64,000 bases of DNA, from positions 52,080,001 to 52,144,000 of the forward strand of contig NC_043005.1 in the NCBI RefSeq assembly GCF_006345805.1. Direction: 5' to 3'. Of the stretch, positions 1 through 64,000 are shown one piece after another. The notes under the pieces are model-generated. The model was not told the origin of the DNA and did no database searches. It was given only the letters and a program-made list of their open reading frames with translations. Position 1 is the stretch's first letter; the number at the start of each line of letters is the position of its first letter. A program made the position numbers and the translations under genes. The stretch is from Octopus sinensis (taxonomy: Eukaryota).

Positions 1-635
1 ATATATATATATATATATATATATATAAGTATATATGTAAATATTCATTGCCATTTAATCTCACTTTCTCTGCCTATCTTTTGCTCTCCGCTCATATTTT
101 TTTTTCGCCTCTCTGAACTCAGTGCAAATAAATTTGTGGAAACTTTTAGTAAAGTTTTAACGATAATGATTTAATTGATTAACTTTTCAACAAATTATAC
201 GAACACACATTACCGTAACTGAGACAGAATTGTAGAAATGCATGAATATTGAGCGACACTTATGGAATTATAGAATTACTTAATTTTGTATCGGTTGTGT
301 TTGCTTGCTGCCTTGTTGTTATTGTTATTTTTTCATTATGCTAATGTTGTTTCTGCTGAATAACAAACTCTTGAAGCAAACAAGAGGAAAATATATATAA
401 TGAAAGATAGCAAAACTGTTGCTGCTCAAATTATTTATATTACACTGATTCCGTTTTTAATTGGAAGCAAATTATGGAATGAAATATCTTAGTTGTTGTC
501 ATCGTCGTCATCGTCGATGCATAGGCTCAGAGCAGTCCCCATTGAACAGAGATATCATTAAAGGTTTTCCAGCAGTGACCATCACTACTATCTTGCTTTT
601 AAGAAGTGTATATTTAGCAATACGTTATCTGATTA

Positions 636-906
636 AAATAAATAATAAATGCGCCCTTTTAAAGTCTAGCCAGGCTCATGGGCCTGGTTTCCCGGTATCA
701 ATGGCGTATGTGTTCCCCAGCTGGACGGGACGCCAGTCCCTCCCCTCGCAGCGTTACTCATTTTTGCCAGCTGAGTGGACTGGAGCAACGTGAAATTAAT
801 TGTTTTGCTCAAGAATACAACGCGTCGCTCGGTCCAGGAATCGAAACCGTAATCTTACGATCATGATGTTGACACCCTAACCACTAAACCACGCACCTCC
901 ACCACA
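636..906 (-). mobile_element. tRNA-derived SINE, V-domain-like (head A + tail 1)
   Basis: Pol III A/B box-like head (tagtggttag, tttcgattcc), cttgagcaaaaca and ggactggcgtcccgtccag motifs; 11-bp TSD ttatctgatta at 625-635 and 907-917. Confidence 0.85.
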
Positions 907-2356
907 TTATCTGATTACTCATTATTATTTATTATTTATTTTTTGTTTTAAGACAATAAGTTATAATTTAGAGAAGAATTGGTCAATGTCGCTAGCATAG
1001 TGGTCAACTTCATGCATCATATTTGGCCTGTTATGTCACCATGGAGCTGTAGACTCAATCTATCACTCGGCTTAAAATCATTGCAAGAAGTTTGGATGCA
1101 TTTAGCGGAATTAACACTGTTCCAAACATTCAGGCAAGGCTCTTCTTCATTTCACCAGCTCCGGAAAACTAGAAGAAAGGCTATTAAAGTAACCCTTCGT
1201 TTCTTGACTAAAGGGTGAAAACAGGTGGACGGATCATATAAAAACTATTTCTCATAATGTAATCTGATATCGTGAATTGAAATACATGTTATTACTGTCT
1301 GGAAGAGCCATAATTGGCATTAGATAAACATATGCAAACAGGCCATTGGAAAGACTTTCAGACAAATGACCAGTCTACTGCTATCAAATTTGTTCCCTTT
1401 AAAAAAGAAAATGACCTGTTATTATGTAAACTGAATAATATTTTGGATAAGATAATTCTGCAATACAGATAATTCCAATTTCACAGGATGAAATACCTGT
1501 TGATAGAATGCGTTTGTTTAAACGTCTTGTTGGTTATCGATAGCTATTATTAATTATAATACACAAACAACACTCAAATGCTAGAAATAGCAGCAGGAAC
1601 CCCCTTATTTCACGACAGTGCGCTTATAATAAGCGTTCGAGAAAATAAAGGATTTTCGGTGTATTTTAATTATTATAACTAAAGTCAAAGCTAAACTGGG
1701 CCTAAACAACAAAAACTACTAAAACTAAGTCTTCCTCAAATCATACCATGGCGTCTTGAAAGAATAAGTTAAGAAAGGCAGTTTACTCCTTCAGACAATA
1801 CTTGATGCTCAAAGCAATGTGGTCTTTGATCATAAGTCTGCTTGGTCAAGGCTGGCCTGAGATTAAACCGCAACAAATATAAGCACATGCGTTCATTGTG
1901 ACTATTATCAACAACTTTATTATTTAATTATATATTTGTTATTATCACTGTCTACTGTTACACACTTGTGACCTGTTCACTCATATCTAGGGAGAACTTT
2001 TAGCGTACAAATCATAGATCCGTAACGAAACGCTTTCATCATAACAATAAAGTAATTAAATAAGATAAAAAATTAATAACAACTACAACAGTAATAATAA
2101 TGATAATAATAATAATAACAACATTGCGTGTTTTCTTTATTTTGAAAGATCATTCGTCTGAAATACAACAATAAATATAAATTTTACACTCAAGGTTGTT
2201 TCCCAACCGAATGACTGAAACGAGTAAAGGACAAAAGTTCGGTCCCTCTGTGTGCCAGCTTGGGGGGTAAGTGTCTTCCACTAAAGCTCTTCGTAGATCA
2301 AAGCTTTCTGAGCGTATTCGGTAGACGAAAACTGAAAAAAATCCCGTTATAAACAT

Positions 2357-2387
<31 letters not shown>

Positions 2388-3210
2388 ACACACGCACACG
2401 CACACACACACACAAATAAATGTATATGTACGTATATACATATGTATACACATGTGTATATAATTAAAGCTACAAATATATCATGGGTTGTAAGCTTTAG
2501 AATTTATTATTTTAGTGAAATCTTAAAAGGCGTGAATGTGAAGAATGCAGGGTAATTTGAATTGGGATTCAGTCTACCTCAGACAGTAATTTTAAATCGA
2601 TTTCACATTACCGGGAGGCAATTGAAACTGGTAGGGGATAACTTGAAGTATTTTCATCGATAGTGTTCGAGAATGTTACTAAAGCTGTGGTCACTGTTAC
2701 CGATCCTCTCTTTGCACCTGACTCGTGTTGTTGTTGCTTTATAGCCATCATGATCGTTATTGGACACTTGAATGCAGTTAATAGTGGTGGCGCTTTGTGA
2801 AGGTGCGTGGCTTAGTGGTTAGGGTATTCGGATCACGATCGTTAGGCCGAGGATGACTTTGCTTTCCATCCTTTTGAGATCGATAAAATAAGTACCAGTT
2901 AATCACTGGAGTCGATGCAATGGACTTACCCCTTCCCACAAAATTGCTGTCCTCGTGCCGAAATTTGAAACCAAGGTTGGTGATGTCAAAGCAGTGAGCT
3001 GTTAGAATTTTTAGCATACTGAGCAAAATTCTTAGCGGCTTTTCGTTGATCTTTACGTTATGAGTTCAATCTCCGCCGAGGTCTACTTTGCCTTTCATAC
3101 TTTCGGGATGCATAAAATACAAATCAGTTGAGCACTGAAATCGATGTAATCGATTATCCCCATGCCCCCAAATTTCAGGCATTGTGCCTATAGTAGAAAG
3201 GAATATAGGT

Positions 3211-3423
3211 GATGTTTCCGTCCACGCTGAGCTCGTCTTGGGACACCTGCGTTACCGTTTGACAGACGTACCGCCCCAGTCAAACTCCCCGACCGACACT
3301 GCTCTGTACTAAGGCCGGCGCCCCCAAAGGCGCTCGACATGCACCGCGCGCTTCGCACCAGATGATGAACCACCGCTCGGTGACGGTCCAATTCCTTCTC
3401 CATCGAGAGAGCGAGAAAACTAC
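3211..3423 (-). pseudogene. Dispersed 28S rRNA fragment
   Basis: tgagctcgtcttgggacacctgcgttaccgtttgacagacgtaccgccccagtcaaactcccc matches the reverse complement of a conserved LSU rRNA segment. It is only ~200 bp, with no rDNA context. Confidence 0.85.
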
Positions 3424-3569
3424 GGCAAAGCTGACGTAGGCGGCTATTTGGACTCAGAATGTAAAGACGGACGAAATGTTTCTAAATATTTTGGCCGGTC
3501 AAAATATTTAGAAACATTTCGTTCGTCTTTACATTCTGAGTCCAAATAGCCGCCTAGGTCAGCTTTGCC
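3424..3569. repeat. 146-bp near-perfect palindrome made from a SINE 5' segment
   Basis: 73-bp arms centred at 3496/3497, no spacer, 3 mismatches by eye. Confidence 0.9.
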
Positions 3570-4184
3570 TTTCGTCCTTTCGAGAACGATAAAATAAGAA
3601 TCAGTTAAACACTGGAGTCCATGCAATCGACTTATCCCCTCCCGCCAAAATTGCCGACCTTCTGCCAAAATTTCAAACTGATATTGGGGATGCTCAAAGC
3701 AGCGAGCTAGCTGAAATGTTAGCACGCCGCTGGGAAAAATGCTTAGCGGCATTTCGTCCGTATTTACATTTTGAGTTCAAATTTCACCATGGTCTACTGC
3801 ACCTTTTATGGCTTTCACTGTCGATAAAATAGGAATCATTTGAGTCTGGGGTCAGTACAATCCACTTAACTTCGCTCTCGAAACTGTTGGCCTTGAGCCA
3901 GAATTTGAAGGTAATATTCGTGATGTTTCAGCAGGTTGTTAGTGTTGCGTCCAATATTGCTATTCCGTTTTAACTGTGTCTGCGAGAACTTTGATGGTGA
4001 TTATGTTGGTGTCTATTGGAGCGGGAAAGTCTTCGCTTGTGAAAGTGATGAAAGGGAGGCTCTGGGTGCGCAAATTCCTCTCACTTTCCAATGTAACAAA
4101 CTCCTAAAAGGGAAAACAAACAATATTTATTCTCAAACATACAGATCAATGTAAATCACGTCTGAAAAAAGCCAAACAACCAAT

Positions 4185-4236
4185 GAAGACGATGATGATG
4201 ATGATGATGAGGAAGTGGATGATGACGATGACGACA

Positions 4237-4271
<35 letters not shown>

Positions 4272-4485
4272 AATAATAATAATAATAATAATAATAATTA
4301 TTATTATTATTATTATTGTTATTTGTATTTTTATTATTATTATTATTATTGTTATTATTTTTATCATTATAAATACAAAAATACGAAAACCAGATATACC
4401 ATAACAAAATATTTCTTCACTTCACTAAATAATAACAACAACAATAACAACAACAACAACAACAATAATAATAATAATGATAAAT
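4185..4485. repeat. Compound trinucleotide microsatellite (GAT)n(AAT)n(ATT)n and (AAC/AAT)n
   Basis: Directly visible. Confidence 0.95.
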
Positions 4486-4815
4486 AGATAAATAAATAAT
4501 GGAAGAATGACAAAATCCAATAAAAGAACAAGTAAGTGAAGTAAAAACAAAATAAACAATCAATGAAACCAAAAAAAAATAAAGGGAAAAACGAAACTGG
4601 TCTTATTATTGTAAAAAAAAAAACAAACAGAGAAAGAATTAGTATAAAACCATAGAATACAAACAGTTTGGCTACGTCGGTGTGACTGTTGTCCACTAAA
4701 GTCTAGACTTCTTTATTGTTTAACATCTAATAGAGGCACGGAAATACATTTTAGAGAAAAGATCTTCTCACGAATATTTGTTGCAGTTTTTGTTATTTTT
4801 AATGTTTGGATGTAC

Positions 4816-4907
<92 letters not shown>

Positions 4908-4940
4908 TATATATATATATATATTATATATATATATGTA

Positions 4941-5003
<63 letters not shown>

Positions 5004-5404
5004 ATGTGTGTGTATGCATATGTATATATGTATGTGTGTATGTATGTATGTATGTATGTATGTATGTATGGTGTTTTGTTTGTATGATATATTTGTTATT
5101 TGTTTCTGTCGGTTGGTTGTTAGATTTTTTTTAGTGTTATTTGTTTCGGCGATTTTCCTCTTTTCTTGGTGATAATCGCTGTTGCCTTTTTCATCATCAT
5201 CATCGGCCGTCGTCATCATCTTCGGGAACTGCATACTTCTCCTTCTTCCCCTCCTCTACTCCACCCCTCTTCCTACTAGTCATCGTCGTTATGGGCGTCG
5301 GCGATGTTTATTTTCATCGTTTCAGATATTTTCGCAATTACCAATAATGTTTTCTTTATTAACCACGAAGGGTTCACAAAAAGATCGATAACGGTATACA
5401 AAAC

Positions 5405-5830
5405 GTGCGAGTGGCTCTGTGGTAAGTAGCTTGCTTACCAACCACATGGTTCCGGGTTCAGTCCAACTGGGTGGCACCCTGGGCAGATGTCTTCTCCTAT
5501 AGCCTCAGGCCGATTAAAGCCTTGTGAGTGGATTTGGTAGACAGAAACTGAAAGAAGCCCGTCGTATATATGTATATATATTCGTGTGCGTGTGTGTATG
5601 TTTGTGTGTCTGTGTGTGTCCCCCCAGCATCGCTTGACGACCGATGCTGGTGTGTTTACGTCCCCGTAACTTACCGGTTCGGCAAAAGAGACCGATAAAG
5701 TAAGTACTACGCTTACAAAGAATAAGTCCTGGGGTCGATTTACTCGACTAAAGGCGGTACTCTAGCCTCGGGCCGACCAAAGTCTTACCAGTGGAATTGG
5801 TAGACGGAAACTAAAAGAAGGCCGTCATAC
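5405..5830 (+). mobile_element. SINE family B with internal (TA/TG)n microsatellite
   Basis: gtggtaagtagcttgcttaccaaccacatggttccgggttcagtcc...gtggatttggtagac; many other copies in the window. Confidence 0.85.
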
Positions 5831-5862
<32 letters not shown>

Positions 5863-6449
5863 AAATGTATGTAATTATGTATGTATGAATGTATGTATGT
5901 ATATATGTATATGAGTGTATGTTTGTATAAGTGTGTGTACTTATCTGTATGTATGTGTCTTTGTGTCTGTTTGTTCACCCATCACCGCTTTATAACCGGT
6001 GTTAGTATGTCCCCGTAATCTAACAGTTTTGCAAAACGACCAATGATTTGCAAATAACGTGCACATACAAGTGCTACCAGTCGAGAGCTCCGCATACCGG
6101 AAGCCAGCAAGTGTATGGGGGTCATCAGAAGAGAATGCGCGTCATTTTGGGGCCTACCTCTCGACGGTGTCAATGCACATTGGCCCCCACCACACTGATA
6201 TGAGGCCCCGCTTGCTAGATCAGCTGGTTATCAAATAAAGTTCAATATTCTCCTAGCCATCGCTCATCGTCTCTTTTTAACCAAATAAGTTCTGGGGTCG
6301 ATTTATTCAACTAAAAGCCATTTGAGATAGTGTTCCAGCATGACCGCAGTCAAGTGATTGAAACAAGTAAAAGAATAAAGGAATAAATGAATTAATAAAA
6401 AATATCTTAGGAGTATTAATTATGAACCCGTTCTCCCTAAAACTGGACC

Positions 6450-6773
6450 GTGAGGGCGCGTGGCTTAGTGGTTAGGGAATTCGGCTCGTGATCGTAAGGT
6501 TGTGAGTTCGATTCCCGGCGACGCGTTGTGTCCTTGAGCAAGACACTTTATTTCACGTTGCTCCAGTCCACTCAGCTGGCAAAAATGAGTTGTACTTGTA
6601 TTTCAAAGGGTCAGCCTTGTCACTCTCTGTGTCACGCTGATTATCCCCGAGAACTACGTTAAGGGTACACGTGTCTGTGGAATGCTCAACCATTTGCACG
6701 TTAATTTCACGAGCAAGCTGTTCCGTTGATCGTATCAGCTGGGACCCTCGTCGTCGTAACCGGCGGAGTCTTT
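6450..6773 (+). mobile_element. tRNA-derived SINE (head A + tail 2)
   Basis: Head tggcttagtggttaggg...gttcgattccc and tgtccttgagcaagacact; 12-bp TSD taaaactggacc at 6438-6449 and 6774-6785. Confidence 0.85.
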
Positions 6774-6859
6774 TAAAACTGGACCTTTCTTGAAGCGTTA
6801 GAAGCTACCGCATTTCTCAGCATTTGAATTCCTCTTACTTTCCCAGTTCTATTTTTCTT

Positions 6860-7060
6860 TTCTTCCTACACACACCATCAATTATTCGTACTGGAGTTGC
6901 TATTTTTTATTCTTTCTTATCGCGATAGTTTTTCAATTTATTTCAGATATATATTGTCGTTCGTTGGAATTGATAGGCCGATTAGGAGGCATTTTTTTTC
7001 TCCTTGATAGTCATTGATAATAATGTCTGCACGATTACTATAATCTCTCTGTTAACTGAC
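6860..7060 (-). pseudogene. Degraded restriction-like endonuclease fragment of an R4/NeSL-type non-LTR retrotransposon
   Basis: Minus strand translates NRADIIINDYQGEKKCLLIGLSIPTNDNI*...ATPVRII, resembling the RPD...CLLID..IP...IPVIIG RLE motif. Confidence 0.6.
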
Positions 7061-7499
7061 ATTCTCATCGTATGCTAACCTTCTGAATCTTCGAAAACTC
7101 GTGTGACGAATTGTTAAATAATTCATATATGTATATATATATATATATATATATGTGTGGGTGTGTGTATATGTGTGTGTGTAGATACGAATCCCCCGTA
7201 TCACGATAGTAATGAGTTCCTGAAAAAGTTACCGTAATGCGAAATTCTGTAATACGAATTTGATTTGATTTCCATATTATAAAGTGATAATACATTCCTA
7301 CCGACTGATTTGGTAGGAAACCCCAAGACAAAAGAAAACAACAAAAAAACACCCCCCCAAAAAACAAGGAACAGCCATCACTCCTGAGTATGAAAATTAC
7401 ATTTCATAAACATACACCGTACAATATGTACAAATAAAAAAATTTCGTAGCGAAATGCGTCACTGAATAAATACGAATCGCAATATAACAGCGATTTTG

Positions 7500-8030
7500 C
7501 CACAAAAACGTTTCAAGCCATCCATTTATAATGAGAAGATGTTTTTTATTAGAAGTTCCACCTGCTTTATTTTCTGCAATTGTCACAGAAACAATTTTTT
7601 TTTGCCCTCTTCAAGCTTAGCCAGGCTCATGGACCCGGTTTCCCGGTTTCTGTGGCGTATGTGTTGCCCAGCTGGACGGGACGCCAGTCCATCGCTGCGT
7701 TACTCATTTTGCCAGCTGGGTGTACTGGAGCAACGTGAAATGAAGTGTTTTGCTCAAGAACACAACACGTCGCCTGATCTAGGAATCGAAACCACAATCT
7801 TACGATCATGATGCTGACACCCTAACCACTAGGCCACGCGCCTCCACACAGAAACTACTGGCTTTTCAAAATTATCATGGTGCTTAGCAGCACAAAGGAT
7901 CGAGTCTGAAATTGTAACCCACCCAAGAGCCTTCAATTTTAATGATGAACATTTGATCTAAGAAAACATAAGGTCAGAATAGTTAACAGAATAGCTTCTT
8001 GAGGATTTGATTAAAGTTTCTTCCTACTGA
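7500..8030 (-). pseudogene. Second partial pogo/Tigger copy, split by a SINE
   Basis: Homologous to ~9330-9590; encodes INGWLETF. Confidence 0.7.
7593..7846 (-). mobile_element. tRNA-derived SINE (head A + tail 1) inserted in a pogo remnant
   Basis: Homologous to 636-906, with an A-rich tail; 9-bp TSD cacagaaac at 7584-7592 and 7847-7855. Confidence 0.9.
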
Positions 8031-8799
8031 CGCGGTGGGACCAGTTTGTTAAAGGTGCTGGTAGTAAGAGAATAGTGACTGAAGTGATGAGTGACATTAT
8101 CTTATAGTTCATTATCATCAACTTGTAGAGTGAAGAGCTTATTTGAGTTTGTTTCGTGTTTATGGCGCATCATCACTTTGTACGGGTCATTCTAAAGACT
8201 CAGCTAATTGTAAAATTGTGGCAAAAGGTCAACAATTTTGGGGGTGAGCTTAAGTCGATTACAACGACTCCAGTCCTCATCACGTACTTATTTTATCGAC
8301 CCCGAATGGATGAAAGGCAAAATCGACCTCGACGCAGTTTGCACTCAGAACCGAGACGGACGAGATACCGCTAAGCAATATGTCCGGCATGCTAACAATT
8401 CTGCTAACTCGCTGCCTTAACTCTTCTTCTAATATTGGCTTCAAATTTTGGCACAAGGCCAGCAAGTTCGGAGGAGAGGGTACTTACTTTATCAACCTCG
8501 AAGGGATGAAAGGCAAAGTCGACCGACCTCGGTGGCATTTGAGCTTAGAATGTGCAGACAGATAAAATGCTGCTAAACATGTTGCTCGGCGTGCTATTGA
8601 TTCTGCCTGCTCACCGCCTTCTCTTCTTCTTAAATTGATATTACGCTTACGATCATGGCTGTTGTTGTCAGCAAAATCTTACAAACTTTCCTCTATGAAT
8701 GCCAAATTTTTGCAATATTATTCGCATTCTGTATTCTCATCTGAATACTCAGATGTTTCTTGTTCTAAAAGCACCAGCTCCTCGTTAGATAAACTTTAT

Positions 8800-9750
8800 C
8801 TATCAGACATCACTAAGTCAACCATATCATCAAGTACTACATCATTTCCACCACAATGTCTTTCATATTTCATGTAGATTTTCTGATTGTATAAAACTTG
8901 TAAAGTAACGGGTAAAGCTTAGTAACATATATTTTTTCTAAGCCCTACTGAATGCATTGCCAACGGTGGAACAAAAGTTATGCTTGCTTTTAGTCTCTTA
9001 GTAATCAATGCCTACTTATTTGAACGCAACCGTTGAAATCTCTAAAAACTTTAATCTCTAACAACTTTTGAAACTTCAAAACCTTGGTGATAATTTTTCT
9101 TCGCGAGACATAAATGATCCAGCAGGCATGAGCCTTCAATAAATAAATAAATAAATAAATATACAAAACTGCAGTTTCATCAACATCGTATTCTTGCACT
9201 AGTGTTTAGTCCACTTTAGCAATGATTGATTACAGCTCCTTGAGGTAATAAGTAACAGTCTTTATATCAGTACTGGCAGCTTCACCACATACTTTGATTG
9301 TGTGTAAATTCAAGTGTTTCTTTCAAGTCTTTCAAATCAGTCATTACTAGCCGGAGAATGTTTCTCATTAGAAGTTCCACCTGCCTTTTTTCTAAAAATT
9401 ATCACAGAAATTACTGGCTTTTTAAAATTATCATGGTGCTTATCAGCACAATGCGTTGAGTTTGAACTTCTAACCCGTCCAAGAGCCGTTCCATTTTAAT
9501 GATGAACATTTGATCTAAGAAAACATAAGGTCAGAACAGTTAACAGAATAACTTCTTGAGTATTTGACTAAATTTTCTTCCTATTGTCTCGTATTGTTCA
9601 TACTGTAGACTTCGCAAGCTTTAATATTTAAGCAATATAGCTGACTTTTTTTCTCCTGCATCAAGTTTGATATTCAGTGTTATCTTTTTACTGTTATTTT
9701 TCTCACTCCTGCCTTCAGTACCTCTTCAGATAGCTTCTTTCTAGACATCT
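8800..9750 (-). pseudogene. pogo/Tigger-like (CENP-B-related) transposase remnant
   Basis: Fragments KKITLNIKLDAGEKK..IA*ILKLAKSTV*TI (psq-type HTH), PASND*FERL (CENP-B box 2-like) and YDVDETAV (first DDE Asp), in shifting frames. Confidence 0.7.
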
Positions 9751-10527
9751 TGAATTGTAAAGAAAATCTATCAGCGGCAATAATAAAAAAAAAAATTGTC
9801 CACAACAAATATGTAAGTTAAAAAATAGTACCAGGAAACAATTATTTTGTGAGAACAAAATATGTTATCTTTTTCTATGGTTATAAAAACAGAAATTAGT
9901 AGACATAAAGATGAAAGAGTGAGGTGGGTGGAATTAGTGTATGATTACGTATTACGGCTTGTTGAAAGGTGACCAGGTCGTTTGCACTTCGATCACCTCT
10001 AGCTTGAACCATTATAATTCCACGCTATACTTAAATACAGATACACACTCTCATTCACACTCTCACACACGCCATTGTGTTAACTTACATCATAAGTAGC
10101 TACAGGCATTACGTTCATGCTGATACAACTATTACTGTTGTCAGTTGGTTATTCCAAAAGTGGTGGAATGGTAGTGGTGGTCTTCCATGCATTCCTTTCG
10201 GTGTTATTGATGGTGGGTGGTATTGTTGGTGGCGGCCGAGGTCATATTGCTCTTGTGAATTATATTGCCGTTGCTGTTCAGCCTCAAGCCAATACTCATT
10301 GACCCTTAAAACAATAACTAATATTAAAATTTTTATGTCAATCGAGTCAGTCACTTGCTATTCTGGAGTTTCACCAGCGTGCATGAAGGTAATCTAGCAA
10401 GTCATAGTTCGTCTGATGACCATGTAAATGCATATCTAGAGACTCCAGAGTAGACTTCACCAAAATAAAAAAATATATATGCAAATACTACACATACACA
10501 CACACATGTATATACACATATTATGCA

Positions 10528-11419
<892 letters not shown>

Positions 11420-11460
11420 ATGCATGTATGTATGTGTATATGTATATATATATATATATA

Positions 11461-12561
11461 TAACGGGAAGCTTTATGAAAATAAACAAAAGACGAAGGCA
11501 GGTGGAAAACAAACGAACAATTGTATTAGTATGGCGCTCAGGAAATATAAATAAAACAAGTCTTTAACGTTTTGAACCTACGCTCTTCAACAGAAAGATA
11601 CACAGAGAGAGAAAAACACAGAAAGAAGGAGAGAAAAAAAATGCGTGCAGTAGCTAACGAATCAACATGGCGATCTGATTTCGGCCAGAGGTCAAAGATC
11701 AAACATGAGACGCGAGAGCGAAATAAGGGGAGATAATAGGGTTGATAAAAGGGTTGAGGGACCAGCTAAAAGTGCGTGGAGGGGTCTGGATGTGTGTATG
11801 TATAGGGTTGGTGTATGTATTAGTATGTATAAGGGTGTGTGTGTGTATGAGAGTATTAGTGCGTAAGATTGGTCTGGACGTGCGTATGTATGGGGTTGGT
11901 GTATGTATTAGTATGTATTAGTATGTATTAGTACGTATTGGTATGTATAGGTGTGTGTGTGTGTGTGAGAGAGTATAAGTGCGTATGCGGGGTCTGGACG
12001 TGTGTATGTATAGGGTTGGTGTAAGTATTAGTATGTACTAGTATGTATTAGTACGTATTAGTATGTATTAGTTGGTGTGTGTATTAGTATGGCACATCAT
12101 ATGTGATGTGATGTGTAAAGTCATGTGGTGTAGTGAGGAGAAGAGGGGAGGGGGAGAAGAGGGGGGGGAAGAGGGGGAGGGGGAGAAGAGGGGGGAGAGA
12201 GGGGAGGGGGAGAAGAGGGGGAGAGAAGGGGAGGGGGAGAGAGGGGGAGAGAAGGGGAGGGGAAGAAGAGGGGAGGAAGAAGGGGAGAGGAGAGGATGGG
12301 GGAGAAGGAAGGGGATGAGGGGGTGAAGGAGGAAAGAGGGGAGGGGAGAGGAGAAAGGGAGAGAGGGAGTGAGGGAGCAGAGGGAGGGGAGAGGGGGAGG
12401 GAGAAAGAGGGAAGAAGGGAAGGGGAGTAGGGGTGAAAGGATGAAGGACTGAAGAAGTAGGGGTCGGGGGGAAAAGGATAGGTGAGGAGGGGGGTGAGTT
12501 TAGAAGGAGGGGGGAGAGTTGAGACCAAATGGCGTATAAGAGCGAAGAGAGAAGATTAATT
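11461..12561 (-). repeat. 3' pseudo-LTR of the Penelope-like element
   Basis: Direct repeat of 16030-17090, overlapping the ORF end. Contains a GA-rich tract and three gtctgga(c/t)gtg...gtatgtattagt units. Confidence 0.95.
11561..11598 (-). ncRNA. Mutated hammerhead ribozyme in 3' pLTR
   Basis: Reads CTGTTGA A GAGC-GTAG-GTTC AAAAC GT T: G12 changed to A and one stem II C changed to T relative to the 5' copy. Confidence 0.65.
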
Positions 12562-15402
12562 CCTGTTCACGGCGCAAACGGGAATCCGGATGGCCTCTGT
12601 GTAGGACAAACCGAACACAGATAGGTGTTGCAAGGAGTGACCGGTGGAGCGGAAATGGCGTGAGACTGTGTGTCGTTCGCAAGGTGGATGTCACGAAGGT
12701 GTTCCGCGAACCGGTCAGCCAAGCGGCGTCCCGTTTGTCCGATGTACAAGGAATTGCAGAGAGAGCAAGAGATGCAATAGATAATATTGCTGGAGGTGCA
12801 GGTGAAGGAGTGGATGATGGGATAGGGTCGATGGTGGGTGCTAGTGAGGCGGGTGGTGTTGGAGAGGTAAGGGCAAGTGCGGCAACGTGGGCGGGAGCAG
12901 GGGAACGAGCCGGTTTGGGAGGTAGGGTCAGGGAAGGAGCTATGGACCAAAAGGTCTCGAAGGTTGTGGGCTCGTTTGAAAGAGGGGAGGGGTCGGTTAG
13001 GGAAGAGGTGTGAAGTGGACGGGTCGGACTGGAGATGACGGAAAGCTCGAAGAATGGTGCGTTGGAGACGTAGGGTCGTGGGGTGGTAAGTGAGGGGAAA
13101 AGGGAGGCGGGAGACTACAGGGCGGGTTCGGGGAGAGAGAGCAGATACACGGTCCACGGACCGTGCTCTGGCAAGGGCGGTGTGGATAGTGGTGAGGGGG
13201 TATCCACGTAGGTTGAAGTGGTGAGCCATACGTTGAGACTGAGTCTCAAAGTCATGGTCGTCACTACAGAGCCTACGTAGACGGAGGAATTGGGAATAGG
13301 GGATGGAAAGCTTGGTGTGTTCTGGGTGGGAGGAAGAGAAGTTGAGGTATGAGTGTGAGTCTGTGTGTTTGTAGTGAATGGAGGTGGTAAGAGTGGAGTG
13401 AAGAATGCTAACCGAAATGTCGAGGAAGGAGACAGAGGTGTTGGAGATAGTGGAAGTGAAGTGGAGGGCTGGATGGAAAGATTGGACGAAAGAGAGGAAG
13501 GAATCTAGATGTTCGCGGGAGAGTGAGGTGGCACCGATAATGTCGTCAATATAACGACCATATAGTTCAGGAGTGGGACCAGTGAAATTAGAGAATATTT
13601 GGGCCTCAACATAGCCAACGAACAGGTTCGCATAGTTGGGGCCCATTCGCGTTCCCATGGCCACTCCCGAGACCTGATGGTAGAACTCGCCCGCGAACGA
13701 GAAGCAGTTCAGAGTAAGGACAAGTTCGGCCAGACGAATGAGTGTGGAGGTGTCAGGTACAGGGTTAGAGCGGAGGTCAAGAAAGTGTCGAAGGGCCTGC
13801 AGTCCTTCGTGGTGAGGGATAACAGTATAGAGGCTTTGGATGTCCATAGTAAAAAGGATTTTGGAGGAGCCGGGAGGAAAGGAGAAAGAGTTGAAAAGCC
13901 GGAGAGCATGGTTGGTATCGTGGATGTGGGAGGGAAGAGATGCCACTAGGGGGGCAAGGACACGGTCGAGGTATTTAGAGATGAGCTCCGTGGGGCAGTT
14001 ACAGGCGGAGACGATGGGGCGGCCAGGGTTGTTGGGTTTGTGGATTTTGGGGAGGAAGTAAATGGTGGGGGTACGTGGGGTTCGCACAATTAGGTTGGAT
14101 GCGGTGCGGGGGAGACGGGAGGACGAGATGAGGTCTTGGACAGTAGAGGATACCGTCTGTTGGTAGCTACGTGTGGGGTTAGAGGGCAGAGGGGAATAGA
14201 AGGAGGTGTCATTGAGTTGGCGGAAAGCCTCGGCCCTATAGAGGTCCGCGCGCCACACCACTACAGCTCCACCCTTGTCAGCCGGTTTGATGATAATGTC
14301 AGCGCGCCGTTGGAGGGAACGAAGAGCCAAGAGCTCAGCCGGGGAGATGTTGAGGCGGCGTTGGCGCCTGGAGAAGTTGAACCGCTCCAATGCACGCTGA
14401 CAAGCGCCCGCGAAAAGATCCACTGCTAGGATCTGGCCAGGGGCAGGCGTCCACGGGGATGGTCGGCGGCCCAGGCCAGTGAAGCAGTCGTCCTCTTCGT
14501 TGGGTGTGGGTGGCGAGTCGTGGTATGCGCACCCAACCGGACACGGCGCACAAAGCTGTGGACATCAACTCGCGTCTGGAATTCCTTACAGGATGGAGTG
14601 AGGGGGATGAAACGCAGACCCCTACCAAGGACGGAGCGTTCAGCCGCAGAGAGGGGAAGATCGGGGGGAATGGTAACAACAGACGGAAGTGGAGAAGGGG
14701 TGGATGGAATAGAAGTAGGAGGGGTGGTAGGTCTCGTGGAGGTCTGAGGGGGAGGGATTGGAGAGGTGTGTGGGGGGGTGGTTGGGCGGGGCAGTAGGGT
14801 TAGGTGTAGGTGGATGGAGCCTAACGGGAGGGGAGAAGGGGTTGTAGGGAGGGGCAGTGGGGTTAGGTGTGGGTGGATGGAGCCTATCGGGAGGGGAGAA
14901 AGGTGGTGGAGGAGTTGGGGTAGTGGCGTCGGGTAGGGTGGAATGGAAGAGTGATTGGAGTTTACGAAGTTTGGTATCAGAAAGAAATTGATGGAAGAGT
15001 TGATTCAAATGGATAATGAAGCGTAGCGTGTTTGGAGCATAGAGAGGCGGCAGAGAGGAGAAGAGGTGAGAAAGCAGGAGGAAGAAGGCGGTTGATGGCA
15101 TGTAGTTTGGAGAGATTGGAGCGAATGGTGGCCCGCATAAGGCGGTAAGATGTGGTGCGGAGTATGGGTAAGATGGAAGAATCCGAGTGGAGAGCAGGGT
15201 GGAAGTGGAGGCGGAAACCTTTAGGGATGAGTCGGTGATGTAGGCAGCGGCTTAGGAAAGAGACATGGCTAGAGAAGCGGTTTTTTTAAAAAAGAAGTAG
15301 AGAGAGATTAACGGACGGCTGAAGGCAATATACAGGAAGCGAACGTAGATGATCCTTCAAACGGTGATGGAGAGTGAGGAGGTAGGACCTAGGATCCGGC
15401 AT
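12500..15402 (-). pseudogene. Full PLE ORF reconstructed across a stop and several frameshifts
   Basis: ATG at 15402 (MPDPRSY...), TAA at 15286-15288, then HVSFLSRCLHHRLIPKGF, DTKLRKL, a Pro-rich linker and LSAAERSVLGRGLRFIP in shifting frames. The C-terminus VSRHFRSTGH...RREQELIFSLRSYTPFGLN is split over two more frames and ends at 12500. Confidence 0.8.
12567..14423 (-). CDS. Penelope-like reverse transcriptase / GIY-YIG endonuclease (longest uninterrupted segment)
   Basis: RT motifs IIIKPADKGGAVVVW, YFLPKIHKPNNPGRPIVS, TMDIQSLYT, GVAMGTRMGPNYANLF and RYIDD; Cys linker PCSRPRCRTC; endonuclease NIIYCISCSLCNSLYIGQTGRRLADRFAEH. Confidence 0.95.
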   Translation of the reverse strand: MDLFAGACQRALERFNFSRRQRRLNISPAELLALRSLQRRADIIIKPADKGGAVVVWRADLYRAEAFRQLNDTSFYSPLPSNPTRSYQQTVSSTVQDLISSSRLPRTASNLIVRTPRTPTIYFLPKIHKPNNPGRPIVSACNCPTELISKYLDRVLAPLVASLPSHIHDTNHALRLFNSFSFPPGSSKILFTMDIQSLYTVIPHHEGLQALRHFLDLRSNPVPDTSTLIRLAELVLTLNCFSFAGEFYHQVSGVAMGTRMGPNYANLFVGYVEAQIFSNFTGPTPELYGRYIDDIIGATSLSREHLDSFLSFVQSFHPALHFTSTISNTSVSFLDISVSILHSTLTTSIHYKHTDSHSYLNFSSSHPEHTKLSIPYSQFLRLRRLCSDDHDFETQSQRMAHHFNLRGYPLTTIHTALARARSVDRVSALSPRTRPVVSRLPFPLTYHPTTLRLQRTILRAFRHLQSDPSTSHLFPNRPLPSFKRAHNLRDLLVHSSFPDPTSQTGSFPCSRPRCRTCPYLSNTTRLTSTHHRPYPIIHSFTCTSSNIIYCISCSLCNSLYIGQTGRRLADRFAEHLRDIHLANDTQSHAISAPPVTPCNTYLCSVCPTQRPSGFPFAP

Positions 15403-16029
15403 GATGGGATAGCGGAAAAAAAACGTTCGAAAAAACAAAAAAAAAAAAAACAAAAAACAAAAATTATCGTATGAAAAAAATAGAAAAAAAGGATAGCGAA
15501 AAAAGGGGAAAAAACAAACGTTCCAGAAAACAAAAAAATAATAATCGTATGAAAAAACTAGATAAGTAAGCGATAGGGGCAGAAAAGACGGGGCAAACGG
15601 AAAAGGGAAAGAAAGAAGGGAAGCAGAGAGAGGGGGAGGCAAAAAAAGGGGGGTGCAGGCAGAGGAAACGGAGTATGGACATCCAGAGAGGGAAGAAAGA
15701 CGGAAAGGAGAACAAAAATTCAGGAAAATGTGGGAAGCATGAAATGAATGTAAAAAAAGTGGTAATATAAGAGGAAATAAAAATTCAACAAACGGGACAG
15801 TTTATGCGAACAAGTTCAAGGTTGAAAGTTCAAGGTGAGAAATATGTAGACGTCGTGGTATATTTTTTAAGGATTTCACATCAATGCAAAGTCACTTTGA
15901 TCCGCGAAAGAGAGGTGCAGCCAATGGTAAGTATTCAAGAGGTAAAGAAAATCCAAGGTAGAGGTAAGTGTTGATAGTGGTATTGGTAGAATATAGGATG
16001 AAGGTGAGACCACGTGAGCGCATAATATA

Positions 16030-17090
16030 TAACGGGAAGCTTTATGAAAATAAACAAAAGACGAAGGCAGGTGGAAAACAAACGAACAATTGTATTAGTA
16101 TGGCGCTCAGGAAATATAAATAAAACAAGTCTTTAACGTTTCGAGCCTACGCTCTTCAACAGAAAGATACACAGAGAGAGAAAAACACAGAAAGAAGGAG
16201 AGAAAAAAAATGCGTGCAGTAGCTAACGAATCAACATAGCGATCTGATTTCGGCCAGAGGTCAAAGATCAAACATGAGACGCGAGAGCGAAATAAGGGGA
16301 GATAATAGGGTTGATAAAAGGGTTGAGGGACCAGCTAAAAGTGCGTGGGAGGGGTCTGGATGTGTGTATGTATAGGGTTGGTGTATGTATTAGTATGTAT
16401 AAGGGTGTGTGTGTGTATGAGAGAGTATTAGTGTGTAAGATTGGTCTGGACGTGCGTATGTATGGGGTTGGTGTATGTATTAGTATGTATTAGTATGTAT
16501 TAGTACGTATTGGTATGTATAGGTGTGTGTGTGTGTGTGTGAGAGAGAGTATAAGTGCGTATGCGGGGTCTGGACGTGTGTATGTATAGGGTTGGTGTAA
16601 GTATTAGTATGTACTAGTATGTATTAGTACGTATTAGTATGTATTAGTTGGTGTGTGTATTAGTATGGCACATCATATGTGATGTGATGTGTAAAGTCAT
16701 GTGGTGTAGTGAGGAGAGAAGAGGGGAGGGGGAGAAGAGGGGGAGAGAAGGGGAGGGGAAGAAGAGGGGGAGAGAAGGGGAGGGGAAGAAGAGGGGGAGG
16801 AGAAGGGGGAGAGGAGAGGATGGGGGAGAAGGAAGGGGATGAGGGGGATGAAGGAGGAAAGAGGGAGAGGGGGAGAGAGAAGGGGAGAGAGGGAGTGAGG
16901 GAGCAGAGGGAAGGGGAAGAGGGAGGGAGAAAGAGGGAAGAAGGGAAGGGGAGTAGGGGTGAAAGGATGAAGGACTGAAGAAGTAGGGGTCGGGGGGAGA
17001 AAGGATAGGTGAGGAGGGGGGTGAGGTTAGATGAGGAGGGGGGAGAGTTGAGACCAAATGGCGTATAAGAGCGAAGAGAGAAGATTAATT
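16030..17090 (-). repeat. 5' pseudo-LTR of the Penelope-like element
   Basis: Near-identical to 11461-12561; on + it starts taacgggaagctttatg and ends gagagaagattaatt. Confidence 0.95.
16130..16167 (-). ncRNA. Minimal type I hammerhead ribozyme in 5' pLTR (A6U core variant)
   Basis: Minus strand reads TCTTT CTGTTGA A GAGC-GTAG-GCTC GAAAC GT T AAAGA: 5-bp stem I, 4-bp stem II, palindromic ACGT stem III. Confidence 0.75.
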
Positions 17091-17129
17091 ATATATATAT
17101 GTATATATATATACATATATATATGAATG

Positions 17130-19140
17130 CCGTCCACTCGTGACCGAGGAAGGTCATTGCTGACCTTTAGGAACATTATGCGCTCTAGGATTAACTTATA
17201 TTTTGTATTTGCGGCTCCGTTGGTAGCTAATGAGCCCTGCACTTTACAAGTATACATGACTGCAAACACTGCAAATCAAGCTTTCCCCATTCACTACACT
17301 AGCAGTGCGCTTTCGAGAGTCACGCTTAATCCTTCATGCAGAATACATACTCTCTGAAAAGTGTCGACCCCTTTCTTAACCTGCTTCCTTCATCTGTGGC
17401 AATGACAAGCATTGCTCTTCCAGTAGGTTTCCTGCATATCACAGACATTTAATGAGGACTTGACACTGTCCTTAAATCGCAGCCTTGGTTTCTGTCAGGG
17501 TTTCTTTCCATTAAGAAGTTCCTAATATAGCATCTATTTAAAGAACCTGGTATTGTTCATTCTAGTAAGGTGTCCAGTCCAACGTAACCGATGCATGTGC
17601 ACCATCACCTCAATACTTAAGATATCAGCTTTCTTCAAGACCTGTGTATCTGGAGTTTTTAAGGTCCAGCCAACATTCAGAATGTGTCTCAGACATCTCT
17701 AATGCACGTATGCAAAGGGTCCATGTCTTACATGAGCAAAAGAGCGATGTCAGTTCATATACACGGTACGCAGCACTTTTTTTTTTACCTTGTGATGTCA
17801 TGCTGGGACTAGACACGAAACTGAAGAGACCGGAACGAATCAGATGCTCCCTGTATCCTGAAAGCTATTTTATCATCGAGGGAGCAACAACAGCTGGGTG
17901 TGCTTGTAGTGTTCCAACCTGCATTAGGAAATCCATGTGTGGAACCAACTATCTTGGTGCAAGGAACAATACTAAAAGTGGTAGACAAGTTTGTCTACCA
18001 CTTCCAGTATTGTTCCTTCAACCAAGCTAGTTGGTTCCATATATGGATTTCCTAGTACAGGCTGGAACATTACAACAGTCTTGTCCAGGCTAATGCTGAG
18101 TCCAAATGCATTGCAAGAAGCAGAAATACGATTCATAAGTATTTGCAAGTCATTCACTGCATGAGTGACTAAGTAACAGTCATAAGGGAGGTCACAAATA
18201 AGAGACTGAAAATCTTTTGAGCTGGAAGCAAATCGGCGCGGATTAAAAAGGAGGCCAGAAGTTCGATACCTGACACATATTCCCAGAGAGCGAACCTTAG
18301 CAAAAGCATGAGTAAAAGCATCAGCAAAGCACAAAGAAAAGAGAGTTGGGACAAGTATGTAACCCTGCTTGGCACCATTCTCTACAGCAATGTATCCTGC
18401 TATGTCACCACCAGCATTGATTCAAACCTCCATCCCATCAATCAACTGATTTAATTATAGATACAAAGTGATCCGGACATCCAAGTATGCCAAATAATTT
18501 CCATAGCAAGGCCCTATTCACAGTATCAAAGGCCTTGGTTAAATCAATGAATACCAGGACAAAATCCATATACTGCTCATATTGCTTCTCCTGCCTCTGC
18601 CTTGCTGTGAACATCATATCCATTGTCCCTTTGCCAGATCGTAAAACACATTGAAATTCAGATAGGACATCATTTACAAGACACCCATTCAACCAGGTAA
18701 GAAGAATATTTGCCAGAAACTTGTCAGCAGCTCATAATAGAGCAATGCCTCTGTAGCTACCACATATTTACTTTTTTATTGCCTACAGGGGACTAGGCAT
18801 AGAAGGGACAAACAAGGACAGACAAAGGGATTAATCCGATTACAACGATCCCAGTGCGTAACTGGTACTCATTTAATAGACCTCGAAAGGATGAAAGGCA
18901 AAGTCGACTGCGGCAGAATTTGAACTCAGAACGTAGCAGATGAAATACCGATAAGCACTTCTCTCGGCATGCTCACGATTTCGCCATCTCATTTTTCTAT
19001 CTCCTTTCCCTTTATAAAGAAGAATAATTGCATCCTTCCAGTCCTTAGGCATTGCACCACCCCTCCAGACTACACTAATAAGTTCATGAAGGGACTGTAT
19101 GATGTTATCACCACCAGCTCGCAAGACCTCACCACAAATT
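17130..19140 (-). pseudogene. Degraded RTE-clade LINE reverse transcriptase, interrupted by a SINE at ~18770-18990
   Basis: [60 protein letters not shown] and FGLSISLDKTVVM, with stops and frameshifts. Confidence 0.9.
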
Positions 19141-19253
19141 CCATTCCTTCCATATATACGTATATACATATATACATGCATATATATGTGTGAGTGTCTG
19201 TGTATACATACATATATGTATGTATGTATGTATGTATATATATGTATATATAC

Positions 19254-19297
<44 letters not shown>

Positions 19298-19298
19298 T

Positions 19299-19355
<57 letters not shown>

Positions 19356-20559
19356 GCCCTTTAGCCAACACTAATCAAGTTAATATGAATTTGGATTTGG
19401 AAGTAGGTAAAATTCCCTGTCCCATTATAGTAAAGTTAGCTTCTCGAATCATGCTGATTCACAAAGGCCGGTTTCTCGGTTTCCATTGCGTATGTATTTC
19501 CCACCTGGATGGGACGCCGGTCCATCACAGGGTTACTCATTTTTGCCAGCCGTGTGGACTGGAGCCACATGAAATGAAGTATTTTTCTTAAGAACAGAAG
19601 TCGTCGCTCGGCCCACGAATCGAAGCCGCCATCTTACGATAATATGTCCGACACACTAACCACTAAGTCATGCGCTTCCACCAGTCCGTCTCATCATTGG
19701 CAACATGGCAAATCCCCTGCTGTAGGTACCTATAGAGAATTTTGTGGACAATGTTTTGTCATAGGAGGAAGGACAGTCCAAAGACTGTAAAGATTGAAAA
19801 GGTGGGTTATAAATTTCCATATTTAATAGGATTACATCAGTTTTGAACTTTTTAAGCATGTTTAACAACATATCGTGGGAAGAAATTATATAATGGATTA
19901 AATTCTACGGAGGAGGAGGAAGTTTTATTAATGATGGGGGATGCGGGACCTGGTATTTGTGTTCTTTAAAATCATTGATCTAACTAGTAGTTGGAAGAAA
20001 GATTTATTTAACGGTGATCCTTATCCGCCTTATCACAGAATAACTCATAGGCGCCGGTGTGGCTGTATGGTAAGGAGTTTGTTTCCCAACCACATGGTTT
20101 CGGGTTTAGTCTTACAGAGTGGCACCTTGGGTAAGTGTCTTGTACTATAGCCTTGTGTGTGGATTTGGCAGTCAGAAAATGAAAGAAGCCTGTCATTTAC
20201 ATAAATATGTATGTGTGTGTGTATGTGTGTGGTGTATGTGTGTGTGTGCGCATGCGTATGCGTGTGTGCGTGCATATGTGTTAATGTGTGTGAGTGTTTG
20301 TCAGTTTCGCTCTCGCCACTGTTTGACTGTTTGCCAACAGGTTTTGATGTGTTTACGTCCACATGACTTAGCGGTTCGACAAGAGACCGATCGAATAAGT
20401 ACCAGGCTTAAAATAATTTCAGTATTAGGGTCGACACATTGAACTAAAAACGCTTGAGGTGCTGCACTAGGATGGCTGCAGTCTGATGACTGAAATGAAT
20501 AAAAGGTATAAGATAGAAGATCAGAAAAATTCCATCGAACCTACACCCGTTTAAATCAA

Positions 20560-20900
20560 GACCAGCACTCAACGAAAGAAGGCCTCACGATTCGTTCAAA
20601 TGTAAGGTTTCATTGTCACTGAGTATCTCTCCTGGTGAAAGTATATCTATAATATACGTAGGGTGGCAGCCTGAAGGATGGATCTTATTCTCAGAGCTAG
20701 ATAACACTTCAGACACCTCGACTTGTGTTAAATTCACAGTGAAGTGTTAAATTCACAATGGAGAATTACGCCTACGTCTGGAACAGTTCTGCAGTTTCAA
20801 ACACAAGAAGTTTTGACCGCATCTAGAGAAAGGCCACACAACTCATTTACACACGTTCAAGCCTTTCGGCCATAGGCAAATGTCTTCTCCGTCTGTCTTT
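20560..20900 (+). pseudogene. Highly degraded LINE RT C-terminal fragment
   Basis: MENYAYVWNSSAVSNTRSFDRI*RKA resembles the MEYC..VW...LDR.Q..A motif. Confidence 0.4.
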
Positions 20901-21059
20901 TCCACCAGTCCTATATGTGTGCTGTAGTGGCTTCAGTTCCTCAGATTCGAGGCCTTTTCCTTTTCTATTCATGCACTTCCAACCCACTTCATTTTCCATC
21001 TCATATCACCCGTTTACAGGTTTGTTTTGTATATCTGTCTGTTTCTTTATATACATGCA

Positions 21060-21540
21060 TACAAGGTCTGATCAAAAAGTATCAGGACAGTTGCTATGGC
21101 AACGGAGCTAAAGTACACAGAGTGAAGCCACTTGAAACAAATGGACCTTGAATATTGTCGCGAAACAAATAGACCTTGAATATTGCACTCTAAGTGGTAA
21201 CGTTCTCGCTCACGTCTTTTGCTCATAGCTTGGAAGTAAAGTGTAGAATGCGGTTGTCTTAAAAAGAAGAACGGGTTTTAGCTGCAGTTTGTCCTTGATT
21301 GTATGAAGTAAAATGAAAACTTGAAAACGCTCATAACGGGTGACGAATCGTGGATCGATGGCTATGACTCCGAAATCACTCAGACTTCGCAACAAGATTT
21401 TAAGACATTAAGCAAGTCCAGAAGAATGCGACTAGACAACTGCTCACTGTCCCCCAAAAAGGAATCCAGCCATGCTCTCATCACTGGAAACGGTAGTGGA
21501 TAAAGCGGGTCGCTTCAGACGGGGACTACTGTGAAGGATA
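21060..21540 (+). pseudogene. Deleted mariner element
   Basis: TIR-like caaggtctgatcaaaaagtatc and the mariner catalytic motif LITGDESWIDGYDSE. Confidence 0.7.
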
Positions 21541-21616
21541 TCAAATGCCGAATTTATATGCATTAAGATTTTCTTTTTATAGCGCCAGCCCGATCCTTTA
21601 TGATCAGTCCTCGTAC

Positions 21617-21835
21617 ACACAAAGGGGTGCTGAAAAGTTCCTGTCTTTAAAGGTACCGCAAAACACCTGGTTGGAGGCCCATCCTTCAATTTTTTTACAG
21701 GGCTTAGAAAAACCAAACGATCGCTGCAATAAGTGTGTGAACCTGAGAGGGGAATATAATGAATAAAATCATAATTAACTGTTCAACCTGTATTATCTTT
21801 TATCCAACGCCAGGAACGTTTCAGCACTCTCTCGT
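21617..21835 (+). mobile_element. Mariner-derived MITE
   Basis: TIRs ggggtgctgaaaagttcctg and caggaacgtttcagcactct; interior encodes a mariner C-terminus FLQGLEKPNDRCNKCVNLRGEYNE. A related inverted copy lies at ~26005-26195. Confidence 0.75.
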
Positions 21836-22239
21836 TTATGGATATATAATATATTATTTAATATATTCATACATGTATCTTCTTAAGTAAAGTAGTCTTC
21901 GTGCTCTCTGCATATTATACTTAATAAATTAAATGCTGCAAGATATTTTAAGGTTGGATTCGTTACATTTTTACACAATTGTTAATCATTTAGATAATAC
22001 AGTATAAGTTTAATTTTAATGAATCTAAATATATTGCATAATTTCATTGAGCTTGTAAGTCTCCACTTAACTGATGTATCTTCATGCAGTAGACGTCACC
22101 GGGTATTTTATCTTAGTAGTTCTTATGATTTTAAAAACTTTTTAATGTTTTCCAAGGGAATGTATACATACTCATAGATATAGATTAAATATAGATACAC
22201 GCACACTAATATATACATACATATTGCGCACGCATGCTT

Positions 22240-23620
22240 TCCTTATCGTACGATGACTTCTCTGTCAACCTGCCTATCTATATATCTACCGATATTTCTT
22301 TCTTTGTACTTATCTTTCCGTTCCTTTCTCTGACTAATGTTTTTCACTTAACACCTATATTTCTATCTTTTTCTTTATTTGCATAACTTTCTTCCATTGT
22401 TTGAATTCTTTAATCTTTATATATCGTTCTAACCCTCCATCTTTTTATTTATCCCTTCATCTCCCTTCCTATATATTCCTATCCTGTTTGGTCTTTGCAG
22501 CAAGCCTTTATCTTTGTATTTTTCTCAACCTGCATGTACTCTTTTATTTCTCTCCACTCCTTACGGGCCCCACAAGGATTTCTTTCTGTTTTTCAAGCTA
22601 CCCTTTTCTAATGGTCAGTTACCACTTACTAGATCCTGGTTTGTCAAAAACTTCCTTTTCTCAATACCGAAAGGCACATTCACTTTCATCCTTATCATGC
22701 GACTATCAATCTATCTATCTATCTATCCATCTATCTATCCCTATTTCTTTAAAGTTACCTTTCCATTGCATTTTCCTTTCAAAAATTTTCATTTAATATT
22801 TATCTATCATTTTTCTCTACTTACGTAACTTTCTTTTATTGTTTCCATCCATGTATCTTGCTATCATCGTATCCTTCTACTCATCCTTTCATCTTATGTA
22901 CCCAACTATTTATCTCTATCTTTCTACCCAACTCTTCGTTTCCCCCTTTCTTACCCTGTGTATAGTCACTGCATCAGCTCTTTCTCTCATCCACCTTCAG
23001 ATTTTCTGTCTTCTTCTCAACCCGCCTGTACCCTTTCCAAACTTTCCCCTCCCAAAAGAATCCTCAAGGCTTGTTTCTTTCTTATTCTTTTTTAGAATTG
23101 ACCGCTCTGGTCAGTCGGTTCTCTTATAGCTCAACATTTCTTATACATTATACCTTAAGGCCGAAAGGCACACAATCTTTCCTCCTTACCATGCGACAAC
23201 TCTTCTCTCTATCGCTTTCTTTCTTTATACTTACCATTCTGTTACTTCCTTGTCAAAAGTTTTCCCTAAATACCAGTTTCTAACTTTTTCTCCATTTACA
23301 TACCGCTCATTCTTGTCTGCATCCTTTCATCTTTCCATCGTTTTATCCTTCAATTTTCATATCTACATATCTATACATCTCACTTTCTACTCATTCGTAT
23401 CATAGTTTAGCCCCTCCTTATGTTGCTCAAGCCCTCCTTCCTCACACTGAATATCTGCCTTTCTCTCAACTCCTTTGTATCCTTTCCATATCTCCCTCCA
23501 CCACAATGCCGCCTTCTTTCTCTTGCGTCGGTTACCATTTCTTTTATTATTATCATTACTATTTTGAATTGACCTTCTCACTGGTCATTTGGTTCATCTT
23601 TTCATCTCCTACATGTTTCA
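22240..23620 (+). repeat. Degenerate pyrimidine-rich (CT-biased) low-complexity region
   Basis: Strong C/T skew on + with no recognisable protein. Confidence 0.6.
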
Positions 23621-23902
23621 GTTATTGAAATATTGTCATGCTAAGGTACCGCCTGCAAGAATTTTTTTTCGAAAAGAAATCCAACTCCAGTGCATATTTT
23701 GTAAAGCTTAGCACTTATTCTGTGAGTTTCTTTTTCCGAAATGCTAAGATGCGAGAACGCAACCAAACCAACACTGGTTGTCAAGAGGTGGTGGGCAGAC
23801 ACAAACACAAAGGGACACAAGAGATGATATCTCAAAACAAATACTTCAGTGATACGAAATTCTAACGATACATTCAGGTTAAGGAAAATATAATCATTGC
23901 CA

Positions 23903-23986
<84 letters not shown>

Positions 23987-23987
23987 A

Positions 23988-24022
<35 letters not shown>

Positions 24023-24035
24023 CATATATATATAC

Positions 24036-24188
<153 letters not shown>

Positions 24189-24532
24189 TATAATATATAT
24201 AATACATACACACGCAATCGCGCGCACATATACACATACAACGGGCACCATTTCAGTTTCCGTCCTCAAATCCACTCTCAAAGCTTTTGGCCGCTCCTGG
24301 GATATATACTAGGATGTATTTGCCCATAAATTTCACTTTTTCTCTATCTACATTCATTTCTCACAATTTTTCTTATCCCTACTCGTCTACACCCAAACAG
24401 TTTACCACAAATTCAATCACATTGTCGCAATATTTCAATATTGTGATATTTGATCTACAGCTGCTGCGTGTGTTCAGCATCACTGCATCCATTATGTGTT
24501 TCCTTTGTCATTCCTCTGTTTCTTTTTGATTA

Positions 24533-24914
24533 TCTATTATATAAAATCCGTTCTGTCAGTCTGTGTTTGTGTCTTCTAGTATCTCGGGTATCCTCCATCC
24601 GATTGTGCTCAAATTTGATATGTAGATGCCGACAGTATCAGGGCGTGTATAAGTCATGAAAAAATTACAAAAATTGATTCCAGGTGAGAACGCGATCGAT
24701 AAAGCCGTGGGAACGTGCATTTGTAAAATCGTTTTTCTTAGAATAGAAAAAAAGTCTATCGTTATTTCATCTTTTGCTGGTGTCTCAAATTTAGGCTAAA
24801 TGATGTTTCTCGAAGAGGAGGCCTATGGGACTGCCGGACCAGTTGTTTTGAGAAAATTTGGTTTAAATGTTTGACAACTCAGCACCGTCCATTGGACAGG
24901 GGGCGTTTTGCTCG
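24533..24914 (+). mobile_element. Non-autonomous Helitron-like element
   Basis: Starts A|TCtattatataaaa; subterminal hairpin gtcc-att-ggac; ends CTCG|T, a degenerate CTAG. Confidence 0.55.
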
Positions 24915-25357
24915 TATATATATATCATTAAGGTGGCTATTAACAATTTAAAACAGAAAGGTACAAGCACAGTCGTCACTAAAGTGACTGAGGCTGCTAG
25001 TAAGTACCAGCATTGCTAGAAATAAAAGTCAAAACAACCCTTAGCCACGCGAGAGGATGCGAGATGGAGTTATATCATCGATGATTTCAGATTTGGTTAA
25101 TCTTCATCAGTAACCCATTGTTCTGTCGTCGAAGGTGAAAAACTTAACTGACTTCGTCAGTGTTTTGTAGAGAACACCGTAGTAAACATTGACTGATTCC
25201 GAAAATGGTAAAGTGAAAATTATAAATAATTATGGTAGCTATTCGCAATTTCCAGTTGAAAGGCACAAATATAGTCAGCACCAGAATTGCTAGGCATAAG
25301 AGTCGAAGAAACTCTTGGTCATTTGGTCATGTGAGAGCACTTTTCTAACGACTGACA

Positions 25358-25430
<73 letters not shown>

Positions 25431-25481
25431 ATCTATCTATCTATCTATCTGTCTATCTATCTATGTATCTATCTATCTATG

Positions 25482-25520
<39 letters not shown>

Positions 25521-25568
25521 ATATCTATCTATCTATCTATCCATCTATCTATCTATGTCACTCTCTCT

Positions 25569-25608
<40 letters not shown>

Positions 25609-25634
25609 ATATATATATATATTATATATATATA

Positions 25635-25678
<44 letters not shown>

Positions 25679-25907
25679 GTGTGTATGTATATATATATAT
25701 AATTAGAAACACAAAGGAATAAGAAATGATAACATGAAGTTCATTTGTTTACTACTGTTTCTACTATAAGATGCAATGCACGCATAGTTGAGTGCTTGTG
25801 TATCACCCGATGGCTTCATCAGAGCTTCAAACAAGAAGTGCAATTTTATTCGGGGAAAACATTTACATTTATATAATATAATATAATATAAGATTATATA
25901 TATATTA

Positions 25908-26008
<101 letters not shown>

Positions 26009-27595
26009 GAGAGGTTGGGTAGAAGAAAATAGATGGCGATCGGTTGTTTATGATTTTATTCAACATATTCCCTTGTCAGATTGACCCTATTGCTGCAACG
26101 GTCCTTCAGTTTGTCTAATCTCTGTAAAAAGACTCAGAATGTTGGGCCTACAACTGGGCCTTTCGCGAAACCTTAAAACCAGGAACATTTCAGCATTAAC
26201 TCATGTACATATATGTATGTGTGTGTATATATGTGTGTGTGTGTGTGCGTGTGTGTGTGTGTGTGCGTGTGTGTGTGTGTATAAAATATTCTCGTTAGTA
26301 TTTATAAGAAAACTAATAGCATTCATTTTGGTATTGCCTGCTGTCCCTGGGTATTTAGTGGGATTCTGTTAAGAGCATGGTATAACGCGTTCTCAAACTA
26401 TTACATACAGAATTATTATGAAAAAGGTTAATAAATTTTCGGAAAGAATTCAGATATTGATTTTGGAAAAACTGGGATATGTATCTTAAAACTTTTAACT
26501 GTTGCTCGGAGGGACAACGAATTTTTTAAAAGTATATATAGGAGTAATTTCTAGTATAGAGCTTAAATTGAATCGTTCGAACGATTAGTCTTCATTGTAG
26601 GGGCAGTTGTGACTCTGTGATAAGAAGCCTGCTTCCCAAACACATGGTTCCGGGTCTAGTCCCACTGCGCGCCACCTCGGGCAACTGCTTCCTATTGTAG
26701 CCTTGCACCGACCAAAGTTTTGTGGGTGTATTGGTAGACGGAAACTGAAAGAAGCCTGTCGTATATATGTTATTTTATTAATCTATTTACAGTTCTAGGG
26801 AGAGTATTCTTTAGGTTATTAATTGCTTTTTCTTTCATACATTCGCAAAGTATATTATTCCATTATGTTTAATAAATTTCTATTTACTACTTGTTTGTTT
26901 TAATGATTTATAGCTTTTAAGTTCAACAGTTCTTTGAGTGGAAATGTTCGTTGTAATATATGTTACTGTTTTCTATACTCTATTTTTTAAATTTCAATGC
27001 TTCATAACCGAAGGAATGTTATGATTTATGTTTGCAACTTAGGGCTTATATTCGTCTTCTTTCCTCTTTGTAATAACACTCAGAATAAATAGCGATAGAC
27101 ATAATGAACGTGTTGTGCATATGTTTTACCCCAGATTCTTGTCTATTAATTCTTAGGCAGCATTTATGTTTTTGACACCTTTGGCAGCTCCGGATGGGAC
27201 GGTATTGCTTAAGTGTCGAAACCATAATGATACTCGTTAGGCAGTTGATGATGGGATATATAGGTCCCATGTGCTTACTTATTTGTATGTAATTTCGCCT
27301 GAAAAATATTCGTATATTGATTTATCATTGTTTCCAAGGTGTCCTTCATTGAGATTCTAGTACTGTTAAGTGCCCAACTTGTCAAGGGAATGAATAGTTT
27401 TCAGTTGTTTTGTTGAACACAAACACATACAAACGCGACGCAGGTATATCTATGAAAATATAGATAGATAGTGCATGAAATATATGACTACATACAAATA
27501 TATAATATACATACACATTATATATATATACATCATGATTGCTCGCTCGTCACTAAACCTTTCTTATTTTCTCTCACTGTTTATTTCTTTGTTCC

Positions 27596-27629
27596 TTTCT
27601 GTTGAAGAGCGTAGGCTCGAAACGTAAGA
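27596..27629 (+). ncRNA. Minimal hammerhead ribozyme in a solo pLTR-like cassette (~27535-27710)
   Basis: TTT CTGTTGA A GAGC-GTAG-GCTC GAAAC GT A AGA, identical in core and stem II to the pLTR ribozyme; flanks are homologous to the pLTR. Confidence 0.7.
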
Positions 27630-28705
27630 CTTTCTCACTTCTCGAGCGTTAAACTAATACATTTGTTTGTTATTTACACACCCGTCTTCGTCTTTTTTTT
27701 TGTAAATTCCAAGTATTTTTATGTGTGTGTTTGTGTGTATGCGTGTATGTCTTTTACTCTTTTAATGGTTTTAGTCATTAATGGTTTTAGTCATTTGACT
27801 GTGGCCATGCTGGAGCACTGCCTTTAGTCGAGCAAATCGACTCCAGGACTTATTCTTTGTAAGCCTAGTACTTATTCTATCGGTCTCTTTTACTGAACCG
27901 CTAAGTTACGGGGACGTAAACATACCAGCATCGGTTGTGAAGCGATGTTGGGGTGACAAACACAGACACGCAAACATATACACACACATACATATATACA
28001 TATATATACATATATACGACGGGCTTCTTTCTGTTTCGGTCTACCAAATCCACCCATAAGGTTTTAGTCGGCTCGAAGCTATAGTAGAAGACACTTGCCC
28101 AAGGTGCCACGCAGAGGGACTGATCCCTCATTAGACTGCGGCCATGCTGGGACAGCGCCTTCATAAAACTTTTGTCAGATGAATCGACTCCAGTCCTTAA
28201 TCTTTAAAAGCCTGGTACCTATTTCATCGGTCTATTTTACCGAACCTCTAGTTTACGTATGCGTATACACCCCAATAACAATTGTCAGGCGGTGACGGGT
28301 GACGAATGCAGGCACAAATATACATAAATATACACATACTTTCAGCGGTGGTGCCCCAGCATGGCCGCGGCCTTCGGGCTAAAACATTTTTAAGGATTTA
28401 AAGATTTATACTTATGTACATATATACGGCGGGTTTCTTTTAGTTTCCGTCTACCAATTTCACTCACGAAGCTTTAGTCAGCCTTGTGCTATAGTAAAAG
28501 ACACTTACCCAAGGACACACACACACACGCACAATAGAACGGGCTTCTTTCAGTTTCTACCTATCAAATCCACTCGCAAGTCTTTGGTCAGTTCGTAGCT
28601 GTAGCAGTACATACTTACCCAAGGTGCTACGCAGTGGGAGTGAATCCGGAACCATGTGTTTGGGAAGCAAACTTCATAAGATGTTGCCATGTCTGCGCCG
28701 ATATA

Positions 28706-29093
28706 TCTTTATATATAAAAGTCAAGTTGTGTGTCTGTCTCCTACGATTTAGATTCCTAACTACTCCCACATTTTGCGGTGCAGTGTAACCAAAAGCGGA
28801 TATCTTATAGTCGTGATTCATATCGAGCCCTTCTGGGTATTAGCGCGCGTCTACGATGAATCTACGATTTTAAAAATAATTTACCATCATTTTTTTTCCA
28901 TTTTAATGCATTTTTTCGCTATTATATAAGGGAAGTAACTCTCTAAAAATGTCTACGATGAGTCAACGATTTAAAAAAAAATTTACCATAATTTTTTTCC
29001 ATTTTTTTTGCTATTTTTTGGCTATAACTCTCTAAAAATGCTTATATAGTTATTTCCCTTACAAACCCGAGCAACGCCGGGAGATACTGCTAG
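28706..29093 (+). mobile_element. Non-autonomous Helitron
   Basis: A|TCtttatatataaaa start, cccgagcaacgccggg hairpin, CTAG|T end; inserted between A and T with no TSD; second copy at 44230. Confidence 0.85.
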
Positions 29094-29835
29094 TATGAAA
29101 TAAAACAGTCTCAAGGTCACTTCATTATATCCATTCTGTCACTTTCTTAAAACATATCACCATTTTCTCTCTCAGCTTCATCTCCCACACCTGGCCTCCT
29201 CCAAACACAAGTATCATGAAGCAAGATTTGAATTACTTAATGCATGGTTCTTTACGCTGTGCACCTCTGACTAAGAGAATTGGGTCTCTTAACCAGGAAT
29301 CCCGTGACATGGAAGTATACCCAAAGGAAGGCTTCATCTCAGGACCTCAAAGTTTAGTAAAATGTTCACCAGGATTAAATGGTGCTAACCTTCGTTTATT
29401 GAATCGCAATACTCGCCATGTTGCGGCTTATTCTCTAAGCTTACGTCGATGTATGTGTATGTATAAGTGCGCGTGTGTGTTTGCGACTATGTGACTGTGG
29501 ATGTAAGTATGTGTATATATGTATGCATGTATGTGTGTGTGCATCCGTATGTGCGTAAGCAGTGTTCTAAGCTGGCCTCTGTAATAATGGCTAAAACAAA
29601 CTGAAGCCTGGTGAAATAGACTGAAGTCTGCCTCTCCATCTATTTTGTTCTACCTATCTCCATATGTCTGTCTGTCTGTCTCTATTTCATAGATAAATAT
29701 ATGTAAATATATACATACACACACACACATATATGTACTGAAAATTAAACGCATGTATACAGACTTATGCATAAATTCACAGGCCTACACTGCACACACA
29801 CATATACATATGCACACAGACACTGTATATATATT

Positions 29836-30134
29836 GCTTGTTCCTTCTCAAGCCACGCTTGGCTCATAAGGGCCGGTTTCCCGGTTTCCTTGGCGTATAG
29901 TTTCCCCACCTGGATGCGACGCCGGTCCGTCGCAGGTGAGCTGCTAGATGCATGAGGAAAGAGTGAGAGAAAGTTGTGGCGAAAGAGTAAGCAGAAGTTC
30001 GCCATTACCTTCTGCCGGAGCCGCGTGGAGCTTAGGTGCTTCGCTCATAAACACACACATCGCCCGGTCTGAGATTCGAACCCGCAATCCCTCGACCGGG
30101 AGTCCGCTGTTCTAACCACAAGGCCATGTGCCTC

Positions 30135-30137
<3 letters not shown>
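29836..30137 (-). mobile_element. tRNA-derived SINE (head D + tail 1)
   Basis: Head tgtggaggcacatggccttgtggttagaacagcggactc...gttcgaatc; tail homologous to that of 636-906. Confidence 0.8.
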
Positions 30138-30222
<85 letters not shown>

Positions 30223-30287
30223 GGTCCCGGGTTGAGTCGGGGTTAACCACAGTAAATAAGGTACTCAATACATGGCAGAGTAAAGTA

Positions 30288-30419
30288 ATTTATTTTATAG
30301 AAGGAGCTTCTACAGGACTAGAACTGTTTCATTCAGTTGAAATCTTCAGGAGGCTTCCTGAAGATTTCATCTGAATGAAACAGTTCTAGTCCTGTAGAAG
30401 CTCCTTCTATAAAATAAAT
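30288..30419. repeat. 132-bp hairpin/inverted repeat
   Basis: Arms 30288-30351 and 30356-30419 (64 bp each, 1 mismatch) with a 4-nt spacer. Confidence 0.9.
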
Positions 30420-31751
30420 ATATATATATAGAGAGAGAGAGAGTACAGTACTTCGCGGATTTTCATCTATCGTGGGGGTTTTGGAACATAATACCGGCAG
30501 TAGTTGAGGATTACTGTATTTATTTAGAGCAAGGCGACAAACTGATATAATCGTTAAGTTTAGCGGTATTTTGTTCGTCTTCACTTTCTGAGTTCAAATT
30601 CCGCCCAGGTCGACTTTGACTTTCATCCTTTCAGGGTCGATAAAATAATTATCTGTTGAACACTGGGATCGATGTAACCGACTTACCCAACCATTGAATT
30701 TGCTGGCCTTGTGCCAAAATTTGAAATCAATATTCATTTAAAGCAAGGTGAATTGGAATATTTAGAGGCGATTTTGATACTTTAAATTTTTTATATCACA
30801 GACAAAGATCTCCGTCGGTCGATAATCTGGCACTGGACGAGGGCCGGTTGGTCCGATCAATGAAACAGCCTGTTGGTGAGAATAACTGAGCTCTCCACAG
30901 ACACACATACCAATTAAGTAGTTCACAGGTAAATTCAGCGTGACACCGAATGTGATGGGGATGGCCCTTTAAAATACTGGTACAAATCATTTCTGCTGGC
31001 TGAGCGGACCGGAGCAAAGTAAAATGATGTGTTTTGCTCTAGGATATAACGCGCCACCTAGAGTCGAACTCGTGACCCTACGAGCTTACGATATATAGCC
31101 GTATACCCTAATCACTAAGCCACGCGCCTTCACCGCCAGTAATCTTTTCATTCCTCTTCTACATTCTCTTTAGACACAATTGTTATTACTAAAGTTATAG
31201 AATCTATTGTGTGACATATTAAACATTCATAAATTCAAGACAAATAATTTTAAATCTAGGTTGACCGCATAGAAAGGAAATTAGTAAAAAGGAAGAACAG
31301 GAAAGCAAAAAGTAACGACATACAAGATGCCATATCGCAGCTTTTATCATTCCATCTTTGTCTGTCTATCTGTATATCTATATATCTGAGTATCTCTATC
31401 TGTCTTTCTATATCTCCCTTCTTTACGTATCTTTCTCCATCTTCTTCCCTCTTAATTTCTTAACAAACATCCATGAACACAAAATTACAGACTACATATG
31501 CAATCACAGATTCACATATACATATTAACTGATAAATATACACATACATATGAATACAATCACAAACCCAGACATCAAAACACCGACACGCACACACACA
31601 CACGCACGCATGCACACATATACACGCACCAATGCACGCTTAAAGAATATAAAGGTAGAGGTAAATGATTAAGTAGATAGATAGATATATAGATATATCG
31701 ATAGATAGATAGACAGACAAATAGATAGAATACACACACACAAACGCACAA

Positions 31752-31783
<32 letters not shown>

Positions 31784-31817
31784 GTATATATATATTGAGA
31801 GAGAGTGACATAGATAA

Positions 31818-31890
<73 letters not shown>

Positions 31891-32304
31891 GACAGAGAGA
31901 GAAAGCGATAAGGAGAATTGTTTGCAACTACTAATCTACTACTATTAGAAATGAAATATTGGGTTTTTCAGTTTTCAGTTTTCGAACATCACAGAGGAAT
32001 AAGAATAACTTATATATATACGTCTGTATACATCTATATAGTACCAGTCCAGTTCACTGTATTGCTGGTATAGATAGTTAGAACGCTTAACTGTATTTCA
32101 TGCCTTGTCTCTTAAGTCTGTCTGTTTTGAGTTCCAAACTCACAATCTGTAATAGAAAAACTTGGTCCTTCGCAACCTCGTAAGACGCTGATAAGTTTAT
32201 GGAAAATCCTTAGGCATGTTCCCTGTAAGGATTTCAATTTTGTCAGTGGCAATATAAAAGCTGTTAAGAAAGAATGCAAAGAGCCTTTCAAGTCTTAGTC
32301 ATTG

Positions 32305-32360
<56 letters not shown>

Positions 32361-32419
32361 TATCTATGAGTTTCTCTGTCTATCTGTCTGTCAACCTATC
32401 TCTCTAATACTTATAGGCA

Positions 32420-32581
<162 letters not shown>

Positions 32582-33184
32582 GAGTTTCTCTGTCTATCTG
32601 TCTGTCAACCTATCTCTCTAATACTTATAGGCAACAGCCTATTCCAATATCTATAAGTGTAAGCATTGTGATGTTATGTGAGTGTATATTCTCTGCGTAT
32701 TATAGATACGTGTATTTTACATATGTGTGTATTTGTGCATATTCGGGTGTGTCTGTACGTATGAGTACATGTATATATAATTATATGTGTGTGTGTGTCT
32801 GTGTCTGTGTGTGCTGTGTAGTCTTGTGAATTTATGTATAGGTCTGTAAGCATACGTTTAATTTTCTATACATTATTTTATGTACACCTACAACTAACAC
32901 TCCTTTACATGTGTACTCATATATATATATATATATTCAGATTATGTTTCTATATATGTTTGTGTATGTGTGTGTATGTGTGTGTGTGTTTGTGTGTATG
33001 TAAGCAGTGTTCCAAGCTGGCGTCTATAATAATGGCTAAAACAAACTGATGTCTGGTGAAATAAATTGAAGGCTGCCTCTCCCTCTTTTTTGTTACACCT
33101 ATGTCTGCCTGTCTGTCTCTATAACATAGATAAATATATGTAAATACATACATACATATATATGTATATATATGTATATATATG

Positions 33185-33241
<57 letters not shown>

Positions 33242-33305
33242 GTATATATAATTAATATTTAACTGAAACAACAGTGTGACTCAAAGTCCGAAAGGTTCGT
33301 ATATA

Positions 33306-33341
<36 letters not shown>

Positions 33342-33683
33342 ACGTTAAGCTTTTGCCTTACAGGATGAGGGTATTGGCTGAATGGTTAGCGTTACGGATA
33401 AAATCCGTTTGCGGTGTTCTTTGCTCCCTTAGTTGAAGACCCTCTGCCCTCCACAGCATGAATTTGGTAAAATTAAGGATTTCCTTCCCCCCACACTATG
33501 CGTATGAAACAAATCACTTTTAGTTTTTTTTTGAATTTTGAAAATTATTAGAAGAAAAAATTAAGAAACCCGCCCTCCAGATAAATTAAAAAGAAATCAG
33601 GCAATAAAAAATAGAAATAAGTTATTGATGAAAGATATAAGCCAATACAGCACAACATAAAGTCCCAGTTACCAGTCAATTCA

Positions 33684-33714
<31 letters not shown>

Positions 33715-33756
33715 CATACATACATACATACATACATGCATGCATACATACATACA

Positions 33757-33790
<34 letters not shown>

Positions 33791-33859
33791 CATACATAAA
33801 TATCTACCTGTTTATCAATATATATATATATATGATTACAAATATATGTATATATATAT

Positions 33860-34276
33860 ATATGAGTGGCTGTGTGGTAAGTAGCTTGCTAACCAAGCAT
33901 ATGGTTCCGGGTTCAGTCCCACTGCGTGGCATCTTGGGCAAGTGTCTTCTGCTATAGCCCCGGGCCGACCAATGCCTTGTGAGTGGATTTGGTAGACGGA
34001 AACTGAAAGAAGCCTGTCGTATATATGTATACATATATATATGTATGTGTGTGTATTTGTGTGTCTGTGTTTGTCCCCCTAGCATTGCTTGACAATCGAT
34101 GCTTGTGTGTTTACGTCCCCGACACTTAGCGGTTCGGCAAAAGAGACCGCTAGAATAAGTACTGGGCTTACAAAGAATAAGTCCCGTGGTCGATTTGCTC
34201 GACTAAAGGCGGTGCTCCAGCATGGCCGCAGTCAAATGACTGAAACAAGTAAACAAGTATATATATATATATATAT

Positions 34277-34367
<91 letters not shown>

Positions 34368-34740
34368 TGTGTGTGTGTGTAGGAATGACTGTGTGGTAAG
34401 TAAGTTACTTACCAACCACATGGTTCCGTGTTCAGTCCAACTTCGTGGCACCTTAGGCAAGTGTCTTCTTTTACGAGAGCCGCGGACCGACCAAGGTCTT
34501 GTGAGTGAATTTGATAGACGGAAACTGAAATAAGCCCTTCCTATATATGCACATATACACGATTGTATGTCTGTATTTGTCATCCCCACAATCGCTTGGC
34601 AACCGATGTTGGTGTGTTTACGTTCTCGTAACCTGGCGGTTCGGCAAAAGGGAACGTTGGAATAAGTACTAGGCTTACAAAAAATAAGTCCTGAAGTTGA
34701 TTCGTTCGACTAAATGCAATAATACAGCATGGCCGCAGTC
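33860..34740 (+). mobile_element. Two tandem SINE family B copies
   Basis: Copies at ~33860-34255 and ~34380-34740, both reaching gcatggccgcagtca at the 3' end. Confidence 0.85.
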
Positions 34741-34752
34741 ACACACACACGC

Positions 34753-34826
<74 letters not shown>

Positions 34827-34946
34827 GCACGTATACATGTGTGTATACATGTAAATTTGTTGTGTGTACATATATAACTATATACATATAAACATGTATA
34901 TGTATATATGTGTGAGTGTGTATGTAGGTATGCATGTGTCTATATA

Positions 34947-35012
<66 letters not shown>

Positions 35013-35524
35013 TATATATATGCGAATACTTATTTTTCTTTTCTTTATCTCGTTATCTTTATTTCAGTGATGCGACTGCGGCCATCCTGGGGCACCGTTT
35101 TAAAGGGTTTCTGGTCGAACAAATCGACCGCATGACTACTTTTTTTAAAGCCTAGTACATATTCTATCGTCTGCGTTTGCCGAACTGCTAAGTTATGTGG
35201 ACGTAAACACATCTACACCAGTTGTCAAGCGACAGTGAGGAACAATCACAGACAGAAAGACACACGCACACGCACCCACGCACACTCATACACACATAGA
35301 GACACACAGACACAAACACCCACGCATATACGACGGGCTTCTTTCAGTTTCCACCTACCAAATCCACTCACAAAGCTTGGGTCGGCCCGAGGCTAAAGTA
35401 GAAGTCACTTATCGAAAGGTGCCACACAGTGGGTTTGAACCCGGAACCACGTGGTAGGGAATTGAGCCTCTTAGAACACGACCGTGCTTACGCGTAGTGC
35501 TACAGTTTACTGTTCTGTTAATAA

Positions 35525-35559
<35 letters not shown>

Positions 35560-35573
35560 ATATGTTATTTGGA

Positions 35574-35940
35574 TGTGGAGGCGCAATGGCCCAGTGGTTA
35601 GGGCAGCGGACTCGCGGTCATAGTATCGCGGTTTCGATTCCCAGATCGGGCGTTGTTAGTGTTTATTGAGCGAAAACACCTAAAAAGCCCACGAGGCTCC
35701 GGCAGGGGATGGTGGTGATCCCTGCTGTACTCTGTCACTACAACTTTCTCTCACTCTTACTTCCTGTTTCTGTTGTACCTGTATTTAAAGGGGCCGGCCT
35801 TGTCACTCTCTGTGTCACGCTGAATGTCCCCGTGTCTGTGGAGTGCTCAGCCACTTACACGTTAATTTCACGAGCAGGCTGTTCCGTTGATTCAGATCAA
35901 CCGGAACCCTCATCGTCGTAACCGACTGAGTGCTTCCATA
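35574..35940 (+). mobile_element. tRNA-derived SINE (head D + tail 2)
   Basis: Head homologous to 29836-30137, tail homologous to ~6600-6773; 9-bp TSD ttatttgga at 35565-35573 and 35941-35949. Confidence 0.85.
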
Positions 35941-36112
35941 TTATTTGGACATTATTGGGACATTATTAGAACAGTCATTCCGTTTACCTTACCACCTGTG
36001 GCTGACTAGTTAGACAATCAATTATATTTTCTCTGCCCCTCCATGCCTCTTCTTCCTTTCACTTTCTCGTTTCTCATCACGTGATTAAGGGCTTCTCTTG
36101 TGACAAGGTTGT

Positions 36113-36148
<36 letters not shown>

Positions 36149-36964
36149 AACATGTATGTGTATATATAGTGAGGTTGCATGGTCTTATCGTTAGTGTGTT
36201 GCAGTTAGGAACGCAAGATTGTTGTTTCGATACTCAAACCGGCTTTGCATTCTGTTTCTGAGCAAAACGCTTTATTAGTCATTGCTGAGACAGAGTGGTG
36301 TTCTGTTTAGAAGGAAGTTTGACCTGCCCACCTAACCAATACAGTGGTATCATTCAAAAGCTACAACAACGCGAGAATGCGCTTTGTAACCCAAGCGCTT
36401 TTTCGTCCGAGTCGTAAGGTTGCGTTTTGGCTTCCCGGCGATGCATTGTGTCCTTGAGCAAGACACTACGTTCCGCATTGCTCTAGTCCACTCAGCTGCC
36501 TAATATGAGTTACACCTGTATTTCTAAGTGTCACCCTTGTCACAACTTGAACTTGTACATCATTTCAATTCTACTGCGTGACACCTTGGGGCAAGTATTT
36601 TCCACTATAGATGCGCGCCGACTGAAGACTTTGTGAGTGAATTTAGGAGAACTCAGAGTAAACTGTCGTCAATATGTATGTAATACACGCTCACACACAC
36701 ACAAACACATTTATATACACAGAAGCACACTCATACACACATTCATACACACACATATCTGTATGTATGTATATGTTTGTGTTTGATTCTCACCACTAAT
36801 ATTGACAACCAATGGCGGTTTGTTTACGCACCCATCAGCTGATTTGAAATGCCGATAAAACAAGTACTAGTTAAAAAAAAATTACTGGATCCAATTCGTT
36901 CAAGTATATCCCATCAAGTTGGTGCTACATCATGGCCGCATTTCAATAATAGAAACAAGTAAAA

Positions 36965-37014
<50 letters not shown>

Positions 37015-37859
37015 CACACACACACATATATATATATATATATTAAAGTAGCTGTGTGGTAAGTAGCTTGCGTACGAAATACATAGTTCCCGCTGCATGG
37101 CACATTGGGCAAGTGTCTACAACTATAGCCTCGGACCCACTAAAGCTTCATGAGTGGATTTGGTAGACGGAAACTGGAAGAAGCCTGTCGTATATATATA
37201 TTATGTGCGTGTGTATATATGTGTATGTGTTTGTGTGTCTGTGTTTGCCCCCCCCCCATCGCTTCACAACCGATGTTGGTGTGTTTACGAACGCGTAACT
37301 TATCGGTTCGGCAAAAGAGCCCGATAGAATAAGTGCTAGGCTTACAAAGAATAAGTCCTGGAGTGCTCCAAAATGGCCGCAATCAAATGACTGAATCAAC
37401 TAAAAGAATAAAAGAAAATTATATATATATATATGAAAGAGAGGGGAAGAGAGGGAGAGCGAAAGAGAGAGATAATCTATGAAGGACTTTATCTAATGAG
37501 AAAATAAATTATACCAGCAACATCTTGTGTTTTTAATTAATTGAAACCCTGTAGCTTGTGACTCCACTGACTTTTGCTATACAAATAACTTTCGCTAAAC
37601 AAGTACAGCAAATGAAGAAGACACACGTCGTCACCTTCCTATTAGAATTAGTAGTAAATTCTCCTTCAAAATTGCTCTGTAAAGTCTTATAAAATGTGAG
37701 CTGCATTGGGTAGTATAGTGTTAGATACATTTTGTATATCTTGGATGGTCACGGTTGGGACAGCTTTTATTCTTTTACTTGTTTTAGTCATAGACTGCGG
37801 CTATGCTGAGGCACTGCCTTGAAGACTTTAGTCGAAGAAACCCACTCCAGTACTCATAT

Positions 37860-38572
37860 TCTTTTCCACTCTAGGCACAAGGCCCGAAATTTTTGAGGAA
37901 TGGGATCGTCACCAGTATGCAACTGGTACTTAATTTATCGAGCCCGAAAGGAAGAAAGACAAAGTCGACCTCGGCGGAATTTGAACTCAGAACGTAAAGA
38001 CAGACGAAATGCCGCTAAGCATTTCGCCCGGCGTGCTAACTTTTTTTATTTCTTTATTGCCCATAAGGGGCTAAACATAGAAGAGACAAACAAGGACAGA
38101 TAAAGGGATTAAGTCGATTACATCGACCCCAGTGCGTAACTGGTACTTAATTTATCAACCCCGAAAGGATGAAAGGCAAAGTCAAGCTCAGAGGAATTTG
38201 AACTCAAAACGTAACGGCAGACGAAATACCTATTTCTTTACTACCCACAAGGGGCTAAACACTTTCGATCAAAGATGTGTGTGCATGTGTATGTGTGTAT
38301 GTATGTGCGTGTATGTATGTTTATTCGCTTGCAGACTTACACATATACACGCGACAGAGGATTTTGTATGTGTGTGTGCGTGTGTGTGTGCTAACAAGGA
38401 CAGACAAACGGATTAAGTCGATTATATCGCCCCCAGTGCGTAACTAGTACTTATTTAATCGACCCGAAGGCAAAGACGACCTTGGCGGGCTTTGAACTCT
38501 GAACGTAACTGCAGACTAAATACCACTAAGCATTTCGCCCGGCGTGCTAACGTTTCTACCAGCTCGCCGCCT
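37860..38572 (-). mobile_element. Multimeric SINE family C (Deu/Nin-domain-like)
   Basis: Repeated gttcaaattcc...ctttgcctttcatcctttcggg...gataaattaagtaccag units on the minus strand. Confidence 0.8.
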
Positions 38573-40699
38573 TACTCCAATACTCATATTGTTTAAAGCC
38601 TTGTACTTATACTATCAGTCTCTTTTTGATGAACCAAAGTATATACACATACAACGCACGCACACAATCGCATACACACACACGCACACACACGCATATA
38701 CGACAATCTTCTTTCAGTTTCCGTCTACCAAATCCACTCACGAGGTTTTGGTCGGACCAGTGCTATTGTAGGAGACACATGTCGAAAGGTACCACGCGAT
38801 GGGACTGATACCGGACCCATGTGCTTGCGAAGCAAACTTCTAACCACACAGCCATGCCTATGGCTATGTGATCCCTTCTGACCTAGGGCTAAAGACAGTC
38901 AGCAGCAACAATACTATGTGCCGCTTGATTGCTAGAGACAACAGCTAACATTTTTCATTGGCTTCAAATAAAGGGATACGTTTTTTTTTTTATATATATA
39001 CGATATAGAATGGAAAAGACGGCGTCTGTGACTTTATATCAAGGCCTCTGTGACGAACATGAACGAGGGACGATAACACTATGAGTTCCGATAAAATTCC
39101 TCCCGACAAGGGTTAGCTGATGTTGCAAAACCGAGTGACAGAAAAAGTTTATGACTTCGAAAAGATGAAACTATCTTTCTGACGGCTCACGCACTAGTCT
39201 TTGGCGGTTGTGTAGATAGGTGAGGCCGATGATGGCTGCGCGCCGTGGGCGACGCTATTATGGAAGAGGTACTTTTGAGTCTGTTGCATAAGTTCGAATA
39301 GAGACCAGAGTATATGAGTGACAGACTCAGACTCTTGCTACCCGATTGAGGTCAGGTCGATATAAATCTACGATAGAAGATATTTGTCCAGGGCACCGTC
39401 CTTAGTGACACACACGGGCATTAGACAATATAGAACTGCTGGATATTCGTAAATGAAACTGGAGGTTCACAGCGGAAATCAGTATTGACATGAGATTAAA
39501 TGATAACAATAATAGCACATTACTTGTGTATGTGGAGTGCAGTGGAATCGATGTGAAACTGCATGAATCGAACCCCAAACGCCCGATACTGAGTTTAATA
39601 TATTGGCAGTGCACATTTTTTTAAAGAATATACTGCTCTCCAATCCAATAAACAACCTCAAAATACATACATTTAAACATACGTACACATACACACGCAT
39701 ATACAGTTTCCTTTCTGGAATGGTGAATCTTGAAGCAGATTAAGCTATAAGTATTAGTCTGTGAATGTTGAGTTTATAAAAATCCCTTTAAATAGAGAGA
39801 GTCGAAAGCTGCCACTGTGACTCGAACCTTCGTCTCCTGTATAGTACCAATTTGCTTTCGATCAAAGATGTGTGTGCATGTGTATGTGTGTATGTATGTG
39901 CGCATATATATGTATATTCGCTTGCAGACTTACACATATACAAGCGACAGAGGATTCTGTATGCGTGTGTGTGTGCATGTGTGTGTGTCTGCGTGTGGTG
40001 TGTGTGAGAGAGAGAGAGAGAGAGAGCAAAGATGACTAGAATAAATGAGTGAGTGAATCTGTTAAGTAAACTGCTATAGTTAATGACAACTAAACAACAT
40101 TTACACAGACCTACAATAGTTGTTGAACTGTTATCGTACTGTGTCTGTGTGTTCGTACCTGATATAACATTGCTTCACATTCAGCGAACGTGTGCAGTAC
40201 TATATACTGTATCATATAATAATCATGTAAAGTGGACGTAGGTATGGTCAGATGGTGGCGAAGTACGCTTCGCAATAATGTGGTCTTAGTTTCGATCCCA
40301 CCGCTTGGCATCATCGGGCATTTTAACCGACGAACTGGCTCAATCGTTAAGAGAATCGTTTGTAATGCTTCGCGATTTCAATTCCGTCTTGCTTCTAATG
40401 TGTTCTGAGTTCAAATCTCGCTCTGGTCAACTCGTACTTCCTTTGTTCCAAGGCCGCTGCATATATTTCTCAAATAGTGTTGAGGGCTCGTAGTATCGGC
40501 AGAATGTCAGGGACGGTAATATTTTTGCAGTATTTATTTTCGTCGTTTGGAATCAGAGTTAAGGATCTCTAAAAGATCAACTTTGCCTTCCATTTATATA
40601 GGATCGGATCGAGAAATCTCCAGTTTCGAGTGCTGATCGGCGTAGACACTAATTTGAGCAAAGTGTCCGTTCATATTCAGCCACACAAACATAAGATAT

Positions 40700-40859
40700 C
40701 ATAGGCGTGGTTGTGTGGTAAGAATATTGCTTCTCAACCACATGGTTCCGGATTCAGTTCCACTGTGTGAAATTTTGGGCAAGTGACTTTTACTATAGCC
40801 TCAGGCCGACCAAAGCCTTGTGGAAGGATATGATGGACGGAAACTGAAAGAAGCCTGTC

Positions 40860-40919
<60 letters not shown>

Positions 40920-41293
40920 TTGTGTATCTGTGTTTGTCCTCCCACCATCATTTCACAACCGATGTTGGTGTGTTAACGTCCCCGTAACTTAGCGGTTCGG
41001 CAAAACAGCCCCATAGAATAACTACTAGAATCAAAGAAGAGAATAATAAGACCTAGGGTCGATTTGTTCGACTAAAGGTGGTGCTCCAGCATGGCCGCAG
41101 TCAAATGACTGAAACAAATAAAAGAAAAGAATAAGAGAATATATAGCTTGTTTACCAGCCACATGGTTCCGGGTTCAGTCCCACTGCGTGGCACCTTGGG
41201 CAAGTGTCTTCTACTATAGCCTCGAGCCGACCAAAACCTTGTGATTGGATTTGGTAGACGGAAAATGAAAGAAGCCCGTCGTATATATGTATA

Positions 41294-41333
<40 letters not shown>

Positions 41334-41556
41334 TGTGTGTGTGTTTGTGTGAGTGTGTTTGTCCCCCTAGCATTGCTTGACAACCGATGCTGGTGTGTTT
41401 ATGTCCCCGTTACTTAGCGGTTCGGCAAAAGAGACCGATAGAATAAGTACTGGGCTTACAAAAGAATAAGTCCCGGTGTCGAGTTGCTCGATTAAAGGCG
41501 GTGCTCCAGCATGGCCGCAGTCAAATGACTGAAACAAGTAAAAGAGTAAAAGAGTA

Positions 41557-41560
<4 letters not shown>
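40700..41560 (+). mobile_element. Two tandem SINE family B copies
   Basis: Copies at ~40700-41130 and ~41145-41560. Confidence 0.85.
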
Positions 41561-41625
<65 letters not shown>

Positions 41626-42309
41626 TGTTTGTGTATGTATGCGGTGTGCGCGTATGACTGCGTGGTTGGAGGTTTCCGTCTCAGCTTCATGGTTCCGGAT
41701 TTAGTCTTAAAGCTTGCCACCTTGGGCAAGCGCATTCTGCTATAGGTCTGGGCCGACGAAAACCTGTACGTGTGTGTGTTTGTGCGTGCGTGCATGTGTG
41801 TGTGTGTGTGTGTTTGTGTTTATCCTCCACCACCGATATGTTTACGACCCCGTAAGCCAGAGTTTCAGCAAAATAAACCGATAAGAAATGTACCATACTT
41901 AACAAAAACAGAAAAATATCTACTGGGGTCAATTTGTTCTACTAAAGTCTACAACGCGGTGCACCAGCAGACTCAAACAAGTAAAAGATAAAATATATAT
42001 ATATATGTATATATCTGCCTCTCTGTCTCCCGCTGTCTCCATTATCTTTCACTTATTCCATTATGCTGGGGCCATGCTGGGGCACCACCCTGAAGGGTTT
42101 AGGTGAACCAATCGATTCCAGGTACTGATTGTTTTGAAGTCCGATACTTATTCTACCGTACTCTTTCGCCAAAACGCTAAATTCCCACGTATGTAAACAA
42201 ACCGGCACCGGTTATCAAGCGATGGTGGTGGGGACATGCACAAACACTGACACACACACTCGAGCGCACATACAACTCAAGCGCACACACACACGTATGT
42301 GTGTGTATA

Positions 42310-42520
42310 TATCTCTTTTACTTGTTTCAGTCATTTGACTGCGGCCATGCTGGAGCACCGCCTTTAGTCGAGCAAATCGACCCCGGGACTTATTCTTTGT
42401 AAGCTCAGTACTTATTCTATCGGTCTCTTGTGCCGAACCGCTAAATGACGGTGACGTAAACACACCAGCATCGGTTGTCAAGCAATGCTAAGGGGACAAA
42501 CACAGACACACAAACACACT

Positions 42521-42569
<49 letters not shown>

Positions 42570-42735
42570 TACATATACGACAGGCTTCTTTCAGTTTCCG
42601 TCTACCAAATCCACTCACAAGGCATGGTCGGCCCGGGGCTATAGCAGAAGACACTTGCCCAAGATGCCACGCAGTTGGACTGAACCCGGAACCATGTGGT
42701 TGGAAAGCAAGCTACTTACCACACAGCCACTCCGT
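42310..42735 (-). mobile_element. SINE family B, well-preserved copy
   Basis: Reverse complement of the family B sequence. Other copies lie near 20050-20510(+), 27750-28125(-), 35040-35480(-), 37045-37415(+), 46280-46725(-) and 53735-54125(-). Confidence 0.85.
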
Positions 42736-43346
42736 AATTGACTGATGTACTATCACAGAGGTTCCGTCTACAAATTTCTCTCACGAGGCCCGGGGCTGTA
42801 GTTTGAAATGCCCTTACCCAGGGTGGCACGTAGAGGGACTGAACCTGAAGCTACACAACTGCAAAGCTAGCTTCTTAACTACACCTCCATGCCTATATGA
42901 GAGAGAAAAAAACCCATTAATTTATCTAGATTATATAAACACTTGTGGAAATATAAAAATGAAAGAAGCTTCGTGAAATTTAAATATCATATATTTTTCT
43001 ACACTTAGCACTTTACATCGCATCAATCTACATATTTTAAGCAACATTTATTCCAATTAATATAAATATTTTTTTCGAAATACATTAGGAATGAAGCTTC
43101 ACGCAAGAAATTTATTAGAGTACACAGTAAAAGAGATTCAATATTATGTAACTCAATACGGGCAGCGAGCTGGTAGAGTCGTCAGCACGCCGTGCGAAAC
43201 GCTGAGCCATACCTTGTCTGTCTCTATGTTCTGAGTTCAAATTCCACCTAGGTCGACTCTGTCTTTCATCCTTTTGGGATCGATAAATAAGTACTAGTTG
43301 AGTATTGGTACTTATTTTATGATATGCACACACATGCATATATCTA

Positions 43347-43397
<51 letters not shown>

Positions 43398-44133
43398 AGA
43401 AAGAGAAGGAGATATTTAAACAGGTAGGGAGAGAGACAGAGTGGAACGTCAAAATACTGCATGGCTAGTGATTTTTACGAAGAGAGGGAAAAACTTATGA
43501 ATTGCAAAATAATTTAACCGGTTCTATAAATGGCAACCTCATAATCTGGCACCAAATCACTGCTGGAACCTTCTGAGACTTAACAACAATTAAACAAAGG
43601 TCTGCTGGAGGAATTAACAGGTATAACTTGCCAAGATTGTGGCAAAATCGCCTACAATAATCCTGTGTTCTTTGACTTGCCATGTTTAAGAATTACAGTG
43701 TATCGCTGGAAATCCCTGATATTTAAGTTATATATTCTACTAGATGCTGAGTTTCTTCGATGTTGGTGTGTTTACGTCCCCGTAACTTAGCGGTTCGGCA
43801 AAACTAGACTTAAAGAAAAGAATAATAAGGCCTAGTGTCGATTTTTTCGATTAAAGGTGGTGCTCCAGCAAGGCTGCAGTCAAATGACTGAACCATGACT
43901 GAAGAATGTATATATTTATATATACATATAGGTGTGTGTGCGCGCGCGCGTATGACTGCGTGGTAAGAGGTTTCCTTCCCAGCTTCAACAAGCGGTGTTT
44001 GTTTGTTTATGACCCCGTACGTCAATGTTTCAGCAAAACAAACCGATTAGAAATGTACCAGACTTAACAAAAACAGAAAAAAATATCTACTGGGGTCGAT
44101 TTGAGCCGTTTTGGTACCAGCTCTCACAATATA

Positions 44134-44674
44134 CAATCGTAGCCAAAAGTTTGGAACAATTTTTTAAAAATTAAATTTGTCATGCCCAAGTACAATTCGA
44201 TTCTAATATAACTTTGGGCAGTTAATATATCTTTATATATAAAAGTAAGGTTGTTTGCTGTCTGTCTCCTACGATTTAGATTCCTAACTACTCCCACATT
44301 TTGCGGTGCAGTTTAACCAAAACCGGGTATCTTATATTCGTGATCCATATCGAGCTCTTCTGGGTATTAGCGCGCGTCTACGATGAGTCTACAATTTAAA
44401 AAAATATTTACCATCAATTTTTCCCATTTTTAATGCATTTTTGGCATATATAAGGGAAGTAACTCTCTAAAAATTTATCATTAAATCTCAGAACGTAAAA
44501 AGCTACAGTAACACCCACCCCCCTTGTGGTTAGCCATATTGAGATGGCTATTATACTTTACATCTCTGAAAATGCTTATATAGTTATTTCCCTTACAAAC
44601 CCGAGCAACGCCGGGCGATACTGCTAGTAAATTCTAATCTTCAGACATATGTTCCAAACTTTTGCCCAACGCTG
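44134..44674. mobile_element. Tc1-like MITE interrupted by a Helitron
   Basis: TIRs caatcgtagccaaaagtttggaaca and tgttccaaacttttgcccaacgctg, each flanked by TA. Confidence 0.7.
44230..44627 (+). mobile_element. Non-autonomous Helitron, same family as 28706-29093
   Basis: Same TC start, hairpin and CTAG end; nested in a Tc1-like MITE. Confidence 0.85.
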
Positions 44675-45204
44675 TAGAACATAAACAGTAAGGTGAAGTT
44701 CTGAGGTCCGAAGAGAACCCTGAACGAAACGCATGGGGCATGGGAACGAAGAACTTGAGACCAACTTTCGGTTAGTTTCTCCAAACGTAAGCTTTTGTGC
44801 TGAAATACATTTATCTTTTACCATTTACTTGTTTCAGTTATTGGACTGTGGCCATGCTGGGGCACCGCCTTGAAGGATTTAGTCGGACAAATCGACTCCG
44901 CTTCTTATTTATGTTTTGGTTTTAAACCTAGCACTTATTCTATCGATCTCTTTTGCCGAATTGCTATGTTGCGGGTATATAAACAAACCAATACCAGCTG
45001 TCAAGGAAGGTGAGGGGACAAGCAAAAATACAGAGATATACACACGCACACATACACAGACATATAGGAAGTAAATAGATATCTTTAATTTTCAAAATTT
45101 CTGATCTAAGCGTCTTGATATGTTTTCAGCGGAGTAGAATTTACAATGTAATTATTCTTTTTCATTCCAGGTACCATTATATTAAACATTTGCAAAGAGT
45201 AACC

Positions 45205-45586
45205 CTGCCACGCACAAAAAAAATCAGCAGAACTGTCAGATTTTCAAAGAGGTCGAATTCTTGGGCAATCTGAGGCTGGTCTTAGCCAGCGAAAAATTGC
45301 CGAAAATCTACAAATTCCTCTTGCTACTGTTACTAGAATTATAGTGCAGTTCAAAAGCCAAGGAAAAGAATCAACAGATTCTCGTCCCGGCCGACCTGGG
45401 CCCTCGGAAAGGAAGTTTCGCTGTTTGAAGAGAATTGTAGAAAACGAACCCCGTTCGAAGGTTTCTGATAGTGCAAAAGAGCTAGAAGTTAGTCCAAGAT
45501 CGTGTGTTACATATCTGCATAAGCTTGGGTATTATGGACGAGCAGCTGGAAGAAAACCTCTCCCTCAACCAATTAATATCGAATAA
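45205..45586 (+). pseudogene. Tc1-family transposase N-terminal fragment
   Basis: [38 protein letters not shown]...RPGRP...[10 protein letters not shown] (paired-like HTH and GRPR-like motif), truncated before the DDE domain. Confidence 0.85.
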
Positions 45587-48500
45587 AAGATTTTGAAAAT
45601 TAAAGGTGTCTATTTACTTCCTGCTTATCTGTGTATACTCAACCAGTTTCCATACAATTTCCGACTCCCAAATTCGCTCACTAGATATTAATCGGCTTGG
45701 GATTAACGCAGAAGACACTTTCGCAAGGTGCTGCAAAAAATACCTGAACTTGGACCGACGTGGTTGTAAAACATATAACCATGCCTACCCTCTTAAACAC
45801 ATAACCATGCCTACCCTCTTCTGTTTGTCTTTTTTTAATTATTCCTTAAAAATGTGTACCTTTCGACTTGATAATACAGCAAAGTTTTCTGGAAAAATAT
45901 TAGCTATGCACTTTGCGGAAAAGAAAATGGCTCAAATATGGTTCAAAATTACAAGCCTTTTGAACAAATAAGCCTTCAGAATGAACATGTAAAATAACAT
46001 GTCGTAATAGAGTCTATGAAATCTCTGCGTCATGGAGTCATCAGTTAATATTGATTCCAAATCTTGGCACAAGGCCAGCAATCTGTGAGGAGCGCGTAAG
46101 TCGATTACATCGCCCCCAGTGTTCAACTGGAACTTATTTAATCGACCCAGGAAAGATAGAAGGCAAAGTCATCCTCAGTGGAATTTGAACTCAGAACGTA
46201 AAAACGGGCGAAATGCCGGAATTGTATTAAAAAATTAGGAATTTTATCAAAAGATTAATTAACGTATTTTGTGTGTTCTTTTATTCCTTTATCTGTTTCA
46301 GTCAGTAGACTGCGCCCATACTGGAACACCGCTTTGAAGAACTATTAGAACTATTAGTCGAATGAATCGATCCCATAACTGTTTTTTTTATGACAGGCAC
46401 TTATTCTATCAGTCTCTTTTTAATGAATCGCTAAGTGAAGAGGTCGTAAACAAATCCACTCCGGTTGTCAAGCGGTGGCGGGGGACAAACACGGTTACAA
46501 GCACACACAAACACACAAATACGCACGCTGGTGCATACTCACACACAGATATATACGACGGGCTTCTTTCAGCTTTCGTCTACCAAATTAACTCACAAAT
46601 ATTTGGTCGGCCCGAGGCTATAGTAGAAGACACTTGCCCAAGACCCCACGCAATGGGGGGACTGAATCTGGAACCATGTGGTTTGGGAAACAAACTTCTA
46701 ATCACATGGCCATGCCTGCGCCTCTGTTGTAAAAGTATAAGCTATTTATTGTACATAAATTTTAAGAGCAGTCTTTTATGAACAATCAAGGGTATTATGG
46801 ACCGCGCTTGAGAACCACAGTTCTGGCAGATCGAGTGACTACACAGGGACGTTTTCTCTAGATTGAATGTGTTGTGGTAAATCCTGATATCAGAGTTGAT
46901 CTTCTTTGAGCTAATGACGAACATCAAAGAGGACAAAGGAAGAGAAACAATAATTATATTTATGGCTTAATCAAAGGAATAATGACAGCACCGTAATCTT
47001 TTCCTAGGGCTTCCTAGATTAGTGGAAGAAACTGGAGACTTGGTCTACATGTTGGTAACAAAGTGGCTTTTAGTAAGATAATATAGTAGTCAGACAATGG
47101 TGTTAAACTGGGAATAGATTAATTTTAAAACTCGGGAAAGATACATTCTATTGCACGCTTTCCCAAAGTTTCTGTCAATCTATTTTCATGCAGAAAGCCT
47201 ACGTATATAAAAAACTTGCTTAAGATTCCGCGCAGTGAAATTTAAAGGGCTGGTTTAAAAAACTCAGAATCTAAATTGCTAAAGCGTGTTATCCGACGCT
47301 CTTATAATGCCACCAATTCACCGTTATGGATTAGTACTTACTTTTATCGACTGGAAAGGATGAAAAGTAAATATGATCTTGTAAAAATTTGAACTCAGAA
47401 TGCCGGAACAAATCCTGCAAAGCCTCAGTGAGTCTTATGTTCAAACGCTCTTGACAATTCACCGCCTGAAGTTATATTACAAATAGGGTGCGCGGATGCT
47501 TTCCTACGAAACCGAACGCTTGGAGAAATTGGCAAGTGCTGGTATGTAATTACTGAACGACGACAGCTCGCTGAATAAAGTATTTATTCCAATGAAAGCA
47601 CCTGCACGGGGCACCTGCACTGGCCAATCGCAGTAATTATTTACAATTGATCTAAATTAATCTCAACTACACGAGAACTACATTTAGACTCAAAGTTTCA
47701 TTTTGATATTTATCTCTATTTGATAGAAATTATCTCTCATGGATTTTCTCGCAGTTCTGAATCAAAAAGCTGTACTGGTAACTTTACCAGCGCTAAATAT
47801 ATGAAGACATTGAATAATGTGGACCAATGTCTAAATAAGCCACATGGTCACAGCTGGAACGTCTTTGTTCACAAGCTTCAGTAGCCCTTACATCAATGAA
47901 GACTTAGTTTTTATAATTTAGTAGAATAGAAAAACCCACATGATATGCCAACCAGGATTCTTAGCAATCTAAATCAGAGTAGGAACCATTCTTTCGTTCA
48001 ACCCTATCCTGACAATACTTCGAATGAAATATATGGTCTTTGAATTTTGATTAATTTTAGAAAGAGAAAGCTATGTTTGTGGATTTGGTAAAAAAATAAC
48101 TTTGTTATTAATAATTCTGTAGTTGAAAAAAAAAATGAAAAACTTGGAATTATGACGAAACTGTCAGTTATAAATGAACGCTTCAACACACTGGGTTCTG
48201 TTTCATAGAAACAAGAGCATCTTCAGGTAAGTTCGTATCAAATGGATCGAACAACTAGAAGCATGGCCAGTTTGTGGTTGAGAAATATAAATCAAGTCTT
48301 TTCAGAGCAAGCTTCAAATATATAATGGATATTCATATAGTGGCCTAGTCTTGCTTTTTCACATGTCTATTTTTCGAGTTAGGTGATGTGCTGAAGATAA
48401 CAGCCAAATCTTTTTAAAATCATAATCAACTATCTTAAATAAAGTTGGGTATGCTGGATAAAGTAGTGGTATATAGAGAGTATTAGAATATAAAAGGGAT

Positions 48501-49430
48501 GATCATTGCTAGAGTTCCTTCTCCAACGAGACCACACCGCTTAGGCATAAACAACGAAGACAACGACAACAGCAAAAGCAGCAGCAACAGGAACGACCAC
48601 ACCGCTATAACAACAACAGCCATTTTTATGAACAGGGACTAGTTGTAGCTGTCAGCTACTTGACTCCATTTTAGTTAACAAAACCCATTCTTACCTAACC
48701 AGCTCTATACACTACCTACGTCTGTTCGTAGCTGTTATTATGAAAGCCTTCAGAGCGGATATATACATCCACTGATCGTTACTCCTTGCTATGCTACTCT
48801 GATTGAGACAATCCTAACTTGATTGTATAACAATACACTGATCTGTTGGTACTCTATTCCTAGCTACTGTAATGACAGCGAAGGAATGTGGTGTAGTTCA
48901 CTTTAATACCTAGGATCTTGGGAGTTATAAACAACGATAAAAAATACCTAGATAAATAGAAATATCAGATTTCAACAGCTGCCGTATACCATCTCAGCCG
49001 TAAGAACTATCTGCTGGAAGTTGGTTTTCGTCGTAATCCTAAAAACAAAGGTTAGAGAATTTTCCAAGCACTTCCTCATACCCAAAATTGTACTCTCGGG
49101 ACGGAATAGGTAACTGCCTTCCATGTTGACTGCATACATGACTGTGCAGTTGAAACGGATTGCCTAAGGAGGTGCTTCCGCTGAATTCACAGAGAACAAA
49201 GAACCTAGACTAGTATTCCGACAACACAGTCACGAAAACAAGCTCTGGAGAAAAACTCAGAGTGGAAACTTTCATGGACCTCCCTATATACCACACACAT
49301 ATATATAATATATATATATATAGATATATATATATATATATACATATATATACATATATACACACATATAATATATGTATATATATGTAAATACATACAA
49401 ATACACACACAACAAACTATATACATATAT

Positions 49431-49462
<32 letters not shown>

Positions 49463-50154
49463 GTATGTATATAGATGTGTGTACATATATGTATATATGT
49501 GTATCTTTCTCTCTTTTATATATATATATATTATATATATATATATGCGTGTGTGGTGTGTTCATACATAGCTGTATGCATACACAATACATAAATAAAT
49601 ACAAGCGACACCTACACAGCTGATTTCCTATAGAATAAAATCACGTGGCATGGGACTTACAGCAATTGTCACCTGCTACGATATATATGTGTGATTCTAT
49701 GCGCCAAGCGCCGATACGAGAGGATCTCTTAAGAGTAATAACGAAGTAATCCGTTCTTCTAAAAGCACGTCCATGTTAATTTGGATATATAGATTACCTT
49801 TTTTTATACTGCTACCGTTGCTAATAATTAATTTTAAATAATCCTGCTGGCTATTTGCGACATCAGTGTGTGAAAGGAGGTTGATATTCTATACATCGTA
49901 GCAGTGAGATTTGACTGACATGCCTACCACTGATGATTTCCAGTAGAATGAAATCACGGGATATGGGAGTTACGGCACCCATAACTCGTCATTCTCGACT
50001 ACTGCAGTCTATACGGGTGCTTTTGTGTACCAAGCTTCTACATGAGGGGAACTCTCAATCATAATAATGCAGTAATGGGAGATCTAACAAAGAATCTATG
50101 TTACGTTGGATGTAAAGATTACATTTTGATATTAATACTATTTCCATTGATGGT

Positions 50155-50156
50155 GA

Positions 50157-50211
<55 letters not shown>

Positions 50212-50212
50212 A

Positions 50213-50286
<74 letters not shown>

Positions 50287-50308
50287 CATCATTATTATTA
50301 TTATTATT
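50155..50308. repeat. (ATT)n microsatellite
   Basis: Directly visible. Confidence 0.95.
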
Positions 50309-50309
50309 C

Positions 50310-50800
50310 CTGGCAGAATTTTCTCTCGTCTGAGAAAAACCGAAGTATGTTCGGTTGGAGCGGATACTCGAGTTAGTTCAAAAGCTTCGTAGCGCGTCTT
50401 TCCCCTTGTCCTTGATAGCTTGGTATAAAAATTGGCTCCTTCTCTTCTTGTATGAGGAATATCGAATGTCTTCAAACACTACCTGCATAATAAGAAACTC
50501 AGACACTCTCATGGCCCTGGCGATGGACCTGATTGTCTTGGAGGGATTGTTGTCAATCATGGCCTGGTTCCCACCAACAAATTCACGAATTCTTTTCTTA
50601 TAAGAACCATTAGAGTGAGTTTTCCGAATTGCGTTACATTCGTAATCACTATTAGACTCATCCAAAGGTTTCCGAATCCCTTGGACAGTCCTCAGATTGA
50701 CACCCATAAACACTGAGATATTCGTATTGGAGATCCCGGCGCGAATGTCAAGCACTACAGCGTGTCGTTTCCAAATTTTTGGCAGAGTTACTTACATCAT
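50310..50800 (-). pseudogene. Tc1/mariner superfamily (DD37D/maT-like) transposase N-terminal fragment
   Basis: IDNNPSKTIRSIARAMRVSEFLIMQVVFEDIRYSSYKKRRSQFL (second HTH); no catalytic domain. Confidence 0.7.
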
Positions 50801-51004
50801 GGTAGTGTTTTTTTTTTACAGACAGTGCCCAACTGAACCTACTATACTATGTAGTTGACAAAATCAAAAAACAATCAGTGCGCATGCGTGAAATTAAAGA
50901 TATAGAGTGACGGCAATTTACTCATCGCATTCAGCATACATGCATACATACATACATACATACATACATACATACATACATACATACATAAATACATACA
51001 TACA

Positions 51005-51038
<34 letters not shown>

Positions 51039-51296
51039 ATATATATATGTATATACACATATATACACGGAAAATGGGCGTGTGTGTGTGTGTGTGTGCG
51101 TGTGTGTGTGTATAAGTTTGTTCCACACGTTTCACGTCAATAGACGGATGAAGATAGACGGAGAAGTACTTTGGTGTATGCAAGTATTTTATCTGACAAG
51201 AGTATACGTTCTTGTATGTGTATGTATGTGGGTGAGGGAGTAGAGAAACTTTAACAAACGTGTTTATCTATGCGTGTGCTTGTGTGTGTGTGTGTG

Positions 51297-51342
<46 letters not shown>

Positions 51343-51735
51343 AATATATATACATATATACGAGCACACGTATAGATAAACACGCTTGTTAAAGTATATA
51401 TGCGCATGGCGGTGTATTTGCGTGTAGGAGTGATTGTATGCGTGTGAATAACAATCTATATCGATTAGCATTGCAGGAGAAAGAGATCGACAAACAAATA
51501 TATAAATTATCGTGAATATTGGAGATTTTTGCCTACAGTGATACTGTGAACACAGTGTGACTTTATCGATATCTAGAGATGTCGCCAACACACGTACATA
51601 TGCAAAGATGCACATAGAAACGTACAAAAAGAGACATAGTCACAAATCGCACACACACACACACACACTAACACATACACACACGAATACATACGGAATT
51701 ACAAAGATACACAGATACACAGATACACATGCATC

Positions 51736-51783
<48 letters not shown>

Positions 51784-51972
51784 CTCAAGCACACAAGTAC
51801 ACATATGCAGTGAAAGCCGCTTATTGCAATCATTTTTCAATGAAATTTGTCTATCTTGATTACAACGATTCTCTGCTACAAGGAGAAAAGACTTCGATAA
51901 CAATAACCGGTGAATAATGTTCTGTGTGATTTCAATAAAAGGCTTCCACAGCGTTCATATATATATGAACGC

Positions 51973-52044
<72 letters not shown>

Positions 52045-52106
52045 AAGATAGATAGATAGATAGATAGATGATAGATAGATAGATAGTAGATAGATAGATA
52101 GATAGA

Positions 52107-52145
<39 letters not shown>

Positions 52146-52283
52146 TGTGTGTCTGTGAAACTACTTACCCGCTTCTCACCCTCCCTCCGTTACTCTCTCC
52201 CTCTTTATATATGAATATACATATGTACGTACGTATGCATAGTTATATTTATATAACTATCTGTTACGTATGTGTGTGTATGT

Positions 52284-52348
<65 letters not shown>

Positions 52349-52636
52349 TATATACTTACCTACAAACATAGATACATTTATACACACACACAAACACTCA
52401 CATATATTGCACTAAAATACGTGATGTAGTAGACCAAGAACTGTTCAATAATTTAATTGCCCAGTTATTCTCATAAAACAATTTAGAGTTTTTAACACAA
52501 CCTCTGTATAAACTTCAACAGATGTATTCTAACACATATGACAGCAACGGTTAAACTTAGCGCCACTGATGAAACGTAATAACGCCAAAACGTGTCGAGA
52601 GTTGTCTGTGGATGAAATATACATACATACATATAT

Positions 52637-52739
<103 letters not shown>

Positions 52740-53047
52740 GGGTTTTTCATAGTTGTGGTAAATTTACTATGTATTCAGATTTGAGTTTAAACAGCTCTTT
52801 AACCTGTGCAATACAGGTTTCAGGCAGACCAAAGCCGTGTGAGTGGATACCTTAGGCAGAAACTAAAAGAAAATCATCATATATATATATACAAACACAA
52901 ACTTACACACATATGTATATGCCCAATATATATATAAGTATATATACATACATACATACAGATATATATGTTTTTTCAAAATGTAACCAGATGTGAATCG
53001 TTTGCGATTTTTTTCCTCCGTCTTACTTTCCTATTGGATTTTTCTCT

Positions 53048-53082
53048 GTTTCTGAAGAAGATCTTTGCTCGAAACGTTAAAC
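53048..53082 (+). ncRNA. Minimal hammerhead ribozyme in a ~210-bp cassette (~52975-53185)
   Basis: GTTT CTGAAGA A GATC-TTT-GCTC GAAAC GT T AAAC: canonical CUGANGA/GAAA core, 4-bp stem I, one mismatch in stem II. Confidence 0.7.
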
Positions 53083-53182
53083 CATTTTTCCTTCCTTTCC
53101 TGAGTCTCTGTTAATACTTTACATGCTTCACGTTGTTTTTTTCTTTTCTTTTCTGTTTTTTCTTCGTTTTACCAGGATTTAC

Positions 53183-53214
<32 letters not shown>

Positions 53215-54939
53215 TGTATGTATAGGTGTAGGAGCATTCCGTCTATTACGACGATGGGAGCCCCAGCTGATTCGATCGACGGAACAGCCTGCTCGTGAAA
53301 TTAACGTGCAAGTGGTTGAGCACCCCACGGACACGTATACCCTTAACGCAGTTCTCAGAAAAATTCAGCGTGACAAGGCTGGCCCTTTGAAATACAGGTA
53401 CTATTCATTTTTGCCAGCAATATTATATATGCATATATCTCTAAGGGTGTGTGTGTGTATGTATGGTTATGTTAGCTCATCCCCTCGCTTAAAGGCAGTG
53501 TTGGTGTGCTTACACACCCGTAACTTAGCAAAAGACAAAAATAGCTTAAAGAACAGAGTTTAAAAAATTGGTACTGGGGTCGATTAAAACGTCATTTGAG
53601 TAAAACATCATCAAAGCGGTGCTCCAGTGTGTCCGCGGTTTAATGACAGAAACAAATAAAAGATAAAAATAAATACATGTATAAATACACATGCACGCAT
53701 ACATACAGACACATACATACACACGTGCGCATATATTCTTTTATTCTTTTCTTGTTGCTGTCATTTAAGTGCGGCCATGCTGGAGCACCGCCTTAAAAGG
53801 TTTTAGTCGAAGAAATCGCCCCCAGGTCTTATCCTTTGTAAGCCTAGTACTTAAGCTATCGTCCTCGTTTGCAGAACCGCTAAGTTACGGGGACGTAAAC
53901 ACACCAGCGTCGGTTGTCAAGCGACAGCAGAGGGACAAACACACACATACACACACCCACACACACATGATGGACTGCTTTCAGCTTCCGTCTACCGAAT
54001 CCACTCACAAGTCTTTGGTCGCCCCAAAGCTATAGTAGAAAAGATTTCCCCAAGGTGCCACGCAGTAGAACTGGGCACAAAATCATGTGATTGGGAAGCA
54101 AGGATCTTACCACACAGCCACCGTATATGGTGGATAAACATTCTTAATTTTGGATTAAAAAGGTAACCAAGCGTTTTATGCAATGAAGATAAAGGCAATC
54201 CACTTAAAAATGTTGGTAGCCTGTATGTTCTCATCGTGTATTCTCTAGTGGATCGCTTCAAGATTGTGGACATCATATTCCATATGAAACAATCGCTTGC
54301 CTTGTTAATCCGAAAATATAGATTTATTCATCAAATGTGGCATCGAGCACGTATTCTCAATATTCGATGACTTCGTATAAATGTATGTATATATATATAT
54401 ATAAAATCTATCTATCTATATTCTTTTATTCTTGTACTTGTTTCAGTCATTCAGGACTTATACTTTGTAAGCCTGGTACTTATTTTATCGGTTATGGGGA
54501 CGCAAACACACCAACATCGGTTGTCAAGTGAGGGTGGGGACACACATACAGACACAAAAACATACACACGCACACACATACATACGACGGGCTTCTTTCA
54601 TTTTCCGTCTACCATATCCACACACAAGGCTTTGGTCGGCCCGAGGCTATAGTAGAAATCACTTGTCCATATGTATATATATATATATAATGTCCGCTCT
54701 GTGTGTAGCCCCTTGTGGGCAGTAAAGAAATAAGAAACGTTAGCACACCGGGCGAAGTGCTTAGAGGTATTTCCTCTGCCGTTACCGCATATCGTCTGAG
54801 TTCAAATTCCTTCGAGGTCGACTTTGCCTTTCATCCTTTCGAGGTCGATTAAATAAGTTCCAGTAGCGCACTGGGGTCGAAGTAGTCGACTTAATCCCTC
54901 TGTCTGTTCTTGTACATGTAAGTGGTAAGAAGTAAGGAC

Positions 54940-55265
54940 CCAATTCAATCATGAATGACTATGTGACTGCGTCTAGAAATTTCCGCCCCTGTTCGAGGCA
55001 CAAGCACAGACAAGGTTCTTTATGGAAGACCTGTAGTCGCTCCCCTCTCTATGCAACCGATGTTATCCAAGGTAAAGGCAAAGGCCGTTATAGCTTGGCC
55101 CCAGTGAAGCCGCAATTTATTTCTGCAGCTGAGTGAATTAGAGCAACGCGAAATAGAGTGTCTTGCTCAAGAACACAATAAATACCACGGTCCTGGAATC
55201 GAACTCACATTCTTTTCTGATGATTAAGAGCCTGACGCACTAACCACTCAGACATACAGCTTCAC
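54940..55265 (-). mobile_element. Degenerate SINE (head A + a third tail)
   Basis: Head and cttgagcaagacact motif as in head A, followed by a different 3' region. Confidence 0.6.
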
Positions 55266-55529
55266 CATATACATATATATGAACATATATCAGGTTTCCG
55301 TAGTGTTTCTGTGTGTCAAATTTCCCAAAAGTCATTCATTGAGCGTAGGCTATTATTGAAGGCTTGAAATGGCGCGGTTTTACAGCATAGCTGTCTTAAC
55401 TATGCAGCCATGTGGTAAGAAGTTTGCTTTCCAAACACATGTTCCCGGGCGAGACTCAGCTACTATAGACTCAGGCCGACAAAGCCTTGTGAGTGGATTT
55501 TGTAAACGGAAATTTAAAGAAGCGGGGCG

Positions 55530-56098
55530 TGTGGTCTCCCCATACAAGACAAAACATCTCGAGAATTGAATCACCCCAGAGAGCACTCACTAAACCAATT
55601 GAAGGCATGGCTGCTCTCGATTATTGGGATCGCCTTAAAGCCTTGAAACTCTACTCTCTCCAGCGTCGCTGTGAGCGGTACATCATTTGTACGATATGGA
55701 GAATATACCGCCAACTTTGGCCAAACGACCTGAATATTAGCTTCAAGGTTCATCCAAAACTGGGACCACGGGCCATACGTCCCCTGCCCAATTCAAGATC
55801 ACAGCATACATGTACACTACAACATAATTTCTTTTCCTCAACAGGCCCTGCCCTATTTAACATTGTCCCGAAAGAGATCAAGAGGAACAGGATCCCATCA
55901 ACTTAAACGGAGTGTGGATGATTCCTTCAAGGAATACCAGATAAGCCACCCATAATTGGATATAACTCACTACTTGAATGGACCATAAACAAAACTTGAC
56001 TTAAACAGGATTCAAATAATCCTATCAGGTGGTGCTATTAAGTTAGACATGGCCTGGACCAATCATTGGTCGAAACTATCTAAGTTTTATCTAAGTTT
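55530..56098 (+). pseudogene. 5'-truncated CR1-like LINE 3' end
   Basis: WSPHTRQNISRIESPQRALTK...YWDRLKALKLYSLQRRCERY...GPALFNIVPKEIK, then a 3' UTR ending in repeated tatctaagttt. Confidence 0.8.
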
Positions 56099-56282
56099 AT
56101 ATAGATATATATATATATATATATATATATATCTATATATATATTATATAATATATATATATATATATATATAATATATAGTTAATCCAAACATGAAAAC
56201 ACAAGACAAAACCAACAACGCGAGGACGTGGAACAAATATAGTATTATTGGACGCTCACGAAGGAAGGGAAGAAAGGAGGGA

Positions 56283-56314
56283 TTTACGTTTCGAGCGGAG
56301 CTCTTCGTCAGAAA
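56283..56314 (-). ncRNA. Minimal hammerhead ribozyme in a ~220-bp cassette (~56175-56395)
   Basis: Minus strand TTT CTGACGA A GAGC-TCC-GCTC GAAAC GT A AA: canonical core and perfect stem II, but a short stem I. Confidence 0.7.
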
Positions 56315-56699
56315 CATAGGAAAAGGAAAGAACCAGAGAAGGGAAGACGGAGGAAAAAAAATCGGCAACAGTATACACGCAGTCACATTTTGAATGTATA
56401 TATATATATATTATATATATACATGTGTGTGTGTGTGTTTTTGTGTGTGTATTTATGTATATATATCTATGTGACCGTGTCTTTGTATCTGTTCTTGGCC
56501 CCCACCAATGCCCCGCAACAAGTGTTGGTGTGTTTACGTGTCCGTAATATGGAGTTTCGGCAATAGGGGCCGATAGAATAGATACTAGGCTTTACAAAAA
56601 TGTACTAGGGTCGATTCATTCGACTACAGCAGTTTAAATCGGTGCCCCAGCATGGGCACAGTCAAATGACTGAAACAAATAAAAACAACAGATAAGGTA

Positions 56700-56708
56700 T
56701 TTACCAAT

Positions 56709-56746
<38 letters not shown>

Positions 56747-57179
56747 ATATATATATATATATGATATATATATATATATATTATATATATATATATATAT
56801 CTACATACATACATATACATGTAATTGTATATATATATATTTTACGTTATATAATGTATATATACCTGCATATATATGTGTGTGTATATAAATATATGCT
56901 TGTATATATGTGTGTGTATACATATGTATATAGACATTTATATATACATATATATATATAGATACATATGCATACACACACATATATGTATGTATATATA
57001 TACGTATGTAGACAGGTAGACACTCGCAGACACACACACACAGATATATGTATAATTATACATAATATATGTGAACATATATATGTATTTATCTATAACT
57101 ATACACATATTAGGTCTCTATGTAATAATGATAATAATATTAACGGTAATAATAAAATAATAATGATGATGATGATGAT

Positions 57180-57234
<55 letters not shown>

Positions 57235-57965
57235 TAATTATAATAATAATAATGATATATTACTATAATATATACATGTATGTATGTATGTATGTATGTA
57301 TGTATGTATGTATGTATGTATGTATGTATGTATGTATGTATGTGTTATATTGCAATGCTAAGTATATACATTATCAGACACTTGTCAAGGGTAATGATGT
57401 GTTTGGTCTCGATACAACTTTGCTAATGTTTTCTTATGTTTCCTAATGTATATGACAAATATTATTCATACAAATGTGTATACATACACTCATATATATA
57501 TATATATATAGACAGACATATATGTTCATATACACATATCTATAAACATGCGTGTAAGTATATAAATATATAATTAGATGATCTATTACATATGTATATA
57601 AATATATACACATACGAGTAGATATGTGTGTGAATATAATATGTGTGTGTGTACATACCATATATATATATATATACATACAAATAAATGTATGTTTATA
57701 TATTTATATGTCTGTGTATATAATATATATATTATATATATATATCCATATATATAGTATATATATATACATATATATATATATATTAATATTTATGTGA
57801 GTGTCAGGGATTATTATAAATATATAAATATATAATTAATATACAACGTTCTATATATATATAACATATATATAATATATATGTATATATATTATAATAT
57901 ATATATACACCAAAAGTAATATGGATGCATATATACATTTAAATATATTATATATTATATAAATA

Positions 57966-57997
<32 letters not shown>

Positions 57998-58663
57998 CAC
58001 ATACATATACATATATATATATACAGACATACACACACATATATGTATATATTTATTTTATATATATGTATTTATATCTGTATATGTATATATATATATA
58101 CATATATATATATAATATGTATGCACATATGTGTGTGTGCGTGTTTGAGTGTATTAGTATAACGATATGTATATATATATAGGATAATTGCTCACTTGTA
58201 TATGCTATCGTCATATACAAATCTATGATTGAGTGTAGAGTATTATACAAATAAGAGAGTGAGTATAATTTTAGTTACACAGGAATGAATGTTCATATAC
58301 TTTTATTTTATATGAATATCAAGGCCGGAATACTGTATATAGAATATACTATATAATATATATGTGTTTATCTCTATATTTATATCTACATTTATTTGTC
58401 TGACTGTTTATGTATGTATGTATGTATGTATGTATGTATGTATGTATGTATCTATCTGTCTGTCTGTCTGTCTATCTCTCTATCTATCTATCTATGCATC
58501 TATCTATCTATCTACCTTTCTCACTCTCTCTCTCCTCTCTATCTAACTATCTATCTATCTATCTATCTTCTATCTATCTATCTATCTATCTAATCTATCT
58601 TCTATCTACTATCTCTCTATCTATCCTATACTGTCTGTCTGTCTGTCTGTCTCTCATCCTCAT

Positions 58664-58702
<39 letters not shown>

Positions 58703-58800
58703 GTATATATATATATATATATGATATATAATATATTATATATAATATATATATATGTATGTATATAGATTGTACATAATACTGACATATATAGATATAT
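56700..58800. repeat. Long compound low-complexity block of (TA)n, (TATG)n, (AAT)n and (TATC)n
   Basis: Directly visible. Similar tracts lie at 4810-5070, 23900-24210, 25340-26005, 31810-31890, 49285-49550 and 51974-52145. Confidence 0.9.
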
Positions 58801-59459
58801 ACAAATATACAATGTGTGCGCTCACATAGCCAGATAGGAAAACTTACAATGGATGGTCAATTAAGAATAAAGTTATTTTCAGTTTATGCACCTATGAATA
58901 CACCAACGTACATACAGTCATACAAAAAACAAGTCACACCCCAACGCACACACCTATATATACATGCATACAAAATTAATATTGTATAAATACCCCCCCC
59001 CACACACACACATTGACACATACACCAACATGTAGGCGCAGGTGTGGCTGAGTGGCAAGAAGTTAGCTTTCGAACCACACAGGTCCGGTTTCCATCCCAC
59101 TGTGTGGTAGGTGAACAAGTAACTTCTACTGTATTACCCACTCAAACACAGGCCTTGTGAGTAGATTTGTTAAACGGGAACTAAAAGACGTATATATATA
59201 TATATATATTATATTATATTTATATATATATATTTCTATATATATATAATATATTAATATATATATATATATACACACATATACATATATACATATACAA
59301 GCATATATATATACGTGCACACATACATACATACACGCACACACATGTGTCATTGTGTATACTGTGTAGACGTAGGTGTGGCTGTGTGGTATGTAGCTTG
59401 CTTACCAACCACATGGTTCTGGGTTCAGTCCCACCGCGTCAGGCTTCTATCAGTTTCTT

Positions 59460-59957
59460 ATTTCTTTATTGCCCACAAGCGGCTACACACAGAATCGACC
59501 TTGGTGGAATTTGAACTCATAACGTAGCGGCAGACGAAATAACTATTTCTTTACTATCCACATGGGGCTAAACACAGAGAGGACAAGCAAGGACAGATAA
59601 ACGGATTAAGTTGATTATATCGACCCCAGTGTGTAACTGGTACCCATTTAATCGACCCCGAAAGGATGAAAGGCAAAGTCGACCTCGGCGGAATTTGAAC
59701 TCAGAACATAGCGGCAGACGAAATACCTATTTCTTTACTACCCACAAGGGGCTAAACACAGAGGGGACAATCAAGGACAGAGAAACGGATTAAGTCGATT
59801 ATATCGACCCCAGTGCGTAACTGGTGCTTAATTTATCGACCCCGAAAGGATGAAAGGCAAAGTCGACCTCGGCGGAATTTGAACTCAGACCGTAACGGCA
59901 GACGAAATACGGCTACACATTTCTCCCGGCGTGCTAACGTTTCTGCCACCTCGCCGA
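59460..59957 (-). mobile_element. Multimeric SINE family C
   Basis: Two full ~180-bp units plus a partial third, each with the gcctttcatcctttcggggtcga core or part of it. Confidence 0.8.
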
Positions 59958-60889
59958 CTTCTATCAGTTTCTGCCTGCCAAATGCATTCACAAAGTGTTA
60001 TCCATCCGGGTCAATAGTAGAAAAAGTTCCCTAAAGTTCCATGCAGTGGACCTGACTGAACCTTATAACCGTGTGTTCGTGACACAAACTTATTATACAG
60101 CCACGAATGTGTGAGTTTAACCATCTAAATAGCATACTTAAGATATACAACCAGTCGATAGTCCAGGTACAATATTTGTGCTGCGATAACATCTCTGATA
60201 GACTTGCTCTGAACAAAATATCAGAGAATAACCAAGATTCATCCCAGCAACAGCCAGCCAAGGCGAGAGTTATCTGTCAGCATTTTAAAGCCTTTTGAAT
60301 GGCACGTGTTTGCAGCCCACCATGTGTATATATACACATATATGTTGTCTCTCATGCAGGAAAAAGTGAGTGAATTATTCACTATTTCTATCTCGCGACA
60401 AATACTACGGTAATTAGCATATCCATATAGATGGCTATGATAATTAGATAACGTCTTACTTGCGTATATGGAATTGTTAATCAGTTAGGCGGCTATTTGC
60501 AATATCCGTACGTGTTTTATTCACCTTTGCCTATAGCAGAAGCGACGAATTCTCGTTCAGGGATATTGCTGGGTGCGACTAAGTGCCATTGTAAAGGGCC
60601 GAAAAGCACCAAAATACCACTGGCAAATTTGGACGGTGTGTCTCCTACTTGGACGAATTTTCGTCGTTCTCTCTCTTCTCCTTCTCTCTACTCCCACTCT
60701 CTCCACCCTCACTCTCTCTAACCTCTTCTTTCTACCCCCCTCTCCCTGATGCATTTTAAACTTGGTTTCGTTAAAAACGTGTTGTGTTTTTAACTTCGCT
60801 AGTCAAAAGCAGATGCTAGTTCAGGACGCTACAATTTTGTAGTAAATTCTGTCTCAGTTACTTATTCCGAGCCATTTACATATGATTTG

Positions 60890-61125
60890 ACTTGATTTGA
60901 TCTAGTTTCAGTTCATGAGCTGTGGTCATACTGGGACACCGCCATTTGGTGATGCTAGATAATTTTACTTTATTATTTCTTTTCAGAAATTGTTGTTTGT
61001 TGCATAAGAGAGTTTGATGCCGCTGCCCTCATCTGCACTTCCTGCTGTGAAGTTGGTTCATCTGGGACACTTGAAAGTGAGAGGTCTAGTTTCATTTTGA
61101 AGACATCTACATCCACCCCATGTCC
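60890..61125 (-). pseudogene. Short CR1-like LINE 3' end
   Basis: GVDVDVFKMKLDLSLSSVPDEPT, typical of a CR1-like ORF2 C-terminus. Confidence 0.6.
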
Positions 61126-61164
61126 TTCGGGAGGATATTGCCTACTTCGTTGGTATATATTTAT

Positions 61165-61211
<47 letters not shown>

Positions 61212-61544
61212 CTTGGTTAAAATGAAGTGACTTTGCTTCCAAACTCCATGTCTTCAAGCCAATGTGGCTGCACATGTAACTTGTTGAGTAACGTAATAAG
61301 GGCTCTCGTGTTTCTCCTTATGTCTGCTCCCTGAATTGTCCAACCATTCTACTCGGTATTCCTTCGCTTTCAACAAAACCTATGTTGATTGTATTCTTGG
61401 TCTCATTCCGTGAACTTGCCACTCTTCACTAGAAGTATTCGCCATATCAACTTCATAAGTCCCCGATGGCTTACAGTTGCCACGGGCTTCAATTTCTCCC
61501 TCTAATCCAGGCCATTAAAATGATGAATATCGCGTTTCTGTCAC

Positions 61545-61575
<31 letters not shown>

Positions 61576-61812
61576 CTCTCCTCTCTCTCTCTCTATATAT
61601 ATATCTATATATATATATAATATACTATATATATATAATATATATATAATTATATATAAATGCGTGTATCCATCCATACATTCATCCATACAACACACAC
61701 ATACACACACACACACACACGCACACACACACACCCACAGAGGCACACACATGTACATTTCCATAAGTGTACACGCACACATCGAACGAATGAAGATACC
61801 TGGATATCTGTT

Positions 61813-61863
<51 letters not shown>

Positions 61864-62897
61864 ATGTATGTATGTATATTTATATATATATATAAGCAAA
61901 GACGCACGCACTCACACACATACACAAACATTTATATTATGTGTGTTTGTATGTGTCTGTGCATCGATTTACACAGAAAAACACACATAAGCATTAACAT
62001 ACAATTTGGAAATTGATAAATGAATATGAAAAATAATAAAATAACACATTACCACATAAAATCATAATTATAATACGAAATGTTACAAACAATTACTTCA
62101 TTAAATATATAATTAATTAATAATTATTTTTACTTCATTAAATAACTAGTTAATCAAACAAACAATCTGTAATTATGTGCTCGCTACGTATTCGAGGCTG
62201 TTGACATAAGGAAGCAAATAATTTACCATTCTACATATCAAATATCTATGAATATGTATAGAGTGAACATTATAGCGTTATGTATCTCTATCTCTCCCCA
62301 CTCCGCACCACCACCACCTGTACACCATTACCTATCAACGTATTGTGGTCGTTGTGGCAGAATGTGCTATTGTATCGTACCTGTTAATCTAACGCAATTA
62401 TAAATATTCTGAGTTCGCCACCTGCTGAGGGCAACTTTAATCATTGTCGTTTCGGGTTCGATAAAATACATTTGTATTAAGGCGATGCGTCGGTGGAAAA
62501 AAGCTAGAGCGTCAAATAAGATGCTCTGCGTTATTTCTTCTGGATGATTCTGTTCTGGTTTCGAATCCCGCCCAGGTCAACATTAATTTTCTTCCTTCCG
62601 GGGTCAATAAAATACTGCTTTTGTACGAAGGCGATATGTTGCGGAAAAGCTAGACCGTCAAACAAGATGCTATGCGCTATTTCTTCTGGCAGATTCCGTT
62701 TTGATTTCAAATCTCGCCGAGGTCAACTTTTATTTATTTCCTTTCCGGGTCGATAATATGTAACAATTCGTTGGTAGAAATGCTATAGAGTCTGACTCGA
62801 TAGCATGCGATGTTTCGTTTGATTCCGTTCAGATTTCAAATCCTACAGAAAACAAATTAATTTTCATCTTTTTGTTTGATAAAATATATTCTTGTTC

Positions 62898-63310
62898 TAA
62901 GGCGGCGAGCTGGCAGAAACGTTTGCACGCCGGGCGAAATGCGTAGCCGTATTTCGTCTGCCGTTACGTTCTGAGTTCAAATTCCACCGAGGTCGACTTT
63001 GCCATTCATCCTATCGGGATCGATAAATTAAGTACCAGTTATGCACTGGGGTCGATATATTCGACTTAATCCGTTTGTCTGTCCTTGTTTGTCCTCTCTG
63101 TGTTTAGCTCCTTGTGGGTAGTAAAGAAATAGGTATTTCACCAGCCGTTACGTTCTGAGATCTAAATCCGTCGAGGTCGACTTTGCCTTTCATCCTTTAG
63201 GGCTCGATAAATTAAGTACCAGTTGCGTACTGGGGTCAATGTAATCGACTTAATCCCTTTTTCTGTTTGTCCCCTCTATGTTTAGCCCCTTGTAGGCAAT
63301 AAAGAAATAG
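62898..63310 (+). mobile_element. Dimeric SINE family C, young copy
   Basis: aaggcggcgagctggcagaaacg head followed by two core+tail units. Confidence 0.85.
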
Positions 63311-63937
63311 GAAACGCTAGAGAATCAGACAAGATATAATGCAATATTTCGTTTGACTGATTCCGTCCTGAGTTCAAATACTACCGAAGTTAGCTTTGCT
63401 TCTTATTCTCCTGGGATTTATAAAACATTGTCCCTCTCTAATGCAAAACGCTAGATAGTAGGACAAAAGAGTATGCGGTATTTCGTTTGCCTGATTCCGA
63501 TCTTAGTTCAAATCCCGTCGAAGGCGATTCCACTTTTCATCCTTGAGAGGTCGATAAAATAAAGCTTCGTTCAAGGGCAGTGGAATGACTGAAACATTAA
63601 AGTATTGAACGAGTAATCGACTTAGCTCCTCCCTCGTACATGCATTTTGCTTCTGAATTCAAATCCGGCCATGGTCAACTAAGATGGTTGAACAGTGGCT
63701 CTCAAGCATATGGCCAATGGGTGTCCACATACGATTTTGTTGTTAAAATTTATCTCCAATAAATTGGTTATACTTTTATAATACATAAAATATTTGATCT
63801 CAGATCAGGTCACGTGCTATGCAAGTACATCTCCGTAATTTTAATAATTATTTTTATACAATTACTTACAATAATCAATTATAAAAATAAAGCCTTGTGA
63901 GTGGATTTGGTAGACGGAAACTAAAAGAAGCCCGTCG

Positions 63938-63970
<33 letters not shown>

Positions 63971-64000
63971 ATATGTGAGTGGGTGTGTGTGTGTGTTTGT

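Follow-up and report, generated by a model that had tools for sequence, protein, structure and literature searches.

A full-length, likely recent Neptune-type Penelope-like retrotransposon in a TA microsatellite of Octopus sinensis

Neptune-type organization and the closest described systems

The Neptune and Nematis clades of Penelope-like elements (PLEs) are defined by a CX2-5CxxC linker that precedes a GIY-YIG endonuclease in C-terminal position, and Fig. S2 of PMC8557442 gives the spacing between linker and GIY motif as long in Neptune and short in Nematis; Neptune is paraphyletic in that study. Targeting of (TA)n by Neptune and hammerheads in pseudo-LTRs (pLTRs) have already been described (PMC8557442, PMC4209133), and minimal hammerheads are reported to have low activity and to be likely dimer-dependent (PMC4209133; PMC6765202 agrees). 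Killifish are known to carry active Neptune elements (PMC12602865), and in O. vulgaris 336 insertions have been assigned to 31 Penelope-like families with recent activity (PMC13282606). The main text of PMC13282606 does not mention Neptune, hammerheads or ribozymes, and its supplements may hold the family of the element described here. A search of the literature on cephalopod Neptune, octopus Penelope retrotransposons and octopus hammerheads, with Repbase and Dfam outside its scope, found no description of this element.

We analyzed a 64,000-nt window of the Octopus sinensis genome (NC_043005.1) and identified a 5.6-kb element on the minus strand (17090 to 11456), inserted in a TA microsatellite. 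It is very probably a full-length, likely recent Neptune-type PLE; as assembled, its one RT-linker-GIY-YIG gene is interrupted by a stop and five frameshifts (Table 1). Two direct pLTRs (1106 and 1066 bp) enclose this gene between 11456 and 17090. As in other EN+ PLEs, a single ORF encodes a PLE-type RT together with an endonuclease of the GIY-YIG type, here disrupted, and the pLTRs arise from a partial tandem. The upstream repeat begins at the equivalent of 12561, within the last 20 codons of the ORF and 59 nt before the position of its stop, as expected of a 5′-truncated second unit.

Table 1. Features of the element, its flanks, the solo hammerhead cassettes and the interspersed repeats (window positions).
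Feature	Position	Strand	Remarks
Left flank, element 3′ end	11315..11462	.	(TCTA)n, then TA-rich microsatellite; TA-rich run 11387-11462
3′ pLTR	11456..12561	-	Ends in TATATAT (11456-11462)
3′ pLTR hammerhead	11561..11598	-	G12 to A (11573); stem II C to U (11576)
GIY-YIG endonuclease, CCHH motif	12500..12800	-	Frameshifts near 12670 and 12600; stop 12500-12502
Cys linker C-X4-C-X2-C	12873..12899	-	24 residues before the Cys preceding the GIY motif
RT domain	12900..14690	-	DKG motif, motifs A, B′, C (YIDD 13553-13542), thumb; frameshift near 14525 upstream of core
Pro/Thr-rich insertion	14690..14950	-	~70 residues extra vs relatives; 63-bp (21-codon) tandem duplication 14775-14909
ORF N-terminal part	14950..15402	-	Met 15402; stop 15286-15288 in T6A7 run; frameshift near 15030-15090
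Unique 5′ leader	15403..16024	-	T/C-rich; 43-codon upstream ORF at 16023; ~85-bp degenerate duplication near 15410-15570
5′ pLTR	16025..17090	-	5′-truncated second copy of element 3′ end; purine/pyrimidine tract, ~120-bp tandem repeat, hammerhead
5′ pLTR hammerhead, minimal type I	16130..16167	-	All core positions except A6 to U; predicted cut after 16135
Right flank, element 5′ end	17090..17126	.	TA microsatellite
Solo cassette, pLTR-related	27530..27703	+	Hammerhead at 27599; 75% over 124 nt locally, 65% global vs pLTR 3′ end
Solo cassette, second family, second copy	52969..53185	+	Core of the hammerhead at 53052; one mismatch in stem II
Solo cassette, second family	56175..56395	-	Hammerhead at 56311; TA runs on both sides
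Interspersed repeat copies	5409-5939, 27778-28127, 33864-34265, 41144-41546, 42306-42732 and others; 59495-59960, 62899-63310		Two families

The element shares with the Neptune clade (Neptune1_Nv, DrerioNep1, Neptune-1_Ac and Penelope1_XT in Figs S1-S2 of PMC8557442) an endonuclease that is C-terminal to the RT and has a CCHH motif, a GLN-type endonuclease end, partial-tandem pLTRs, TA targets and a hammerhead in the pLTR. The CX2-5CxxC linker lies upstream of GIY-YIG at the long spacing of that clade (24 residues, compared by eye with Fig. S2). The element differs from these references in its ~70-residue Pro-rich insertion, its very C-rich coding strand (40% C) and its 1.1-kb pLTR. A by-eye count over 69 RT columns (PMC8557442, Fig. 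S1) finds the element identical to DreriNep1 at 34, to XtropNep4 at 31, to PoseidonF at 21 and to a C. remanei Nematis at 21; the Coprina-type, EN-less Selagine1 also reaches 31/69, equal to one of the Neptunes.

Other PLE groups fit less well. Nematis shares the Cys linker and the C-terminal endonuclease, but its linker stands at short spacing from the pre-GIY Cys, and we rejected this membership, finding neither the short spacing nor a Nematis-type RT. Penelope/Poseidon elements share the C-terminal GIY-YIG with CCHH, pLTRs and minimal hammerheads; that clade is without the Cys linker, and the presence of one here speaks against membership. Octopus Naiad elements (Naiad_Obim and Naiad_Ovul in File S1 of PMC8557442) have (TA)n targets, linker and CCHH motifs and likely the host genus in common with our element, but their endonuclease is N-terminal and they are without canonical hammerheads. 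Domain content and order exclude a Naiad/Chlamys identity, the endonuclease here not being N-terminal, and equally an LTR retrotransposon.

Matches to the element protein at E<=1e-20 were found for 1,887 of 8,000 scored candidates. The best full-length relatives are 53-58% identical, with none above 58% among the full-length matches and the host's own ORF absent from the match lists. The linker pattern occurs in 135 of 194 long YIG-bearing relatives at a spacing of 22-34 (24 in the element), the pattern missing the other 59. The closest relative, P0138 (81% over 217 residues), is itself frameshifted. In our trees, from which labelled references for Neptune, Poseidon, Nematis and Coprina were absent, the element groups with P0138 at full support and both lie inside a 98-99% clade of relatives. 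The next named rows of the tree reported here, a quick tree in which the element protein and P0138 were flagged for unusual composition, are Oculina and Acropora (support 94, under the threshold of 95); beyond these come shark and ray, and the gastropods fall outside. This position gives only a lead toward horizontal transfer, in a tree affected by composition bias.

A preliminary description of this DNA had called the element Neptune-type, with TA repeats at both junctions. The assignment to this clade, which we infer from domain order, linker motif and spacing and the by-eye comparison with published references rather than from a labelled tree, agrees with it, as do the TA-rich runs at 11387-11462 and 17090-17124. 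A target-site duplication is not delimitable inside the flanking TA. Perfect (TA)5+ runs make up 3.9% of the window outside the element (2,264/58,364 bases), and the one element copy in the window lies in a TA run (1/1), a single copy that cannot show an insertion bias. A tblastn search of the window with five relatives yielded no second PLE ORF and therefore no local outgroup or sister copy.

The disrupted gene and its lesions

Frameshift-aware alignment to four full-length relatives places the gene between Met 15402 and the stop at 12500 (12500-12502). The alignments reveal a premature stop (15286-15288; region passed by two of the four) and five frameshifts (~15030-15090, ~14680-14910, ~14525, ~12670 and ~12600), of which the second is a single net shift of ambiguous position in the Pro/Thr-rich insertion. 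The last two frameshifts appear in three of the four alignments, the local alignment to P0025 ending before both. At the N-terminus, residues 1-109 of P0007 match 15402-15094 (tblastn, E 6e-11). A stop-free 665-codon frame (12567-14564) covers the RT, the linker and the endonuclease's first half. It matches RVT_1 (Pfam, E 7e-8). Of 118 conserved columns in the RT core, the element deviates at 2, where 108 relatives have a median of 3. The GIY-YIG match (E 0.003, score 18.3) lies under the curated Pfam cut-off of 22.6. Both Cys between GIY and YIG and the first His are in frame; the frame is lost for the second zinc-finger His, which follows the 12670 frameshift, and for the conserved Glu and Asn.

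With one stop and five frameshifts, the copy as assembled would give no full-length protein. Even from a downstream translation start it would lack a working endonuclease, since frameshifts lie ahead of its second His and of its Glu and Asn. The preliminary description had reported a complete RT-Cys linker-GIY-YIG ORF disrupted by one stop in a T/A run and a few frameshifts. The lesions fall where it had placed them and every part of the gene is present, but the ORF is in pieces and these three endonuclease residues are out of frame.

An intron in the leader is an optional PLE trait, seen in Penelope. A sequence scan of the sense strand from 15390 to 17095 found no consensus splice donor and one possible acceptor (15558). 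On the antisense strand of the leader (15780-16020, +) we observed several near-consensus splice-donor motifs.

The pLTRs (11456-12561 vs 16025-17090) are 92% identical over 1,122 columns with gaps included (blastn). By region, the non-purine part of the alignment has 671 matches against 4 mismatches and 3 gap openings; the purine tract has 304 matches, 5 mismatches and 15 gap openings, and the ORF end 61 matches, no mismatches and 1 gap opening. These counts place the differences mainly in simple-sequence tracts, in accordance with the earlier account of two ~1.1-kb pLTRs that differ mostly in simple repeats. Outside the purine tract, divergence amounts to 4 substitutions in 736 sites (0.54%, 95% interval 0.15-1.4%), all four of them transitions. 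The two copies of the ORF end (12485-12525 and 17012-17054) show a small indel and one substitution at the stop codon, and a stop at the relatives' position is present only in the 3′ pLTR copy.

It is plausible that some of the ORF lesions are assembly errors. By eye, three of the frameshifts look like the loss of one base at a short run, the pattern of long-read consensus errors; the premature stop sits at a T6/A7 boundary, and the 63-bp duplication keeps the frame. The gene is indel-heavy, with five frameshifts against the ~8 substitutions predicted for the ORF from the pLTR substitution load, and the pLTRs differ by 19 gap openings and 9 substitutions. Taken to its limit, this evidence would describe a copy intact in the animal, a live master element in which all six ORF lesions are consensus errors. 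We consider that unlikely. The frameshift excess (P 0.001-0.02 at the point estimate of the substitution load), which depends on assumed indel-to-substitution ratios of 0.1-0.2, is not significant at the upper bound (P 0.05-0.38), and 1,850 bp of the ORF (14520 to 12670) are without a lesion. Moreover, the four pLTR substitutions outside the purine tract, all transitions, look real; two of them fall in the 3′ hammerhead, and at both sites the 27599 cassette matches the 5′ copy, so that real mutation likely occurred. The lesions are most likely a mixture in which some but not all are sequence errors, and the copy is probably dead.

Hammerhead motifs and solo cassettes

Among the 150 of 184 Rfam matches listed, all below the gathering score and mostly microRNA models on microsatellites, there was no hammerhead, and we therefore used a custom scan. 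A strict hammerhead pattern has three matches in the window (16162, 27599 and 56311), compared with a mean of 0.005 in 200 shuffles (1/200 with any match). As in other EN+ PLEs, the pLTR thus contains a predicted hammerhead motif, here an A6U variant. The 5′ pLTR motif has a 5-bp stem I, an extra A after A9, a 4-bp stem II and a palindromic 15.1-16.1. In the 3′ pLTR motif, agreement of the 27599 cassette with the 5′ copy marks both changes as derived. G12 is the general base of the hammerhead, and its loss there, a change absent from the preliminary description, is likely a real, inactivating mutation.

The U at position 6 is common to the pLTR hammerhead and the 27599 cassette. In the lowest-energy structure predicted for the A6U motif, the core is paired within a helix other than the hammerhead's. 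Pairing holds in 88% of cells across five hammerhead sequences, and one pair in stem I differs on both sides; covariation in these five sequences is not significant (112/500 shuffles reach the score). Metazoan PLE minimal hammerheads (PMC4209133) and non-LTR retrozymes (bioRxiv 10.64898/2026.07.22.740005) have in common with these motifs the extra base between 9 and 10.1, the G10.1-C11.1 pair, the palindromic 15.2-16.2, a stem I of 4-5 bp and a prevalence of solo copies. Stem II is 4 bp here and 7-8 bp in the Schistosoma motifs; further differences from these described systems are the U in place of A6 in this Neptune-type family and cassettes that are single rather than in tandem arrays. Further CTGA-N-GA ... 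GAAA motifs with a long or imperfect stem II lie at 25060-25170 (-), 25740-25825 (-) and 20483 (+) and are possibly decayed hammerheads of other PLE families. Loose matches at 20483, 25110 and elsewhere failed the strict pattern and were dropped.

Three solo hammerhead cassettes of 170-220 nt adjoin TA-rich runs in the window. They are 65%, 47% and 46% identical to the pLTR end, and the second-family copies are 68% identical to each other with a common 5′ start. Outside the hammerhead, only the downstream part of the 27599 cassette exceeds all shuffles (0/500), the other five comparisons, including its upstream part, being reached by 4 to 219 of 500. On sequence similarity, the 27530-27703 cassette is a diverged relative of the pLTR end, and none of the cassettes is a recent product of this element. 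The Neptune-type family is not their direct parent, as they are only 45-65% identical to its pLTR end.

Mobilization of the cassettes in trans by the Neptune-type family is plausible. The same minimal hammerhead architecture, T-rich surroundings and TA-rich flanks recur, the cassette 3′ end lies roughly 75-105 nt past the cut site as in the pLTR, the two members of the second family begin at a common 5′ position, as expected of a non-autonomous element, and PLE-derived retrozymes have been proposed (bioRxiv 10.64898/2026.07.22.740005). That this family is their current source of RT and endonuclease is nevertheless doubtful, given the low identities to the pLTR end and the single comparison that exceeds all shuffles. 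The second-family cassettes look old, since their two copies differ by 32%, and any of the 31 recently active Penelope-like families of O. vulgaris (PMC13282606) could serve. 5′-truncated ends of sister PLE families would explain the cassettes equally well; truncated sister-family ends and non-autonomous derivatives both fit.

From known PLE biology, the upstream pLTR would start a transcript that is translated into the RT-endonuclease, and the endonuclease, likely guided by the Cys linker, would nick the (TA)n tract. Reverse transcription could then be primed where a TATAT-like 3′ end of the RNA anneals to the nicked strand, a second, 5′-truncated pass over the RNA would generate the partial tandem seen as two pLTRs, and the minimal hammerheads would cut slowly and only as dimers. 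The TATATAT stretch that ends the 3′ pLTR (11456-11462) is common to the element and the flanking TA run. It also occurs at the internal pLTR junction, where, instead of being a motif for priming, it may have been left over from a previous target. A more far-reaching reading would make the element part of an undescribed active cephalopod Neptune lineage, nearer to coral- than to gastropod-type elements and possibly horizontally acquired, which primes in (TA)n through its target-matching 3′ end, conserves an A6U hammerhead in an off-fold and spreads 200-nt cassettes in trans through a microsatellite-rich genome; we regard it as quite improbable.

Age and surroundings of the insertion

With four substitutions in 736 bp between its pLTRs outside the purine tract, the copy is likely young. 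The preliminary description had also called it young and had proposed pLTR-pLTR divergence as a check; the resulting value of about 0.5% and the undecayed RT core support that view. It is highly improbable that the element is an old fossil with pLTRs homogenized by gene conversion or collapsed in the assembly, for although the gene has six disruptions and conversion can reset pLTR identity, the RT core is as conserved as in open-frame relatives (2/118 departures), 665 codons run without a stop, the adjacent LINE-type RT is visibly more decayed, and the pLTRs differ at many places and so are not a collapsed duplicate. An argument from CpG decay was dropped, the CpG observed/expected ratio being 0.88-0.89 throughout.

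A young full-length copy with clean ends can serve as a consensus seed and as a candidate for in vitro PLE assays. We know of no Neptune element reconstituted in vitro so far. An in vitro PLE system and microsatellite targeting are among the open tasks named in PMC8557442. At a rate of 0.09 per 25 million years (PMC13282606), and on the assumption that both pLTRs were copied from the same template and identical at insertion, we infer an insertion age of ~0.75 million years (0.2-1.9). Activity of the family at some time in the past 1-2 million years is likely. The element also gives a clade name to a share of the 'Penelope' load recently active in the octopus. It is a fresh example of a well-described element type, all of its main features being known for Neptune, and for that reason alters no view.

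The insertion sits in the TA run beside the 3′ end of decayed LINE-type RT fragments (17127-18990, -; RVT_1 E 7e-7 and 3e-4), which contain an 85-bp inverted repeat (17904-18075) and presumably, from their motifs, are RTE-like. Three of 26 candidates matched the fragment, two of them named Octopus vulgaris (66-72%). On the other side, the segment that forms the left flank of the element (10527-11314) begins with a GC-rich hairpin and ends in (TCTA)n; we take it to resemble Helentron-associated short elements. In Pfam searches covering 99 of the 175 filtered ORFs that lie outside the element, the only matches were remnants of LINE-type RT and of Tc1-type helix-turn-helix domains, with no host gene among them; the Tc1/mariner-type remnants lie at 45203-45583 (+) and 50381-50791 (-). 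A strongly purine-skewed 1.8-kb stretch (21800-23600, -) has an internal ~190-bp degenerate repeat and no Pfam match in the ORFs tested. Two abundant families of short interspersed repeats, with identities of up to 91% between copies and a 184-bp tandem unit in one family, are in our assumption likely octopus SINEs.
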